NCBI GenBank assembly: GCA_964594755.1
Contig: CAZQMO010000003.1
Coordinates: 2,516-66,515 of the forward strand
From: an uncultured Candidatus Saccharibacteria bacterium
GTDB taxonomy: Bacteria > Patescibacteriota > Doudnabacteria > UBA920
DNA length: 64,000 nt
Direction: 5' to 3'
Under the pieces are notes generated by a model that had not been told where the DNA came from, searched no databases, and worked only from the letters and a program-made list of their open reading frames with translations. Both the position numbers and the translations under genes were made by a program. The stretch's first letter is position 1, and each line of letters starts with the position of its first letter. Shown one piece after another: positions 1 to 64,000 of this stretch.

Positions 1-443
1 CCGCGCGCGCTTCCTGAGCTGCTCGAGCACCCTGGCCAATATCACCAACCACTTGCTCACCTGTCTGCAGACCCCGACTTGTAATCCGGTTGTCCAACTT
101 CTTTCCAACATCCTTTGAGTAACTCTTGGCTCGCTCGCGAGCCTCTTCTTTTAACCGTTCGCGGTTTTCTTCAGTATCCTGACTTAACCCAGATAAAGCT
201 TCATTTGAAAACCCAGCTTTCTGGCCCAGCGTATTTAGTTTTTTATCAATCGGTCGATTAAGCCTTCGGATAGCTTGATCTTTAGCTTTTTGCTTCATGA
301 GTTCGCTGACTTGCAAACCAGAGCGTTCTTTAAAAGGTGAGTCTGGCGGTAACTGTTCATTTGCAAAAGAATCCCTCTCGTCTGGCAAGAGAGATTCATC
401 TGAATCTGAACCCTGAAAATTTGTAGCGTCTAAGTAGCGCATG
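1..443 (-). CDS. hypothetical protein, N-terminal part (gene runs off window edge)
   Basis: ATG at 443 on minus strand (MRYLDATNFQGSDSDESLLPDE...) with the frame open to position 1. Charged, coiled-coil-like. Absent from the ORF track because it is truncated. Lies downstream of the VirB4-like gene in the same orientation. Confidence 0.4.
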
Positions 444-446
444 TTA

Positions 447-2291
447 CTAGCTAGCTAATTCTTCTTTACTCTGTTCAATTTCTAATAGCTGTTTTGGGTC
501 GGTAGTAATAATTTGGTCTTCCACATAAGAAGCGTAAATTTTGATGGCCGCGTGCTTTAGGCCAGCAAAGAAAATGCCTTCGCCTACGTCGCTTTCTAGC
601 AACAGATACTTCTCCCCTTCAGTTAAGAAAAAGGTTTCTTGAACAATCTCAATCGCTGCTGGGCTCTGCTTGAGAAGTAATTGAATCGACGAGTTAGTCA
701 CAATTGGTTTACCGTAAGGACTAGCCATAAAATCAGCCACATCTTGCGTTATAGTAGTTAAGCCAAGATAGTATTTGCGGGCGCGCTTGGCAATCCCAAA
801 TACAAACCGAGCGCTATCTTCGTGCTGCATCATAATCCAAGCTTCATCAAGCACCATAATGCGCTTTTTTAGTTCACTACGTACAACGTTCCAGATGTGT
901 CCTAAAATGATATACATAGCGATTGGCCGTAACTGGTCTTCTAAATCTCGGATAGAAAATACTAGCAGCTGGTTCTTAAGCACAACGTTGGTTTGGTTAT
1001 TTAATAGTCCGGCAAAAGTGCCCTCAGTGAATTTTCCAAGTCTTTGAGCAAGGCTTTCCCCGCCTACCATACCAGAAAGTATCTCAATTAGATCACTCAT
1101 AATCGGCATCTCTACAGTAGCAAAATCCGAATTCTCGGTAATGTCTTTTTTAGCATAGGTGGCCCACAGTGCCTTATCCAAAATTGCTTCTTCGGTTGGA
1201 TCCAGCTTCCCAAGTACCAAGCCCATTAAACCAACTAAGTTGATAATGGCGCTGCGCAAAATGTCTGCCTTGTCTTCGTCTTCTAAGCCAATCGGCAAAT
1301 CAAACGGATTGATACGGAAATCAGAATTTAAAGAAATGTTAATATACGTTCCACCTACAGCTTCGGCCAAATGCTGATACTCATTTTCTGGATCAATAAC
1401 AATAACTTCTATTCCTACCATTAACGAACGCAAAATTTCTAACTTCACCGCATAAGATTTACCAGCACCGGACTTGGCAAACACAACAAAGTTAGCATTT
1501 TCCATTTGAAAACGATCAAACAAAATTAAACTGTTGTTGTGACGATTGATGCCGTATAGAATTCCGTCATTACCGGTTAAGTCCGAAGATACAAAAGGAA
1601 AAGTGCTGGACAACGGACTGGTGTTTAGATTACTGGCCACATCTAACTCATCCACGCCAAGAGGTAAAGTTGAGTTGAATCCAGCCTCAACTGCCAACAT
1701 AGCACGTTTAGTAACAACGAGCTTCGCACCTAAAGCGCTTTCCAAAATTTTGGAGTTCTTATCTAGCTCTTCTAGGCTGTCAGAGTACAAAGTGAAATAC
1801 AAACCAAAGCGGAAGAAGTGTTCGACACCCTGTTGGAGCTGATCGCGGAGCTCTTCCACGTCATGATAAGCCGTTTCGAGCAGTGGATTGCGGGCCAAAC
1901 CTTTTTCCTGTTCTATGGTAATCTGGGAACCGATTTCACCGATTTTACTCTTTAATTTTTTTAAAACCATACCGGAGTCAATCGGATAAATAAACATGGA
2001 GACATCTAAAGCACTCTCGGAATTGATAATGAATGATAGCCAGTTCGAAGCTAAAAATCTTGGATACGCCAAGACAAAGAAGCTCCGTCCAAATTTACCA
2101 TTAAGTTCAAAATACGAATTAGTAAATTTTAACGACGCTGGTGCCAATAAATCACGCAAGGTCGTAATACCTTCGCGGTATTGCTTCTCGACTTCGGCTA
2201 ACTTAGTGTCAGCAGATACTTGACCTTTGAGCTGTTCTAACTCAGCCTTTTTTTGGTCGATTTCACTTTTGTTGATAGAAAATAAGGACAT
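447..2291 (-). CDS. virB4: type IV secretion/conjugation ATPase, VirB4/TrbE/CagE family
   Basis: 614 aa. Walker A FAKSGAGKSY, the VirB4-typical DPENEY motif, Walker B MVLDEAW. Confidence 0.8.
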   Translation of the reverse strand: MSLFSINKSEIDQKKAELEQLKGQVSADTKLAEVEKQYREGITTLRDLLAPASLKFTNSYFELNGKFGRSFFVLAYPRFLASNWLSFIINSESALDVSMFIYPIDSGMVLKKLKSKIGEIGSQITIEQEKGLARNPLLETAYHDVEELRDQLQQGVEHFFRFGLYFTLYSDSLEELDKNSKILESALGAKLVVTKRAMLAVEAGFNSTLPLGVDELDVASNLNTSPLSSTFPFVSSDLTGNDGILYGINRHNNSLILFDRFQMENANFVVFAKSGAGKSYAVKLEILRSLMVGIEVIVIDPENEYQHLAEAVGGTYINISLNSDFRINPFDLPIGLEDEDKADILRSAIINLVGLMGLVLGKLDPTEEAILDKALWATYAKKDITENSDFATVEMPIMSDLIEILSGMVGGESLAQRLGKFTEGTFAGLLNNQTNVVLKNQLLVFSIRDLEDQLRPIAMYIILGHIWNVVRSELKKRIMVLDEAWIMMQHEDSARFVFGIAKRARKYYLGLTTITQDVADFMASPYGKPIVTNSSIQLLLKQSPAAIEIVQETFFLTEGEKYLLLESDVGEGIFFAGLKHAAIKIYASYVEDQIITTDPKQLLEIEQSKEELAS

Positions 2292-2292
2292 A

Positions 2293-3036
2293 TTATTCGG
2301 AAATGTCTCGAATGGTTACTTTGGGAAGCTGGCTCGCGTCTATGGCTGGACCAGAAGCAAAATTATAAGAATTATAGACTAACTCAATCAACTGATCAGT
2401 AGTTAGTCGCACTACTCGTAAACCACTACTTGCCAAAGTGGAAGAAATAGTATTTGTACGTTCGTCTAATTGTTTTTTTGCGCTTGCTAAATTAGCTTCA
2501 CGATCAGCAATTTGCTTGACTTTACCAGTGCCAAATAATTTTCCAAATAAACTAGTGGAAGCAGGGTTGATACTAATATCATAAGGTACAATCACATAAA
2601 AATTCTTATTCATGACATTCGCTGATTCTACCAGCCTATCGATGAACTCAATGTACTCCTGGGTCTGCATGCGTAACAGCTCATTGGTTTGCTTTTCGGC
2701 CATTACTTTAAGCTTACCCATATATTCTGCGATATCCATTTTGCGAGACTGAACTACGATCTGGATATGAAACTCCAATGAATTTAAAAATCGTTGATAG
2801 CTATAAATCAAAGCATTCTGCTCTTCTTCACTCTTTAAATCAAAGTTGGTAGAAGACACAGCTAAGATCGATCGCAGGGTTCCATCATTCATCACGATTA
2901 AATCATCTCGGATTTCCGAAAGTTTCAAAAATTGCTGAGTCGGTGTTCCTAATGATTTTTTGGTATTTGTTTGAGCCATATTAGCTTTCCCGCACCTTAA
3001 CGGAACCAAGCGAACTAAGACAAGACTAGAGATCAA
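2293..3036 (-). CDS. hypothetical protein, T4SS-cluster associated
   Basis: 247-aa ORF immediately upstream of virB4 in the same operon orientation, with a 1-nt gap. No recognisable motif. Confidence 0.5.
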   Translation of the reverse strand: MISSLVLVRLVPLRCGKANMAQTNTKKSLGTPTQQFLKLSEIRDDLIVMNDGTLRSILAVSSTNFDLKSEEEQNALIYSYQRFLNSLEFHIQIVVQSRKMDIAEYMGKLKVMAEKQTNELLRMQTQEYIEFIDRLVESANVMNKNFYVIVPYDISINPASTSLFGKLFGTGKVKQIADREANLASAKKQLDERTNTISSTLASSGLRVVRLTTDQLIELVYNSYNFASGPAIDASQLPKVTIRDISE

Positions 3037-3097
3037 TCGATATTATGTAGGTTCAAAGTTCTCTTTGGTTTGGCCTTATACGAAGGGGATTAAGGAT

Positions 3098-3634
3098 TTA
3101 ACTTTTATCTCGATTACTTTTAATTATTTGGATCAATTTGTTTTGCTCTGATTGCTGCTGTTGCAAAAGGTAATTTAGTTCCTTAATCTTAATCGCAGTT
3201 TCCTTGAGATCTTTTGGGGCATGTTGTTGTTGCTCGATCGGCACAGGGATTGTATCTTCAAAAAAATCTTTACCTTCCTTATGATAAACATACACCTTAG
3301 CCCCAAATAAATATTGAATAAAGTTCCCAGCGCTTGCATAAAGGGGGCGGCCATTAAGCTTCCCAAACACTAATGCCAACGCTGGTACACCAGTCACTGC
3401 CCCCACTGCTATGGTTATTGGTAAATTTTTACTAATCGTGTAAATCACGAAAGTAAAAGCACCTGCCCCGAACACGATTGCAAACTGTTTAAAAGTTAAG
3501 CCTGCAATAATCTTATCTTCGACATCAGTAAATTGTGGGACTGGAAACTGCATATAAATAGTGTGTAAGAAGTAGAAGGTAATTTGTAATAAGTTAAATT
3601 CCGCCTGTTTGTAAGCATTACTTATTAGTTTCAA
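3098..3634 (-). CDS. small membrane protein (VirB3/PrgI-like position and topology)
   Basis: 178 aa with two predicted TM helices (FAIVFGAGAFTFVIYTI and ITIAVGAVTGVPALALVFG), then a Q-rich C-terminus. Sits just upstream of virB4, as VirB3-like proteins do. Confidence 0.45.
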   Translation of the reverse strand: MKLISNAYKQAEFNLLQITFYFLHTIYMQFPVPQFTDVEDKIIAGLTFKQFAIVFGAGAFTFVIYTISKNLPITIAVGAVTGVPALALVFGKLNGRPLYASAGNFIQYLFGAKVYVYHKEGKDFFEDTIPVPIEQQQHAPKDLKETAIKIKELNYLLQQQQSEQNKLIQIIKSNRDKS

Positions 3635-3663
3635 CCTTCTACTATCTAATCAATTATACCAAA

Positions 3664-4464
3664 TTAAACCCGATTAATTTTTAAAGCTTGCAATAAATCG
3701 GCCACAAACTCAAACTCCTCTTGGGTGAGCGGTAAATTATCACCACTTGCTCCACTTAACAACAATTTTCCGTAATTTAAATAGTCTTGATATAACGGGC
3801 TTTCTTCAAAGTGACTTAAAACATTAAAGTAACCTTCCTTTTCTGCTATAACGCTGATTAGTTTAAAAAAGTTAGCACGATTTTGATGATGCAGAGCCTC
3901 CGCAGTCAAATGCTGAATATCACCTAGCTCTAACAGATTAAATCCTTTGGCAGCAGTGTCGGCGGAGGGTATAGGGTTCGAGTTGGTCAGAGGTTTGGCA
4001 CTAGGATCTGAAACTGGTGAAAACGGTTTAGCAGCTGGTTGAGATGTTATTTGCAAAGACGGTTCTCCAGTTTTTTGCTGGGTCTGCATGGGAGTTAACT
4101 TCGAGTTGCGGGCAAAATCACGTTCTGGCCCAGGTGGCATCATTGGCTTTGCCGGCTTTGGAGCCAATCGTGGATCACTCATCCGACTAGGAAGATTACT
4201 AATGTGTCCAAGTGATGGCGTTGGAGCTTCCATGATTGGCGAAGGTTTTGGAGTTGATGGTGGTTCTGGAGTTGTTGGGAGTGGCACCCCGCCTGATGAT
4301 TGCAGAATCGCTTCTAACTCAGAAATTTGTTTATCATTCATTAAGCCAATTAATGACAGCCACTCAGCTTTTTCCTGCGCGTTCAAAATGCTGGCGCTTT
4401 GTACCAGTTGGGTAATCTTTTGCATTTTGACCGGATCTAACATATTTGGTTCTCCCCTCCCCAT
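3664..4464 (-). CDS. proline-rich hypothetical protein
   Basis: 266 aa with a central low-complexity P/S/T-rich region (PTTPEPPSTPKPSPIMEAPTPS) in the T4SS-like cluster. Confidence 0.45.
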   Translation of the reverse strand: MGRGEPNMLDPVKMQKITQLVQSASILNAQEKAEWLSLIGLMNDKQISELEAILQSSGGVPLPTTPEPPSTPKPSPIMEAPTPSLGHISNLPSRMSDPRLAPKPAKPMMPPGPERDFARNSKLTPMQTQQKTGEPSLQITSQPAAKPFSPVSDPSAKPLTNSNPIPSADTAAKGFNLLELGDIQHLTAEALHHQNRANFFKLISVIAEKEGYFNVLSHFEESPLYQDYLNYGKLLLSGASGDNLPLTQEEFEFVADLLQALKINRV

Positions 4465-4488
4465 TTGGGTGAGGAGTTGAGGGAGGAG

Positions 4489-5391
4489 TTAATTTTCTTT
4501 ATCATTAATGCCTTGCTTTTGTTTGAGCGCTTCGAGCTTGGCTTGGATAGCAGATTCATTTCGTTTGCGTTCGGCTTGAGATTTCATTTCGTCATCTAAG
4601 TTTACATTGGTTGGTTGATCAAACACTAACCCACCGCGCTTAGCAGTCCCTAAATCTAAATTCTTCTGAAGCGGAATTTTGAAAGTTGGAGATTCTACTT
4701 CAACGGTTTCTACTGGTTCTTGGTAAGATTGATCTTCACCTGCTTCCTCGATTGGGTCACCGTTAGCGTCAACCCCTAAACTTGCTTGTAGGCTCGCGAG
4801 ATCTTGCGCCTCCATATTTTCTGGTAGCAACTCCCACATTTTTACAACCTCATTGCAGTAATCCTGTAGCCGTATCAAATCTTTCAAAATAGTCTTCTGG
4901 GGTTGTGTTAAAACTTTTAAATCAGGATTGGTATTGAAATATTTCATTACAGCCAACACATCATAAGAATCTCGGCTAGTAGAATGCAGAGCATAGTGAT
5001 TCAACCAATTACTGATAGTTGGTGGAACTTTTTTATCACCTAACAACACCGGCTGTTCGCCAAGCAATTCCTGACTATTGGTCAATAACGCAGGGATTTG
5101 ACCACACAAAGCAACCGCATCTGGTACATAATCATATTGCTCAACAAAGTCCTTTAATTTATCTGCCAATGAATAATCTGGGAGTCGGTACGCCACTAAA
5201 ATTGATTGCGATAGCAAAGAATTTACAGCTTCTACAGTAAGACTATTGAGACGAATATACATGAGCTGTAATCGATTCTCATCTGATAATGAAGGGGTTT
5301 GCTTATCAGCTGCTAACAACTCAGTAGCCAGCGAATAATCCTGCGCGCGTAAAGCTTCATCAACTAATTGTGGGGTGATCATAATACTCAT
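4489..5391 (-). CDS. hypothetical cytoplasmic protein, T4SS-cluster associated
   Basis: 300-aa ORF with no TM segments, tightly packed between the VirB6-like gene and the proline-rich gene. Confidence 0.5.
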   Translation of the reverse strand: MSIMITPQLVDEALRAQDYSLATELLAADKQTPSLSDENRLQLMYIRLNSLTVEAVNSLLSQSILVAYRLPDYSLADKLKDFVEQYDYVPDAVALCGQIPALLTNSQELLGEQPVLLGDKKVPPTISNWLNHYALHSTSRDSYDVLAVMKYFNTNPDLKVLTQPQKTILKDLIRLQDYCNEVVKMWELLPENMEAQDLASLQASLGVDANGDPIEEAGEDQSYQEPVETVEVESPTFKIPLQKNLDLGTAKRGGLVFDQPTNVNLDDEMKSQAERKRNESAIQAKLEALKQKQGINDKEN

Positions 5392-5393
5392 AA

Positions 5394-8300
5394 CTAGGCG
5401 GTTCCTGCTGCCTTCTTGAGGGCATCCACTACGTTTTTATCAAAAGCTTTGCTCATTACGTTCTTACCAGCCATCTTTTGTTCATGTAAATCTAACAAAT
5501 CAGATGCTGTTTTTGAACTCATACGTTCACTAACTCGTTTGAGCTGATCAGGATTCTTTGCCATCTTATGAATTTCTTCTTCTTCTCCTCGCAAGAATTC
5601 TTTCTGACCAGTATTAGTTTCGCGAAACAATTCACCTGATTTCTTTTCCCAAACTTTTTTCTTACTAGCAGACTTTGCCAATAAGGTTTCTTGTCGTTCT
5701 TTAGTGTTCCAATTTATCACCCCTTCGGAATTAACCGTTGTAGCGTGTCCTACTGCTCTGTTTCCATTTTGCAAATTCAAGCTTGAGAGTTCAGAAGCAA
5801 CCTGATTCCTTACAACCACTGGAGAACCTTTGAATTTCTCTGCCATAAACTTCTTAAAGTCATCAAGGTTATTCTTATACCCTTCGGCTGTCAGCAGTTT
5901 GTCGAAATTACCTGACTTGGACATCTGCTTAGCAATCGCTGAGGCCAAAGCAGTGTTATTTTTGGATATAGCAGTTTTAAACGCAGCAATTTGCGCTTCT
6001 GGATCATCAATACCATCCAATTTTTTGATTTCTTCATTCTCTTTAGCCATCCTTGCTGCCCTACCTTCAACCGTCTCTGGCCATTCTCGTTGTGAAATAA
6101 CCTTAGACATACCAGCTTCCACTTTCGCTCGATCGTCTTCATCCCACTTACTAATTTGGTTCTTTGACCTCAGGGCATCATCACTCTTTAATTGACCTTC
6201 TAGTTCATCAATATCGGCTTTAACATCTTTAGCTATCAAAGTTAACACACCTTTAGCTGTTCCCGAACTACCCAAACTAAATACAGTCCCATCTTCCGCA
6301 TCAGGTGGTAATTTAGCAAGTTCATCTTCCACATGCTTTTGAACCTTTCTACGGTCAACTCGGTCAGCCTCACTTTTTTCTTGAATATCTGTAATTTTCT
6401 TCTCTAATTCCGCCGCTTTTCCGGTTTGTCCTTTAGCCAAAGCCTTAGAACGTTGTTCTTCCAATGGAGCAATTGCCTCTACTTCTTCCTTGTCAATTCG
6501 TTCCAAATCTTTATCAATATTATTTCTAAACAACTCGGCTTGTTTCTTGGTAATAAATTTGTTATCAGGAACTATTAAACCAGCATTAATATCTCTCAAA
6601 TCCTCTTGTTGATCAGCTATCTTGTCTCTTATGTCCGTTCGTTCATTATCAGTAAGCATTTCTCCAAATATCGCTTGTCTTGCCCTCATCGCTGCTGCGG
6701 TATTGCCAGTCAATTTATAACCCAGCATTTTCATAGCCATCTTTTTGTTCGCACCAACATTCCCAGCAAACTCTTCCAGGTCACCTCTACCCTTAGCAAT
6801 TGTCTCAAGTTGTTTCTTTTTTGGTTGGGTGAATAATTTATCTCGCAAAGCTTTAGCAGTTGCTGTTGGCTGAGCCACTGCAGAAATGGTGTTAGCTAGT
6901 TTTGGACGATCTTTAACGTATTTTGACTCGAGTGCCCCGGCCGCCGCAGAATCCCTAGCATAACGGCCCAAACCCTTGGCACCACGCCAAGGATATTCGA
7001 AAGCTTTCTTAAATCCAGTTTGAGCTGCGTCCACAATTTTTTGGGAACCATAACCACCAAACTTCAAAGCAAATTGCATGCCGGCAAACATAAACACTAA
7101 TACCAAAAAATGTGACAACACTGTGGTTGCAAAACTCACCACACCTTCACCCAAGTTAGACACAGGGATTAACCCGCCTAACACAAACTTGGTAGTTCCG
7201 CCTGTATCTACAGTTTGACCAGTTGCTGCTGACATGTTTACTGCCAGCAAGGCAGCTATGTTCAAGAAGAAAGCCATAATCGGCACAGCAAAAGAATACT
7301 TTATAAACTCATTCCACCACTTTCCGGTATACTCTTGTGTCTTAGGTAGAATACTTGCCACATAAGCCAATGGTGAAATCATGTATAACAACCACAGAGC
7401 CACAAGCCGGACCACTAAAAACGCAATTAATGCCACAAAAGCAAAGAAAGCAGCAACCGCCAATATCAACAAGATAATTGCTTTTGGTAAATCACTCGCC
7501 AAACCAGTCGGGGTGTAATTTTTTTGTTCATCAGTTAATTTAAAGTCGTCAGGATTAGCGCCCTCAACTCCACGGAAAGTCTGAATCGGATCAACCATGA
7601 GCTTAAAACCAAGAGTCTCAATAACTTTCGTATTTCCCGGTAAAAACTGAGATTGTAATGTATCAGCGATCCCAACCACAGCCTGACCTATCACTAAACT
7701 AAAATTCACTAATAACGCCGCAAGGATTAACCTGAGAATAAATGTTCGGCTTTTAGCTGCATCTTCTAATTGGAAAATTGTTCTCAAACCAATCCATAAC
7801 AAGGCAACTATAAACAAAATATTAGAAACGTTACGTAGGATTATCCAGCCTGGATAAATAAAATTAACAAATCCATCCTGATACGGCCGCACTTTTATCA
7901 ATGCTACGATAACTGGGACCAAAATTACCGAGAAAATATAATAAATAAAACTAGTTATCAGTAAGACAACATAAGCAATCACCTGGCGAAGGAAATCAAA
8001 CAATGAACTCGTAAGACTATTTTGATTTGCCTCAACATTTCCTTGAACGGATGGAGCAAAATCAGGAGAAACTGCACCCGGAGGACCGACCGCAGCATCA
8101 AATCTAATCTCTCTGTTTAAGGCAAAGGCATCACCAGTAGGAATATATGTAAAATTGGTCGTACTATCACCAACCGAAATTTTATTACTAAAATACAAAT
8201 ACAATGTGTTTATGGCTGTATCCGGAACTGGTACAGGTTCTCCGCCATTAGCCGCTCTTAACACTGCACTAGCACTGGTTGGTTCGAATAAACCACCAAA

Positions 8301-8750
8301 ACCTATAACTTTCCCGCTTGAATCAGTAATTTGCTTGGCTGTGTCTGAAAGTGTTGCTGATGACCAAGCTACAACAGTAGCTCGACAAAAACCAGCCAAG
8401 CCACAAACATATAAATTCAATTCAGTGCTAATCTTTAAATTATTACTAGCCACACAAGCTTCAAGCATGGCCGGGTCAGTAAAGTCGGTAATTTTAATGC
8501 CTAGTTGAAAAACTTGAGTCGGATGAATTGCTGTATTCCTTGAGGGTTCAAACGCATAATCAGCCTTAACATTACTATTTGTAATTTTTGTTAAATCACA
8601 TGTTCCCGTTGTAGATGTCGGAGTTGGACTAGGAGTCGGTGTTGGTGACTGCGCCAATGCCAATGAGGGGACAAACAAAACAGCAAGCAAAATTGCCAGC
8701 GCAATTCGCTTGCTATAAATCTTAAGGTTTTTTCCTAGAAAATAAGACAA
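5394..8750 (-). CDS. VirB6/TrbL-like polytopic membrane protein with long C-terminal charged extension
   Basis: 1118 aa. Signal peptide (ALAILLAVLFVPSLALA), a PTPTPSPTPT linker and a roughly 200-aa extracytoplasmic domain. Several TM helices follow around residues 260-560, then about 550 aa of K/E/D-rich coiled-coil-like sequence. This architecture matches extended VirB6 homologues. The VirB6 assignment is inferred from architecture and from context next to virB4. Confidence 0.5.
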   Translation of the reverse strand: MSYFLGKNLKIYSKRIALAILLAVLFVPSLALAQSPTPTPSPTPTSTTGTCDLTKITNSNVKADYAFEPSRNTAIHPTQVFQLGIKITDFTDPAMLEACVASNNLKISTELNLYVCGLAGFCRATVVAWSSATLSDTAKQITDSSGKVIGFGGLFEPTSASAVLRAANGGEPVPVPDTAINTLYLYFSNKISVGDSTTNFTYIPTGDAFALNREIRFDAAVGPPGAVSPDFAPSVQGNVEANQNSLTSSLFDFLRQVIAYVVLLITSFIYYIFSVILVPVIVALIKVRPYQDGFVNFIYPGWIILRNVSNILFIVALLWIGLRTIFQLEDAAKSRTFILRLILAALLVNFSLVIGQAVVGIADTLQSQFLPGNTKVIETLGFKLMVDPIQTFRGVEGANPDDFKLTDEQKNYTPTGLASDLPKAIILLILAVAAFFAFVALIAFLVVRLVALWLLYMISPLAYVASILPKTQEYTGKWWNEFIKYSFAVPIMAFFLNIAALLAVNMSAATGQTVDTGGTTKFVLGGLIPVSNLGEGVVSFATTVLSHFLVLVFMFAGMQFALKFGGYGSQKIVDAAQTGFKKAFEYPWRGAKGLGRYARDSAAAGALESKYVKDRPKLANTISAVAQPTATAKALRDKLFTQPKKKQLETIAKGRGDLEEFAGNVGANKKMAMKMLGYKLTGNTAAAMRARQAIFGEMLTDNERTDIRDKIADQQEDLRDINAGLIVPDNKFITKKQAELFRNNIDKDLERIDKEEVEAIAPLEEQRSKALAKGQTGKAAELEKKITDIQEKSEADRVDRRKVQKHVEDELAKLPPDAEDGTVFSLGSSGTAKGVLTLIAKDVKADIDELEGQLKSDDALRSKNQISKWDEDDRAKVEAGMSKVISQREWPETVEGRAARMAKENEEIKKLDGIDDPEAQIAAFKTAISKNNTALASAIAKQMSKSGNFDKLLTAEGYKNNLDDFKKFMAEKFKGSPVVVRNQVASELSSLNLQNGNRAVGHATTVNSEGVINWNTKERQETLLAKSASKKKVWEKKSGELFRETNTGQKEFLRGEEEEIHKMAKNPDQLKRVSERMSSKTASDLLDLHEQKMAGKNVMSKAFDKNVVDALKKAAGTA

Positions 8751-8922
8751 AAATTTATAAAAATTTGATATTTGTTTCAGCCAACATTCCTTGGCAAAAT
8801 TTCATCCACAACCGCTATAACTTGTAATAATTATACCACATAGGCCTCCCAAACTCCAAGAAGTTTTAGACTACTAAAAAACTGCCTTCAGCGTTAGCCG
8901 AAAGGCAGTTTTGGATAAGTTA

Positions 8923-10857
8923 TTATCTGATTTGTAGTGGCTGGCGAGCCTCACCGCGAGGATTAAAGTTCGTAGTCAAAACGCCGCTTACCGTGCCTTG
9001 TACAAAGTATGCACCTGTAACAGTACTCAGGATTCTCGCGCCGTCACCATCACGTACAGACAGCTCTACCTCCCAGCGCACAGTTTTATTTTGTGCAGTA
9101 AAGTTATATTTCAAAATAGTACTAGCAGACAAATTGCTTATCGACTCATTGACAATTGCTTGCCCTGAATCACGATCGCGAATGACGATACGGTTTGGAG
9201 CTTCGCGACCAGCATTAAGGTGTCCACTTAAATCAATATTGAAAGTATATTGTTGTCCCGGACGCACATCGGAAATTTTTTCATTACTGCCAGCTGGAGT
9301 CATATAGACATTGACCCATTGATCGCCAAACTCTTGGCCAGTACCGGAACCAGAGTTTCCAATAATCGCTGGTACTGAGGCGATGCCCAGACCTAAGGCT
9401 TGCAGGCCGCCTTCTTTAAGAACTTTTGACCCGCTCTTTCCGCCTGTGAGCAAATTTGTCAAAAAGTTTCCGGTCAAATCAGCAAGGAAATTTGCGTAAA
9501 ATGGTAAGTTATCTGTCTGCAAAGAACTGCCTTGATCAAAATGCTGCTTAAGATAATCCTGGATAGAACCAGATACGAACTTCGCTGGTGAATCAATGGC
9601 TTCACAAATATCAATCACTGGGCTATCTACTTCGGAAGGCAGGTTGGCTAGCTTTTGCTCTGCTGCTTCGTAAGCAGCCTGCGCTTTGGCAAATTCTGCT
9701 TCATTGGTTTGCCCCGCTGCCAACGCATCGGTCATACGAACTACAACCGCCAAAGCTGCATCACGCTCGCTCACAGCGCTGTCAATTACCGAATCAATTT
9801 GCGCTTGCTGGCTCAACGAGCCTCCACAGTTGCGTGGCGGCGCATAACCTTCGCTCTGGCTAATTTCTGCCTGAGCAGTCTTTTGAGCCTCTGCTTTAAT
9901 CTTAGAAGAGGTATCTAAAGCATTGAGATATCTAAACATCGGGCTGGCCTGCTCATTACCATAAGAGGCTAAGCAATTAAGGGAAGACGCATTCGTTGCG
10001 TCTAATTGACCAGCACTACCACACTGAGCAACCACATACTCCTTAGCTTGCTGGTTGGCAAATGCCGCAGCTACGCGGGCCTTTTGTGGTGTTTTTTCAC
10101 TCTGAATCAGCGAGCGCATCATCATTTGGGTGCGAGCATCACCTTCAAAATTCTGATTAATGTACTTCATGGCGTAAACCTGTGTTGCCAAAGCATCGCC
10201 ATAAGCCAGATAGTCGTCAATCTTGTATTCGTTCATTAACTCGTTCACGACTTTAGTAGTGAGGCTTTTGTTTAAATTCAGTACAAGCTTTACCATGAAT
10301 GCCTTCATGATATCTTTAGCACTAGCGTTTTGCTGTTCACTCAAACTCTGAATTTGCTCACGAAGAGAATTACTAATCTTGGTAAACTTATCCTGTTCGC
10401 GAGAAACCTCATTAGAAATCTCAAAAGTCGTGCCAGGAATTGCACTTAGTGCCTCTACATATGTGTCCACACAACTTTTAGCAGCTGTGGCCTTAGCCAA
10501 TTTGGCGTTAACTTTTGTGAACTCAAATGGGCTACCGCCGATCACATTCAAAGTTGCGGAAGAAGTTGCATCAAGGTAACTATCCAAGGAATCTGCTGTT
10601 TGCAATGAGGTTAATAATGCAAGACAAGGCGCGCCAATACCGGCGCGAGCTAAATTAACAGTCGTCGCTCCTATCCCAGGGACACCACTAACCACAGCCG
10701 AGCTGGTTGTAGCTGTCAAAATCCCAGTGACCAAAGCGGTAGCGGCAGGTCCAAATTCTACAACAAATTGCGCTTCTGCTTTCTTAACAGGAAAATTACT
10801 CACAACGATAGTGAGTAAAATTAGCAAGCTTGTAATTATAGTAAAAACTTTCTTCAT
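8923..10857 (-). CDS. secreted protein of unknown function (T4SS cluster)
   Basis: 644 aa with an N-terminal signal peptide (MKKVFTIITSLLILLTIVVSNFPVKKAEA). A/Q-rich helical central region and a beta-rich C-terminal domain. Followed by an intrinsic terminator at 8884..8915. Confidence 0.6.
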   Translation of the reverse strand: MKKVFTIITSLLILLTIVVSNFPVKKAEAQFVVEFGPAATALVTGILTATTSSAVVSGVPGIGATTVNLARAGIGAPCLALLTSLQTADSLDSYLDATSSATLNVIGGSPFEFTKVNAKLAKATAAKSCVDTYVEALSAIPGTTFEISNEVSREQDKFTKISNSLREQIQSLSEQQNASAKDIMKAFMVKLVLNLNKSLTTKVVNELMNEYKIDDYLAYGDALATQVYAMKYINQNFEGDARTQMMMRSLIQSEKTPQKARVAAAFANQQAKEYVVAQCGSAGQLDATNASSLNCLASYGNEQASPMFRYLNALDTSSKIKAEAQKTAQAEISQSEGYAPPRNCGGSLSQQAQIDSVIDSAVSERDAALAVVVRMTDALAAGQTNEAEFAKAQAAYEAAEQKLANLPSEVDSPVIDICEAIDSPAKFVSGSIQDYLKQHFDQGSSLQTDNLPFYANFLADLTGNFLTNLLTGGKSGSKVLKEGGLQALGLGIASVPAIIGNSGSGTGQEFGDQWVNVYMTPAGSNEKISDVRPGQQYTFNIDLSGHLNAGREAPNRIVIRDRDSGQAIVNESISNLSASTILKYNFTAQNKTVRWEVELSVRDGDGARILSTVTGAYFVQGTVSGVLTTNFNPRGEARQPLQIR

Positions 10858-11573
10858 AGTTGGACCTGAAGCTTATCCCAAGTATCTGATTTAATCTGAT
10901 TAATTCTTTCTGTGATACTCAAAAAAATGGAAGTCTGATTCTGTAAATCCTGATTTTCATCGGAATTAATTAACGAGTCTGCAATGGCAACCAAATTTTG
11001 ATAATAAATCATTTTGTAGCGATGAAAGTCCGCTAGTTCACTAGGAACACTCAACGACTTTAGATTAGATACGGCTTTAGCTGCTGATACCTTGGCTTGA
11101 TTCAACACTGAAGGATCAGAACTGTTAAGATTCGCAATCGATATCATTGCCCCGCTCTCGGCTTCTGCCCCCAAAAGTAATTCAGAATAACGTTGGATTG
11201 CTTCTCTTGAATTATCTGATGACTTAATAACAGGAATCTGATCAAGCATCTCTCTAGTAAAAATTTGCTCTGAGTTAGGCACTGCACCAATACCAATAGC
11301 CTGGCCAAGTACTGCACCATCAACCTGCCCACGATCCAATAAGGCAAACTGGTTTTCTAATTCTGCGAGGTACTTTTCTTCATCAATAATTCCCATCTCT
11401 GCAAAGACCTCACCCTTAGCTTGTTCGTAAGTTAGCACTGGTTGAGTCTCGTCCGCTTTAGTAAACATGGCCGACAAAGACACGCCAGTTTTTGAGAAAA
11501 CTAACACCCCAAAAATCGCGACGGCTGTGAGTCCGATTAAGAAATGATTACGATTAAATCCTAGTTCTTTCAT
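10854..11573 (-). CDS. bitopic membrane protein (VirB8-like size and topology; unassigned)
   Basis: 239 aa with one N-terminal TM helix (FLIGLTAVAIFGVLVF) and an extracytoplasmic domain. Its stop overlaps the downstream gene start by 4 nt. Confidence 0.5.
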   Translation of the reverse strand: MKELGFNRNHFLIGLTAVAIFGVLVFSKTGVSLSAMFTKADETQPVLTYEQAKGEVFAEMGIIDEEKYLAELENQFALLDRGQVDGAVLGQAIGIGAVPNSEQIFTREMLDQIPVIKSSDNSREAIQRYSELLLGAEAESGAMISIANLNSSDPSVLNQAKVSAAKAVSNLKSLSVPSELADFHRYKMIYYQNLVAIADSLINSDENQDLQNQTSIFLSITERINQIKSDTWDKLQVQL

Positions 11574-11585
11574 AAATAAAACCCA

Positions 11586-11723
11586 CTACTGATTAACAGC
11601 AGCAGGGCTAGAGTTAGTTGATGTTTTGCCTGCTCGGGCATTTTGAACAGCCATAAAAAAGCTAACAAAAATACCGAGAATTAAAATCACTGACGCGATT
11701 TTTTGAACGAAATGATTAGACAT
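11586..11723 (-). CDS. small hydrophobic protein (45 aa), unannotated
   Basis: ATG at 11723 on the minus strand, translating to MSNHFVQKIASVILILGIFVSFFMAVQNARAGKTSTNSSPAAVNQ*. One TM helix. It is the first gene of the minus-strand T4SS-like operon and is below the ORF-track size cutoff. Confidence 0.35.
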   Translation of the reverse strand: MSNHFVQKIASVILILGIFVSFFMAVQNARAGKTSTNSSPAAVNQ

Positions 11724-11806
11724 ATTCAATTTTATTTTGATTTTTGTTTCAGAAATTCTGTATTTCTAGTATTATTATATCAGAAATTTATCATTTTGAC
11801 AAGAGC

Positions 11807-12298
11807 ATGAACACCAAAAATATAATTGTGATGCTTGCATCACTCTCACTCCTCTTCGCAGGGTGTACTGGTCCAACTTTCACAGAACCAACCCGTCCAA
11901 GCTTTAATGATTCAAGTTCACAACAAGCTCCTTATACGACTCCAATCCAAATCAACGACCAAACAATATTTGTAGAAATCGTAGATACTGATTCCAGCAG
12001 AGCACAAGGTTTGTCTGGACGTGAATTGTTAAAGGATGGTCAAGGAATGCTGTTTGATTTCACCAACACTTCACTCACACAACCAAGTTTTTGGATGAAG
12101 GATATGAAGATTGATATCGATATCATCTGGATTAACAACAATACAGTTATCGGCATTACTCCTAATGTCCCGAGGCCGACTGACTCGGAAAATCTACCAA
12201 CCTATCCTCCCCCATCAAACATTACCCACGTACTGGAAGTACCGAGCGGTTACGCAGAACGAGCCAAAATTAATGTGGGCGATCAAGTGAAACTTTAA
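11807..12298 (+). CDS. DUF192-family lipoprotein
   Basis: The track ORF starts at 11744, but the lipoprotein signal (MNTKNIIVMLASLSLLFAGC, a lipobox) begins at ATG 11807. The GMLFDF...MKDMKIDIDIIWI pattern is typical of DUF192/COG1430 proteins. Confidence 0.65.
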   Translation: MNTKNIIVMLASLSLLFAGCTGPTFTEPTRPSFNDSSSQQAPYTTPIQINDQTIFVEIVDTDSSRAQGLSGRELLKDGQGMLFDFTNTSLTQPSFWMKDMKIDIDIIWINNNTVIGITPNVPRPTDSENLPTYPPPSNITHVLEVPSGYAERAKINVGDQVKL

Positions 12299-12300
12299 AA

Positions 12301-12333
12301 CTCCCTTCCGCCATCTGGCGGAGGGAGTTTTTT
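12301..12333. terminator. bidirectional intrinsic terminator
   Basis: Hairpin ctccctTCCGCCatctGGCGGAgggag followed by TTTTTT, between convergent genes. Confidence 0.7.
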
Positions 12334-13153
12334 ATACATCAAGATTATTGTACAACTCAAGCCATTGCTCGATAGTCAGTTGTTGTGGTCGCGCTGAAGG
12401 TGAAATTTTTAGTTTTGATAAAATCTTTGCTGTATCTTTTTTACTCACGCCGAGATTATTAGTGAGCGTGTTGTGAATTTGTTTTCGCTTCCCTGCAAAG
12501 CAAGCTTTGAGAATTCTAAAAAATTTCTTTTCATCTTCAATATTATATTTTGGCTTCTCATAAAGTTTGATGTTAATCACCGCGCTATCAACTTTGGGTT
12601 TAGGATGAAACTTGTGTGTTGGTACAATCGTCACTAACTCCGCTTCCCCGTATAACTGTACCGATAACGCCAACAAATTTAACTGACCCGGTTTAGCTAC
12701 TACATTTTTTGCAACTTCTTTTTGAATCAACAATGTTAAACTTTCTGGTTTATGATCTTGTGCTAAAAACAATTGAATAATTTTTCCAGTGATGTAGTAA
12801 GGGATGTTGGCAACAACTTTGTAATTTTTTAACCCACTCTCGCTAAAATTATATTTCAATACATCCGTGAATTCGTATTCAAAATTTTTATATTGCTTTT
12901 TTAGAGTCCGCAAAACTCTTTCGAACTGCTCGTCTTTCTCCAAAGATAAAACTTCCGCACCACGTTGTAGTAAGCGCTCGGTGAGATTACCAATCCCTGG
13001 ACCAACCTCAACAACAGTATCCTGATCAGTAACTTTTGCAGCATCAATCATGTCTTCTAAAATAGTTTCGTCCATTAAAAAATGCTGGCCATAAGTTTTG
13101 TTTGGACTTAAGCCATAGTGCTGCAATAAATTTTTGAGAGTTTCAATTGTCAT
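12332..13153 (-). CDS. rsmA: 16S rRNA (adenine1518/1519-N6)-dimethyltransferase
   Basis: 273 aa. N-terminal GQHFL motif and SAM-binding VVEVGPGIGNLT, as in KsgA/RsmA. Confidence 0.9.
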   Translation of the reverse strand: MTIETLKNLLQHYGLSPNKTYGQHFLMDETILEDMIDAAKVTDQDTVVEVGPGIGNLTERLLQRGAEVLSLEKDEQFERVLRTLKKQYKNFEYEFTDVLKYNFSESGLKNYKVVANIPYYITGKIIQLFLAQDHKPESLTLLIQKEVAKNVVAKPGQLNLLALSVQLYGEAELVTIVPTHKFHPKPKVDSAVINIKLYEKPKYNIEDEKKFFRILKACFAGKRKQIHNTLTNNLGVSKKDTAKILSKLKISPSARPQQLTIEQWLELYNNLDV

Positions 13154-15291
13154 TATTCGAAAGGTTCATAGGTTACATCACTATCATTTAATTGCCGAAA
13201 GTTAGATGCCGCTGCATTGATAGCTGACTCTGGTAAGGCATGGAGAATCCGTGATGGTGAGTTAGCTTGAAAACTGCCGTACATTTGCCTTCCTTGGGCA
13301 TACAGTAAAAATAGGCGTTGGCGGGCCCGCGTTAGCCCGACATAAGCCAAACGAATCTCTTCGGCAAGCTCGTTGGGGTTAAATAAGCTATTGGTATGAG
13401 GCAAAATACCCTCTTCTAAGCCAACAAAGAACACTGTATCAAATTCCAGACCCTTGGCTGCGTGTAGCGTCATAAGTGTAACAGAATTCCGTTCATCAGT
13501 AAGATTATCCAAATCCGTAATTAAGGCAACTTCTTCTAAAAAGGTTTCCAGCCCTTCGTGCCATGGTAAGTGATCGAACTTGGCAGTCACATTGAAAAGT
13601 TCGCGAACATTTTCTCGACGGATTTCACCTTGATCAGTACCGTCTTGCAAATGCGCATCAATGCCGGTTAGTTTTACCAAAGTCTTTAGGACTTCGGATA
13701 AAGTTATTTGTGGCGTAATCCGATCAATGGTTAGTAAGATTTCTAGGAATTGCTTCAAGCCCTGAGCTTGTTTGGGAGGTAAGCGTAATTCAAAACTGGC
13801 ATCGCGGATAAATTCAACTTTACTATCTTTAGGTAGCCCCAGCATAAACTTGCGGATGGTATCAAAAGATTTTTCACCAATCCCGCGCGGCGGTAAATTG
13901 ATTACTCGACCCATGGATAACAAATCGAGTGGGTTAACTACCAACCGCAAATAAGCTAACACATCTTTGATTTCTTTTCGTTCGTAGAACTTTACTCCCC
14001 CAACGATGTGGTAAGGAATACCAGAGGCGATAAACACTTCTTCAATTTCACGACTTTGGGCATGAGTTCGATACAACACTGCAAACTCATTTAATGAAGA
14101 ATGATCTTTAGGCAATTGCGGAATCCCCAAATCACTGCGCAACCCTTTACCACCACGCTGCTTAGCTAAAAACTTATCTAAGATAGAAAACGGTTGCGTT
14201 GGCGCTTGCTCCTGTTCATACTCTAACTCATCATCCTCACCAGAACTAAACTGCACAATCTTCTTTGCCACAAATACCGCTTCAGCATGACCATCATAAA
14301 CTTCTTTAATCACCACTTTATCGCCATCATGATTATCAGTCCAGAGAGTTTTCGGTTTCTGCTCAGTATTAAGCTCAATGACTTTTTGCGCAGCTGCCAA
14401 AATATTTTTGGTTGAACGATAATTCTGTTCGAGCTTGATAACTTGAGCATTGGGAAAATCTTTTTCAAAGTTTAAGATATTAGCAATATTACTGCCGCGA
14501 AAACCATAGATACTTTGGGCATCATCACCAACCACAAAAATATTTCCCGACTTCGCCAACAAATGCAAAAACATATACTGTGCTTGATTAGTATCTTGAT
14601 ATTCATCAACTAATATATACTGCCACTGAGCTTGATACTTTCTAAGTACGTCTGGAAAATTTTGGAACAGAATAATAGGCAACATTAACAGATCATCAAA
14701 ATCTACGCTGTTTTGGCGAAACAAAAAATCTTGATAGCGCACATAAACTTGGGCCGCCAAATCACGAATATGGCCTTCTAGTCCTAAATCCATATTAGCC
14801 GGAGTCTGCAACAGATTTTTGGCCGAAGAGATATAAGCCCGAAACAAGGTTGGACCATATTGTTTTGGAATATCTAAATCCTTAAGTATGTCTTTGAGGA
14901 TTTTAACTTGATCGTCACTATCAATAATCACAAAGTTTGCACTATAACCAAGCTTTGGAATATGCTTCCGGAGAATTCTTACTCCAATCGAATGGAAAGT
15001 TCCCAATAAAGGTTGACTGGCTAGTTTGCGAGAAGCCTGGCCGCTTAACAATTGGTTAACCCGGCTCTGCATTTCCTTAGCTGCTTTATTGGTGAAGGTT
15101 ACAGCCAAAATCTGATCTGGAGCAAACAGACCCTGCTCTATAATATAGGCAATGCGAAAGGTTAAAACTCGAGTCTTACCACTGCCAGCACCAGCCAAAA
15201 CTAAAACCGGCCCCAAAGGAGCGGTCACTGCATCAGCCTGAGGTTTGTTCAAGGAAGATAAGTCCATTTCTTCTACTATTATAGCATTCAA
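13153..15291 (-). CDS. pcrA: ATP-dependent DNA helicase, UvrD/PcrA family
   Basis: 712 aa. Walker A AGAGSGKTRVLT and motif II VDEYQDTN, typical of SF1 UvrD/PcrA helicases. Confidence 0.9.
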   Translation of the reverse strand: MNAIIVEEMDLSSLNKPQADAVTAPLGPVLVLAGAGSGKTRVLTFRIAYIIEQGLFAPDQILAVTFTNKAAKEMQSRVNQLLSGQASRKLASQPLLGTFHSIGVRILRKHIPKLGYSANFVIIDSDDQVKILKDILKDLDIPKQYGPTLFRAYISSAKNLLQTPANMDLGLEGHIRDLAAQVYVRYQDFLFRQNSVDFDDLLMLPIILFQNFPDVLRKYQAQWQYILVDEYQDTNQAQYMFLHLLAKSGNIFVVGDDAQSIYGFRGSNIANILNFEKDFPNAQVIKLEQNYRSTKNILAAAQKVIELNTEQKPKTLWTDNHDGDKVVIKEVYDGHAEAVFVAKKIVQFSSGEDDELEYEQEQAPTQPFSILDKFLAKQRGGKGLRSDLGIPQLPKDHSSLNEFAVLYRTHAQSREIEEVFIASGIPYHIVGGVKFYERKEIKDVLAYLRLVVNPLDLLSMGRVINLPPRGIGEKSFDTIRKFMLGLPKDSKVEFIRDASFELRLPPKQAQGLKQFLEILLTIDRITPQITLSEVLKTLVKLTGIDAHLQDGTDQGEIRRENVRELFNVTAKFDHLPWHEGLETFLEEVALITDLDNLTDERNSVTLMTLHAAKGLEFDTVFFVGLEEGILPHTNSLFNPNELAEEIRLAYVGLTRARQRLFLLYAQGRQMYGSFQANSPSRILHALPESAINAAASNFRQLNDSDVTYEPFE

Positions 15292-15539
15292 AAATATGGT
15301 TCATTTAACCACGCAATATACGAAATTTCCCTTTTATTTAAGCGGATTGTGGAAAAAAAATGGCTTAGATACTGGCCCAAAAGACACTAATCCCCAGTCT
15401 CACTTGTATGTTTCTTTATGTCTTGTTAGACTGGCTTAGTATCGATGCTGAAGCAGTCGAATTTCAGCAAAAAAGCCTAATAAAATCACTATTTTAAATT
15501 AAAATTAATCCAAATTTTTGGTGGCTCTCGGGGGGAAGT

Positions 15540-16895
15540 TTGCGTTCAAACGAATGCTCTAGAGCTGATCGAAAAAGAGGTCGTATAAATTCCAGCAAAT
15601 CATACTTTCATTTTCGAGATTTGCTAGAAGGTCCAGCCATACCCGCTTCGCATTTAACTCAATACCTGATCAAAAGACTGAAACGATATTGGTTTATTAG
15701 CCAATACCTTTTTAAAAAATTATCCCACAGCCTAAAGGCTCATTATCCTAGAATCTCTAAGCTGTACACTGACCACCACCCATCGGTGCAACTTAACCAG
15801 AAACTTTCTGGTTGGGACTATAGCATTAACTTTTCCAGTGAAATCCTGGTCGGAGTTGTTGTAATAGTAGGCGCTGTAATCAACGTGGTTATTTTTAATC
15901 CCCTCTCTGCTGACTATAAACACAATGATAAAAGCTTGGCCAGCGAACTACTTCGCAACCATACCGGTCTTAATCAACAATTAGCTGACAAGCAAGATAC
16001 AATTAGTACTACTATTGCCAACCACAGTATCTTTTCTCAAGCGAATGCCAGCAACTACGATGAGTTTGGTTCTGTCTTGGGAGCTACCGACACTCTAATT
16101 GAAATCAATGAAGAAGCCCAGATTGATGACTCAGGTATTACTAAACCAAACCCTGATAGCATTAAAAGCTTAGTTGAACGCCAGGTTACTATTTATAAGA
16201 CTCAACCATTTGATACGGTTTACACTGTTGCTGAAAAGTTTGGTGTCTCTACTAAAACCATTCGCGAAACCAATAGCTTACCAAACAACGCTTTATTGGC
16301 AGATTGGGACTTAATAATCCCACCAGTTGATGGAATTGTGATTCAAGTGACTAACCCAAACCTCACCCTAACTGACGTAGCTGGTAAATACAACGCAGAC
16401 ATTAACAAAATTGTCTCCTACAACGGCTTGGCGGATGCGGAAGACATGGTGGAACTCAATGGTTATTTAATCATTCCTGGTGGTAGCTTACCACAAGCCC
16501 CTGCTCCTTCAACCTCAAGCTCTACTACTGCCAGCTCAAAAACTAAACCATCTGTACCTCGTGCAGCCACAATTGCTGGTAATCACAAATTCGCCCCTGG
16601 TTACTGTACTGACTACGTAGCGCGTAAAGTTGCTGGTATTACTTGGGGTGGAAATGCTAACCGCTGGATTGCTAACTCTAAAGCTCACGGCGCAACTGTA
16701 AACCGAACTCCGGCTCCTGGTGCAATTCTTGTAACCAGTGAAAACAACCGTTATGGTCATGTGGCTTACATCGAAAGTGTAAGTGGCACCAAAGTCACCA
16801 TCAGCGAATGGAATTACGAAGGTCTGTACAAAAAGACTGTGCGAACTCTCGATATCTCTGACAAGCGCATTCAAGGTGTGATTCACCCTAAATAA
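15540..16895 (+). CDS. LysM-CHAP peptidoglycan hydrolase (start uncertain)
   Basis: One TM anchor, two LysM-like repeats (YTVAEKFGVSTKTIRETN and TLTDVAGKYNADINKIVSYN) and a C-terminal CHAP domain (GYCTDYVARKV...GHVAYIE). The first ATG is at 15540, but the basic 100-aa N-terminus is of doubtful reality. An in-frame GTG at 15786 just before the TM helix is an alternative start. Confidence 0.7.
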   Translation: MRSNECSRADRKRGRINSSKSYFHFRDLLEGPAIPASHLTQYLIKRLKRYWFISQYLFKKLSHSLKAHYPRISKLYTDHHPSVQLNQKLSGWDYSINFSSEILVGVVVIVGAVINVVIFNPLSADYKHNDKSLASELLRNHTGLNQQLADKQDTISTTIANHSIFSQANASNYDEFGSVLGATDTLIEINEEAQIDDSGITKPNPDSIKSLVERQVTIYKTQPFDTVYTVAEKFGVSTKTIRETNSLPNNALLADWDLIIPPVDGIVIQVTNPNLTLTDVAGKYNADINKIVSYNGLADAEDMVELNGYLIIPGGSLPQAPAPSTSSSTTASSKTKPSVPRAATIAGNHKFAPGYCTDYVARKVAGITWGGNANRWIANSKAHGATVNRTPAPGAILVTSENNRYGHVAYIESVSGTKVTISEWNYEGLYKKTVRTLDISDKRIQGVIHPK

Positions 16896-16910
16896 TTCCG
16901 ACTACAAAAT

Positions 16911-16940
16911 AAAAACCGCCCAGCTTGGGTGGTTTTTTTA
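16911..16940. terminator. bidirectional intrinsic terminator
   Basis: aaaaACCGCCCAGCttGGGTGGTttttttt, between convergent genes. Confidence 0.6.
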
Positions 16941-16953
16941 TTAGCTTCAGTAT

Positions 16954-18852
16954 TTATTGCTGAACTCGACCATTCTGACCTTGAGGTAAAGCATTAGTAG
17001 AAATATCCTGACTGTTCAATTTAATGTCTTCACTAGTGAAATCATCGACTGCCTGAAACTCAATGCCACGCAGTAACTCCAAGGCTTGGCCAATCTGAGA
17101 ACTAGACGGAGTAACCCGCACTGTGAATTCTAGTGCCCGTTCTGGCCTGAGCACTCCGCTGTGGGCTAATAACTGGCCTAGTTCCCAAGTTACTCGACCG
17201 GTCGAAGAATCAAATTTTACCAAACTCTTTTCGCTTGCAGTAAAACTATTAGTATCTAATGTCACTCCAACCGGAATTAAAGCAGTTAACACTCCGTTTC
17301 GATAATCATTAGAGTTATTCTTTAGACTTAGCTTAACTACAAAGCTGCTCACTTGGCCAACTTTTGGCGGCAAAGGTCCATCTACATGACTTAAGCTATT
17401 TGTTAACGTTGATGGGCTAGAAATTTTTAGCTCAATATCACCGCCAGTAATATATTGCTCGTTCTGATTGGATTTAATCCGTGGACGTATTTTAATCGTC
17501 AGATTTTTTGCATCGGTTGTGGTCGCAGGGTTGGCTACATTAAAGTTCAATCGAACAGCTCCACTGGCTCCAACGGCTAATTGTTCAAGTAAAGGCGATG
17601 AAGAACCATTCCATGTAACTAACTGATCAGAAACAAACCCTGAATCAGCTTGGATTGAACCAGGCTGGACACTACCTGATTCGACCTCAGCTAACAACTG
17701 CAGGCCTGTATGGACAACATTACTATTATTCTGGAATTTTAATGTAACGTTGATACTGCTACCAGGCTTAACAATGCCACCTTGCGCCGAAGAGTTAACG
17801 GTTGCCTCAACAGACAAGGCTTGCTGACTGATCTCTAAAGGATACACATTGCTTGATTGGGTGAAATAATTACCTTCATCATCAGGCACTAAAAACTCAG
17901 CAACTAGTTCGTACTTTTGCCCGACTTGACCTGCACCAATGGTGCCATTAAAGGAAATTTTTCCAGCCTGATTTGGCGCTAGAGTACCAACATTCCAAAT
18001 ATTACTTCCTAAGGAAGGTGGTGGCTCGCTACTACCAAACTTGAAGCTACTCGGATAAGTGATTTGAATACGGCTATTTTCAATACTGCGAGTAGAGGTA
18101 TTGCGATACGATAAATCGAAACTAACCTGTTCTCCAGTATTAGCTTGATTCTTTCCCGAAAAATCCAATATGACATTGGCCGCGATTAATCGAGTTTGAT
18201 GGCTGGTTTCTGAAGTGAAGCTAGAGCTAAAATTATCAAAGCGGTAACGTAGTCTCGCGACTAGACGCTTTTGGTCGTTAACATTTCCTTGTGCCAAGGT
18301 TTTTACAATCACAACTGCGTTCTGACCATTAGCTAAATCAGGAACCTTAAAATTAGTCCCGGAAAGATTTTCTGCTTTTGGGGAACTGGAAACATAACTG
18401 ACCCCATCGTCATAAACTAATTCTAAGTTCATATCTACCAATTTCGCAGGATCCTGATTGAGTACTTGAATGCGGTAAATAACTTCTCCGCCGGCCTGAG
18501 TGGTTTCTGGTGCATCAATTGTTAATGAAACCTTAGCTTGTTCGCGACGCTGTTCTTGACGTGGCCAAAATGCAATCGCTGCTAGAATGCCAATAATCAG
18601 GAAACCTAAAACAATGGCAACCACGTACCACTTATTTTGTGAGAGAAAATTTTTAAAACCGCCAGAACTAGGTGGTTCTGGCGCAAGTGAACCTTCTTGC
18701 GCTGCAACTTGTGTTTCTGGTGGTTTGTTTCCGTCCGGTCCTTGTACAGATTGCGGTTGAAAGTCTTCCATAGCTGTATTTATTATATCACGGCTTGCCT
18801 TGAAAAAAATACTGAGCGGCGTTAAGCTGTCTTTCCAACTGGTAAGCACCAA
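16954..18852 (-). CDS. membrane-anchored surface protein with repeated beta-sandwich-like domains
   Basis: 632 aa with an N-terminal TM helix (WYVVAIVLGFLIIGILAAIAFW), then a long S/T/N/G-rich extracellular region. The likely true start is the second Met (MEDFQPQ, about 18771), because the first ATG overlaps recO by 65 nt. Confidence 0.6.
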   Translation of the reverse strand: MVLTSWKDSLTPLSIFFKASRDIINTAMEDFQPQSVQGPDGNKPPETQVAAQEGSLAPEPPSSGGFKNFLSQNKWYVVAIVLGFLIIGILAAIAFWPRQEQRREQAKVSLTIDAPETTQAGGEVIYRIQVLNQDPAKLVDMNLELVYDDGVSYVSSSPKAENLSGTNFKVPDLANGQNAVVIVKTLAQGNVNDQKRLVARLRYRFDNFSSSFTSETSHQTRLIAANVILDFSGKNQANTGEQVSFDLSYRNTSTRSIENSRIQITYPSSFKFGSSEPPPSLGSNIWNVGTLAPNQAGKISFNGTIGAGQVGQKYELVAEFLVPDDEGNYFTQSSNVYPLEISQQALSVEATVNSSAQGGIVKPGSSINVTLKFQNNSNVVHTGLQLLAEVESGSVQPGSIQADSGFVSDQLVTWNGSSSPLLEQLAVGASGAVRLNFNVANPATTTDAKNLTIKIRPRIKSNQNEQYITGGDIELKISSPSTLTNSLSHVDGPLPPKVGQVSSFVVKLSLKNNSNDYRNGVLTALIPVGVTLDTNSFTASEKSLVKFDSSTGRVTWELGQLLAHSGVLRPERALEFTVRVTPSSSQIGQALELLRGIEFQAVDDFTSEDIKLNSQDISTNALPQGQNGRVQQ

Positions 18853-19507
18853 AATTATTCATCAGTTTCAGGAGTTTCTGCCAAACTAACGAATCAGCCG
18901 TTGCTGAAGGGCTATTTTGATAAAGATTAGTGTATAAACTGTACACCTCGGATTCAACTGGTGATTGCTGGCCTAAGCCTGAGCGAATCACAAAGCTTCC
19001 ATCATCAAAACTTAACCAACCGCCGTTGGCAGGTATTGACTGATTAAGTAAGCGAGGGGCCAAGCCGATAGTAGTTAAGGTCTGCACAACAAATCTAGTC
19101 ACTACTTCCAAACATTGCGAATAATCTGCAGATCCTAGTTGTGTTAGTGCTTGTCCATAACACCAAAATAACTGCTCGTTAGGCTGTGCATCTGCTAAGG
19201 CTCGATTGGCATACTCTTGTAAGACCATCAGTGCTGCGATGCGATCTTCACTCAGAGTAATGTCGGGATAATTATTCTGTACTGTTACGCCTATCAATTT
19301 AGGTAGTGATCCATTCCCTGCCAAAATAATTTCTAATTTAGCAGTGGGTTGAATTCTGCCGGCCAATCGACTAGTGAGTTTCTTGGCAGATTTGACCATG
19401 ACGCGAACTTTTCCTTCCTCCAAAGAAAAAAAGGTGAGCAGCACATCTTGCTCACCAATATCTTGTGATTTTAGAATATAACCTTGTAAAGAAAGTTCTC
19501 TAGACAC
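18788..19507 (-). CDS. recO: DNA repair protein RecO
   Basis: 239 aa. N-terminal OB-fold pattern (GYILKSQDIGEQDVLLTFFSLEEGKVRVMVKSAKK) characteristic of RecO. Confidence 0.75.
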   Translation of the reverse strand: MSRELSLQGYILKSQDIGEQDVLLTFFSLEEGKVRVMVKSAKKLTSRLAGRIQPTAKLEIILAGNGSLPKLIGVTVQNNYPDITLSEDRIAALMVLQEYANRALADAQPNEQLFWCYGQALTQLGSADYSQCLEVVTRFVVQTLTTIGLAPRLLNQSIPANGGWLSFDDGSFVIRSGLGQQSPVESEVYSLYTNLYQNSPSATADSLVWQKLLKLMNNFGAYQLERQLNAAQYFFQGKP

Positions 19508-19512
19508 GGATA

Positions 19513-20220
19513 TTAGTTGGTTTTAGTTGGTAAATACTGGGGTTGGCTTTTACCGCGAAGAATATTTGGATCGGCAACATAAATAATACCTGCTATAAAA
19601 CCAACAATGAACAAGACTACCGTAGCCGTTAGCCAAATGTTAGCACGAGCTTTGGCAACATAGGCAAAACTGGAAGTAAAATGGCTCTGAGTGTAGTTAA
19701 CCTGGGAGTCAATCATACGCGGTTTAGGGACTGGGGCCTGCTCTGGTATGTAAGCTGAGCGGACCATACTTGGTGAGAAAAATTTGATCAAGTCACTTCG
19801 AGAAATAATACCTACTAATTTATTGGTACTGTCGGTGACTGGAATTGGATTGACGCGCTGCTCTGCGAACATTCTAGCCAACTCTTCAATAGGCGTGTCA
19901 GGTCGAGCAAAAGGCACGGATTGATTCATAATATCTTTAGCTTTAGCATTCACGACCTGCTCGACAACGTGTGGCAACTTTTTCTCTGCACCTTGTACGA
20001 AATCAACGTTGGATAACATTTGAATATATGTCGGCAAATATAAGTTTGAGTCAGCGGTAATAAAATCGCGTTCAGAAATTGTACCCAATACCCGACCATC
20101 GTTATTAACAACTGGTAAACCAGAGTAATGATACTTATGCAAAAGATCAGCCACCTCGCTAACGAGTGTGTCCGGGGTCACTGTGATTACTTTGCTGGTC
20201 ATTAAATCTTTGGCTTGCAT
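19513..20220 (-). CDS. CBS-pair domain protein with C-terminal membrane anchor
   Basis: Two CBS motifs (first MTSKVITVTPDTLVSEVADLL...GLPVVNNDGRVLGTISERDFI, second around PIPVTDSTNKLVGIISRSDLI) and a C-terminal TM helix. Confidence 0.8.
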   Translation of the reverse strand: MQAKDLMTSKVITVTPDTLVSEVADLLHKYHYSGLPVVNNDGRVLGTISERDFITADSNLYLPTYIQMLSNVDFVQGAEKKLPHVVEQVVNAKAKDIMNQSVPFARPDTPIEELARMFAEQRVNPIPVTDSTNKLVGIISRSDLIKFFSPSMVRSAYIPEQAPVPKPRMIDSQVNYTQSHFTSSFAYVAKARANIWLTATVVLFIVGFIAGIIYVADPNILRGKSQPQYLPTKTN

Positions 20221-20274
20221 AGCTATATTATATCAAACAAAAGAACCTCCTTGCGGAGGTTCTGAGTATCTAGA

Positions 20275-20529
20275 TTATTCACAAAGCCAAGAACAAACTT
20301 CACCATCAGCTGATGCTGATAAGGCTGCATCAGACTTGTTGGCATCATCCAAAAAATTGCGGATAACTTGCTTGGCTTGTTGTTCGGTTTCTGCCCTACC
20401 GATCCCTTCAGCAAAAGCTTCCATTTTATTATCAGCGCGACGTTCCAAGTAAGTGGTCCAGCCCAGCAAAACTGCACTGGTGATTAACACCAACACTAAC
20501 GCATATTTTAATCCTGTAGCTTGATTCAT
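20275..20529 (-). CDS. small membrane protein
   Basis: 84 aa with an N-terminal TM helix (YALVLVLITSAVLLGW), sitting in the gap between ileS and the CBS gene in the same orientation. The alternative overlapping frame at 20223..20477 looks less protein-like. Confidence 0.4.
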   Translation of the reverse strand: MNQATGLKYALVLVLITSAVLLGWTTYLERRADNKMEAFAEGIGRAETEQQAKQVIRNFLDDANKSDAALSASADGEVCSWLCE

Positions 20530-20544
20530 GTTTATATTATACCA

Positions 20545-23517
20545 CTAAACTTCGATTAGCCCGAGCCAAATCGCAGCGCCGTTAACACTAGCTTGGGTCT
20601 CATAATCAGCATCGACTTCCAGATTGGTCTTGATCTGATTGATGAAGGTCTTTTTACGGTCTACTAAGTTGGTTAACGCGTGAACTAATTGATCGTCAGT
20701 ACTGTTATAGTACAAATCAACTATCTGTCCGACTTTTAGACCGCTCTTCTTACGCAAATCCTGAATAGCGCGTTCCAAATCTCGAGCCACGCCTTCGGCT
20801 TTGAGCTCATCAGTAAGTTCGGTGTTCAAGGCCACCGACAAATTCCCGGCTTCCTTGCTCACCCAACCGGAACGAGAAATCAACTCAGTGTTAGTAACTT
20901 TCTTAACATTCAATTCTTCGGCAATAATCTGCTGAAGAGATTCATCTAGATTGAGTTCGTCTTCTTTGAATGAATACTGTAACTCAGCCAACGGTTGTCG
21001 TACTTTAAGATTTTGTTCTTTACGGAGTGAAAGCCCTAACTCTACGATTTGTCTAAGTGCAGTCATTTCATCCAGAATGCTCTGCCGATACTCGCGAACT
21101 TGGGTCCAAGATGACAAATGCACAGATTCTTGGCTCGATAAATCTCTATAGATGACTTCGCTCAGATACGGCATAAACGGTGCTAACATTTTACTGATCT
21201 CGACTAAGCTAAAACCAAGCACGCGCAAAGCTGTTCGAGAATCCTCTGTGCCAAGCTTAATGCGATCGCGACTACGACGCACATACCAAGTTGAAAGCTC
21301 AGTAATCAAGGCACTAATCGCCCGTCCTGCTTTGACTGTGTTGTAACTATCAAGATATTTGGTAACTTCGGCATGAGTTTCAAATAACTTTGCCAACATC
21401 CAGACATCAAGACTATGGGTAACAGTCGGTACTTCCGAACTTACTGTGTCTTTGCTGTACATACGGTAGAACTGCCAAGTGTTCCAAAAAATTAAGCTCA
21501 GCTTGCGATTCACCTCTGCTATGCCAGTTTCGGAAAAGTTTAAATCCTCCCCGACTACCACAGGACTGGTTAATAAATAGAAGCGCATCGGGTCTACGCC
21601 GTAACGCTCAATTAACAGGTTCGGGTCTTCAAAGTTCTTTTTGGATTTTGACATCTTGGCGCCATCTTCGGCCAAGACTGTTCCGGTAGTGACAACGTTG
21701 CGGAAAGGAGCTTTGTCAAAAATAATCGTGCTAAAGACATGCATGACGTAAAACCAAGCGCGAGTTTGCGGAATATATTCGGCCACAAAATCAGCAGGCA
21801 AGCGCTGTTCCAGCAAATCCTGATTCTCAAACGGCGCGTGCAATTCTGCAAACGGCATACTAGCTGATTCCACCCAGCAATCCACTACTTCTGGGATGCG
21901 AGCCATAGTACCTTCACACTTCTGACAACGAATTTTAATTTTATCTATATACGGACGATGTAAATCGAGTTGCTGTAACTCACTTGGTTTATAGTTAGGA
22001 TAAATTTCTTCAAAGTTTGTGCTTTGCGTTTTTAATTCCTCTACCGAACCAATACAAACTTTGTTATCACAATCTTCAGTCTCACACTTCCAAAACGGCA
22101 AAGCAGTGGCCCAGTAACGATTGCGGGAAATATTCCAATCCGGAGCATTCTGAATCCCTTGTGCGAATCGGCCCTGTTTAAGATGCTCAGGATACCAATT
22201 GATATCTTCATTGAGTTCTAGTAAGCGGGATTTAATCTGTTGGATATTAATAAACCATGCAGACAAAGCGGAATAATATAGAGGGGTACCGCAGCGCCAA
22301 CAGTGCGGATAACTATGGGTATAATTATGAGTTTTGTAAACTAGGTTGTTTGCGGACAACTCATCTAGCACAATCCGGTCAGCATCCTTAAAGAACTTGC
22401 CGCGCAAACTTTCTGGCGCAACATCCATGTACTCGCCTTTATTGTCCAGCATCTGCTGACGAGGTAAATTGCGGCGCTTGGCGGCGGCAAAATCTTCTTC
22501 ACCATACATAGCGGCGTTATGAACAATTCCTGTGCCGTCTTCGGTGGTTACAAAGTCCTCGATATAAATTTTATGAGCTGTATTGTTTTCATCAGTAATT
22601 ACGCCAGGGTAAAGTGGTTCGTAGGTTAAACCTTCCAAAGAACGAGCACTAACTTCGGCTTTAACTTCGTAATCACCTTCTAAGATTTCTAAACGATCTT
22701 TGGCTAAAATATATATTTCACCATTTTGCTCTACTATTACATAAGTAATGTCTGGTCCTACATTCAAGGCTGTATTACCCGGTAAAGTCCAGGGAGTAGT
22801 GGTCCAAGCCAAAGCATAAGTTAATTCATTGCTCATGAAATCTAAGATGCGTTGACCGGGTTGAAGTTTGAACTTCACAAACACAGATTCTTCAGTAACA
22901 TCTTGATAGCTGTTATCCATAGCTACCTCAAAATTAGATAGCGGGGTTTCGCAGCGACTACAATAGAGCAGCACTTTAAAATCTTCGTAGATTAAACCCT
23001 TATCCCAAACTTGTTTGATTCCCCACCAGACACTTTCCATGAAAGTTGTGTCCATGGTTTTATAAGAATTCTCGAAGTTAACCCAGCGACCCATACGCGC
23101 CACGGTCTTCCCCCATTCTTCAGCGTAAGTTAAAACGCTTTCGCGACAGGTGGCATTAAATTTATCTACACCAATTTCTTCGATTTGTTTTTTGCCAGAA
23201 ATACCCAGCTTGGCTTCTACAATGTTTTCGATTGGTAAACCGTGACAGTCCCAGCCCCAGACACGGCGTACATACTTACCTTTCATGGTTTGGTAACGAC
23301 CAATGGCATCCTTGACTGCAGAAATTAAAATATGGCCATGATGAGGCAAGCCCGTAGCAAAAGGTGGGCCATCGTAAAATACAAAGGGCGCTTTGTTTTT
23401 TGTTTGGTCTAGCGACTTCTCAAAAATATTGTTGGATTTCCAAAACTCAAGAACTGATAATTCTTGTTCATTAAAATCCGGGGCGTTTGAATGCGGTTTT
23501 TGATTCTGTTCTGACAT
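20545..23517 (-). CDS. ileS: isoleucine--tRNA ligase
   Basis: 990 aa. HIGH-class motif PFATGLPHHGH and KMSKS (AKMSKSKKN). A C-terminal zinc-finger Cys cluster is present. Confidence 0.95.
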   Translation of the reverse strand: MSEQNQKPHSNAPDFNEQELSVLEFWKSNNIFEKSLDQTKNKAPFVFYDGPPFATGLPHHGHILISAVKDAIGRYQTMKGKYVRRVWGWDCHGLPIENIVEAKLGISGKKQIEEIGVDKFNATCRESVLTYAEEWGKTVARMGRWVNFENSYKTMDTTFMESVWWGIKQVWDKGLIYEDFKVLLYCSRCETPLSNFEVAMDNSYQDVTEESVFVKFKLQPGQRILDFMSNELTYALAWTTTPWTLPGNTALNVGPDITYVIVEQNGEIYILAKDRLEILEGDYEVKAEVSARSLEGLTYEPLYPGVITDENNTAHKIYIEDFVTTEDGTGIVHNAAMYGEEDFAAAKRRNLPRQQMLDNKGEYMDVAPESLRGKFFKDADRIVLDELSANNLVYKTHNYTHSYPHCWRCGTPLYYSALSAWFINIQQIKSRLLELNEDINWYPEHLKQGRFAQGIQNAPDWNISRNRYWATALPFWKCETEDCDNKVCIGSVEELKTQSTNFEEIYPNYKPSELQQLDLHRPYIDKIKIRCQKCEGTMARIPEVVDCWVESASMPFAELHAPFENQDLLEQRLPADFVAEYIPQTRAWFYVMHVFSTIIFDKAPFRNVVTTGTVLAEDGAKMSKSKKNFEDPNLLIERYGVDPMRFYLLTSPVVVGEDLNFSETGIAEVNRKLSLIFWNTWQFYRMYSKDTVSSEVPTVTHSLDVWMLAKLFETHAEVTKYLDSYNTVKAGRAISALITELSTWYVRRSRDRIKLGTEDSRTALRVLGFSLVEISKMLAPFMPYLSEVIYRDLSSQESVHLSSWTQVREYRQSILDEMTALRQIVELGLSLRKEQNLKVRQPLAELQYSFKEDELNLDESLQQIIAEELNVKKVTNTELISRSGWVSKEAGNLSVALNTELTDELKAEGVARDLERAIQDLRKKSGLKVGQIVDLYYNSTDDQLVHALTNLVDRKKTFINQIKTNLEVDADYETQASVNGAAIWLGLIEV

Positions 23518-23540
23518 AATATTCCATTGTATATTACTTA

Positions 23541-23706
23541 CTTGTTTGAGCCAAGTTCGAGGAGCAAGCTGCGGATGGCGCGAGCCGTAGTAAAGCTACG
23601 GTGAGCGACAACGTAAAGATTGCGACAAAGAAATTGGCCAAACCCCGAAGGGGTGAGCTTGGCTGAAAGTCTGAATTTACTTCAGACTGAAGCCAGCGAA
23701 CAAGAG
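23541..23706. ncRNA. conserved structured noncoding element, copy A (between argS and ileS)
   Basis: Shares about 70% identity over roughly 100 nt with 44512..44620. Shared blocks: GTTCG, a hairpin CCGTAG-TAAAG-CTACGG followed by GTGAGC, and a near-identical 21-mer GCGACAAAGAAATtGGCCAAA. Copy A also contains CCCCGAAGGGG (a UUCG tetraloop hairpin on the minus strand). The strand of any transcript is unknown. Confidence 0.5.
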
Positions 23707-23714
23707 AGTAATAA

Positions 23715-25451
23715 TTACATTTCCTTTGGTGCCTGGACTCCTAATAAGGTGAGTCCATTGCTTAATACTGTTGCGGTAGAACGAATGATGGCAATACGGA
23801 AAAGCTGTTTCTGCTCATCGGTTTCTTTGAGAATTGGCACAGCCTCATAAAACGAGTTAAAAATTTGTGACAGCTCATAAAGATAATTACAAATCACGTT
23901 CGGCGTATAGTTGGTAGCGGCTTGTTCAACAACTTCGGCAAACTGGTTCAACTTTCGCAGCACACTGAGTTCTTGTTCACTAATTTCGTCAGGTTGAGCA
24001 ATCTGGCTATCTTCGGAAATCTGACCTTTGCGCAGAATCCCGTTGATTCGAGCGTGAGTATATTGTAAATAAGGGCCGGTATTTCCTTCAAATGATAGCG
24101 CTTTCTCCCAAGTGAATACAATGTCGCTCTTATAGTTATGGGACAGGTCAAAGTACTTGAGCGCCGCGCGCATCACCTGGCCAGCCACCTGCTCTTTTTG
24201 GGACAAAGCGGGATTCTTATCTTGAATAATCGCCAAAGCTTTTTCTTGGGCTTTGTTAATCAATTCTTTAGCGCCAATCATGGTTCCTTTGCGCGTGCTC
24301 ATCTGGCCTTCCGGAAGACTGAGAACGCCATAGGCGATATGAACTGCTTCTTCTGGCGAAGTAATGACCCCTAGTAATTCCAAAATCTTAAAGGTCTGAG
24401 CCAGGGTGTGAGTCTGGCGATTATCTACAACGTAAAGCTGCTTATCAAACCCTTCTTGCTTTCGAAAAATATAAGTTGCTAAATCGCGCAGTAAGTAAGT
24501 CGTGCCGCCGTCTCCTTTCACGACAACCGCAACACCTAAACCACGATCCTCCAAATCTACAATTTGCGCTCCTTGCGATTCCTTTAGCAAACCCTTAGCT
24601 CTGAGCATGTCCAAAACTTGAGGCATTTTGTCGGCATAAAAACTTTCTGGCCAATCATGATCAGACTTGCGGATCTCTAAATCATCATAGATAACCTTGT
24701 ACTCGCTCCAGCTCCAGTCCTTAAACTGCTGCCATAAAGCAATATTCTCCTCATCGCCCTGTTCTAGTTTTACAAACTCTTGTTTGCCTTGTTCACGCAA
24801 AGATTCATCGCCTTCCATTTCCGCATTAATCTTTATATAAAGTTTATTCAGCTCATTAATCGGATCGCTAGCAATCTGATTATCATCGCCCCACTTCTTA
24901 TAAGCTAAAATCAGCAAACCAAACTGCGTACCCCAATCGCCCAAATGGGTATCGCTCTCCACATCGTACCCCGTGAACTTCAAAATTCGAAAAATGCTGT
25001 CGCCGATGATTGCTGTGCGCAAGTGCCCCAAGTGAAGAGGCTTAGCAATGTTAGGCTGAAAATATTCAACTAAGATTTTTTTGCCAGCGCCAATATCGCT
25101 CTGCCCATAACTCTCGCCGCTTTGCTGAATCTTGCGCAAGTTATTAGCCAAATAAGATTCAGATAACCAAAAATTAAGAAACCCACCAGCTGATTCAATC
25201 TTGGAAAAAGTCTTTTGGTGATCAAGCGCAGCAACTTTTTCTGCTAACACGGCCGCAAATCCTGCCGGAGAGTCTGCCGGAGCGTTGTTAAATTTTTTAA
25301 ACAACACCATTGCGGCATTGGAAGCATAATCCCCAAAGCCAGGCTTGGGATAGGACACATCAATCAATCCCGAACCAAAAACCTCCTCTGCCTCTTGAGG
25401 AGAAATTTGCTCAACAGCTTCTTTAATTAGTGCCGAAATATAGGCTTTCAT
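23715..25451 (-). CDS. argS: arginine--tRNA ligase
   Basis: 578 aa. HIGH-like PLHLGHLR motif with ArgS-typical N-terminal and anticodon-binding arrangement. Confidence 0.95.
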   Translation of the reverse strand: MKAYISALIKEAVEQISPQEAEEVFGSGLIDVSYPKPGFGDYASNAAMVLFKKFNNAPADSPAGFAAVLAEKVAALDHQKTFSKIESAGGFLNFWLSESYLANNLRKIQQSGESYGQSDIGAGKKILVEYFQPNIAKPLHLGHLRTAIIGDSIFRILKFTGYDVESDTHLGDWGTQFGLLILAYKKWGDDNQIASDPINELNKLYIKINAEMEGDESLREQGKQEFVKLEQGDEENIALWQQFKDWSWSEYKVIYDDLEIRKSDHDWPESFYADKMPQVLDMLRAKGLLKESQGAQIVDLEDRGLGVAVVVKGDGGTTYLLRDLATYIFRKQEGFDKQLYVVDNRQTHTLAQTFKILELLGVITSPEEAVHIAYGVLSLPEGQMSTRKGTMIGAKELINKAQEKALAIIQDKNPALSQKEQVAGQVMRAALKYFDLSHNYKSDIVFTWEKALSFEGNTGPYLQYTHARINGILRKGQISEDSQIAQPDEISEQELSVLRKLNQFAEVVEQAATNYTPNVICNYLYELSQIFNSFYEAVPILKETDEQKQLFRIAIIRSTATVLSNGLTLLGVQAPKEM

Positions 25452-25552
25452 AAGCTAAATTATAGCTTTTTTATTAGAGAAATAAAAGTTGCTTCAAATT
25501 TGAGTTTTTCTTGGAATGGATTTGATAACTATTATGCCAAGCTATACGCAGT

Positions 25553-25626
25553 GGGGCGGGCTCATCGGTATGACGAAGCGGATCGTCACCCCTTTGCAGC
25601 GGGTTCGACTCCCGTCCGCTCCACCA
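25553..25626 (+). ncRNA. tRNA-like element resembling a tmRNA tRNA-like domain without the mRNA-like domain
   Basis: GGGGCGG...CCGCTCC-A-CCA forms a 7-bp acceptor stem with G3:U70 and discriminator A73 (alanine identity elements). T-arm is GCGGG-TTCGACT-CCCGT. The D-loop analogue GGTATGACG and the 3' end are nearly identical to E. coli and local tmRNA termini. The anticodon arm is replaced by a hairpin TGACGA-agcgga-TCGTCA with a 6-nt loop. Only 74 nt long. Confidence 0.5.
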
Positions 25627-25701
25627 CACTTGAAAAGGCGTTCATATGCATGGTATGATGTGCATGACGATCCGCTTCTCAAAATCTTACCGAGAGCCTG
25701 T

Positions 25702-25730
25702 AAAAAGCCGCCATGAGGCGGCTTTTGCTT
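25702..25730 (+). terminator. intrinsic terminator
   Basis: aaaaAGCCGCCatgaGGCGGCTtttgctttt. Confidence 0.6.
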
Positions 25731-25733
25731 TTC

Positions 25734-25742
25734 TGATATAAT
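25734..25742 (+). promoter_or_regulatory. extended -10 promoter (TGaTATAAT) giving a probable leaderless smpB mRNA
   Basis: TGnTATAAT at 25734..25742 ends 6 nt before the smpB ATG at 25749. No SD is possible at that distance. Confidence 0.35.
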
Positions 25743-25748
25743 AGACAT

Positions 25749-26186
25749 ATGAAATCTTTAGCCCAGAACAAGCGAGCCAAATTCGACTACGACATCAAAG
25801 ATACTTTTGATGCCGGTTTAATATTGGAAGGGCGAGAGGTTAAATCGGCAAAGGAAGGCAATATCTCGCTAGCCGGAAGCTATGTGAAAGTGTCAGCTAC
25901 TGGCGCTAGCTTAGTGAATGCCCACATTGGCCCTTATAAGTATGCGCCACAAGAAGGTTATGAACCAACCCAAAGCCGCAAGTTGTTGTTGAATAAGCGC
26001 GAACTTAATCAACTCCTAGGTAAAGAAAAAGGCACCGTAATTATTCCGCTAGAAATTTTCATTGGTCCTCGCAATCTGGTAAAGCTAAAAATCGGAGTTG
26101 GCCGCGGCCGCAAGAAAACCGACAAGCGCGAGTACATTAAAGAGCGCGATACCAAGCGCGAAGCCCGTAAGGCCACCGACCGATAA
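25749..26186 (+). CDS. smpB: SsrA-binding protein SmpB
   Basis: 145 aa. N-terminus LAQNKRAKFDY and a basic C-terminal tail (GRGRKKTDKREYIKERD) typical of SmpB. Confidence 0.9.
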   Translation: MKSLAQNKRAKFDYDIKDTFDAGLILEGREVKSAKEGNISLAGSYVKVSATGASLVNAHIGPYKYAPQEGYEPTQSRKLLLNKRELNQLLGKEKGTVIIPLEIFIGPRNLVKLKIGVGRGRKKTDKREYIKERDTKREARKATDR

Positions 26187-26202
26187 CTTGAAATAAAATT
26201 GA

Positions 26203-26227
26203 AACAGGATTTAGCAATCCTGTTTTA
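26203..26227 (+). terminator. intrinsic terminator
   Basis: AACAGGAtttagcaATCCTGTTTT. Confidence 0.6.
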
Positions 26228-26237
26228 CAATTAAACC

Positions 26238-26795
26238 ATGAAACTCAATCGCGATTTAATCTACATAACCATCATTGTCTGTTTAATCGCCGCGCTCGGC
26301 CAACTTTACTACTCTTTGGTTTGGCATCCAGCCTGGCAAGAAGCCCAAAGCCGCGAGGTACAGATTTATTATAACCGCGATGTCGCAGCCAATGAGTTAG
26401 TCATTGAGCAAATCCAACAAGCCGAAAAATTTGTATACTTTGCAATTTACACCTTTACCCGCGAAGATATTAAAGATGCTCTTATATCTGCCAAACAACG
26501 TGGCTTAGATGTTCATGGTTTAGTTGATAAAAAACAAAGCATGGAGCTACAACCCCAAGCTAAGATAATAGCAGAACTGCAAGGCGTCGGAATCCCAATT
26601 GAATTCAACGACCACAGTGCCATTATGCATCTTAAAACTTTAGTGACTGATAAAAGCTTTATTAGTGGTTCTTACAACTGGACAGCAAGCGCCACCGAGC
26701 GCAACGACGAAATTATAGAGATTGGCCGGGACGAAGAACTGCGGCGCAGCTATCAAAAATTACTAGAAACTTTGCTCCGTAAATATTCATACTAA
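26238..26795 (+). CDS. phospholipase D-like (HKD) domain protein, Nuc-like
   Basis: 185 aa with an N-terminal TM or signal segment and an HxK(x4)D motif (AIMHLKTLVTDKSFISGSYNWTASAT). Confidence 0.65.
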   Translation: MKLNRDLIYITIIVCLIAALGQLYYSLVWHPAWQEAQSREVQIYYNRDVAANELVIEQIQQAEKFVYFAIYTFTREDIKDALISAKQRGLDVHGLVDKKQSMELQPQAKIIAELQGVGIPIEFNDHSAIMHLKTLVTDKSFISGSYNWTASATERNDEIIEIGRDEELRRSYQKLLETLLRKYSY

Positions 26796-26816
26796 CTAGT
26801 GTGATATAATACAGCA

Positions 26817-27095
26817 ATGGACACTATTACACTCACAGATTTATTTTTCATCGTAACTGGTATCGCCGTAATTTTTATTACAGCTTTTATTGTCATCGCG
26901 CTAATCTACTTCATTATGTTCTTGCGCACCTTAAAAGCAATTGCTGACCAAGCCAGCCGAGCAGGAAAATTCATTGTTGATGATCTTGGTGAATTAAGTA
27001 AAAACATTAAACAAGAAGGTTTTAAGTTAGGTTCGTTCCTAAAATTTATTTTCAGGATGAAATCTAAAGTTAAACAAGCTAAAGGAAAGAAGTAA
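26817..27095 (+). CDS. small membrane protein
   Basis: 92 aa with a TM helix (FFIVTGIAVIFITAFIVIALIYFIMFL). Its stop overlaps the next start. Confidence 0.5.
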   Translation: MDTITLTDLFFIVTGIAVIFITAFIVIALIYFIMFLRTLKAIADQASRAGKFIVDDLGELSKNIKQEGFKLGSFLKFIFRMKSKVKQAKGKK

Positions 27096-27096
27096 T

Positions 27097-27522
27097 ATGA
27101 AAAAATCACAAAAACAAGCTATCGCAGTTGGCGCCGGGGTTGCAGCCATCGCTGCAGCAGCAACTGCTGCCTATTTTCTGACTGGTAAGAACGCTAAAAA
27201 TCGCAAAAAAATAGCCAAGTGGGCAAAAGACATGCAGGCTGATGTAGCCAAAGAAGTCGGCAAAGCCAGTAAGCTTACTAAAGCTACCTACAGCAAAACT
27301 ATTGACCAGGTTGCCAAGCACTACAAGAATCTCAAAAATGTTGATACCCCTGAATTAGCTCAACTTGTTGCTGAACTTAAGGCACATTGGGATGTCATCA
27401 ACGAAGAAATCCAAAGTGCGAGTAAGAGCGTAAAGAAAGTTGTTCCAAAGGCAGTAAGATCAGTTGCCAAAAAAGTAAAGGTTGCAAGCACCAAGAAACC
27501 TGTTAAGAAATCTCGCCGCTAA
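27097..27522 (+). CDS. Lys/Ala-rich membrane-anchored protein
   Basis: 141 aa with an N-terminal TM helix (AIAVGAGVAAIAAAATAAYFL), then a K/A-rich helical region. Confidence 0.5.
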   Translation: MKKSQKQAIAVGAGVAAIAAAATAAYFLTGKNAKNRKKIAKWAKDMQADVAKEVGKASKLTKATYSKTIDQVAKHYKNLKNVDTPELAQLVAELKAHWDVINEEIQSASKSVKKVVPKAVRSVAKKVKVASTKKPVKKSRR

Positions 27523-27526
27523 ATTC

Positions 27527-27556
27527 AAACTCCCGAAAGGGAGTTTCTTTTTTTTA
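27527..27556 (+). terminator. intrinsic terminator
   Basis: AAACTCCCgaaaGGGAGTTTcttttttttt. Confidence 0.7.
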
Positions 27557-27583
27557 CTTTCACTGACAACCAAGTAGTATGCC

Positions 27584-27612
27584 TTGACAAAACCCTTATT
27601 TTACCGTACAAT
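27584..27612 (+). promoter_or_regulatory. sigma70-type promoter for ssrA
   Basis: TTGACA (27584..27589), a 17-nt spacer, then TACAAT (27607..27612). The tmRNA 5' end lies 9 nt downstream. Confidence 0.6.
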
Positions 27613-27621
27613 ATTGGCTAC

Positions 27622-28004
27622 CGGGGATGCCGGATTTTGACAGAACTTTGACATCATTTCATATACAAGCCGAGCCAGCTTGCAAGCTCGTAAATCTTAC
27701 AAGCATTCATACGTGCTAACGCATGGAACAAGGTCGTAGCAGCATTTTCTGCTGACTACGCACCTGCTGTAGCCTAACTTAGGTGAAAGCGCAGTCCTGT
27801 TGTCTACTCCGGCCACAGAGTCACTGCTTTATTAGGAGTTATAGCTGCGTCGTTTGATTAACGCGACTCAGCCGAATAGTTGTTAATCAACCTTTAGTTT
27901 AGTTGTCCGTTGTTAGACTAAAGGCACTTAAACGGACTAAGCTTGTGACCAATGAGATGGTGAACCAGTTTTGGACGCGGGTTTAACTCCCGCCATCTCC
28001 ACCA
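27622..28004 (+). ncRNA. ssrA: transfer-messenger RNA (tmRNA)
   Basis: 5' GGGGATG pairs with 3' CATCTCC-A-CCA, including G3:U70. The 3' end GGACGCGGGTTTAACTCCCGCCATCTCCACCA is nearly identical to E. coli tmRNA. An internal tag-like frame ends ...AAFSADYAPAVA-TAA. Flanked by a consensus promoter and a terminator. Confidence 0.85.
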
Positions 28005-28012
28005 CTAAAATT

Positions 28013-28036
28013 GCGCTTATATGAGCGCTTTTTTTA
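28013..28036 (+). terminator. intrinsic terminator of ssrA
   Basis: GCGCTTATatgAGCGCtttttttt. Confidence 0.7.
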
Positions 28037-28061
28037 TTAACACTTTTCTAATGCAAATTTA

Positions 28062-28550
28062 TTGAATAAAATAATAACAATTAATACAAAACATATGGAT
28101 TGTATATTTTGCAAAATTGTTTCAGGTGAATCTTCATCGTTTAAAGTTTGGGAGGACGAAAAACACGTAGCGTTTCTATCAATCTTTCCCAATACTGTTG
28201 GTGTAACAGTTGTTATTCCTAAACAACATTACCCGAGTTACATTTTTGATCTACCTGAAGATGTAATGATTGACTTAATCAAAGCTGCAAAGAAAGTAGC
28301 TAAAATTTTAGATACAAAACTAGATGATGTAGGTAGGACAGCAATGGTGTTTGAAGGATTTGGAGTTGACCATATACACGCCAAACTGTTTCCTATGCAT
28401 GGCACAAAGATAGATAATTGGAAACCAGTCAACTCTAATTTAAAAAAATACTTCGATAAATATGAAGGATATATTTCTTCCCACGATGCTGACCAAGCTG
28501 ATGAAAAAGAATTAGAAAAGCTAGCCAAAACTCTATTCGAATTAAAGTAA
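28062..28550 (+). CDS. HIT-family (histidine triad) hydrolase
   Basis: 162 aa. N-terminal CIFCKI and a histidine triad region (GVDHIHAKLFP). Confidence 0.75.
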   Translation: MNKIITINTKHMDCIFCKIVSGESSSFKVWEDEKHVAFLSIFPNTVGVTVVIPKQHYPSYIFDLPEDVMIDLIKAAKKVAKILDTKLDDVGRTAMVFEGFGVDHIHAKLFPMHGTKIDNWKPVNSNLKKYFDKYEGYISSHDADQADEKELEKLAKTLFELK

Positions 28551-28552
28551 GG

Positions 28553-29143
28553 TTATAACTTTCTAGCAATTATATCGAACACATGCCAATGCTTTGCTGA
28601 GCCATCAGCTGTTTTACCATCAAATTCCTTTTCTTCGAAATGAATCATATCCATATCCCCTAGGATAGCCATTGCAGTTTCTTTGGTAACAAAAGTTAGG
28701 TTAGGATTGTCTTTCCATCCATCACGGTCACCAAAAAACTGACCGCAAAAAATTCCATGTTCAACTAAAGAAGATTTAACTTTTTCAAATACTTTTTCGA
28801 AATCACTTTGGGGGGTGAAAGGTAATGAATATATTGCGGCAGCCACATCAAACTCATCCTTTGGAAAATCAAAATTCGAGAACGAACTAATAAAATAATG
28901 TAATTTATCTGATTCCACCTTGCTAGCTGCTTCTGCTATCACCTCTTCTTTATCAATGATAGTAGTTTCAAAACCTTTAGATAGCAAGAACAGAGTATCC
29001 TTCAAAGTTGCACCGCCGCCGATATCGATAGCCTTACCTATTGTTTCTACGTACTCCAAAGCTTTAATCAGCAAAGGGGATGGAGGATAATTTTTAGTGT
29101 TTTCGTAATAATTATCCCAGTTGTTTATAGATTTATTATTCAT
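28553..29143 (-). CDS. SAM-dependent methyltransferase (class I)
   Basis: 196 aa with a glycine-rich SAM motif (KAIDIGGGATLKDTLFLLSKGFETTIIDKE). It is the last gene of the minus-strand peptide operon. Confidence 0.7.
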   Translation of the reverse strand: MNNKSINNWDNYYENTKNYPPSPLLIKALEYVETIGKAIDIGGGATLKDTLFLLSKGFETTIIDKEEVIAEAASKVESDKLHYFISSFSNFDFPKDEFDVAAAIYSLPFTPQSDFEKVFEKVKSSLVEHGIFCGQFFGDRDGWKDNPNLTFVTKETAMAILGDMDMIHFEEKEFDGKTADGSAKHWHVFDIIARKL

Positions 29144-29211
29144 ATATTAAGTATATATTAAAATTGGGCGCAGCACATATTGAATGTACCACGCCCGCTA
29201 GCTTTTCAGCT

Positions 29212-29295
29212 TCATGATGTGCAGCCCTGACAGGCAGCGCACTTAGCTGCGCAAAGCTTCTCAGCAATGCGCCTGATTCGCTCTTTACGAGTCAT
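29212..29295 (-). CDS. 27-aa Cys-rich peptide (candidate precursor peptide or metal-binding peptide), unannotated
   Basis: Minus-strand ATG at 29295, preceded by a strong SD (AAGGAGGTG) 7 nt upstream. Translation: MTRKERIRRIAEKLCAAKCAACQGCTS*. It sits 23 nt after the oxygenase-like gene and is followed by a weak hairpin (GGGCG...CGCCC plus AATTTTAA) before the methyltransferase. Confidence 0.45.
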   Translation of the reverse strand: MTRKERIRRIAEKLCAAKCAACQGCTS

Positions 29296-29318
29296 TTGCT
29301 TTCACCTCCTTTTATGAT

Positions 29319-29996
29319 TTATTTAACGTATTCTATGAACGCCCTTACCTGAAAACGTTTGCTTGTCTCCTTCAGTTTATCACGACCGTGGAGCATAACA
29401 AAGTTATCGAACCAAATTGCCTCACCAGCTTTCAGTTTTAGAGAAATATGATTCCCCCTCTCCCGTTTGTCCAGAAGTACCTGATTAAATCGCTCGACTG
29501 ATTTAGCCTGACGATCCTCAAGTTTTTCTAGATTTGCGAGAGTAAAAGCTGGTAGCCAATAAACATGAGGGCGTTGATTGTCATTCACGCTCAATACTGG
29601 AAGGGTTTCTTCACTCCTAGGTAAAGGCACATTTACTTGTTTTAGCGCCTCAACTTCAGAATAAGATAATTCTTTCAGAATTTCGCGAGTGTCAACCAAA
29701 AGGTTTTCACCGCCATCATCGTCAGCGTGTTCACAGAACAACCCGACGACATTCACCAAAGGATAATCTGTGTGAAATGGGACTTCCTCTGGCAGATGAG
29801 AGTAACCAGTGAATTTTTCAACCGTATCCCTTGGCTTAAGAAAGATTTCTCTAGTATGTGTAACGCGGCCGAGTTGGTTACAAATTGCCAGATAATTCTC
29901 TCGAGTATGGACATTCTCAACAACAAATCCTTGGGAATCAAGCCTGTTAAGAATATCCGCAACATTAATAAATCTCTCAACTTGTAAATCGCTCAT
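29319..29996 (-). CDS. Fe(II)/2-oxoglutarate-dependent oxygenase-like protein (TauD/TfdA-like)
   Basis: 225 aa. HTD (an HxD facial-triad motif) near residue 75 and a distal HGRDK...R near the C-terminus. The assignment rests on motifs only. Confidence 0.5.
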   Translation of the reverse strand: MSDLQVERFINVADILNRLDSQGFVVENVHTRENYLAICNQLGRVTHTREIFLKPRDTVEKFTGYSHLPEEVPFHTDYPLVNVVGLFCEHADDDGGENLLVDTREILKELSYSEVEALKQVNVPLPRSEETLPVLSVNDNQRPHVYWLPAFTLANLEKLEDRQAKSVERFNQVLLDKRERGNHISLKLKAGEAIWFDNFVMLHGRDKLKETSKRFQVRAFIEYVK

Positions 29997-30520
29997 TATG
30001 TCAACGCCTCACATGGTTGATCAAAAAGCCTTGGCTTCTGTAACTGAGTAAGTATCTCGGCCGAGTACTTCTCAGGATATTCTTCATACCATCGCACAAC
30101 AGTATCTTCACCGACCACGTCCCAAATGTAGTTCAACTGAAGTTCGGTTTCATCAACACCGATTGGTTGAAAATCTGGTGTTGCTGGTGAGTGATGTATG
30201 AAGCTCCCTAAATATTTTTTGCAGAATTCTTCGTAGTCTCTAGTATGCAATATGAAGGTGTGCCAATACTCATCGATCACCACCATACCGCTATGAACCA
30301 CCAACATCTGTGGTATACCTTCGACTTTGTCTCTTCTGTCTTGTTTGAGCCTGGCGTTCAACCAAAGCCATCTGTGCGCCTCAGAAGCAATCTCTTGAGC
30401 TTCCTGGTGCGTTACGTTGTACAGCACTCTGAATTTGTTCAGAACCGTGTTATTCTGGTAGCCTAATGTCTTTTCAAGGCTAAGCATATTTACCTGACCT
30501 CCTTTAATTTGCTTAGCCAT
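29996..30520 (-). CDS. hypothetical protein (first gene of the peptide operon)
   Basis: 174 aa. Its stop overlaps the start of the oxygenase-like gene (ATGA). No recognised motif. Confidence 0.55.
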   Translation of the reverse strand: MAKQIKGGQVNMLSLEKTLGYQNNTVLNKFRVLYNVTHQEAQEIASEAHRWLWLNARLKQDRRDKVEGIPQMLVVHSGMVVIDEYWHTFILHTRDYEEFCKKYLGSFIHHSPATPDFQPIGVDETELQLNYIWDVVGEDTVVRWYEEYPEKYSAEILTQLQKPRLFDQPCEALT

Positions 30521-30796
30521 ATCGGCTAATTTAGGCCCATTATATCTATTTTATTAAGTTTTGTCAAGAGTATTATTACGTTTAAATACCTGTATGTGAT
30601 ATCTCTAACCTTATACTGTTTATTAAATATTGGTATTCTCTAATGTCTGGAGCATACCATAACTCCTCATCACCCATTCATATATTGGGTTTAAAGTTTT
30701 TTGCACTATGTCCACCAAAATAAATACCATTGTTATATTCTTTTTAGCTAAGGATGTAAGAATGGTATTTATTTTTTAATCAATTGGAGGATGCTA

Positions 30797-31012
30797 ATGA
30801 AAGATCAAAACTTTGTCGGGCCGCAGCGCACTTGGCGATGCGAATCTGGCCAGCATGAATCAATTATCCCTGACGGTTCGGTCTTCGCTTGGGCTTGGGC
30901 TGTTCAACAAGAACAAGGCCCAGTCGGGCCGCTAATAATCCCTGATTATAGCTGTGAACTCTGCCACCCTCAAAGATATAAACTTAGGTTATCGGATGAG
31001 GAAATCGCCTGA
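30797..31012 (+). CDS. small Cys/His-containing hypothetical protein
   Basis: ATG at 30797 preceded by GGAGG. Translation: MKDQNFVGPQRTWRCESGQH...CELCHP... (71 aa). It is a GC-rich island inside a 750-nt AT-rich intergenic region. The track's start at 30791 is 2 codons longer. Confidence 0.4.
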   Translation: MKDQNFVGPQRTWRCESGQHESIIPDGSVFAWAWAVQQEQGPVGPLIIPDYSCELCHPQRYKLRLSDEEIA

Positions 31013-31094
31013 CCCTGCGATAAAAGGGTCATTTTTATTTGCTCAAAATTAATGAATATCCTAGCAATTAGCGCTAAAATGATGTTTTATTCTA

Positions 31095-31123
31095 TTGACA
31101 AAAGTATGATTTTATAGTATAAT
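31095..31123 (+). promoter_or_regulatory. consensus sigma70 promoter
   Basis: TTGACA, a 17-nt spacer, then TATAAT, a perfect match to consensus. Followed by a roughly 145-nt leader before the ATG at 31270. Confidence 0.65.
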
Positions 31124-31269
31124 TATATGTTATAGTTGAACTTCGGTTTTCCTGGAAAACGATTATATAGTAGTCTTTTTCCAGTAGAACCGAACTCGGG
31201 CATGCGAGGGTTTCCACCCCTGGTCCCCCGACTTGGCCATCTACTATTTCAATACACAGGAGGCAAAGG

Positions 31270-32514
31270 ATGAAAAATCTTTGCACTTTTATGATGGCGA
31301 TCGTGCTCGTCATCTCGGCAACCGTCTTAGTTTGGGCTCAAACGCCTAATACAAATTCGGTAGAAACCACTCTGTCGCAGGACGACGTTTATACGATCGT
31401 ATCTGGCGATAGCTTGGCGGCTCTGTCTCCCGACAAGTGGAGACAGCTCAAAGCCATGAACCCTTTTCTAGACGCTCCAAACCGAACGCAAGTTCGGGCG
31501 GACGGCTGGACCAAGGTTCTGATCTATCCCGGAGAGAAACTAAAAGGACTCCGCGCCTTGGGAATAGAAGTTGAAAATGCGGCAGCTTCAACTGTTGCTC
31601 AATCACCTTCTCCGTCCGCGGCAGCTACTCCGAATGCCCAAACAGGGCAGACTGAGGAGCAAGGACTTCTTTCGTGGATCTTCTGGACGACGCTTGGATG
31701 GTTTCCTTGGTTGCTAGCAATTCTCTTCGGAGCAGGGCTTGCAATTCTCGGCTACCTCTTTTGGTTCTCACGCAACCGCGGCAACGCGGCAGCAGCCGGA
31801 CCGAAATACGCACCGAACGGAATAACCGATCGAACAGCGGCAGACGAATTCCTTCGCCAAGCTCAACGAAGCTTCGGCACAGGAACTGCCCTAATCGAAA
31901 GCTTCCGAATAGAGAACTTGCGGCGACGCAGAGCTACCGGAACAATCAATGTCAGCTACAAAGATGGTACTACCCAAAGTCGAATTCTCGACAATGAAGT
32001 AGTCTATCTTGCAGACTTGTATTATCCGGACGGAACGGTTCGTCGCGACGAGATGCTTCTGTCCGCTTGCGGCAATCCGCTTCGGGCTTCGGGTAATGTC
32101 GCATCCTATGTTCCGGGATTAAACTTCCGGTTCGTAGACGAACAACCCCAAGTCATCCGAATCACGGAACCCGAACCGGACCAGAACTCGGCACCGACGG
32201 TCGCAAAGCCAGCCAAAGCGGAATCTCGTGACGGCGTCTTCTTTACCGAAGACGGCACTGGAGCAGTTGTTGAACTCAATGGTAAAGCTGTTGAGCTCGC
32301 GATTACTTCGGACATGAGCTTTCAACTCGGGACGAACTCCGAGGAAGAAAAATCGGTGATTGTTCGCAGAAATTGGGTTCAGCTCAAATTCGAAAACGGA
32401 CGGATCACTGATTTCGGTCTGGATGGCGAGCCGAAAAGGGTAGTTCCGATAGAGCAGACTTCGGAAGAAGTTCGCTCCGAGGAAGACAACGAAGCAGCTG
32501 CGGCAGCTTCATAA
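31270..32514 (+). CDS. LysM-domain secreted/membrane protein
   Basis: 414 aa. Signal peptide, then a LysM-like motif (YTIVSGDSLAALS), then a TM helix (WFPWLLAILFGAGLAILGYLFWF), then a cytoplasmic or extracellular domain. Confidence 0.65.
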   Translation: MKNLCTFMMAIVLVISATVLVWAQTPNTNSVETTLSQDDVYTIVSGDSLAALSPDKWRQLKAMNPFLDAPNRTQVRADGWTKVLIYPGEKLKGLRALGIEVENAAASTVAQSPSPSAAATPNAQTGQTEEQGLLSWIFWTTLGWFPWLLAILFGAGLAILGYLFWFSRNRGNAAAAGPKYAPNGITDRTAADEFLRQAQRSFGTGTALIESFRIENLRRRRATGTINVSYKDGTTQSRILDNEVVYLADLYYPDGTVRRDEMLLSACGNPLRASGNVASYVPGLNFRFVDEQPQVIRITEPEPDQNSAPTVAKPAKAESRDGVFFTEDGTGAVVELNGKAVELAITSDMSFQLGTNSEEEKSVIVRRNWVQLKFENGRITDFGLDGEPKRVVPIEQTSEEVRSEEDNEAAAAAS

Positions 32515-32544
32515 CGTAACTCAATCAGTGCAAATTGATTGTGC

Positions 32545-32579
32545 GAACCGACTCAACTTAGGGTCGGTTCTTTTTTTTT
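32545..32579 (+). terminator. intrinsic terminator
   Basis: GAACCGACtcaacttagGGTCGGTTCttttttttt. Confidence 0.75.
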
Positions 32580-32597
32580 GATATAAAATCTGCCAAA

Positions 32598-33608
32598 ATG
32601 CGTTATAGTAACTATATGAAGTATATTATCCTAATTTTTATAGCTATCTCTATGATAGCAGTGGGCTGCAGCCAGCAATCTACCGACAGTAGCCAAACAG
32701 CGAACCCAGATCAGCAAATTAAAACCGAGGGCGGTGAAATTGTGAACCCCACTTCCTTGCAAGCTTTGATGCAAAAACAATTTGACGGCCGAGAGTTTCA
32801 GATTGGCCAAGTGCAGTCTGAAACCGCTACCTACACTCGATACTACATTACATACAAAAGCGGCGAGCTTACTATCTCGGGAATCATGAACGTACCGAAG
32901 GGCACCGGTCCCTTCCCAGTCGTAATCATGAATCACGGGTACATTGATCCTGCCATCTACACCAATGGTCGCGGCTTGCGTCGCGAACAAGATTACTTCG
33001 CTGCTCGTGGTTACATTGTAATCCATCCTGACTATCGCAATCACGCACAGTCATCCAAGGACGACAATGTAGAAGGCGACATCCGAATCGGATACATAGA
33101 GGATGTGATTAATACTATCTATGCAATCAAGTCAGCAAACCTGACTTACGCTGACACCAACCGCATAGCTATGATAGGACACTCCATGGGCGGTGGCATT
33201 GCTCAAGCTGTCATGGTGGTACAGCCAGAATTGGTAGACGCTTACATGCTGTATGCTCCAGTGTCCTCCGACGTGCGCGAAAGCTACTACCGCTGGACAA
33301 AAAGCCGACCAGAAGCAGTTGAGCAAATCAAACAGCAGCATGGAGATCCGGAAACCAATCCAGAATTTTGGGACAACATGTCGCCGGTCAACTTTTTTGA
33401 TCGCATTAAGTCCCCTGTGATGATTAACCATGGCACCAATGATGCAGACGTACCTCTAGAGTGGAGCTACCGCACGCGCGATGCTCTAGAGGCCGCAGGC
33501 AAAGAAGTGATTCTGCACGAGTACCCTGGCGAAGGGCATGAGTTTGGTCCTGCCTGGGGCACGGTCATGCAGCGCACAATCAATTTCTTCAATCAGAACC
33601 TTAAATAA
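32598..33608 (+). CDS. alpha/beta-hydrolase lipoprotein (S9 peptidase / dienelactone-hydrolase-like)
   Basis: 336 aa. Lipobox (ISMIAVGC), nucleophile elbow (IGHSMGGG), and Asp and His placed appropriately downstream. Confidence 0.75.
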   Translation: MRYSNYMKYIILIFIAISMIAVGCSQQSTDSSQTANPDQQIKTEGGEIVNPTSLQALMQKQFDGREFQIGQVQSETATYTRYYITYKSGELTISGIMNVPKGTGPFPVVIMNHGYIDPAIYTNGRGLRREQDYFAARGYIVIHPDYRNHAQSSKDDNVEGDIRIGYIEDVINTIYAIKSANLTYADTNRIAMIGHSMGGGIAQAVMVVQPELVDAYMLYAPVSSDVRESYYRWTKSRPEAVEQIKQQHGDPETNPEFWDNMSPVNFFDRIKSPVMINHGTNDADVPLEWSYRTRDALEAAGKEVILHEYPGEGHEFGPAWGTVMQRTINFFNQNLK

Positions 33609-33610
33609 AA

Positions 33611-33640
33611 ACGAACCCGAGAATGTTCTCGGGTTCGATT
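33611..33640. terminator. bidirectional intrinsic terminator
   Basis: CGAACCCGAGAAtgtTCTCGGGTTCGattg, between convergent genes. Confidence 0.7.
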
Positions 33641-33641
33641 G

Positions 33642-34055
33642 TTAATGAGTACCAGCGGCCATCGCTTTCAGAATTTTAGGCTCTTCATATTCGGGTCTAG
33701 GATCAGAATCGTCGTCGTCATCAGGGCCAGGATCAAAATCTGGAGGTATAGGACTCATTGTCATAAACCAAATTCCATGATCATCCAACTCAATCTTTAG
33801 TTCCTTACCATGACGCAAACCAACTGCTTCAAAGAGATCATCAATCATATCCAATTCAAGATCATTTAAAGCATTTAGCTGACTCTGAATCCGATCATTA
33901 AGCGGCACCCAGACTGGATAGAAATGTAAAACGGCTTCTTCAGAGTCTTGGGAGAAAAAATTTCTCACAGAAACTACGATTAATCTGAAAATGCCTGCAA
34001 CCTTAACTATAGAATCTAAGTCCGATTGCACATCCATACAGCACCTCCTTTGCAA
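33642..34055 (-). CDS. hypothetical acidic protein
   Basis: 137 aa with an acidic C-terminal tail (DPGPDDDDDSDPRPEYEEP). Lies downstream of mntH in the same orientation. Confidence 0.45.
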   Translation of the reverse strand: MQRRCCMDVQSDLDSIVKVAGIFRLIVVSVRNFFSQDSEEAVLHFYPVWVPLNDRIQSQLNALNDLELDMIDDLFEAVGLRHGKELKIELDDHGIWFMTMSPIPPDFDPGPDDDDDSDPRPEYEEPKILKAMAAGTH

Positions 34056-34094
34056 TATCAGTATGTTAACCGTAAACTCACAAAATTGTCAAAG

Positions 34095-35459
34095 CTAGAC
34101 CAAAGCAACTAAAGCACCCACTGCCGCGACAGTCATCAACGCCACAATCCCGTAACCAAACCAGCTTAAACCTTTCCGATTGACCCAACGACCCATCAGC
34201 ACTTTATCGCCACTCAGCTTGACGATGAAATACAAAATAATTGGAGCAACAATACCATTCAGTACAGCAGAATAAACTAAAGCCTGTATTGGATTAATGC
34301 CAATGAAATTAATTAACATTCCAAGCAACATCGCAAAGATAATTACTCCGTAGAAAGCATGAGCATGACTTAACCCACGAGACAAGCCAGACCGCCAACT
34401 AAAACTTTCTGCTAAAGCGTAAGCGGCACTCCCCGCTAATACCGGCACAGCTAATAAACCAGTTCCAATAATTCCAAGGGCGAACAGAATATACGCTTGC
34501 TCACCAGCCAGTGGCCTTAATGCCAAAGCAGCTTGCTCGGCTGATTCAATTGCCATACCCTGAGGGAACAAAACCGCAGCACATGTCACAATAATGAAAA
34601 ACATCACTAAGTTGGACAAAAACATTCCCACTACAACATCAAAGCGCATTCTGCGAACTTCTTTTTTGGTCACTATTTGATGACGAAGTTTAGGAGATAG
34701 CTTACCGGCCAACTTTCTAGATTCAACTTCCTGAGAAGTTTGCCAAAAGAACAAATAAGGCGAAATGGTCGTACCGAGTACAGCACATATCATGATGATA
34801 ATACTTTTTGACCAAGTGATGTTTGGCCAGATGGTTTGCGTCCAAATCTCTCGCCAAGGCAAGTTATCTAAGCTAAGCGCTGTGGCGACGTATAGCAACA
34901 ACACTAAAGTTAGATACTTTAAGAATCTCGCGTAATTAGCATAAGAAATAAAAATCTGCATACCCAAACTAACAATTGTGAATAGCAGGAGGAAAGTTAA
35001 AAAGTTAAACGAAGGGAAAATTAATTGTGCGGCTGCGGCCATTGCCCCAAGATCAGCACCAATGTTAAAAGTATTTGTAACAAAAATAATAGCCGTTAAT
35101 ACATAGAGTACACTAGCTCGATATTGAGTGCGAATATTAGCTGCCAAACCTTGACCAGTTGCTAAACCAATTCGGGCGCACATTTCCTGCACAGCCACCA
35201 TAAGCGGGAAGGTGAGCGGTGCTAGCCAGAGCAATGAATAGCCGAATAAAGCTCCTGCCTGAGAATAGGTCGCAATTCCTGAAGGGTCATCATCTGAAGC
35301 GCCGGTGGTAATCCCTGGGCCTAACGAATACCAATAATCCTCAGCCTCGCGCAAAGGCTTGTTAATACTGTGCAAGGCATGCTGGCTTTCTAACATAGCA
35401 GTTTCAAGCGCCTTAGCAGGAGCCTCGGCAACCTCGGTAATTATTTCTTTTGCATTCAT
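34095..35459 (-). CDS. mntH: Nramp-family divalent metal (Mn2+/Fe2+) transporter
   Basis: 454 aa, about 11 TM helices. Nramp signature region GPGITTGASDDDPSGIATYSQAGA. Confidence 0.85.
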   Translation of the reverse strand: MNAKEIITEVAEAPAKALETAMLESQHALHSINKPLREAEDYWYSLGPGITTGASDDDPSGIATYSQAGALFGYSLLWLAPLTFPLMVAVQEMCARIGLATGQGLAANIRTQYRASVLYVLTAIIFVTNTFNIGADLGAMAAAAQLIFPSFNFLTFLLLFTIVSLGMQIFISYANYARFLKYLTLVLLLYVATALSLDNLPWREIWTQTIWPNITWSKSIIIMICAVLGTTISPYLFFWQTSQEVESRKLAGKLSPKLRHQIVTKKEVRRMRFDVVVGMFLSNLVMFFIIVTCAAVLFPQGMAIESAEQAALALRPLAGEQAYILFALGIIGTGLLAVPVLAGSAAYALAESFSWRSGLSRGLSHAHAFYGVIIFAMLLGMLINFIGINPIQALVYSAVLNGIVAPIILYFIVKLSGDKVLMGRWVNRKGLSWFGYGIVALMTVAAVGALVALV

Positions 35460-35514
35460 TTTGTTTCTAAATATAGAAGGAATCTTTTTTTATTATCTCA
35501 TAGATTTGGGGGTT

Positions 35515-35543
35515 TTGACAAAATCGCTAAGAAAAGCTATAAT
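35515..35543 (+). promoter_or_regulatory. consensus sigma70 promoter for infC-rpmI-rplT
   Basis: TTGACA, a 17-nt spacer, then TATAAT, a perfect match to consensus. Confidence 0.65.
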
Positions 35544-35578
35544 TTTGGCTAGTTAAGGTTAGTAATAAACTCAACAAT

Positions 35579-36085
35579 TTGCAAAAAACCAGAATTAATC
35601 GGCAAATTACTGCCCCAGAAATCCGTCTCCTGAATGATCAGGGCGAACAGCTGGGTATTATGCCAATTGCTCAAGCCCTCGCTCTTGGCGAGGAACATGG
35701 TCTGGATCTAGTGGAAATCTCTCCTGGAGCAAAACCACCAGTAGTTAAACTGATCAGTTTTGATAAGTTTAAGTACCAGCAAAAAAAACTTGAGCAACAA
35801 CAAAAAAAGCGTGTCAAAAAAGTCGAAGTTAAGACTATTCGCTTAAGTGCCAAAATCGCTTCTCACGATATTGCCACTAAAGCTAAGCGCGCTGATGAAT
35901 TTTTGCAAGACGGTGACTGGGTCAAGCTAGAACTGCGCATGCGCGGCCGCGAACAGGCCTTTCTGGATGTCGCCAACCAGCAATTAGAAACTTTTAAAGC
36001 GGCTTTAACCGTCCCCTATCGGATTGAAGTAGCTCCAAAGAAAGCTGGGAATACCATAAGCATGACCTTAGCCCCTACTAAATAA
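35579..36085 (+). CDS. infC: translation initiation factor IF-3
   Basis: 168 aa. IF-3 N-domain (INRQITAPEIRLLNDQGEQLGIM) and C-domain. The start at 35579 is a TTG; non-AUG starts are characteristic of infC. Confidence 0.9.
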   Translation: MQKTRINRQITAPEIRLLNDQGEQLGIMPIAQALALGEEHGLDLVEISPGAKPPVVKLISFDKFKYQQKKLEQQQKKRVKKVEVKTIRLSAKIASHDIATKAKRADEFLQDGDWVKLELRMRGREQAFLDVANQQLETFKAALTVPYRIEVAPKKAGNTISMTLAPTK

Positions 36086-36118
36086 CAGAGAACTTCAAAG
36101 TTCTTAACTATATATAAG

Positions 36119-36313
36119 ATGCCTAAATTGAAAACTCACCAAGGAACTGCCAAGCGGTTCCGCAAGACTAAAACTGGAAAAATCATGCACCGCACTAGTG
36201 GGCAAGATCACTTTAACACTCGGGAAACCGGTAAAGTCTCCAAAAATAAGCGTCGCGATACCCAACTTAGCTCTGCTAACCGAAGGATCAAGACTCTTAT
36301 TGTTCACAAGTAA
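36119..36313 (+). CDS. rpmI: 50S ribosomal protein L35
   Basis: 64 aa. MPKLKTHQGTAKRFRKTKTGKIMHR is a classic bL35 sequence. Confidence 0.9.
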   Translation: MPKLKTHQGTAKRFRKTKTGKIMHRTSGQDHFNTRETGKVSKNKRRDTQLSSANRRIKTLIVHK

Positions 36314-36328
36314 TTTTATTTATCATAT

Positions 36329-36676
36329 ATGACAAGAGTTAAACGCGGCGTAGGTCATACCAAGCGTCGTAAAAATATTCTTAAGCGAGCCAAAGGGTTC
36401 GACAACCGTCGTTCCACCAACTTGCGCCAAGCTCGTGAAGCTTTGCTCAAGGCAGAAAGCTACGCTTACCGTGATCGCCGCAACAAAAAGCGCGATCAAC
36501 GCGCCCTCTGGCTAGTCCGTCTAGGAGCTGCCCTTCGCGAAAATGGCACCACTTGGAGCAAGTTCGCAGCAGTTCTTAAAAAAGAAGGTGTTACTGTTAA
36601 CCGCAAAATGCTTTCCGAAATGGCTATCAAAGCCCCTGCTGGTTTTGACAAAATGGTCACCGACCTTACCAAATAA
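36329..36676 (+). CDS. rplT: 50S ribosomal protein L20
   Basis: 115 aa. MTRVKRGVGHTKRRKNILKRAKGF is a classic bL20 sequence. Confidence 0.9.
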   Translation: MTRVKRGVGHTKRRKNILKRAKGFDNRRSTNLRQAREALLKAESYAYRDRRNKKRDQRALWLVRLGAALRENGTTWSKFAAVLKKEGVTVNRKMLSEMAIKAPAGFDKMVTDLTK

Positions 36677-36680
36677 ACTA

Positions 36681-36708
36681 AAACCCCGGCCCTGTGCCGG
36701 GGTTTTGA
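36681..36708 (+). terminator. intrinsic terminator of rplT
   Basis: aaaCCCCGGCcctgtGCCGGGGttttg. Confidence 0.7.
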
Positions 36709-36735
36709 TTACCCAGATTTTCTTTGATGAAATAA

Positions 36736-36760
36736 AAACCTCCCTTGCGGGAGGTTTTAA
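36736..36760 (-). terminator. intrinsic terminator for the convergent minus-strand gene
   Basis: On the minus strand: AAAACCTCCCgcaaGGGAGGTTTTTATTT. Confidence 0.6.
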
Positions 36761-36768
36761 ACTAGCTG

Positions 36769-37395
36769 TTAGCGTTGTGGCTGAGTAGCTGGAGCCTGTT
36801 GCTGAGGCTGAGTAGCTGGAGCCTGTTGCTGAGGCTGAGTAGCTGGAGCCTGTTGCTGTTGACCAGACTGCTGATTGTTAGCTGGCGGATTCTTTTGGTA
36901 TTCACGAATCGCTTGCATAACTCGACCGTCTTCTTTGATATCTTCATAGAACAAAATTTGTTCTCGATTAATCTTCATTTCATCAACTGGTCCGTGAAGT
37001 TCTTGACCAAGCTTTACCAAAGAAAGTTGAGGTTGCTGTTGCTGTGCACCTTCTGGTTGTGAACCTTGCAAAGGTGGCTGGGTTACTTGAAGATAATAAA
37101 TATCGTTCAAAGTAGCGTAAGTAGCGCTCACATCTGACAACTTACCAAAGTATACTTGTCCATTAGTCAAGAACACTGCTTGATACCCAGATAAAGTTTC
37201 TTCTTGTGCTGTACCAGTCTGAGCTTCATCCTGGCTAGGGAATAAACTGTCACGGAACAATACTGCTCCAATAATTACCAATAATACTACTACTGCCAAG
37301 ATAATCCAAGGCATGTTGTTACGAGAACCATTACGAGAACCCATAGGATTCATTTGGCGTTCAGGGCCGCCACCAACCCGAATATCTTCATTCAT
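36769..37395 (-). CDS. membrane-anchored protein with C-terminal Q/P/A-rich tandem repeats
   Basis: 208 aa with an N-terminal TM helix (MPWIILAVVVLLVIIGAVLF). The C-terminus is (QQQAPATQP)x3. Confidence 0.6.
   Translation of the reverse strand: MNEDIRVGGGPERQMNPMGSRNGSRNNMPWIILAVVVLLVIIGAVLFRDSLFPSQDEAQTGTAQEETLSGYQAVFLTNGQVYFGKLSDVSATYATLNDIYYLQVTQPPLQGSQPEGAQQQQPQLSLVKLGQELHGPVDEMKINREQILFYEDIKEDGRVMQAIREYQKNPPANNQQSGQQQQAPATQPQQQAPATQPQQQAPATQPQR
36775..36860. repeat. 3 x 27-nt perfect tandem repeat inside CDS (encodes QQQAPATQP x3)
   Basis: GGCTGAGTAGCTGGAGCCTGTTGCTGA repeated three times head-to-tail. Confidence 0.85.
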
Positions 37396-37440
37396 GATAA
37401 ATAAATTATTTAATTAATTAAGCCTGTCCTCCGTCGTGCA

Positions 37441-37974
37441 TCAGCAGCGCATGACGATATACTTTTGTGAACTGTCGATACTTACCAAGTCTAACTCTTC
37501 CTGGGCCAAAACCATAGAAGCGGGCAGGTGAGACACTATGGAACTATTGGTCTTAGATACCGAATGAGCTATAAGAGCAACATCAGGTTGAGCATGGGAT
37601 TTCCAAAACTCCGCATGATGGGATAGTTGATGAGAGTCGAAGCGCGCAACAGTTACCTGTGGCAAATTTGGTAGCTCTGTGACCACTGACAGCTTGGGGG
37701 CATTAACCCTACCGAGACTCAGAGTGAAATTACAATTACTCCAGAGCAACAAATCAAATCGATCAAAGCTTTCAGTCGAATCACTACAGACAGAAGTGTG
37801 AACCAGGTTGATCTGAACCTGAGACTCAGAACTAACTACTCGCAGTTGTGGTCCAGCCTTAACTGCGGTCTCAACAACGGGTTCTAGTTCCAAATAACCT
37901 TGAGCTACATGAGGACCAAGGGAACTCAGCAAAATGCTGACTACAGCGCTAATTTTCCAAAAAACTGATTTCAT
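37441..37974 (-). CDS. secreted hypothetical protein
   Basis: 177 aa with a signal peptide (MKSVFWKISAVVSILLSSLGPHVAQG). Confidence 0.5.
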   Translation of the reverse strand: MKSVFWKISAVVSILLSSLGPHVAQGYLELEPVVETAVKAGPQLRVVSSESQVQINLVHTSVCSDSTESFDRFDLLLWSNCNFTLSLGRVNAPKLSVVTELPNLPQVTVARFDSHQLSHHAEFWKSHAQPDVALIAHSVSKTNSSIVSHLPASMVLAQEELDLVSIDSSQKYIVMRC

Positions 37975-37977
37975 AGA

Positions 37978-38940
37978 TTAGGGTTCTATATTGATACTAG
38001 CACTGTCTTGGGACTGCAAACTATTAGTGTTATCCCCAGCTACCAGACCGTTCTGAACCCCAGCTAGAGGTGCATATTTAATCGTGCTAAGTGAATTTTG
38101 ACCACCTGGCAAATTACTTAAAACCAGCCAACCAGTTACCGCTGAGACTAAAAGCACTGCTAAAGCTGGCGCTGCCCAGACTTGCCAGACACTCACCTGG
38201 ACAGGAGTAGAATTGTCCTCCAAAGACAATAATGCTGATTCCTGTTCTGCTCTTTTCGGGAACATATCGATACTAGCTGCATAAGTCGTGGCTAAATCCT
38301 TACGATGGCGTAACACCTGGTCATGTTTAGCAACGATTTCTTTTACTGCTGCTAGCTCATCTGACATAGTTTGCACAACTTCGGAAACTTGAATCACTTC
38401 ATTGCGCAAAGAATCTAATTTTAAACGAGTCACTAAGGACTGAATGGTGTGATGCTGGCGCGCCGCGTTCTCGGCCGCTAACCGAATAGGAATTCCATCG
38501 ACTTCACTAATCACGTAGTTATCAATCACTACTGGGGTGGCAATGATCGGCTCGACTCTTGCTGGTTTCTGAATTTCGTCGGTGTCCAAACTGGTAGTTT
38601 TCTCGTCAAGTTTTATGTCAGAAATTACTGCTGCTTGGACTGCATCCATACTTGGGGCATTCTCTGCCTCAGGGGCCGAGAAATCAAACAAACCTTTCTC
38701 TTCTTCGTCTGCAACTTGGTTATTAAAGCTCCCATTTTCCTCTTCGATAGCCCCGGTAAAGCTCAACAAAGACTGTAACTCACTCTGGGTGGTATACCAA
38801 TTGCGCCCAATTTTGGACGCTTTAATCTTACCTAGACGACAAAGCTGGCCTAGGTAGTCTTGATGATAACCGCTAAGTGCTGCGGCCTGGGACAACGAAA
38901 TCCGATGCGGAAATTGATTGTCAGATGTATCTGAATTCAA
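37978..38940 (-). CDS. HTH-domain membrane protein
   Basis: 320 aa. N-terminal MerR/excisionase-like HTH (ISLSQAAALSGYHQDYLGQLCRLGKIKASKIGRNWY) and a TM helix near residue 255 (WAAPALAVLLVSAVTGWLVL). Confidence 0.55.
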   Translation of the reverse strand: MNSDTSDNQFPHRISLSQAAALSGYHQDYLGQLCRLGKIKASKIGRNWYTTQSELQSLLSFTGAIEEENGSFNNQVADEEEKGLFDFSAPEAENAPSMDAVQAAVISDIKLDEKTTSLDTDEIQKPARVEPIIATPVVIDNYVISEVDGIPIRLAAENAARQHHTIQSLVTRLKLDSLRNEVIQVSEVVQTMSDELAAVKEIVAKHDQVLRHRKDLATTYAASIDMFPKRAEQESALLSLEDNSTPVQVSVWQVWAAPALAVLLVSAVTGWLVLSNLPGGQNSLSTIKYAPLAGVQNGLVAGDNTNSLQSQDSASINIEP

Positions 38941-39304
38941 AGCTTGATGTTTATTTCTTACCTTTAACGTTGGAATAATTATAACATATTTGTTAACTTA
39001 AAGTGAAACCTTTCCGAAAATCTTTTTTGCTGCAATTTACGAGCTTTCGGCTATCTTGGCCAAAGAATTTTTCCGCTTAGTTTCCAACTAAACGTCAAAA
39101 TTTGTTTGACCAAGCTAGCTCGAAAGTAGTAAATTTCGCTAAAAAAAATATTTTCGGGCAAGCCTTCACAGAAGAATTGTCAACTGGTTTTACCCGCACA
39201 CCTTTACTGATGATTATATAAAGAAAAGGTACTGAGATCAGTCAATTGTCATTAGTTTAACCTAGCTTTAGGTTGGAAAAGGTGTGCTGGTAAACTTTTT
39301 ATGC

Positions 39305-39334
39305 TTGACGGAATCAAAATTTAAAATGTATGAT
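39305..39334 (+). promoter_or_regulatory. sigma70-type promoter
   Basis: TTGACG, an 18-nt spacer ending in TG, then TATGAT, 33 nt before the ATG at 39367. Confidence 0.5.
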
Positions 39335-39366
39335 GAATTTACGCGCAATTAACTAAGATTTTATTC

Positions 39367-39849
39367 ATGCCACGACCCTTATCAAAATTTTCACAAGAGA
39401 TCCTATTGCTGCTCAATGAGCGTGGTCCACAGATGCTCCACCAATTGTATGAAGAATTTGGTGATAAAGCCAGTAAGAAGAAAATCTATGACACTATGTT
39501 CCGACTAACTAACCAAGGGGTGGCTGAACTAGTTAATGACCGCTACAAAGTTAGTGAAGATGCCAACATTCTAATGCACACTATTGCCAAAGAGAAAGAT
39601 GGGGTTTGGAAATTAGTAATTTTTGACATCCCAGAAAAGCAGCGCCAAGTACGCAATGTGATTCGAGCCAAGTTAGTAAGCCTAGGCTTTCAGAAATGGC
39701 AAAATAGCATCTGGATCTCTCCCTATACCCTAGCGCCAGAGATTGAAGAAGAACTCAACGAACTAGCCAAACACTATTTTATTAGACTAATCAAAACTAC
39801 GGACATTAACGTAACCGCAGATTTAGAAAAAATGTTCGCCAACGAATAA
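39367..39849 (+). CDS. PaaX-like winged-helix transcriptional regulator (tentative)
   Basis: 160 aa. N-terminal wHTH-like region and a C-terminal VWKLVIFDIPEKQRQVRNVIRAKLVSLGF...W.SIWISPY pattern reminiscent of the PaaX C-terminal or Cas2-like fold. No search was run. Confidence 0.45.
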   Translation: MPRPLSKFSQEILLLLNERGPQMLHQLYEEFGDKASKKKIYDTMFRLTNQGVAELVNDRYKVSEDANILMHTIAKEKDGVWKLVIFDIPEKQRQVRNVIRAKLVSLGFQKWQNSIWISPYTLAPEIEEELNELAKHYFIRLIKTTDINVTADLEKMFANE

Positions 39850-39865
39850 CCAACAGAAAATAAAA

Positions 39866-39892
39866 AAGCAGCTCAGAGAGCTGTCTTTTTTT
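39866..39892 (+). terminator. intrinsic terminator
   Basis: aaGCAGCTCagaGAGCTGTCttttttt. Confidence 0.7.
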
Positions 39893-40297
39893 ACAGTCCT
39901 TGAAACATTCTCCAAATACCTACCGTGTAACGAAAAGCCTGTACGGGGTGTATTATTGAGAATGCCAGAAAATGGATACAGTTATACACTATTTCCAAAA
40001 AGTCATACAATTTTATCATAAATACCTCCGCTGAACTGGGATTAAATTATATCTGAATATACAAAATTATCAAGTAAATAAAAACACCCTTGATCAGCGA
40101 CAGAGTGTTTTAGGCATCGAACTAATGAGACAGAACTAAGGGGTTCTGCAGCATTATTGACTTTGGGTTTGGTGTCCAAAGACCGATTGTCAGAGACTTC
40201 ATCGTACCCACAAAATACTCCATCACTGACTGCTAATGATAATCCTACTTCAAGTTTTAGCTTCCCATTGAGTGAGGAAAGTAATTATATTATAGCA

Positions 40298-40328
40298 AAT
40301 TTAAAACCCCAGCATAGCCGGGGTTTGT
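40298..40328 (-). terminator. intrinsic terminator of nrdB (minus strand)
   Basis: Minus strand: aaaCCCCGGCtatGCTGGGGtttt, immediately after the nrdB stop. Confidence 0.55.
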
Positions 40329-40329
40329 T

Positions 40330-41364
40330 TTACCAGTCCAAGGTGCCACCGGTTTGATATTCGATGACACGGGTTTCAAAGAAATTCTTTTCTTTATTAA
40401 GATCCACTGCTTCGCTCATCCAAGGGAATGGATTGGCAACGTTGAATTGAGGTGCTAAACCAATACTGTTAAGACGACGGTCAGCAATGTGTTCAATGTA
40501 CTGCTTAAAGCCTTCTGCATTCATGCCAAAGATGCCTTTCGGGAATACGGTTTGAGCAAACGTGTACTCAAGGACAGCAGCTTCTTTTACTAAATCGATG
40601 ATGTGCTGTTGGAATTCCGGGGTCCAAATTTCCGGTTGCTCTTCGCGGATAGTATTAATGAGCCAAATTCCAAAGTTAAGGTGCATAGATTCGTCGCGCA
40701 TAATGTATTGAATCTGCTCAGCACTACCAACCATTTTCTTCTGGCGTTGGAAACCAAACATTACGGCAAACGCGCTGTAGAAGAAAATCCCTTCCATGAT
40801 CAGCGAAAAGACCACTATATTTTCGACAAACTTTTGGTCAGCTTCTAAAGTGCCGGTCTTGAAGTCAGGGTTAAAGATACCTTCGTTAAAGGTTAAGACA
40901 AAGGAAGCTTTGTTATAAATAGAATCAATCTCGCGGTACATGTTAAAGATTTTACCTTCGTCCATGCCCAAGCTTTCGACAATGTACTGATAAGCGTGAG
41001 TATGGATGGCTTCTTCAAAAGCTTGGCGAAGCAAATACATGCGGACTTCCGGAGAAGTGACGTGCTTGTAAGCAGCCATCACAATATTATTAGCAGCGAT
41101 TGAATCAGCTGTGGTAAAAAATCCTAACACGGTTTCAAAAGCTTGGCGTTCGTCCGCTGATAATACAGTTGAACTCTTCCACTGCTCAATGTCGAGTTGC
41201 ATGCCGATTTCGGTCGGTAGCCAGTGATTAGCATTGGCAGCTAGATAAGACTCCCAAGCAAACGTGTGCTTCATTGGGTAAAGCTGAATAACGTCAGCGT
41301 CTTTTCCATTAATGACGCGGCGATCGTTGATATTTACTCTTTGGTTGGTTTTCTGGATTGGCAT
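40330..41364 (-). CDS. nrdB: ribonucleotide reductase class I beta (R2) subunit
   Basis: 344 aa. Ferritin-like diiron ligand motifs (FEEAIHTHAY, a second ExxH) and a tyrosyl-radical region. Confidence 0.9.
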   Translation of the reverse strand: MPIQKTNQRVNINDRRVINGKDADVIQLYPMKHTFAWESYLAANANHWLPTEIGMQLDIEQWKSSTVLSADERQAFETVLGFFTTADSIAANNIVMAAYKHVTSPEVRMYLLRQAFEEAIHTHAYQYIVESLGMDEGKIFNMYREIDSIYNKASFVLTFNEGIFNPDFKTGTLEADQKFVENIVVFSLIMEGIFFYSAFAVMFGFQRQKKMVGSAEQIQYIMRDESMHLNFGIWLINTIREEQPEIWTPEFQQHIIDLVKEAAVLEYTFAQTVFPKGIFGMNAEGFKQYIEHIADRRLNSIGLAPQFNVANPFPWMSEAVDLNKEKNFFETRVIEYQTGGTLDW

Positions 41365-41424
41365 ATGTTTCTTACTTAATTTCTTAGGGTGTTACATTTT
41401 GAGTAAAACAAAATTTCACGCCCT

Positions 41425-44400
41425 CTATTGGCAGGCTTCACAGTCTGGATCTTCCAAACGGCATACTTTAAAGTCAGTTTGTTGGAGAACCCTAGTCATG
41501 GGCTTTTCTTCAGTAACTGGAGTAGCAGATTCGGTAGCGACAGCTTCAGTGGAATTTAAACCAAGCTTCTCGGCTAAATTCACTTCTTGGGTAGAAACCT
41601 GAGTGACTGTCTCGGTTACAGACACAGGGGCCATACCAGGCGCTGAGGCGGTCACAGAGGCAGTTTCAGACACAACTTCTGTTACGGTAGCCATTACTGG
41701 GACTTGCTGTGGCTGAGGCTGTTTTTGCTCGACTTCTTGAGCAACTGCATCTTCGGTTGATTGCTGACCGCGTAAGTGGGTTTTACCAAATTCAGAAGTA
41801 TTTACAGTAGACTTTTCAACTTGAGAAGCAGCTAAAGTACGGAGATAGTAAGTGGTCTTTACGCCCATGTCCCAAGCGTACAAGTAGATGTCATTAATAT
41901 CTTTACCAGACTTACCGCCGTAGAAAATGTTGAGCGACTGAGACTGATCAATCCACTTACCACGGTAAGCTGCAGCTTTAATTAACCAACGCGCATCAAT
42001 CTCGAACACTTCTTTATATTTATCTTTAAGATCTTGTGGCACTTCTGGAATCTCTGTGACCCGGCCATCATAAAACTTTAGTTTAGAGAGCATGTCGTCA
42101 TTCCAGAGTCCTCGATCTTTGAGTTCCTTCACTAGATAATGGTTCACGACTACGAAGTCACCAGAGATGTTAGCTTTAACGTAAATGTTTTTGTAAATTG
42201 GTTCGATTGATGGGATGGCACCAGAAATGTTAGAGATAGTAGCAGTCGGAGCAATCGCCATAGTGTTAGAGTTGCGCATGCCGTACTCTTTGATCGCTTC
42301 CCGAACTGGGGTCCAATCCATTTTACCGGTACGAGAAACAGGGATTTCGGTACCACGTTCGCGTTCGAGCAAAGCAATGGTATCCACTGGCAAAATACCT
42401 CGGTCCCATTTGCTACCCCGGAAGGATGCATAAGCGCCACGTTCCTTTGCTAATTGGGTTGATGCCAAAATCGCGTAGTAAGCAATAGCTTCCTGGCTTT
42501 CATCGGCCAACTGCACCATTTGATCGCTATCAAAATTCACGTTCATTTGGTAAAGCATGTCTTGGAAACCCATTACACCAAGACCAACTGGGCGGTGCTT
42601 GAGGTTAGAATTCTTACCCTCGATAGTTGGGTAGAAGTTAAGGTCAATTACGTTATCAAGCATGCGCATCGCGACAGTTACAGTGTACTGAATCTTTTCT
42701 AGATCCATCTGACCTTGGCGCACGTGGCGGGCTAAGTTAATTGAACCTAAGTTACAAACCGCGGTTTCTTCAGCAGAGGTGTTGAGAGTAATTTCAGTAC
42801 AAAGGTTAGAGCTGTGCACTACCCCAACGTGATCTTGCGGACTGCGAATATTGGATGGGTCTTTGAAGGTTACCCAAGGGTGACCGGTTTCAAAGAGCAT
42901 GGTCAACATTTTCTTCCATAAATCCTTGGCTGGAATTTGGCGGAACAAGCGCAATCCTCCAGCTAAACCTTGCTGTTCGTATTGTTCATAACGCTTTTTG
43001 AACTCCTGCCCATAAATTTCGTGAAGTTCTGGAGTTTCATCCGGTGAGAACAATGACCACATTCCCCCTTCTTTCACGCGTTGCATAAATAAATCAGGGA
43101 TCCAATTGGCAATGTTCATATCGTGAGTTCGGCGACGTTCATCACCAGTGTTTTTGCGAAGCTCTAAGAAGTCTTCGATGTCCCAGTGCCAGGTTTCCAT
43201 GTAAGCGCAAGTTGCGCCACGGCGGCGACCACTGCGATTAATCGCTACCGTTGTGTCGTTAGCAACTTTCAAGAAAGGAATCACACCTTGACTTTCGATA
43301 CCTACCCGCTTAATTAGCGCGCCAGTACCACGAAGCTTAGTCCAGTCATTAGCAACCCCACCAGCCCACTTAGACATTTGCGCGTTGTCACCCAAACACT
43401 TGTAGATGTGGTGTAAATCGTCTTCGATAGTGGTGAGATAACAAGAAGACAACTGAGAATGAATTGTGCCGGCATGAAACAAGGTTGGCGAAGAAGGCAC
43501 AAAGTGCAAAGTTGAAGTAATCCTGTAAAATTCAACCGCGCGTGCTTCTTTGTCTTGTTCATTAAGTGCTACCCCCATGGCCACACGCATCCAAAACATT
43601 TGTGGAGTTTCTAAAACCTGCTTGGTTTGTGGATTCTTAGTAAGATAACGATCGTATAAAGTTTGTACACCGAGATAATTGAGCAAGTTATCCCGCTCTA
43701 ACACTAACTCGGAAGCAATATACTCTAAATTAAAAGTTAACATGCGAGGATCCAAACGACCAATAGAAACAGCTTCTTGAATTCGGTGGATGAAGGCTTG
43801 GCGAATCTGAGTTTCTAGTTTCTCTGGAGTAAAGTCAATCTGATCACTCCCAATAACTTCCTTGTAAATGCGGTTAGCCATGGCGCGAGCTGCGACATAA
43901 GAATAGGCAGGATCTTTTTCGATATAGGCGCGAAGCACCATAATTAGAGCTCGTTCGATCTCTGCGGTGGTGATGTCTTCGTATAGTTCTAGACGAACCT
44001 GATTGAGAACAGTCGGTGTATCAATATCGGTAGCGTAGTCACCAAGAATAGCTTCTAGGCTCTTTTTTAACTTTTCAGCAGAGAACGCTTCTTTGCGGCC
44101 ATCTCGCTTGGTAATCATTAATTGATTAGCCTCAACTTTTTGCAAAACTTCTGCTTTTTGCTGTTCGCGTACTTTGGTGTGTTCGTAGCGATAAATGATG
44201 TAAGATTTGGCGACTTCAAACAAACCTTGCTCCATCAATTTACGCTCAACTGTGTTCTGGACATCTTCTACTCCTGGAACCCGATCCACAAAAGTCTTGT
44301 CTAAATCAGCAATAACAGCTTTGGCGATTTCGCGGGTTAAAGTCTGATTTGTCTTGAAGTTAACTTCGACATAAGCTTTACTGATTGCGACTTCTATTTT

Positions 44401-44469
44401 GACAGGATCAAAATCGACAATTTGGCCGCTACGCTTTTTGATTTGCAGGAGGTTGTTTGATTGGATCAT
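41425..44469 (-). CDS. nrdA: ribonucleotide reductase class I alpha (R1) subunit with N-terminal ATP-cone domains
   Basis: 1014 aa. Active-site SNLCTEI, a C-terminal redox Cys pair (DPDCEACQ), and N-terminal ATP-cone repeats. Confidence 0.95.
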   Translation of the reverse strand: MIQSNNLLQIKKRSGQIVDFDPVKIEVAISKAYVEVNFKTNQTLTREIAKAVIADLDKTFVDRVPGVEDVQNTVERKLMEQGLFEVAKSYIIYRYEHTKVREQQKAEVLQKVEANQLMITKRDGRKEAFSAEKLKKSLEAILGDYATDIDTPTVLNQVRLELYEDITTAEIERALIMVLRAYIEKDPAYSYVAARAMANRIYKEVIGSDQIDFTPEKLETQIRQAFIHRIQEAVSIGRLDPRMLTFNLEYIASELVLERDNLLNYLGVQTLYDRYLTKNPQTKQVLETPQMFWMRVAMGVALNEQDKEARAVEFYRITSTLHFVPSSPTLFHAGTIHSQLSSCYLTTIEDDLHHIYKCLGDNAQMSKWAGGVANDWTKLRGTGALIKRVGIESQGVIPFLKVANDTTVAINRSGRRRGATCAYMETWHWDIEDFLELRKNTGDERRRTHDMNIANWIPDLFMQRVKEGGMWSLFSPDETPELHEIYGQEFKKRYEQYEQQGLAGGLRLFRQIPAKDLWKKMLTMLFETGHPWVTFKDPSNIRSPQDHVGVVHSSNLCTEITLNTSAEETAVCNLGSINLARHVRQGQMDLEKIQYTVTVAMRMLDNVIDLNFYPTIEGKNSNLKHRPVGLGVMGFQDMLYQMNVNFDSDQMVQLADESQEAIAYYAILASTQLAKERGAYASFRGSKWDRGILPVDTIALLERERGTEIPVSRTGKMDWTPVREAIKEYGMRNSNTMAIAPTATISNISGAIPSIEPIYKNIYVKANISGDFVVVNHYLVKELKDRGLWNDDMLSKLKFYDGRVTEIPEVPQDLKDKYKEVFEIDARWLIKAAAYRGKWIDQSQSLNIFYGGKSGKDINDIYLYAWDMGVKTTYYLRTLAASQVEKSTVNTSEFGKTHLRGQQSTEDAVAQEVEQKQPQPQQVPVMATVTEVVSETASVTASAPGMAPVSVTETVTQVSTQEVNLAEKLGLNSTEAVATESATPVTEEKPMTRVLQQTDFKVCRLEDPDCEACQ

Positions 44470-44511
44470 GGTTGTTAGATTTTTAGTTAGTTATTGTTTG
44501 TTATTTTATAT

Positions 44512-44620
44512 AGACTTTCAGATTGGTGTCGAGTTCGCGAAGCCAGCGAACACTGAGTGAAGCGTAATGAAAGTTACGGTGAGCAAGGAGCGGAGCTGGC
44601 GACAAAGAAATCGGCCAAAT
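44512..44620. ncRNA. conserved structured noncoding element, copy B (between nrdR and nrdA)
   Basis: Paralogue of 23541..23706. Shares GTTCG, a hairpin CGTAA-TGAAAG-TTACG followed by GTGAGC, and the 21-mer GGCGACAAAGAAATCGGCCAAA. The hairpin differs from copy A by a compensatory AG/CT to AA/TT change. Confidence 0.5.
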
Positions 44621-44635
44621 CTGGAAGTCTCGTGT

Positions 44636-45127
44636 TCAAAGCTTGAGTATCTCTTGTTTGAACTCATGGATATCTTCGAACTGCCGGTAAACGCTGGCGA
44701 AACGGATGTAGGCGACTTTGTCGACCTTGCGGATAACCTTCATCACGATTTCTCCAATTTGTTCGCTGGTGATTTCACCACCATTCTTTCGCTGAATTTC
44801 TTGTTCAACTTCGGACACAACTTTGCGGAACATGTAATCAGTTAAGTTGCGTTTTTCGAAAGCCCGTCTGAGACCTCGTTCCAGTTTCTCTCTAGAGTAA
44901 GGTTGCTTAGTACCGTCTCGCTTAGTAACTGCTAAGTCGAGAATTTCGATTTGCTCATAAGTAGAGAACCGGAAGTTGCACTTTTCACATTCACGCCTTC
45001 GCCGGATGGCCCCAGCTTCTTCTACAGGCCGGGAATCAACTACTTTAGTATCAATATTTAAACATTTGGGGCATTTCATGTATTCAAAGGGTAAAGAGTA
45101 GAAGGAAGTACTAAAATCCTTGTTCAA
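44636..45127 (-). CDS. nrdR: transcriptional repressor NrdR
   Basis: 163 aa. N-terminal Zn-ribbon (MKCPKCLNIDTKVVDSRP...CEKCNFRFSTYE) and an ATP-cone. Confidence 0.9.
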   Translation of the reverse strand: MNKDFSTSFYSLPFEYMKCPKCLNIDTKVVDSRPVEEAGAIRRRRECEKCNFRFSTYEQIEILDLAVTKRDGTKQPYSREKLERGLRRAFEKRNLTDYMFRKVVSEVEQEIQRKNGGEITSEQIGEIVMKVIRKVDKVAYIRFASVYRQFEDIHEFKQEILKL

Positions 45128-45309
45128 GATAGCTCTATTACTCTTGACCTTGTACTTTGTACTTTTTTTCTAAATTACTACAAATTGTGTGCGTATAAAA
45201 ATTATACCCCTATATGTTGTGGCAGCCAAACCAAAGCGATATTTCCTAAACCTGCCATGCTTTACCTACTTTTTATTTTTGAGCGTCCGTCGATGGCCTA
45301 GTTATCCCC

Positions 45310-45340
45310 ACGTAAACAAAACAGTCTCTGGTGAGAGACT
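45310..45340 (-). terminator. intrinsic terminator after the dehydrogenase gene
   Basis: Minus strand: CAGTCTCTcaccAGAGACTGttttgttt, a perfect 8-bp stem. Confidence 0.6.
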
Positions 45341-45383
45341 GTCTAGGAGCTTACACAACTTACCACAACTTAACAAACCAATT

Positions 45384-46364
45384 TTAGATAATTGCCGAAA
45401 TCTTTTTTCCGCTACGATAGGAGCGGATTACTTCATTAGTGTGTTCAAGGATTCTGAGCTCTGACTCGGTCGTCGCATGGGCGACATGTGGGGTGACCAA
45501 AACCTGGGGGTGCTTAGAAAGTTGTTTTTGCCACCGAATCACTAACCGATCCTTGGCACTGGTTCTACCATGTAGATAGAGCTGCTGTTCTTTGTCCAAC
45601 ACATCTGTAAGGTAAGCCGACAGCTTTTTTGAATTCAAAGCCCAGAGAATAGCTTTGGTATCCACCACACTACCCCGTGCTGTGTTAATCAAAATACTAC
45701 CAGCCTTCAAATTACTGAGTAAGGAACGGTTAAACATCTGATCTGTAAGCGGGGTAGCAGGAACATGGATAGAAATAATGTCAGAACGCTGGAGGAGCTG
45801 TTTAAGACCAAGGTAAGTAAGGCCTAATTTTTTGGCGGCTTTCAGATTCCGCTTGGCATCATAGCCAATTAAGTTCATCCCAAAACCAGACCCAATTTGT
45901 GCCACCTTTAATCCGATTGCTCCAGTACCAACAATTCCTAAAGTTTTACCAGCTAACTCAAGACCGGAAAGTTTTTGAGTATTAAAATTCAATTTTTTAC
46001 CTGCTTCTAACGCTTCTGGAAGATTACGTAAATACGATAGTAATAGGCCAAAAGCAAATTCTGCCACCGAAGTTGCATTCAAACCGGGTGAATTTACTAC
46101 AGCCACTTTTCGTCGATGACAAGCTGCCAAATCAATGTGATCAACCCCAGCAGTCCGGGTCACAATTAATTTTAAATTAGGTAACTGTGCTAACAGCTCT
46201 GAGGTAATCCGGCTATCGGTATGAATGGATATAATCTCTGTCTTTTCTGGTGGCAAATTTCGTGACGAAATCGGCCCGGACATTGCTCGCCAATCATACT
46301 TAGGCGCATGGGTCTTGAGCCACAACTTTTGCTTAGAATTCAAACTGAAATAAACAACTTTCAT
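45384..46364 (-). CDS. D-isomer-specific 2-hydroxyacid dehydrogenase (hydroxypyruvate/glycerate or D-lactate dehydrogenase family)
   Basis: 326 aa. NAD-binding GxGxxG (LGIVGTGAIGLKVAQIG), a catalytic His near the C-terminus, and R/E in the expected spacing. Confidence 0.8.
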   Translation of the reverse strand: MKVVYFSLNSKQKLWLKTHAPKYDWRAMSGPISSRNLPPEKTEIISIHTDSRITSELLAQLPNLKLIVTRTAGVDHIDLAACHRRKVAVVNSPGLNATSVAEFAFGLLLSYLRNLPEALEAGKKLNFNTQKLSGLELAGKTLGIVGTGAIGLKVAQIGSGFGMNLIGYDAKRNLKAAKKLGLTYLGLKQLLQRSDIISIHVPATPLTDQMFNRSLLSNLKAGSILINTARGSVVDTKAILWALNSKKLSAYLTDVLDKEQQLYLHGRTSAKDRLVIRWQKQLSKHPQVLVTPHVAHATTESELRILEHTNEVIRSYRSGKKISAII

Positions 46365-46372
46365 AGATTTTT

Positions 46373-47656
46373 TTAATGATGAATTACTACGACTAAATCT
46401 GAAACATTAATGCCAGTTAAACCAGTCATTATTGAAGCACCCAAATCTGATAACACTCCATATTCATCATGGTGATCCAAATAAGTATTTAAATCAAGGC
46501 CGAGTTTTTTTGCTTTTTCTAGGTTACTATAATCAACTATCGCCCCAGCCACATCGCTGTTATCATGACCATCGGAATTGAGAGTAGCAAAAGTCACACC
46601 TTTAGGTAAATTAACTAATGCTGCTAAAGCCATTTCTTGGTTCCGACCACCACTCCCTTTTTGATGGCTTTTGATGGTGACAACACTCTCGCCCACTGCT
46701 ACTAAACATTCCCCTGGCTTAAGTGAATGCATAAACTCTTTCGCCAAATCACGTGCTTCACCACTAAATGAGCCTGGCCAAACTTTTACCTTAAGACCAA
46801 AGTCATGAGCTTGTCGTTCCATAGCTTGTAAAGCGACCTGATTACTACAAAATAGTAAGTTTGTCACTTTTTTAAAATACTTGGATTCTTTAGGTGTCTC
46901 TCTCATTCCGCAATGATCCATACGGCAACGGTCCAAGATTTGATATTTATGCATAATTTCCATGGCATCATTTACTGTAGTTTTATCTGGCACAGTTGGA
47001 CCACTGGCAACTTGTGCTAAATCATCGCCTGGAATGTCACTAAAGATTAAACTAATTACTGAAGCCGGGTAAGCGTACTTTGCCAATCCTCCGCCTTTGA
47101 CTGAGCTTAAATGCTTGCGCACTACGTTCATTTCCGAAATGTTAGCACCAGCATCCATGAGAGCTTGTGTAATTTTACGTTCCTCGTCTAAAGAAATAAC
47201 TTGAGGGTTAGTGAGTAAGCTACTACCGCCGCCACTAATAACCATTATCACTAAATCTTCCTCGGTGAGGTTTTCAAGCATAGAGATAATTTCATTGGTC
47301 GCTGATACGTTGGCTGTGGATGGTAACGGATGCGTACCCACTCGACTGACGATAGTTTTAGTATTAGCCGGCACTACATCAATCACAACACCACCAGTAA
47401 TCCGCGACAGCATCTGTGATTCGACAAATTCTGCTACTTTAGCTGAGACCTTACCAATCCCAACAAACACCACGTGACGATACTGATTTAATGGGTATTT
47501 TTTTCCCTGAATATAAAGAATGTCTTTTTTCGCATCATAAAAAAAGCCATTCTGCATCAATTGTTTGGTCTCGACAGCTGCGAGGCCGGCTTCTAAGATC
47601 CGCAAAATTTGTTTTCGGCTAATGGTGGTACCTAATTGTAGAGAATTACGAATCAT
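46373..47656 (-). CDS. glycerate kinase, MOFRL family (glycerate 2-kinase-like)
   Basis: 427 aa. DUF4147/MOFRL pattern (VAVGESVVTIKSHQKGSGGRNQEMALAALV). Adjacent to the 2-hydroxyacid dehydrogenase, suggesting a glycerate-pathway pair. Confidence 0.75.
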   Translation of the reverse strand: MIRNSLQLGTTISRKQILRILEAGLAAVETKQLMQNGFFYDAKKDILYIQGKKYPLNQYRHVVFVGIGKVSAKVAEFVESQMLSRITGGVVIDVVPANTKTIVSRVGTHPLPSTANVSATNEIISMLENLTEEDLVIMVISGGGSSLLTNPQVISLDEERKITQALMDAGANISEMNVVRKHLSSVKGGGLAKYAYPASVISLIFSDIPGDDLAQVASGPTVPDKTTVNDAMEIMHKYQILDRCRMDHCGMRETPKESKYFKKVTNLLFCSNQVALQAMERQAHDFGLKVKVWPGSFSGEARDLAKEFMHSLKPGECLVAVGESVVTIKSHQKGSGGRNQEMALAALVNLPKGVTFATLNSDGHDNSDVAGAIVDYSNLEKAKKLGLDLNTYLDHHDEYGVLSDLGASIMTGLTGINVSDLVVVIHH

Positions 47657-47939
47657 GTCTTGATAATTTCGGTGCCTTAGTTTTCGACTTCACCGGGGTG
47701 ATCGGATGCTTCACTTGTTTAGTTAATAATGTTGAAGGAATCTCATTAGAGCGAAACCTTTTAATTGCCCATACAGCTACGCCAATCAATAACAGAGCTA
47801 ACATGAAATACACAAAACTAGGTACAGGTTTCGTAACCTGACCAGGTTGAGAAGTAACCTCCTCTTCGCTCGTAATTATTCGTTGCTCTATAACCTCAGG
47901 CTGATTACTTTGTGACTGCGCTAAGAAAATTGAATTCAT
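47646..47939 (-). CDS. small bitopic membrane protein
   Basis: The track ORF is 47646..48011. The first ATG overlaps the PilX-like gene by 70 nt, so the internal Met (MNSIFLAQ) at 47939 is more likely. One TM helix (FVYFMLALLLIGVAVWAI). Confidence 0.4.
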   Translation of the reverse strand: MNSIFLAQSQSNQPEVIEQRIITSEEEVTSQPGQVTKPVPSFVYFMLALLLIGVAVWAIKRFRSNEIPSTLLTKQVKHPITPVKSKTKAPKLSRHDS

Positions 47940-47940
47940 A

Positions 47941-49707
47941 CTAAGGCAATATGATATAAGTACCATCAACTTTAGCCCAACTACCACCTGGACCATTAGA
48001 AAAAGTAGCACTGGCTAAACCTGATTGATAGGTAATAGTGGAGTTATTGCTCATATTTATTCCGTAACCCGTCAGTTGTGATGCGCCAGCATTATTCGAA
48101 ACCATAATATATCCGCTGGTAGTGTAATAGATTGCACCAGCAGTGTTATTGCTTAAATTGATGGCTCCCGAACCACTCTTAGCTGAGATTACTAGAGGAA
48201 AACTGTTTGGAAAATTATTCCCAACAATCTGCGCATTATTGGAAATTGTGATAGCACCAGAACCGGAAGGATTATCAGGATTGTCGGCCAGTAACACGGT
48301 CCCATTATTACCCAGACTGGCATCAATTCTCACAAAAGAATTATTACTTAAATTAATATTTCCTTTAACCCAAACCGGACCAGTTAAATACAACACGGAA
48401 TTATTTGATAGCGTTAAATTACCATTGATATATAACGGACCAATTGTCTGAGTAGAGCCACCAGAAATATTATAGTCACCATTATGAGTTCCACCACTTT
48501 GCGCTACTGCCTTCCATTCATCTATTTGCGCTTGAGAGATAGGCATATTTTGTTTAGGCGAGTCCGGGGTACCCGAATAACTATTACCCGAAACACTACA
48601 TGAATTCGATGATGCATAATACGCATCCCCTCCAATACTACAACTTGGTCCAATTAAAGTATTTGCTCTCACATTTCCTGTTACATTAACGCTTTGTAAG
48701 CTAGTGGTAACTCCACCAATATAAATTTGGAAATTAGCATCACGATTAATCGCGGTCCAAGGTGGTGACGACCAGCTACTTGCATGCTTTGCAGTTCCAT
48801 TCGTACAACCATCAGCAGCATCCACGGCCCAACTGTAATAGTTACTCGTACTACTTGAAGTATCTAGTACCAACCAATAATTAGTACCGGCGGTAAGGTT
48901 AGGTGAACTAGAAAAGGTAGCGTTAATCCAACCATAACTCGTAGTAACCGAGGAGCTGGTGATAGTACCCGAACCTCCTACTTGACTAGAACTTGGTGAA
49001 CCACTGCTATCAGTAGTAACTCGAACTGTAATATTGCTAGGTGAACCGGTTTTTTTTAGATAAACACTTACCTGGGTTAACGGACCGCTAATAGTTGGGG
49101 TAAATCTTTGGGCAACATCGCGGCGGCTTGTTGCATTAAAGTCAAAATTGCCATTATTAGTGTTACACTGTTGGTCTAAAGTTGGTGAACCTCCCCCTGC
49201 TACAGTAGCATCGCCACTAATAGTAGCGGCCCAGCCAGAGATATTACCATTAGAGTAAACATTACCGTTCACAATGGAGTTATTATTCATCACTAACCCA
49301 CCTTCTCCGACTTGCACACCAAAGTTAAAAGCCACGCTCGACAGATCAATACTTACGTTCATCTTTACACTCACCTGAACCTGTGGATCGCTCATGGAAG
49401 GTATATATCCAGTGGACAAAATTTGTTTGTTATTCGAATCAATAGTAGTGACAGTAGTAGTATATTCCCCTGGACCAAGGGTATCTGACTCCCCGTTAAA
49501 TGAAGAATCATTATTTAGCTCTGCGATAGCTTTATCAATGCCAGCCTCTGCTAACTGCAAAGCCTGACTGCGTTCTACTGCCTGACGACTAGCCTTCACT
49601 TGAATATGGGTGTATCCCCAAAGTGAGGCGGACATGGTCATTAAAATAGACATAATTACTATACCCAGAATTAAGACCTGACCTTGTTGCGATTGCATAT
49701 GTGTCAT
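47941..49707 (-). CDS. PilX_N-domain pilus-associated protein with Asn/Ser-rich beta-helix-like body
   Basis: 588 aa. N-terminal TM plus PilX_N-like segment (GQVLILGIVIMSILMTMSASLW...LQLAEAGIDKAIAELN), then repetitive N/S/G-rich sequence. Confidence 0.55.
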   Translation of the reverse strand: MTHMQSQQGQVLILGIVIMSILMTMSASLWGYTHIQVKASRQAVERSQALQLAEAGIDKAIAELNNDSSFNGESDTLGPGEYTTTVTTIDSNNKQILSTGYIPSMSDPQVQVSVKMNVSIDLSSVAFNFGVQVGEGGLVMNNNSIVNGNVYSNGNISGWAATISGDATVAGGGSPTLDQQCNTNNGNFDFNATSRRDVAQRFTPTISGPLTQVSVYLKKTGSPSNITVRVTTDSSGSPSSSQVGGSGTITSSSVTTSYGWINATFSSSPNLTAGTNYWLVLDTSSSTSNYYSWAVDAADGCTNGTAKHASSWSSPPWTAINRDANFQIYIGGVTTSLQSVNVTGNVRANTLIGPSCSIGGDAYYASSNSCSVSGNSYSGTPDSPKQNMPISQAQIDEWKAVAQSGGTHNGDYNISGGSTQTIGPLYINGNLTLSNNSVLYLTGPVWVKGNINLSNNSFVRIDASLGNNGTVLLADNPDNPSGSGAITISNNAQIVGNNFPNSFPLVISAKSGSGAINLSNNTAGAIYYTTSGYIMVSNNAGASQLTGYGINMSNNSTITYQSGLASATFSNGPGGSWAKVDGTYIILP

Positions 49708-50276
49708 ATATTTCGTAAAAATATTGTTTGTTGCAAGTTAACTGTCACAGATTGATTACCACGATAATACGACCGGGTGGTTAAATTAATTGACACCTGA
49801 CTCGCTGCAGTTGGTGAAGGATTGTTATATGTTAAAGAAAAGGTTTCTAAGCTACCGGTGAGTAATTTAGTACTAGCTGGTCGGTCACTACCAACAGCTG
49901 GATCAATAATCTGATACAAACTCACTCCATCAGCAGTATAGACAATATAATCCGAGCTGCCAGAAATTAAATTGCCACTGCTATCGTAGGATGGTACTTG
50001 CACAATAACTGTAGAACTACTAGTGGAATAATCTGTACCACCGATATTCCGGCTGGCAACGATAGCGCTACCCTGGGCAAGACCAAAAGTCAAAGCGTTC
50101 ATAGCATTACGAGCACTACCAGTTGCTGCTATTTCTGCCTGCTCTAAATTGTAAACCTTTTGCTGCCAATCAAACATGTTGAGCAGTCCGAGAAGTAATA
50201 CTGCCATCAAAAAAATCACTATAATCATTTCAAACAAAGTAAACCCATTTTGTTTGTTTAGGCGGCCCAAAGTCAT
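49704..50276 (-). CDS. type IV pilin-like minor pilin/pseudopilin
   Basis: 190 aa. Prepilin cleavage/methylation motif GFTLFEMIIVIFLMAVLLLGL. Confidence 0.7.
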   Translation of the reverse strand: MTLGRLNKQNGFTLFEMIIVIFLMAVLLLGLLNMFDWQQKVYNLEQAEIAATGSARNAMNALTFGLAQGSAIVASRNIGGTDYSTSSSTVIVQVPSYDSSGNLISGSSDYIVYTADGVSLYQIIDPAVGSDRPASTKLLTGSLETFSLTYNNPSPTAASQVSINLTTRSYYRGNQSVTVNLQQTIFLRNI

Positions 50277-50671
50277 TTACCTAATCCTCCCTGCCATAAA
50301 TAAGTTGATAGACTAATCTGTTGGTTACCACTTGCTGAAGGATTACGCCAACTAACTGTCACAGTAGCTTGAGATAAACCAGTACTGATCTCACTAATAT
50401 CTAAACTGGCTGAACCTTGCGGTATAGAATTTAACTGACTATTGGTAAGTGGGCCTGACGAAGGTAGATTAGCGTAAGGAGTTGTGCGTAGCGCCTGTAA
50501 TTCATGTTCGGCCACCCTTAATGCAACCTCTTTATACCGGTTGTACTTGTTAAGAACTACTGCATTAGAAACAATGGCAAACATCAGTAAGGTTACGCCA
50601 ATAATGAATAAGGTCACCACGACTTCAAGGATTCCAAATCCTCGCTGCTGATTGTGATTTTTGATTAGCAC
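50273..50671 (-). CDS. type IV pilin-like minor pilin
   Basis: 132 aa. Prepilin motif RGFGILEVVVTLFIIGVTLLMFAIV. Confidence 0.7.
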   Translation of the reverse strand: MLIKNHNQQRGFGILEVVVTLFIIGVTLLMFAIVSNAVVLNKYNRYKEVALRVAEHELQALRTTPYANLPSSGPLTNSQLNSIPQGSASLDISEISTGLSQATVTVSWRNPSASGNQQISLSTYLWQGGLGK

Positions 50672-50789
50672 TTTTGTTTCCTAAGTAAATTCTCTCTATA
50701 TAATACCACAAAATCAGCCTAAAATCTAAGCTTTACTAGGTTGAATTATTTGTCAGATTTTGTTAAACTGTCTAAGTAAAATTGAATAT

Positions 50790-50840
50790 TCGGGAGTAGC
50801 TCTCCGCCAGCTGGCGGAGGTAGAGCTATCGGTGTATAAC
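50790..50840 (+). pseudogene. degenerate 5' fragment of tRNA-Asn (acceptor 5' strand, D-arm with inserted palindrome, anticodon 5' stem/loop)
   Basis: TCGGGAGTAGCTC[tccgccagctggcgga]GGTAGAGCTATCGGtgtataac matches positions 1 to about 38 of the tRNA at 51091, with a 16-nt palindromic insertion in the D-loop. It diverges after the anticodon loop. Confidence 0.55.
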
Positions 50841-50848
50841 AGTCTCTT

Positions 50849-51100
50849 ATGTATACCGTTTATGCAATCTACAATCGAAAACATGATAAAATCTACATTG
50901 GACAAACTCAGAACCTCAAAGAAAGGTTAAGGTTGCACCAATCCAAAATTTTCTTAGGATACACGTCACGGTACGATGGTAAATGGGAACTGATTTACCG
51001 TGAGTCATCTGCGACCAGACAGGATGCCTTGATAAGAGAAAAACAATTGAAAAGTTACCGAGGTAGGGTATTTATCAAACAATTTATTAATCGGGAGTAG
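50849..51100 (+). CDS. GIY-YIG domain nuclease (small, UPF0213/YhbQ-like)
   Basis: 83 aa. GIY-YIG motif YTVYAIYNRKHDKIYIGQTQNLKERLRLH. The last three codons (NRE-stop) are encoded by the 5' end of tRNA-Asn. Confidence 0.75.
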   Translation: MYTVYAIYNRKHDKIYIGQTQNLKERLRLHQSKIFLGYTSRYDGKWELIYRESSATRQDALIREKQLKSYRGRVFIKQFINRE

Positions 51101-51165
51101 CTCAGCGGTAGAGCTATCGGCTGTTAACCGATCGGTCCTGGGTTCGAATCCCAGCTCCCGAGCCA
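51091..51165 (+). tRNA. tRNA-Asn (anticodon GTT)
   Basis: Cloverleaf: acceptor TCGGGAG/CTCCCGA, D-arm GCTC-AGCGGTA-GAGC, anticodon arm ATCGG-CTGTTAA-CCGAT, T-arm CTGGG-TTCGAAT-CCCAG, discriminator G and CCA encoded. A terminator hairpin (51172..51196) lies downstream. Confidence 0.9.
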
Positions 51166-52848
51166 AGATAGAACATCAACATCAGAGTTGGTGTTTTTTC
51201 TTTTATTTACAACACGCTTTCCAGGTTCTAACTTGTCGTTATCATCTTCTTGTTCAAATACAGCTTTCTCAATCAATTTAAATGGTTGGGGTGCGTCTAT
51301 GCTAAGTATTCCGTCTTTCAGGACAATGTTCTGACCTAACGCTTTCAGAATAGCCTTCTGACGCTTTAAATCCTTACTCTTACGTGCTTCTTCAAACGAT
51401 GCCGAAGCTTTGCAAGCAAATGTTAATGTTTGCTCTGCAACTTCAAGCCATTGGTTCGGATTTGAATCCTCCTTATTGAGTTGTTCAAAATATCGCTGTT
51501 TATCCTTTTCTAATACAACCTTTTTATCCGCAAATTCTGCCTCATTAATCTCACCGCTAATTCTGAGGTCTAACAGCTTATCCAACTTTTTTACTGTCTC
51601 GTCATAAATGTTCTGCTGATTCTGTTTGATGCTTACCTGTGACTGATGCTGTAATTCATTCGATGCCCTCAAATGTTTAATGCCCCAATCTAAATATTTC
51701 TGATTTATTGTGATGCGCTTCAAATAACTTGCAATCTGACTTTCTAAATCCTCAGCTAAAATTGTCTTTTGGGAGCACTTATAATTTAGCTTTCGTTTAG
51801 TGCAGTGGTAATACTCATAATGAAGGCGCTTGGCAGTAACCATTTCCTCTATTTTTGATTTGCACTTGGGACACTCCGACTTGTTTTCGTAAGCAAACTT
51901 AAACTTGCACTCAGAGCAAATCAGCTGGTTCTTTATTTCAGCTGTTATCTGACAACCACATTCACCGCATAATATCTGACCCGTAAAAGCGAACTCTCTA
52001 TTTCTTGGTCTTGGTTTACCCTTGCCTCCTAATAATTCTTGAACTCTTTCAAACTCAGCTTTCGTAATCATGGGTTCGTGCGCTCCCTTAAACCACTCTC
52101 CACTGCCTTTTGGAAACTCAAACTCCCCGTAGTAAAACTCATTCGTGAAAATCTTATACAGAGCACTTAGTGATAACGGATTGTTACCGACCTTCCTCCG
52201 TTTCATTGTCCTGTAACCCCACTTGTTGTTAGCGGTATGCCAAATCTGCCTGACTGTATAATTTTCACTTAGCATCATGTCCCACATCCTTCTAACCATT
52301 ACAAACCTTACAGGGTCTCTTACTATAATTTTCGTGCCTTTCTGGCGGTCAGGCGTATTATCGTATCCACTCGGAGCAACCCCTGTTATCCAGCCATCTA
52401 AAACTTTCCTTCTAAAACCTCGCTTCACATTGTCAGACAAGTCCCGAACAAATTGGTTTGCCATGCCAAGCTCTACTGCCATCGTTAGCACATTATCTGA
52501 AGGCTTATAAACACTACTCAGGCTTTGGATTTGTTTAATTACCGATGTCTGTAACATCCAACTAACCCTGCCGCCGTCTATCGGGTTTCTGGAAAGGCGG
52601 TCTAATTTCCAACATAATATTCCCTGTGCCTCACCTTGTTCAATCCTGTCCAACACTTGGGCAAAAAGTGGGCGCCCTGGTTTTGTTGCTGACCTCTCTT
52701 CACTCACTACATCAATGACATTGAGCTCCATTCTATTTGCAAATACTTTAAGCTCTTCAATCTGAGATTCAACAGAAAGAACCTGACGGTCTTCCGCCTC
52801 GCTACTTTTTCGTGCATACAGAATGTATTTGATGGCTTCATTTTTCAT
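51124..52848 (-). CDS. large serine recombinase (resolvase/invertase N-domain + recombinase domain + zinc ribbon + coiled coil)
   Basis: 574 aa. Catalytic N-domain (YILYARKSSEAEDRQVLSVESQ...WKLDRLSRN) and a Cys4 zinc ribbon (CGECGC...CSECKFK..CPKCKSK). The last 14 codons (LSWLGSWDSNPGPIG) are antisense to the tRNA-Asn T-arm and acceptor, and the terminal codons before that overlap the tRNA's terminator hairpin. Confidence 0.85.
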   Translation of the reverse strand: MKNEAIKYILYARKSSEAEDRQVLSVESQIEELKVFANRMELNVIDVVSEERSATKPGRPLFAQVLDRIEQGEAQGILCWKLDRLSRNPIDGGRVSWMLQTSVIKQIQSLSSVYKPSDNVLTMAVELGMANQFVRDLSDNVKRGFRRKVLDGWITGVAPSGYDNTPDRQKGTKIIVRDPVRFVMVRRMWDMMLSENYTVRQIWHTANNKWGYRTMKRRKVGNNPLSLSALYKIFTNEFYYGEFEFPKGSGEWFKGAHEPMITKAEFERVQELLGGKGKPRPRNREFAFTGQILCGECGCQITAEIKNQLICSECKFKFAYENKSECPKCKSKIEEMVTAKRLHYEYYHCTKRKLNYKCSQKTILAEDLESQIASYLKRITINQKYLDWGIKHLRASNELQHQSQVSIKQNQQNIYDETVKKLDKLLDLRISGEINEAEFADKKVVLEKDKQRYFEQLNKEDSNPNQWLEVAEQTLTFACKASASFEEARKSKDLKRQKAILKALGQNIVLKDGILSIDAPQPFKLIEKAVFEQEDDNDKLEPGKRVVNKRKNTNSDVDVLSWLGSWDSNPGPIG

Positions 52849-52878
52849 ATCGCAACAAATCGTATCAGGTCTTAGGTT

Positions 52879-53097
52879 CTAATCAAGTCTATCTTCCTGT
52901 CTAACCTGTCGAACAAACCATAGACCATAAGTTAAACCTGAAAAATTATCGACTATAAACATTTCGGCTTCCTCTATACTCCCGAACCTTTTGTCAAAGC
53001 ACAGGTAAGCACCGCTCCATACACGGCACACCACTTCAAACTCGAAGTTTTCTGTTATGGGCACATATCTCAACTTAGTTGGTTTTTTTCGCTTCAT
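52879..53097 (-). CDS. hypothetical protein (mobile-element cargo)
   Basis: 72-aa ORF in the operon with the recombinase. Confidence 0.45.
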   Translation of the reverse strand: MKRKKPTKLRYVPITENFEFEVVCRVWSGAYLCFDKRFGSIEEAEMFIVDNFSGLTYGLWFVRQVRQEDRLD

Positions 53098-53100
53098 ATT

Positions 53101-53250
53101 TCACTCCATACGGCCATCATAGACAGCCTTAATTGCTCTTAAAACGGTCTCTGCTGCCTTTTTCAGCTCTGCATCGGTCAGCATTACTCCGTTATGTTCT
53201 TCCGCCCAAATCTGGGCGAATTCTTTTATCGCTTCATCGCTTATTTTCAT
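53101..53250 (-). CDS. small hypothetical protein (49 aa), unannotated
   Basis: Minus-strand ATG at 53250, translating to MKISDEAIKEFAQIWAEEHNGVMLTDAELKKAAETVLRAIKAVYDGRME*. The stop is 3 nt before the next ATG, and the start overlaps the upstream ORF by 4 nt (ATGA). Confidence 0.35.
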   Translation of the reverse strand: MKISDEAIKEFAQIWAEEHNGVMLTDAELKKAAETVLRAIKAVYDGRME

Positions 53251-53480
53251 TCCTTTTTAGTGTTAAAATTGTCCAAATTGTCCACTTGGTTGGAGTTTTT
53301 ATTGTCAGAATTGTCAGGTTTGTCAGTTTTTGGCTCTAATAGGTGTTCTGTCAGAAACAGATTCCAAGACAACCCTGATTTAGCCCTAAGCCGCTTCAGT
53401 GCCTCCCATGTATTTAGTGGTAAACGAATACTCCTGTTTGTGTATTGCTCATTTCTCATATACGCCATTACCATAGCCAT
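53247..53480 (-). CDS. ribbon-helix-helix-like small DNA-binding protein (tentative)
   Basis: 77 aa. SIRLPLNTWEALKRLRAKSGLSWN resembles RHH/CopG-type beta-strand-helix-helix. It is the first gene of the recombinase operon. Confidence 0.45.
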   Translation of the reverse strand: MAMVMAYMRNEQYTNRSIRLPLNTWEALKRLRAKSGLSWNLFLTEHLLEPKTDKPDNSDNKNSNQVDNLDNFNTKKE

Positions 53481-53864
53481 TACATATCAACATTCAGGCG
53501 CCACTTTTCCCTCTGATATCTAATAGCGATGGAATTAAATAGATTTATGAATGGTTAGAAGTTTAATCCATTACGAGGCATATCAGATGGCTGGGCAAGA
53601 GTGGCCAACTTGTTTTCCCAGCTTTCGCATATGACCCTTAATGACGGTAGGACTATGTTTTACAAGTAAGTCGCTAAGAAACTTGGTTTTAACCATTTTT
53701 TAAAACAACAACCCGTTAGCGAAAGACGACTTAACGCTGAACGGGTTGCTATTCTGTGTCGTCTTTCGAATTGCACTGCAAAAATAAAAATGCAGTGTTA
53801 TAACTGCATTCTTACATCAACTACCTATGGTTTATAGACACATTGATTGACCCTCAATGAATGT

Positions 53865-54464
53865 CTATCGAGTCTTGTTTCTTTTCCTGTAGACCCTTGC
53901 TTTAACAGCACCAGACCAATCCTTACGCTTCGATGGAGGTGGAACTTTTTTTGCCACCAGGATTTCTTTATATCCTTTGCCTTGTTTTTTACCCCATTCA
54001 GCCAAAAGCTTTTCGGTTGTCTCTGGGTCTCTTTCTGGTTGTATTTTCTTTCTCGTTCCTGGTATATGTGCGGGTGTCACTATGAACCATTTTTTCAAAA
54101 GGTAGTCTAAATCTCGTTGGGCAATGCCATAGTAAAAACGCCATTCAGTATAACCCCCATTGTCACGATTAACTCGTTTCAAAAAACCGATGAACGGGTG
54201 ACCCATATCAGGCTCAATGACTTCATTGCTTTCGATGTAGTCGGCAAGTATTTTATGCCACCAATAAGTGTTTGGTAATTTTAGCTCATCGATTAGCTTT
54301 ACTACATCCCGCTCAAAGCTAATCTTCTTCCTGCCAAGCTCATTGTAAGGCTTATTGTATTTGGCTCTAATTTCTTTAACTCCACTTTCGAAAGCACGCG
54401 ACCCAACCAAACTCCGAAATAATTTTAAACCTCTGCCAGCGAGGTTATTGTCGTCTTTTTTCAT
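53865..54464 (-). CDS. basic hypothetical protein (mobile-element cargo)
   Basis: 199 aa with a Lys/Arg-rich C-terminus. No motif recognised. Confidence 0.5.
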   Translation of the reverse strand: MKKDDNNLAGRGLKLFRSLVGSRAFESGVKEIRAKYNKPYNELGRKKISFERDVVKLIDELKLPNTYWWHKILADYIESNEVIEPDMGHPFIGFLKRVNRDNGGYTEWRFYYGIAQRDLDYLLKKWFIVTPAHIPGTRKKIQPERDPETTEKLLAEWGKKQGKGYKEILVAKKVPPPSKRKDWSGAVKARVYRKRNKTR

Positions 54465-54665
54465 AGGCCAATGATAACAGAAAGTCCAAACACCTGCGAG
54501 CCGATTTTACCCATAATTATTAACTTTTTTCACTACATTCCCATATACTTCGGCATATACTTTTTGCCCAAAAAAGCTTATAATAAAGCATATATCACAA
54601 GTTTAGTTTCTGAGCTTTAACTTTCAAAGAAATACCTGAAGCAGTCATTCTATCGATTTAATACT

Positions 54666-56339
54666 ATGCCAAAAAATTACGAAAACTGGGACAAAGAACA
54701 ACTTATTAACGAATTGAAACAACTTAGTAAGCGGAAAAAATATGGATTGGTTTGGGAGGACAAGCCAGAAGATGTAGTGGAGCAATGTAAATCAGAGCTT
54801 CCCGTGCTAAAAGAGGTTCGTAATAAAGCCATAAGCAAAAATAAATCAGGGGCTCAAAATATAATAATCGAAGGTGATAATTACCACGCTTTGTCAGTCC
54901 TCAATTACACACATCAGGGCAAGATTGATGTAATTTACATTGACCCCCCTTACAACACTGGCGCTAAGGATTGGAAATACAACAACGACTATGTGGACAT
55001 AAACGATGGCTATAGACACAGTAAATGGCTTTCAATGATGAGCAGTCGTCTTCGACTTGCTAAAAATCTTCTTAAGAAGAATGGAGTGCTCATATGTGCA
55101 ATAGACGAAAATGAGCTGGCACATCTGGGTGTTCTATTAGAAGAAATTTTTATAAATAAGCAGATAACCCCAGTAACGGTTGTGCATAATCCCAGTGGGA
55201 TTCAAGGAAAAAATTTTTCAAACAATAACGAGTTTTTATATTTTGTTTATGACGGCAAGAAAAAAAGTATCGCTTTAGAAGAGCGAGATGATGACGCAGC
55301 AGATGTTAGACCTTTTATCAATGGAGCTAAGGGAAATTCCAAAGGTTATTTAAGAGAGTCTGGCAATAATTCTTTTTATCCGATTTTAGTTCAGGATAAT
55401 AGAGTTATTGGTTTTGGTGATGTTTGCGACATAAATTTTCACCCTGGCTCACGGGTAATAAAAAAGGGGGAGGTTTCCGAGGTTTACCCTGTTGACGGTG
55501 ACGGTATTGAAAGAAAATGGCTTTTTTCTCGAAACTCGGTTGAGGAAATAATCAATGAACTAAGTGTCAAGATAAACTCTAAAACTAAAGAGCCTCAAAT
55601 CATCCGCACAAAAAATAGAATTAATTATAAGACAGTTTGGACTTCCTCGAAGTTTAACGCAAAAAAATACGGAACAGAATTAGTTAAGCACCTTCTCAAT
55701 AAGGATTTCCCGTTCCCTAAATCCGTATTTGCAGTGAGAGAAGCACTCAAAGCAGTAATACATCCGCAAGACGCACTAATACTTGATTTTTTTGCCGGGT
55801 CTGGCACCACAGGACACGCTGTAGCTCTGATGAACAAAGAAGACGGAGGTCAGAGAAGATTTATTTTATGCACTAACAATGAAGGCAATATAGCAACAGA
55901 GATAACTTATCCTCGTATCAAGGCGGTAATAGAGGGGCATAAATCATTACCAGAAATCACAAATGTGCCCAGTAACTTGAGGTATTATAAAACGAGCTTT
56001 GTCGGTGCTGGGCCTACTGATAAAAATAAAGTTTCTCTAACCAAGCAAGCTGTAGAAATGCTTTGTTTGAAAGAAAACATTTTTGACCCTATCAAAGAAA
56101 CTGACGAGATTAAGATATATAATAACCAAGGCAAATATTTAGGTGTCGCGTTAAGCGAGGATGATATCCCATTGCTAAAAAAGGAGATAAAGAAGCTTGG
56201 TGGCGAGTGGAGTGTATATGTTTTTTCATTGACTGACGATAATTACGAAGATGAATTCGCAGATTTATCTGACTTGGTTTCTGTAACACCAATACCAGAA
56301 GCTATTTTAAGAGTCTACCGAAGAATATTTAAGCGATAA
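54666..56339 (+). CDS. mod: Type III restriction-modification system methyltransferase (Mod), beta-class N6A/N4C MTase
   Basis: 557 aa. Motif IV IYIDPPYNTG precedes motif I LDFFAGSGTTGHA, the beta-class order. Directly followed by a helicase-type Res gene. Confidence 0.8.
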   Translation: MPKNYENWDKEQLINELKQLSKRKKYGLVWEDKPEDVVEQCKSELPVLKEVRNKAISKNKSGAQNIIIEGDNYHALSVLNYTHQGKIDVIYIDPPYNTGAKDWKYNNDYVDINDGYRHSKWLSMMSSRLRLAKNLLKKNGVLICAIDENELAHLGVLLEEIFINKQITPVTVVHNPSGIQGKNFSNNNEFLYFVYDGKKKSIALEERDDDAADVRPFINGAKGNSKGYLRESGNNSFYPILVQDNRVIGFGDVCDINFHPGSRVIKKGEVSEVYPVDGDGIERKWLFSRNSVEEIINELSVKINSKTKEPQIIRTKNRINYKTVWTSSKFNAKKYGTELVKHLLNKDFPFPKSVFAVREALKAVIHPQDALILDFFAGSGTTGHAVALMNKEDGGQRRFILCTNNEGNIATEITYPRIKAVIEGHKSLPEITNVPSNLRYYKTSFVGAGPTDKNKVSLTKQAVEMLCLKENIFDPIKETDEIKIYNNQGKYLGVALSEDDIPLLKKEIKKLGGEWSVYVFSLTDDNYEDEFADLSDLVSVTPIPEAILRVYRRIFKR

Positions 56340-56341
56340 TT

Positions 56342-58576
56342 ATGGCAATAAAACTTACGAATTATCAGGAAGAAGCTACGCAGGAGCTATTACAGGATAC
56401 ATCCAGACTTCTGCGTCAAAGTGGCAATAAAAAACTTGTGTTCAAAGCACCGACAGGCTCAGGCAAAACAATCACAATGGCTGAGTTCCTTGCACGATTC
56501 GCTGATGATAAGACACACGCTCCTTGTGCTTTCATTTGGACAGCCCCTCGACAATTACACGAACAAAGCAAGACTAAACTTGAACGCTATTTCGAGGACA
56601 CGAGAGCCATTGAATGTTCATTTTTTGAGGATTTAGAAGACCGACAAATCCAAGAAAACGAAGTCCTCTTTTTTAACTGGGAAAGTATCCGTCAAGAAAA
56701 TAACATTTATATCAAAGAAAACGAACAGGATAATAACCTGTCCAGCATTATCGAAAGAACGCGCGATGAAGGCAGGGCTATTGTGTTAATAATTGACGAA
56801 AGCCACTATCACGCACAAGCCGAAACCTCCCAAAATCTCATCACTGCAATATCACCGAACCTAACAATAGAAGTATCAGCCACTCCCGTAATGCAAAACC
56901 CTGACAAAATTGTCAGTGTTGATATCGAAGATGTGAAATCGGAGGAGATGATTAAAAAAGCAGTGGTCCTGAATGAAGATTTTAAAAATGTAATCAATAG
57001 AGGACGCACAGAAACTATAAATAGCGAACTTTCTAATAGCACTGATGACATCGTGCTGGCCGAAGCACTGAAAAAACGCCAAGAACTTGTTAAGGCTTAT
57101 AAAAAAGAAGGTGTCGATGTTAACCCATTGCTTCTCATACAGCTTCCAGACCGAAGAGGACAAGCTGACGAGGATAGGCAGACATTAATCATACAAACTC
57201 TGAGAGATAAACACGGCATAACTACTGACAACGGTAAGTTAGCTATTTACCTATCTGAAAACAAAGAAAACCTTGAAAATCTTTCACGCAACGACAATGA
57301 AGTGGAGGTGTTAATTTTCAAACAAGCTATTGCATTAGGTTGGGATTGTCCTCGTGCACACATCCTTGTCTTATTCCGTGAATGGCATAGTCCCGCATTT
57401 TCAATTCAGACACTCGGAAGAATTATGCGAGTATCTGACCCTGAGCAAGGATATTACAATACAGATATCCTAAACTATGGATATGTATATACAAATATTG
57501 ACGATATCGAAATCAAAGACGATATTGGTAAAAATTATGTCGTTACCAACACTTCCCATAGGATTCCTTCTTATAAACCAATCTCACTAATTTCATACCA
57601 TACAAAACGCCAGCGCGAGCAAACTCGTCTTAGCCCTGCTTTCACTAACATATTTATGAATGAAGCAAAAAAGAATAAGCTGGCGGCTAAAATCAAAGTA
57701 AAAGGTCAAAGTGTTCATCCAGCATTTATTACAGACTGGAAAGCGGGCAATGTCGATGAAGTATCAGGTCAACACTTAAAGGCTAACGCGAAAATAGACA
57801 CCGCAAGCGAAATTGATTTGCAAAGGTTGTTTGATTATTTCGCAAGGACAAGCCTAAGCCCTTTCCACCCCGAAGACCGTTCTGTTGGCAGAATGAAGGA
57901 AAGCATATACAAGTTTTTCGAAAAAGAGATGGATATGGATAGAACTACGGATTTTGCAACCATAATCAACTGTGCTCTGAGTGAGGATAACAAACCTCAC
58001 ATCTTAGCTATTATCGAGAATACGAAGCGTGAATACATCTCAGCAACACAACAGCAACAGAAGGAGCTGGTTGAAGAAAGTGGATGGGAAATACCTGAAA
58101 AAATTGTATTAAATGGTGATTACACGGAGCTGGATGCTAAAAAATCCGTGCTCAGTCCGACTTTCACCAACGAAAAGTGGAAATCCGAAAAATCCTTTAT
58201 CAGCTTTTTAGAGCAAAAAGGCAACAATGTAACTTGGTGGTTTAAAAACGGAGACCGTGATGCCACATACTTTGCAGTGCCATATAAAATGGGAAAAGAT
58301 TATTCTCCATTCTATGTCGACTTTGTCGTTCAAATGAAAGATGGAAGCATTGGTCTGTTTGACCCACACGGCATCCACCTAAGTGACTTCGGTGCCAAAT
58401 CTAACGGATTAAAGGTGTATGCTGAAAAAATGCGTAAGGAAGGCCGTGAAATTACTGCAGGCATAGTTGCAAACACTGATAGCAAAAACTATACAGGTCA
58501 ATGGATGATTTATGAGGGTGATGGTAAAGATGTCGTTGAAGGTGACTGGACTAACTGGAAACCACTGGAGTTATAA
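56342..58576 (+). CDS. res: Type III restriction enzyme Res subunit (SF2 helicase-nuclease)
   Basis: 744 aa. Walker A KAPTGSGKT and a DEAH-box (LIIDESHYHAQ). Start is 2 nt after the mod stop. Confidence 0.75.
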   Translation: MAIKLTNYQEEATQELLQDTSRLLRQSGNKKLVFKAPTGSGKTITMAEFLARFADDKTHAPCAFIWTAPRQLHEQSKTKLERYFEDTRAIECSFFEDLEDRQIQENEVLFFNWESIRQENNIYIKENEQDNNLSSIIERTRDEGRAIVLIIDESHYHAQAETSQNLITAISPNLTIEVSATPVMQNPDKIVSVDIEDVKSEEMIKKAVVLNEDFKNVINRGRTETINSELSNSTDDIVLAEALKKRQELVKAYKKEGVDVNPLLLIQLPDRRGQADEDRQTLIIQTLRDKHGITTDNGKLAIYLSENKENLENLSRNDNEVEVLIFKQAIALGWDCPRAHILVLFREWHSPAFSIQTLGRIMRVSDPEQGYYNTDILNYGYVYTNIDDIEIKDDIGKNYVVTNTSHRIPSYKPISLISYHTKRQREQTRLSPAFTNIFMNEAKKNKLAAKIKVKGQSVHPAFITDWKAGNVDEVSGQHLKANAKIDTASEIDLQRLFDYFARTSLSPFHPEDRSVGRMKESIYKFFEKEMDMDRTTDFATIINCALSEDNKPHILAIIENTKREYISATQQQQKELVEESGWEIPEKIVLNGDYTELDAKKSVLSPTFTNEKWKSEKSFISFLEQKGNNVTWWFKNGDRDATYFAVPYKMGKDYSPFYVDFVVQMKDGSIGLFDPHGIHLSDFGAKSNGLKVYAEKMRKEGREITAGIVANTDSKNYTGQWMIYEGDGKDVVEGDWTNWKPLEL

Positions 58577-58592
58577 CAGTGCTGCTTAAATT

Positions 58593-59222
58593 ATGGAATA
58601 CAATCAAGTAATCGAAATTATCAATATAATTATAAAACTGTTAGATGTAGTGGCCTGGCCTTTGGCGGTCGGTATTATAATTTTTCTATTCCGGAAAGAG
58701 CTTACTGAATTGTTTAATGATTTAGTTGATATGAAGTTTCGCGCACCAGGAGGGGCAGAGTTTACTTTGGCAAGGAAACAAATGGAACGGGTAAAAACCA
58801 AACCTGATGATGTGCAAGAAAATACAGTGCGAAATGAAGAGCACAATGATACATCTAATTCTGCTGATGTGAAGGATTTGGAAAAGCAATTAGAGGAAAC
58901 CAAAGAATGGGTAGAGTTCGAGCAAATATACCGGGAAATCCTTGGGAGTCAAATTTCGTTGTTAGAAGATATGTTAACTTTCTTCATCAAAAAAAGCGGT
59001 GTATTTTACTTATTTTTTGAAAACCATTTTCGTTCTGTAAGTAAATCCAACCCTGCTCTATCCTCTTGGACTACTTCAGATTATTTACAATATCTATTCC
59101 TGAACGGTCTAATAACCCAAACCCAAGGTGACCCTGTCCCTATTTATAATTTGACTGAGAAGGGATTTAACTTCATCCATTACTTAAATTGGAGAGGGTA
59201 TTCCAAGCAAAAGTTATTCTAA
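58593..59222 (+). CDS. membrane-anchored hypothetical protein adjacent to the R-M pair
   Basis: 209 aa. N-terminal TM helix (VVAWPLAVGIIIFLF) and a coiled-coil middle. Starts 16 nt after res. Confidence 0.5.
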   Translation: MEYNQVIEIINIIIKLLDVVAWPLAVGIIIFLFRKELTELFNDLVDMKFRAPGGAEFTLARKQMERVKTKPDDVQENTVRNEEHNDTSNSADVKDLEKQLEETKEWVEFEQIYREILGSQISLLEDMLTFFIKKSGVFYLFFENHFRSVSKSNPALSSWTTSDYLQYLFLNGLITQTQGDPVPIYNLTEKGFNFIHYLNWRGYSKQKLF

Positions 59223-59289
59223 TAAATTAGGTAAATGTGGAAGTGGCTCCTGAATTAAATAAGTTCGAATATTCTCGACAGTTCCGAGC

Positions 59290-59328
59290 CAAAAGTAAAA
59301 GTCCGATTCATTCGGGCTTTTACTTTTG
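59290..59328 (+). terminator. long hairpin / putative terminator
   Basis: AAAAGTAAAAGTCCGattcattCGGGCTTTTACTTTTGttttg, a 15-bp stem with one mismatch. Confidence 0.45.
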
Positions 59329-59456
59329 TTTTGCGCTGGGATTCGAACATTAATAAAAAGGTTAGACTACTCAATCACAGCTCCACACTTTCATCCACAT
59401 CAATAAAATCATAATTGTTAATTTTAAATAATCTAAAGTTCAACTATAATTAAAGT

Positions 59457-59669
59457 ATGAATATTATGTCTGTGTTTACCACTGGACTTATCATCCTCTG
59501 CGGCGCAATTCTGTTAAATTATTTAGCAAATATTTTGGGCTTAACCTCGTGGTACGAATTTCTAAAACAACCTCGGCAGCCGGGTTTATTGAATTTATTG
59601 TGGCTATTTATAATTTACCCATTCTGCCTTGGGATAATTGCATTCTATTCAGCGAAATTATTTAACTAA
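59457..59669 (+). CDS. small membrane protein
   Basis: 70 aa with two hydrophobic helices. Confidence 0.4.
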   Translation: MNIMSVFTTGLIILCGAILLNYLANILGLTSWYEFLKQPRQPGLLNLLWLFIIYPFCLGIIAFYSAKLFN

Positions 59670-59700
59670 GTTATCGGATTATACTAGTTGGCCAATTAAT

Positions 59701-60006
59701 ATGAATCAACCTATTTTAGCCGGTACTGTTCACATAGTTCCCAAAGATCTTAAAACTGCGATTGCATCAAATAACACCATTCTTACAAAGTGGAATAATC
59801 TGACCCCACTGGCACGCAACGAATGGATTTGCTGGGTAACTTTTGTTAAGCAGGAAAAAACCAGGGCGAATCACATTAAGCGAGTTATAAACGAACTGAA
59901 GCAAGGCAAACGCCGACCCTGCTGTTGGATAGGATGTATTCACAGAAAAGATAAAAAATTAAGTCCTTCAATTAAAGCATTGTTATCAAAAACCGCTAGA
60001 CACTAA
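59701..60006 (+). CDS. YdeI/OmpD-associated family-like protein
   Basis: The track ORF starts at 59638, overlapping the previous ORF. The internal Met at 59701 (MNQPIL) is more likely. The pattern W..LTPLARNEWICWVTFVKQEKTRANHIKRVINELKQGKRRP resembles the YdeI/DUF1801-like C-terminal domain. Confidence 0.5.
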   Translation: MNQPILAGTVHIVPKDLKTAIASNNTILTKWNNLTPLARNEWICWVTFVKQEKTRANHIKRVINELKQGKRRPCCWIGCIHRKDKKLSPSIKALLSKTARH

Positions 60007-60034
60007 ACCCTTTACGATACCCAAAACAAACAAC

Positions 60035-60946
60035 ATGGAAGTCATCAATATTATACTACCTGTCTTTGCCGTTATCGGCCTGGGTTACCTGCTCGCGAGA
60101 TACAAAATTATCAGGCCAACCTGGACTAATGCCCTAAACAAATTCGTTTATTATGTTTCACTACCAGCACTAATCATCACCAGCTTTGAAACAATCACTT
60201 GGGGAGCAGATACCTTGCAGTTTTTGCTGTTTCACTTTGTTTTAATAGCCGCATCATCGGTTATTCTATTGGCACTACTCTCAGGCTTACGGCTCAACGC
60301 CAAAACCAAGGTAACCGCAATAATCGCTGGGTTAATTGGTAACACAGCATATATGGGCTTTCCAATCTTGAATAGCACCATACCCGAAGCCAATCTGGCG
60401 CAAGCTATGGCCGCGGCCACCATCCAGCTCATTTCCGGTATCATCGTGGCGATTTTAATCATTGAATACTTCATCTTAAAAAGCAAACGGCTGAGTACCT
60501 ACTCAACCGACATCTTTAAAAATCCCTTAATGATATCTGTGGCAGCTGGAGTACTCTTGAGCGCATTGCCGCACAGCATCTTACCAAATGGAGCTTGGGA
60601 ACCCATCAGAATGCTCGGGACCACAGCCAGTCCACTTGCGCTGTTCACTTTAGGCTCCTTCATGTTCGGCAAATTCCATAAACTGCAGTTATCAGGCACA
60701 ACTGCAGTGATAGTGATCAAATTAATCCTCTTACCGCTAGTCACATGGCAGCTCGTCAATTGGTTGGGTTTTACTGGACCCGAAATCAGCGCCTCAGTTA
60801 TTATCTCTGCTATGCCGGCCGCGGTAACTACTTTCATCCTTGCTGAAAAATACCAACTTAACCAAGAACTAGCTGCTAACTCAATTTTATTTGGCACTCT
60901 GCTTTCTGCCATCACATTGCCATTCTTGCTGCATTGGTTAATTTAG
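60035..60946 (+). CDS. AEC-family (auxin efflux carrier-like) transporter
   Basis: 303 aa, about 8-10 TM helices. N-terminus MEVINIILPVFAVIGLGYLLARYKI is typical of AEC/malate permeases. Confidence 0.75.
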   Translation: MEVINIILPVFAVIGLGYLLARYKIIRPTWTNALNKFVYYVSLPALIITSFETITWGADTLQFLLFHFVLIAASSVILLALLSGLRLNAKTKVTAIIAGLIGNTAYMGFPILNSTIPEANLAQAMAAATIQLISGIIVAILIIEYFILKSKRLSTYSTDIFKNPLMISVAAGVLLSALPHSILPNGAWEPIRMLGTTASPLALFTLGSFMFGKFHKLQLSGTTAVIVIKLILLPLVTWQLVNWLGFTGPEISASVIISAMPAAVTTFILAEKYQLNQELAANSILFGTLLSAITLPFLLHWLI

Positions 60947-61019
60947 AACCAAGTAGTCATAGATGTATTCTGCTAAACATCAACACCCTCTGCCTAATAA
61001 TATTTAATCTCAATCTATT

Positions 61020-62321
61020 ATGAAAACCTTTTACCAACTTTTAGTTAACACGCTGCTCGCTGGAGTGACTAATATGTACGTCTGGTTCGCTCTAGTGTTC
61101 TGGGCCTATCTGGAAACAAATTCAGTTATTGCCACTTCGGTGATAGGTGGAATTTTTTTAGTTAACATGGCTTTCTCGAGTTTTTGGCTGGGGTCAGTTG
61201 TAGACCACAACAAGAAGAAACACGCCATGATGTTGTCCAGCTTAGCCACTTTATTACTATTTGCTTCGGCTCTCGGAATTTACCTTCATGCCCCTACTGG
61301 TGCGTTTCAATCCTTAAACAGTGTTTGGCTATGGGTCTTAGTGGTGACCTTAATGCTCGGGGTTGCGGCTGGCAACATTCGCAACATTGCCCTACCAACC
61401 GTCGTAACTTTACTAGTTCCACCAGAGAATCGCGATAAAGCCAACGGTCTGATTGGTACGATGATGGGTATCAGCTTTGCCATCACATCAGTAGCCAGCG
61501 GATTTATCTTGGCATACGGAGGTATGGGTTGGGTGCTAAGTATTGCGGTTAGTGTCACAGCGCTCGCGATTATCCATTTGGCGTTTGTAACAGTGCCAGA
61601 AGAACAAATTATTCATACCGAAACAAAACCCAAAAAGTTAGATATTCGAGGCACCATCAAAGTGGTTGGTGCTATCCCAGGCTTGTTTGCATTAATTTTC
61701 TTTACCACCTTTAATAATTTTCTAGGAGGGGTATTTATGGCTTTAATGGATGCATACGGATTATCGTTAGTTTCGGTGCAGACTTGGGGTACTATGTTTG
61801 CCGTGCTCAGCTCTGGATTCATTTTAGGAGGATTGATTGTCGCCAAAAAAGGTCTTGGTGCAAATCCCTTAAAAACTTTATTCAAAGCAAGTATTGTGAT
61901 GTGGATTTCTTGCATCTTCTTTACCATTCAACCATCAATAATCTTGTTGGCAGCTGGTATGCTGCTTTGGATGACCTTATCGCCCTTTATTGAAGCCACT
62001 GAGCAAACGATTATCCAAAAAGTTGTTCCTTATGAACGTCAAGGTCGAGTGTTTGGTTTTGCTCAGAGCATCGAACAGGCTGCTTCACCGATTACTGCCT
62101 TTCTAATTGGTCCAATCGCACAATTCTTTTTTATCCCCCTAATGACCAATGGTCTAGGTACAGAGTTAATTGGAAGCTGGTTCGGCACTGGACCAGCCCG
62201 TGGAATCGCACTAGTGTTTACTACTACTGGAATCATTGGTTTAATTGTTACGCTACTGGCCATGCGGTCTAACTCGTATAAACTTCTATTTCAAAAATAC
62301 TCAGAGCCATCAACTAATTGA
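61020..62321 (+). CDS. MFS transporter
   Basis: 433 aa, 12 predicted TM helices. MFS loop motif near TM2-3 (GSVVDHNKKKHAM). Confidence 0.75.
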   Translation: MKTFYQLLVNTLLAGVTNMYVWFALVFWAYLETNSVIATSVIGGIFLVNMAFSSFWLGSVVDHNKKKHAMMLSSLATLLLFASALGIYLHAPTGAFQSLNSVWLWVLVVTLMLGVAAGNIRNIALPTVVTLLVPPENRDKANGLIGTMMGISFAITSVASGFILAYGGMGWVLSIAVSVTALAIIHLAFVTVPEEQIIHTETKPKKLDIRGTIKVVGAIPGLFALIFFTTFNNFLGGVFMALMDAYGLSLVSVQTWGTMFAVLSSGFILGGLIVAKKGLGANPLKTLFKASIVMWISCIFFTIQPSIILLAAGMLLWMTLSPFIEATEQTIIQKVVPYERQGRVFGFAQSIEQAASPITAFLIGPIAQFFFIPLMTNGLGTELIGSWFGTGPARGIALVFTTTGIIGLIVTLLAMRSNSYKLLFQKYSEPSTN

Positions 62322-62390
62322 GCAAGTGAGTTCATGCTGTCAAACCATTCAAACTAACACGCCAGCAATTTTTTTGTTAAAATAACTATA

Positions 62391-62555
62391 TGGAGAAAAT
62401 TAAAATTGAACAACACAGTTCGCTGGGAGTATTGTGGTTCGCTGGTTGGTTATTTACCATCGGTTACCTACAACTCGCCTTCGGACAAGGCCTGTTGGCT
62501 CTGATTGTTTGGCCATACTACATTGGCCGACACTTAGCTAATCTAGCTATGTAGC
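62391..62555 (+). CDS. small hydrophobic protein (54 aa), unannotated, low confidence
   Basis: MEKIKIEQHSSLGVLWFAGWLFTIGYLQLAFGQGLLALIVWPYYIGRHLANLAM*. Weak RBS. Confidence 0.25.
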
Positions 62556-62585
62556 CAAGAGTTGCTATATATTTTTTTATAAACC

Positions 62586-62652
62586 ACAGCCCAGTTGGCT
62601 GTATTTAAGATTTTTTAATAACGTAAACACCGCCCTACTGGCGGTGTTGTGT
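62586..62652. terminator. pair of intrinsic terminators between convergent genes
   Basis: ACAGCCcagttGGCTGT followed by atttaagatttttt, and AACACCGCCctactGGCGGTGTT followed by gtgttt. Confidence 0.6.
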
Positions 62653-63870
62653 TTAACGAGAGTTTCGCTCAGGCCAAGTTAAGTATCTTGCAGCTACTAA
62701 GGTAGCAATCGGGACTGCTAGAATTAACGCTGTGCTTCCAGCCAAAGCCCGTACAATCTCTTCGGCCATAAATTCGCTGTTTAATAAAACCCAAAGTGGC
62801 TGATCTGTAGCCGAGACTATCAATAAAAATAGTGGTAAACTGGCTCCTACATACACCAAGATCAATGTGTTTATCAACGATGCAATATGTTCTTTACCTA
62901 CGGACATCCCTGCCAAAAATAACTCTTTCTTAGTTAAATATGGATTGGCCTTCGATAATTCTTCTATTGCTGCGGTTTGGGTTGTAGTCACATCATCAAG
63001 AACTCCAAGTAAAGAAATAATTAAACCACCGAGCAATAGTCCACGCAAATCTATGTTTCCTAAAAAGCCAGCTTGCAAAACAAAAGCATCACTTTGCCCA
63101 AGTCCAAACAGTTGAGTTAATGTGATAAACATATACGAAAGTACAACTGCTGTCACTAAAGCCAGTAAAGTACTTAGAACAGCAAGTTTTGTCCTTCTAT
63201 TAAATCCATGTGCGATAAACATAGTGAGTATTACAATTAGCCCAGATGAAACTAGAGATACAGCTAATGCATTTTTTCCTGCCAAGAGTTGCGGAGCAGT
63301 GAAGAAAATTAATATTAAACCTACAACAAGTAATCCAACTAAAGACAACGCTCCTTGGCGGCGACCTATCAATATCGCTAGTAAAACAAATATCACAACG
63401 ACGATAAGTAATCCTGAGGTTCGCAGTCTGTCAACTACAATGTATTCACCTTCTGCGACTTCACCAAATAACAATTCATCACTCTCTGATGGAGGTAAAT
63501 AACCAAGCACGATTTTGTCGCCAGCACGAAGTTGATTAACATTTTTCGAATCTAATAATCTCGTAAAGTCAGTTTCAAAAGTTTTACCTGTACTTCCTCC
63601 AGAAGTAATTCGAACTAACAACCGTTGATAAAGCGTATTCGCTTGAAGCGCTTCGTCTATGCGTTCCTCTTGAACTGAGATCACCTCACCTTTTTCAAAC
63701 GAAGAAAAACTTTGCGTATCAAACTGGCCTTTATCAGAAGCCAGTTCTGAAGCTGAAGGTTTCATCCAAACTAAAATCCCTGACAAAAATGACAATATTA
63801 GGAAGCCAACCAGAATATGATTTATAAAGAAATAGTTTTTCACCAGCTTATTATAACAAAAAACAGCCAC
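62653..63870 (-). CDS. YibE/F-like polytopic membrane protein
   Basis: 405 aa. An N-terminal TM helix, a roughly 110-aa extracytoplasmic domain, then about 8 TM helices, matching YibE/F family architecture. Confidence 0.5.
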   Translation of the reverse strand: MAVFCYNKLVKNYFFINHILVGFLILSFLSGILVWMKPSASELASDKGQFDTQSFSSFEKGEVISVQEERIDEALQANTLYQRLLVRITSGGSTGKTFETDFTRLLDSKNVNQLRAGDKIVLGYLPPSESDELLFGEVAEGEYIVVDRLRTSGLLIVVVIFVLLAILIGRRQGALSLVGLLVVGLILIFFTAPQLLAGKNALAVSLVSSGLIVILTMFIAHGFNRRTKLAVLSTLLALVTAVVLSYMFITLTQLFGLGQSDAFVLQAGFLGNIDLRGLLLGGLIISLLGVLDDVTTTQTAAIEELSKANPYLTKKELFLAGMSVGKEHIASLINTLILVYVGASLPLFLLIVSATDQPLWVLLNSEFMAEEIVRALAGSTALILAVPIATLVAARYLTWPERNSR

Positions 63871-64000
63871 TTGGGCTGTTAGTGTTTGTGTTCAAGATTA
63901 ACGTTTAAAACATGTAAAAAATATACCAATAGCTGCTGAAGAATTATGAATACGAATCTTAAGCTTTGGGTAAGAAAAGCGATTGCCATCCAACTCAAAA

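Follow-up and report, generated by a model that had tools for sequence, protein, structure and literature searches.

A GIY-YIG nuclease cassette, probably of homing type, at the tRNA-Asn gene of Patescibacteria

We analysed a 64,000-nucleotide stretch of bacterial DNA (the window) and found a GIY-YIG nuclease gene placed between a displaced copy of the 5′ half of tRNA-Asn and the intact tRNA-Asn gene. The locus is one copy of a cassette that is widespread in Patescibacteria/CPR. It is probably, though by no means certainly, selfish and of homing type, with the tRNA-Asn(GUU) gene of these bacteria as the site that it colonises; the nuclease activity, the cleavage specificity and the homing itself are predicted from sequence. 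The essential single-copy tRNA would stay functional because a full 5′ half follows the cassette.

The locus comprises the following features (window coordinates):

50741–50769, plus strand: candidate native tRNA-Asn promoter from sequence reading (−35 TTGAAT at 50741–50746, 17-nt spacer, −10 TAAACT at 50764–50769)
50790–50802, plus strand: displaced tRNA-Asn copy, nt 1–13, TCGGGAGTAGCTC, 13/13 identical to 51091–51103; covers the acceptor 5′ strand, U8, A9 and the D-stem 5′ strand
50803–50818, no strand: perfect palindrome of 16 bp, TCCGCCAGCTGGCGGA, in place of D-loop nt 14–16 (AGC)
50819–50835, plus strand: displaced tRNA-Asn copy, nt 17–35; GGTAGAGCTATCGG (50819–50832) is 14/14 identical to 51107–51120 and is followed by TGT; covers the 3′ part of the D-loop, the D-stem 3′ strand, the anticodon-stem 5′ strand and the loop to T35
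50835–50840, plus strand: −10-like hexamer TATAAC at the junction, 8 nt 5′ of the ATG; putative leaderless-mRNA promoter
50849–51100, plus strand: GIY-YIG nuclease ORF, 83 aa, with the final three codons and the TAG stop inside tRNA nt 1–10
51091–51165, plus strand: intact, functional-looking tRNA-Asn(GTT), CCA encoded (ARAGORN; Rfam RF00005, 70.6 bits)
51170–51207, plus strand: intrinsic terminator-like hairpin and T-run 3′ of the tRNA; similar ones follow tRNA-Asn in relatives

The two exact blocks of the half-copy (13 and 14 nt) are in register with the intact tRNA at spacings of 301 and 288 nt, and both were also recovered by an independent repeat search of the window. Similarity runs through TGT (nt 33–35) or, with one inserted nucleotide, as far as about nt 38. 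An earlier note on this DNA, made from its letters alone, had described such a 5′-half copy upstream of the intact tRNA, a 16-nt palindromic insertion in it and a stop codon formed by the tRNA, and all three are borne out. The ORF has no stop codon of its own: it ends AAT CGG GAG TAG within tRNA nt 1–10, and tRNA nt 8–10 (UAG) terminate the reading frame. Because two exact blocks stand in register and the layout recurs at 80 independent loci, the combination of half-copy, ORF and tRNA is far beyond chance. The repeat unit measures 301 nt and encodes the nuclease as its sole gene. The upstream promoter ends about 20 nt 5′ of the half-copy, and its geometry agrees with that of promoters 5′ of unoccupied tRNA-Asn genes; it is given as a candidate because it lies below the promoter-scan threshold. 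A serine recombinase gene neighbours the locus on the opposite side of the tRNA.

An Rfam scan of 50600–51300 with E-values up to 10 returned the tRNA alone, with no group I intron or ribozyme. We therefore rejected the upstream fragment as part of another RNA family, a possibility that the earlier note had raised against itself, and the ORF as an intron-encoded endonuclease. An integrase att duplication or tRNA-targeting island was also rejected, since it is the 5′ half that is repeated, and the window contains the tRNA 3′ end only once.

The ORF product matches the Pfam GIY-YIG family PF01541 (E = 1.7e-14; 54.3 bits against a cut-off of 22.6), which agrees with its first assignment, and the domain spans residues 1–69 of the 83-aa protein. 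The nuclease consists of the catalytic domain only; family members are 82–90 aa long throughout, and a separate DNA-binding domain is absent. Residues Y5, Y16, G18, R26, H30 and E64 are invariant in 24 sequences, in line with the superfamily pattern of GIY and YIG motifs spaced by about 10 residues and then a conserved Arg, a His/Tyr and a catalytic Glu, and the median identity among intact ORFs is about 62%. The AlphaFold model (pLDDT 94.3) has the element order E-E-H-E-H-H of the alpha/beta GIY-YIG fold, in which helices flank a three-stranded sheet. Foldseek matches it to UPF0213, Slx1, the UvrC N-terminal domain and the I-TevI catalytic domain, with 1zg2 and Slx1 on top (TM 0.56–0.69 for UPF0213/Slx1), and the top PDB profile match is 1ywl (E = 9.5e-4, compared with 7e-3 for I-TevI). 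On these comparisons, the nuclease is tentatively read as Slx1/UPF0213-like, with small margins over other GIY-YIG branches in both sequence and structure. In NCBIfam, its N-terminus weakly matches endonucleases of group I introns.

The C-terminal residues of the protein are dictated by whichever acceptor stem follows the ORF. At the other end, a hexamer matching at least five of six −10 positions lies 4–10 nt 5′ of the start codon at 21 of 80 loci, against a frequency of 5.5% at random positions, and the distance peaks at 6 nt from the start codon. Since a strong −10-like box is found at these 21 loci only, we rejected a promoter of its own for every cassette. A genomic-context lookup of identical proteins found no record. 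We found no relatives in the IMG/VR viral contig collection and on that ground dismissed a phage origin; membership in a defence system was dismissed on PADLOC matches that were weak and partial only.

Relatives of the nuclease are encoded in 446 candidate stretches from GTDB species genomes, and the best 80 of these form our locus set. A copy of the 5′ part of the local tRNA-Asn precedes the ORF at all 80 loci (best 80 of 446), and all 80 half-copies bear an identical or near-identical GC palindrome. The search for other GIY-YIG genes flanked by tRNA half-copies, proposed in the earlier note, is thus answered, and relatives keep the duplication instead of showing the same arrangement without it. 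ARAGORN places a same-strand tRNA-Asn(GTT) 3′ of the ORF at 63 of the 80 best loci; among the other 17, a group I intron interrupts the tRNA at nine and the contig end truncates it at three, and the ORF adjoins a tRNA-Asn gene at no fewer than (that is, at least) 75 of 80 loci. The stop lies inside the tRNA at most loci, as TAG at nt 8–10 in about 60 of 81, and the remaining stops within the tRNA are mostly TAG at about nt 19–21 or TAA at about nt 35–37. The host of the window is an ultra-small (CPR) bacterium, and the same arrangement is present in hundreds of related genomes.

Nucleotides 1–13 of the half-copy are identical to the tRNA of the same genome at 43 of 49 loci. At variable acceptor positions, the half-copy has an identity of 0.92–0.98 to its own tRNA versus 0.38–0.47 to the tRNAs of other genomes. 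The identity of the inner segment falls to background by about nt 30, and in divergent subfamilies the half-copy is shorter, ending at nt 11–18 (e.g., nt 1–11 in L194). Protein similarity depends very little on tRNA type (0.644 within a type versus 0.617 between types), and in a test for vertical inheritance, protein and tRNA identity correlate weakly (Spearman 0.15), a value that is suggestive only because the tRNA is a poor proxy for host phylogeny.

The copy had been called degenerate, a description that is too simple given the palindrome, which is a conserved hallmark of the element and not a product of decay. The same 16-mer (TCCGCCAGCTGGCGGA) stands 5′ of nearly all 80 homologous ORFs, and its stem is maintained by compensatory changes. 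Cassette loci contain 88 copies in 410 kb, whereas loci that are mostly empty contain 7 in 743 kb. Across all sequence examined, the pattern TCCGCCNNNNGGCGGA has 97 matches, of which about 90 lie in tRNA pseudo-copies beside the ORF, and solo copies number only about five (in about 470 kb). One solo 16-mer sits in a terminator loop at window position 12307 and others lie inside genes; the gene length of fmt, which contains a copy, is unchanged. In non-functional tRNA copies, the 16-mer is found in the D-loop, D-stem, anticodon-stem and T-loop, and at six loci the loop of one 16-mer contains a second. The type of hairpin varies together with the nuclease subfamily. Neither a single 13-nt insertion nor a transposon with target-site duplication fits the sequence of the 16-mer by eye.

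Occupancy was assessed at 107 metagenomic loci sharing the tRNA 5′ sequence: 12 carry the cassette and 95 are without an upstream GIY-YIG gene, in keeping with the earlier expectation that relatives lacking the insertion have an uninterrupted tRNA-Asn. The tRNA of one empty locus, L110, is identical to that of the window. Among the fetched loci, no empty allele has flanks homologous to the window genome (only tRNA and terminator match), and the pairs L125/L162 and L194/L113 stand in for it. The upstream flanks of L125 (occupied) and L162 (empty) are about 95% identical, and the extra DNA in L125, which comprises the cassette and a second copy of nt 1–35, lies exactly after tRNA nt 35 (T35), where the earlier note had suspected an insertion near the anticodon loop. 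L194 and L113 have upstream flanks that are 97% identical and differ in their occupants; the L194 half-copy begins exactly at the L113 tRNA start. A further pair, L141/L137, was rejected, being homologous downstream only. Both comparisons proposed in the earlier note favour its reading of the locus as a possible homing-type or tRNA-targeting mobile unit.

One tRNA allele was found in three states: empty, with an HNH-encoding intron and with the cassette. The position after nt 35 is also the split point of group I introns in the tRNA-Asn of relatives, and some of these introns encode HNH nucleases. In these, the HNH ORF directly follows the 5′ splice site and has a TATAAT-like box in front of it, and the GIY-YIG ORF has the same layout relative to split point and box. 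A GIY-YIG ORF inside the intron was found in none of about 37 interrupted tRNA-Asn genes; in relatives with an intron, the intron lies in the downstream tRNA, outside the ORF. Introns near nt 35/36 are present at about 13–25% of occupied loci versus about 36% of empty loci.

In the homing route that we propose, the nuclease would break an unoccupied tRNA-Asn gene in its 5′ third, at about nt 4–16, a target site deduced from the hairpin heterology that starts there in different subfamilies. The left broken end, with tRNA nt 1–13 last, would invade the half-copy of an occupied allele, synthesis would copy the palindrome, the decayed nt 17–35, the ORF and the new 5′ half, and the new strand would re-anneal within the intact tRNA. 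The palindrome and the decay of the inner segment may prevent premature re-annealing and would also disrupt a direct repeat able to delete the cassette. The new 5′ half may have come in with the element, or the host gene may have served as its template. Processing of the tRNA by RNase P would take the stop codon off the mRNA, and nuclease expression may therefore be kept low. Self-cleavage and unequal repair would produce tandem arrays, and such arrays are present at L043, L046, L072, L041 and L035. L046 also holds an internally deleted cassette remnant, L081 and L167 contain nuclease pseudogenes, and a tRNA-Lys-associated variant has a mirror layout. We take the arrays, remnant, pseudogenes and variant as indications that the element is active and turns over.

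Presence/absence polymorphism at one conserved locus, which is a criterion for Seg-like free-standing homing endonucleases, is observed for the cassette. Some points speak against homing. The protein is without the DNA-binding domains from which I-TevI and SegB derive their specificity, and self-immunity is not accounted for because the intact tRNA beside the cassette has the same sequence as empty alleles. Introns, which would disrupt a target near nt 35/36, are not enriched at occupied loci, and the window genome has no matching empty allele among the fetched loci. A simple homing model does not predict the sequence conservation, nesting and rare solo copies of the 16-mer. The wide conservation of an intact ORF, at about 62% median identity, could also reflect a host function. 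A host-beneficial or regulatory CPR gene would be immobile and co-transcribed with tRNA-Asn, with the tRNA-like leader and hairpin controlling expression or RNA processing. Such a role would suit the intact ORF with invariant catalytic residues in hundreds of species, the conserved ORF/tRNA overlap and hairpin, the cellular nature of the nearest solved relatives (UPF0213 proteins and Slx1) and the viral contig collection without relatives. Nevertheless, we consider it quite unlikely, since just 12 of 107 otherwise similar tRNA-Asn loci carry the gene, the same tRNA allele occurs with and without it, pseudogenes, remnants and tandem duplicates exist, and the following acceptor stem dictates the C-terminal residues.

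An origin from an intron is suggested by the end of the half-copy at T35, the group I split point of relatives, by the layout shared with HNH intron ORFs in the same gene (after the 5′ splice site, with a TATAAT-like box) and by the weak N-terminal NCBIfam match. A tRNA-Asn group I intron may once have carried the GIY-YIG ORF just past its 5′ splice site, its ribozyme part later being replaced by an intronless 5′ exon (e.g., through recombination with another allele or with a copy of the spliced RNA), which would leave an immobile relic subject to vertical inheritance and sporadic loss, with no current homing. We hold this to be unlikely: no intron of the approximately 37 interrupted genes holds a GIY-YIG ORF, the half-copy ends at nt 11–18 and not 35 in divergent subfamilies, an old neutral relic would not easily have kept nt 1–13 perfectly identical to the local tRNA in deep lineages, and both the tandem arrays and the near-absent host-clade structure in the protein are hard to explain. 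Alternatively, the 16-bp GC hairpin would be the true mobile micro-element and the GIY-YIG protein a structure-specific nuclease belonging to it, with hairpin loops or tRNA-like folds of DNA as its substrates and the tRNA fragments as collateral of repeated cutting and templated repair. The fold is nearest to the structure-specific nuclease Slx1, nuclease subfamily and hairpin type co-vary, and the 16-mer is almost confined to nuclease-carrying contigs. This reading would also accommodate the nesting of the 16-mer at six loci, its several positions in non-functional tRNA copies (D-loop to T-loop) and its copies in the terminator loop and inside genes. However, there are few solo copies (about 5 in 470 kb), the fmt copy may not be an insertion given the unchanged length, GIY-YIG enzymes have no known mechanism for inserting a fixed sequence, and most of the association follows from the 16-mer being inherited along with the cassette, which makes this reading improbable. 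It is a speculative and rather unlikely proposal that hairpin and minimal nuclease together form a new kind of mobile system. In it, the nuclease would be structure-specific and act on DNA folded as a hairpin or cloverleaf, namely tRNA genes and its own palindrome, and repair copying would spread the cassette or the hairpin alone. If true, this would account for hairpins nested in one another and for those in the D-, anticodon- and T-arms of pseudo-tRNAs, for solo copies within genes and terminator loops, and for the presence of cassettes at both tRNA-Asn and tRNA-Lys. Finally, slippage or unequal crossing over can yield direct repeats around a short segment, but a one-off partial tRNA tandem duplication with an unrelated small ORF between the repeats is refuted by the recurrence of architecture, palindrome and ORF family at 80 of 80 fetched loci from many CPR lineages, and we give it practically no credence.

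Among known systems, the cassette most resembles SegB of phages and those endonuclease insertions in fungal mitochondria by which the end of a gene is duplicated. SegB, a free-standing GIY-YIG homing endonuclease encoded in the tRNA gene cluster of phages T4/T6, cleaves within tRNA genes of the phage, which leads to preferential inheritance and to tandem segmental amplification of segB together with a tRNA gene (PMC13096335; PMC2330249). Both SegB and the cassette place a GIY-YIG gene outside any intron and adjoining tRNA genes, and the tandem arrays at L043, L046 and L072 parallel SegB segmental amplification. However, SegB is phage-borne and has about 220 aa with a C-terminal DNA-binding part, whereas the cassette is chromosomal in CPR bacteria and its 83-aa protein is a catalytic domain only. 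To our knowledge, SegB cassettes do not duplicate a tRNA half, borrow the tRNA UAG as stop or carry a conserved palindrome.

In fungal mitochondria, free-standing endonuclease genes have inserted into host genes with duplication of the end that they displace. One such insertion, a GIY-YIG ORF in Allomyces atp6 with G+C-rich double-hairpin elements, was reportedly described by Paquin et al. (1994, 2000). Like the cassette, it lies inside an essential gene, replaces the displaced part, leaves a pseudo-fragment beside it and is accompanied by GC-rich hairpin elements in an AT-rich genome. Unlike the cassette, which targets a tRNA and its 5′ half on a bacterial chromosome, it targets a protein-coding gene whose 3′ end is replaced by in-frame fusion.

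Group I introns with homing endonucleases occur in anticodon loops of bacterial tRNA genes (reviewed in PMC3984707). On its left, the cassette begins after T35, the very site that introns occupy in the tRNA-Asn of relatives; unlike in tRNA introns, the ORF lies outside an intron and the adjoining tRNA is usually intronless. Collaborative homing of the free-standing F-CphI with a psbA intron was reportedly described by Zeng et al. (2009). The cassette is similar in that a free-standing nuclease lies beside a gene able to carry an ORF-less intron, but collaborative homing with an intron is not supported because introns are not enriched at occupied loci.

By profile (E of about 1e-3) and predicted fold, the closest proteins are UPF0213/COG2827 members (EF2693, 1ywl; BH0048, 1zg2) and the Slx1 domain. 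UPF0213 proteins are, like the cassette protein, single-domain and about 80–100 aa long; we know of no established function for them, and we found no published tRNA-linked genomic context for UPF0213. Slx1 acts with Slx4 on branched DNA in eukaryotes. Our search of the open-access literature (Patescibacteria, UPF0213, tRNA introns) found no published description of a GIY-YIG/tRNA-Asn cassette, and the arrangement is apparently undescribed.

If the homing interpretation is correct, CPR/Patescibacteria hold a very compact selfish element, about 300 bp long, which exploits an essential tRNA gene present in single copy and yet leaves it working. The element would duplicate the tRNA 5′ half, borrow as its stop U8-A9-G10, which is universally conserved in tRNA, and use a bare catalytic domain. 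This would extend homing endonuclease biology to specificity without a DNA-binding domain and to preservation of target function by partial gene duplication, not splicing. tRNA-Asn would then be a hotspot of three competing selfish elements, namely ORF-less introns, HNH-encoding introns and GIY-YIG cassettes. Contigs of CPR metagenome bins often break at tRNA-Asn, which the cassette would explain. It also accounts for many annotations of 82–83 aa as 'GIY-YIG nuclease family protein'.

Rereading of the window bears out exactly the layout described in the earlier note, in which a partial tRNA-Asn copy, a palindrome, an ORF and the tRNA follow one another:

50790–50802, repeat of tRNA nt 1–13 with 0 mismatches, 301 nt upstream of the tRNA
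50803–50818, perfect palindrome TCCGCCAGCTGGCGGA, between the two repeat blocks
50819–50832, repeat of tRNA nt 17–30 with 0 mismatches
50849–51100, ORF of 83 aa with a GIY-YIG domain (Pfam E = 1.7e-14)
51091–51165, normal tRNA-Asn(GTT) (ARAGORN; Rfam 70.6 bits)

The 16-nt palindrome (the 16-mer) was correctly described as an insertion in the upstream copy, where it stands in place of the AGC of the intact tRNA. Likewise, the ORF does take its stop codon from tRNA nt 8–10; it ends AAT CGG GAG TAG, and its last codons and stop are tRNA nt 1–10. Similarity of the upstream repeat (the half-copy) to the tRNA extends through TGT (nt 33–35) and, intact to nt 35, it is among the best preserved of its family. 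The possibility that this fragment is part of a different conserved RNA finds no support in Rfam, where no other family matches it. On its own strand, the half-copy is predicted to fold into a long hairpin made of the D-arm and the palindrome (−28.1 kcal/mol, z = −3.2). A weak promoter-like hexamer pair about 20 nt before it appears to share its geometry with real tRNA-Asn genes at empty sites, i.e., those lacking the cassette.

Scanning metagenomes with the window's tRNA 5′ sequence gave 120 loci, 107 of which have sufficient upstream sequence. A GIY-YIG gene is found upstream in 12 of these and is absent in 95, and in L110 the site is empty next to a tRNA identical to that of the window; the uninterrupted relatives that the earlier note had proposed to look for thus exist. 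The tRNA allele ...GCGGTCGCCTGTTAAGCG... is likewise found at occupied and at empty sites. None of the fetched loci is a syntenic empty allele of the window genome itself. The junction is best defined by the occupied locus L125 and the empty locus L162, whose upstream sequences are ~95% identical as far as tRNA nt 1: the alignment places the cassette and a second copy of nt 1–35 exactly after T35, in agreement with the suggested entry near the anticodon loop with a replacement 5′ half. A second pair, L194 (with cassette) and L113 (with an HNH-encoding intron), is 97% identical upstream, and the L194 half-copy occupies the position where the L113 tRNA starts; their sequences 3′ of the tRNA are unrelated. 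Relative to empty alleles, the cassette is an insertion that duplicates nt 1–35 and retains the whole tRNA; it is patchily distributed and able to amplify. In L125, the ORF stop is its own and falls within TCCTGGTTAATCCAGGA, in the 30 nt that precede the intact tRNA; this hairpin looks like both acceptor strands of a different tRNA-Asn with a short loop between them.

Patescibacteria/CPR genomes contain hundreds of relatives of 82–90 aa, annotated just as "GIY-YIG nuclease family protein". A profile search yields 688 cluster representatives at E ≤ 1e-10, and scanning a single genome for each GTDB species yields 446 encoding loci, the best 80 of which were used for locus comparisons. In 63 of the 80, ARAGORN finds a tRNA-Asn(GTT) on the same strand beginning at or just past the ORF end. 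Among the other 17, the tRNA-Asn is split by a group I intron in 9 (Rfam RF00028, above gathering score) and truncated by the contig end in 3; by visual inspection, most of the last 5 have the 5′ end of the tRNA at the ORF stop. In about 60 of 81 loci, the ORF stops at T8-A9-G10 of the tRNA itself, and ORFs in other reading frames stop at a TAG around nt 19–21 or a TAA around nt 35–37. Because the ORF ends inside the tRNA, the family's C-termini (IPR, IPG, IPL, NRE) are translated acceptor stem. The search for further GIY-YIG genes flanked by tRNA half-copies, also proposed earlier, succeeded throughout: in all 80 loci, the ORF is preceded by a copy of the 5′ part of the local tRNA-Asn, nearly always with the same 16-mer.

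The half-copy follows the tRNA of its own genome. Its nt 1–13 equal the local tRNA in 43 of 49 scorable loci, despite 17 different acceptor stems, and at variable positions it is 0.92–0.98 identical to the genome's own tRNA versus 0.38–0.47 to those of other genomes. Right of the palindrome, identity declines gradually, to the background level by around nt 30. One subgroup has the palindrome in place of nt 9–11 rather than 14–16, and more divergent nucleases (30–55% identity) are accompanied by half-copies with other GC hairpins, starting at nt 4/5, 7/8, 9/10 or 10/11.

The cassette loci (410 kb) contain the pattern TCCGCCNNNNGGCGGA 88 times and the mostly empty metagenome loci (743 kb) contain it 7 times, with 6 of these occurrences in occupied loci. 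The 16-mer stem pairs in 100% of cells, with two compensatory double changes and one U–G pair, and the tetraloop varies freely (e.g., TCCGCTGTACAGCGGA in L036 and TCCGGCAACTGCCGGA in L067). Rare solo copies aside, the 16-mer sits in a non-functional tRNA copy, between the outer segment, which matches the local tRNA, and the decaying inner one; in six loci, it is nested in the loop of another 16-mer. One solo copy, with one mismatch (TCCGCCATCTGGCGGA), lies at 12307–12322 of the window, distant from every tRNA or GIY-YIG gene, in the loop of a terminator-like hairpin (AAAACTCCCT...GGGAGTTTTTT). Others are found in the tail of a penicillin-binding-protein-like ORF (L019) and, as an exact copy, at L069 1563–1578, in frame within a methionyl-tRNA formyltransferase-like (fmt-like) gene (residues IRQLAD), where it presumably adds no length relative to E. 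coli Fmt. The 16-mer behaves partly as an element in its own right. The arms of its common form are similar to the outer 5 bp of a UCCGC-type acceptor stem.

Signs of activity include tandem arrays (two ORFs in L043; the order half-copy, ORF, half-copy, remnant, tRNA in L046, L072 and L041; further copies in L035) and a pseudogene in each of L081 and L167. Many contigs stop within ~300 bp past the ORF, as expected at a repeat. Protein identity barely tracks tRNA type (0.644 within versus 0.617 between), and genomes with identical tRNAs have nucleases just 59–70% identical. No relatives of the nuclease were found in IMG/VR. Copies of the tRNA 3′ half with the palindrome in the T-loop occur in L032, L068 and L031, and a tRNA-Lys version in mirror layout occurs at L118 1750–2640: a 5′ pseudo-copy with 16-mer and the intact tRNA-Lys are followed by an ORF, a pseudo-tRNA-Lys, a second ORF and a second pseudo-tRNA-Lys, with tRNA-Asn next. 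Both of its GIY-YIG ORFs read into pseudo-tRNA-Lys (nt 8–76); both pseudo-tRNAs carry a 16-mer in the anticodon stem, and the second has another in the T-loop. A second small, divergent GIY-YIG gene lies downstream of tRNA-Asn in L033, L156 and L172. Short GC hairpins stand directly 3′ of tRNA-Asn, ahead of this gene, in these loci (3300–3400, 810–845 and 10420–10470, respectively), flanked by a duplicate of the tRNA's last 7–9 nt, e.g., GCGGAGCC-hairpin-GCGGAGCCAC, twice in L033.

Residues matching the GIY-YIG catalytic set are invariant in the family alignment, and the nuclease structure is predicted with confidence (pLDDT 94). Its best structural matches are UPF0213 BH0048, Slx1 nuclease domains (TM 0.6–0.7, 25–31% identity), the UvrC N-terminal domain and the I-TevI catalytic domain, and a PDB profile search agrees. 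The 83-aa protein has no room for a separate DNA-binding domain.

Fungal mitochondrial endonuclease insertions, which the cassette resembles, replace and duplicate a gene end. The cassette would also work like that of the free-standing GIY-YIG homing endonuclease SegB. Unlike both, it encodes a nuclease of one minimal domain, duplicates the 5′ half of a tRNA, borrows its stop codon from that tRNA, contains a conserved palindrome and resides in a CPR chromosome. We found no description of this cassette in the open-access literature. SegB cleaves within tRNA genes, and cleavage drives recombination-dependent amplification (PMC13096335); by this analogy, cutting and templated repair at tRNA-Asn is the most likely mechanism. 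In an unoccupied tRNA-Asn gene, the nuclease would make a break within the 5′ third, and the broken end with nt 1–13 would invade the half-copy of an occupied allele. Synthesis would proceed through palindrome, ORF and new 5′ half, and the strand would then re-anneal in the intact tRNA. This model would account for the match of nt 1–13 to the local tRNA, for a heterology start that is fixed per subfamily, for an inner segment free to decay and, through unequal repair, for arrays whose internal units start with nt 1–13 and the palindrome (L046, L072). A further effect of the heterology would be to weaken the direct repeat through which the cassette could be deleted. Cleavage by RNase P at tRNA nt 1 would strip the stop codon off the message and may so limit nuclease synthesis.

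The tRNA-Asn gene is a hotspot that receives other insertions as well. About one third of the 107 metagenome loci have an insertion after CTGT (nt 35), so that the left junction of the GIY-YIG cassette coincides with the intron insertion site. Some are ORF-less group I introns of ~190–250 nt; others (~530–650 nt) have an HNH-type protein of 101–123 aa encoded just past the 5′ splice site and, downstream of it, the ribozyme core. Introns are not enriched with the cassette: they occur in ~13% of the 80 genome loci and, among the metagenome loci, in 3 of 12 occupied ones versus ~36% of the empty ones. The occurrence of group I introns in CPR tRNAs has been noted in passing (PMC8172020). HNH-encoding introns, with the ORF behind a TATAAT-like box, are present in the metagenome loci L090, L097, L099, L112, L132, L153 and others; L132 and L153 share the window's tRNA allele.

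On the 3′ side of the tRNA, window region 51124–58576 looks like an integrated island, and no att repeat for it was found in the window. A 574-aa large serine recombinase on the minus strand (Resolvase, Recombinase and zinc-ribbon domains) adjoins the tRNA-Asn and overlaps its 3′ end with the tail of the ORF. Two unannotated ORFs follow, and then a type III restriction-modification pair:

54666–56339, type III DNA methylase
56342–58576, type III Res helicase

Immediately upstream of the cassette, three consecutive minus-strand genes occupy 47941–50671; the products of the two nearest to it carry prepilin-type methylation motifs at their N-termini (type IV pilin-like), and that of the third is a 588-aa Ser/Thr/Asn-rich protein. 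The window also contains a tmRNA gene with a 20-residue tag (27623–28004).
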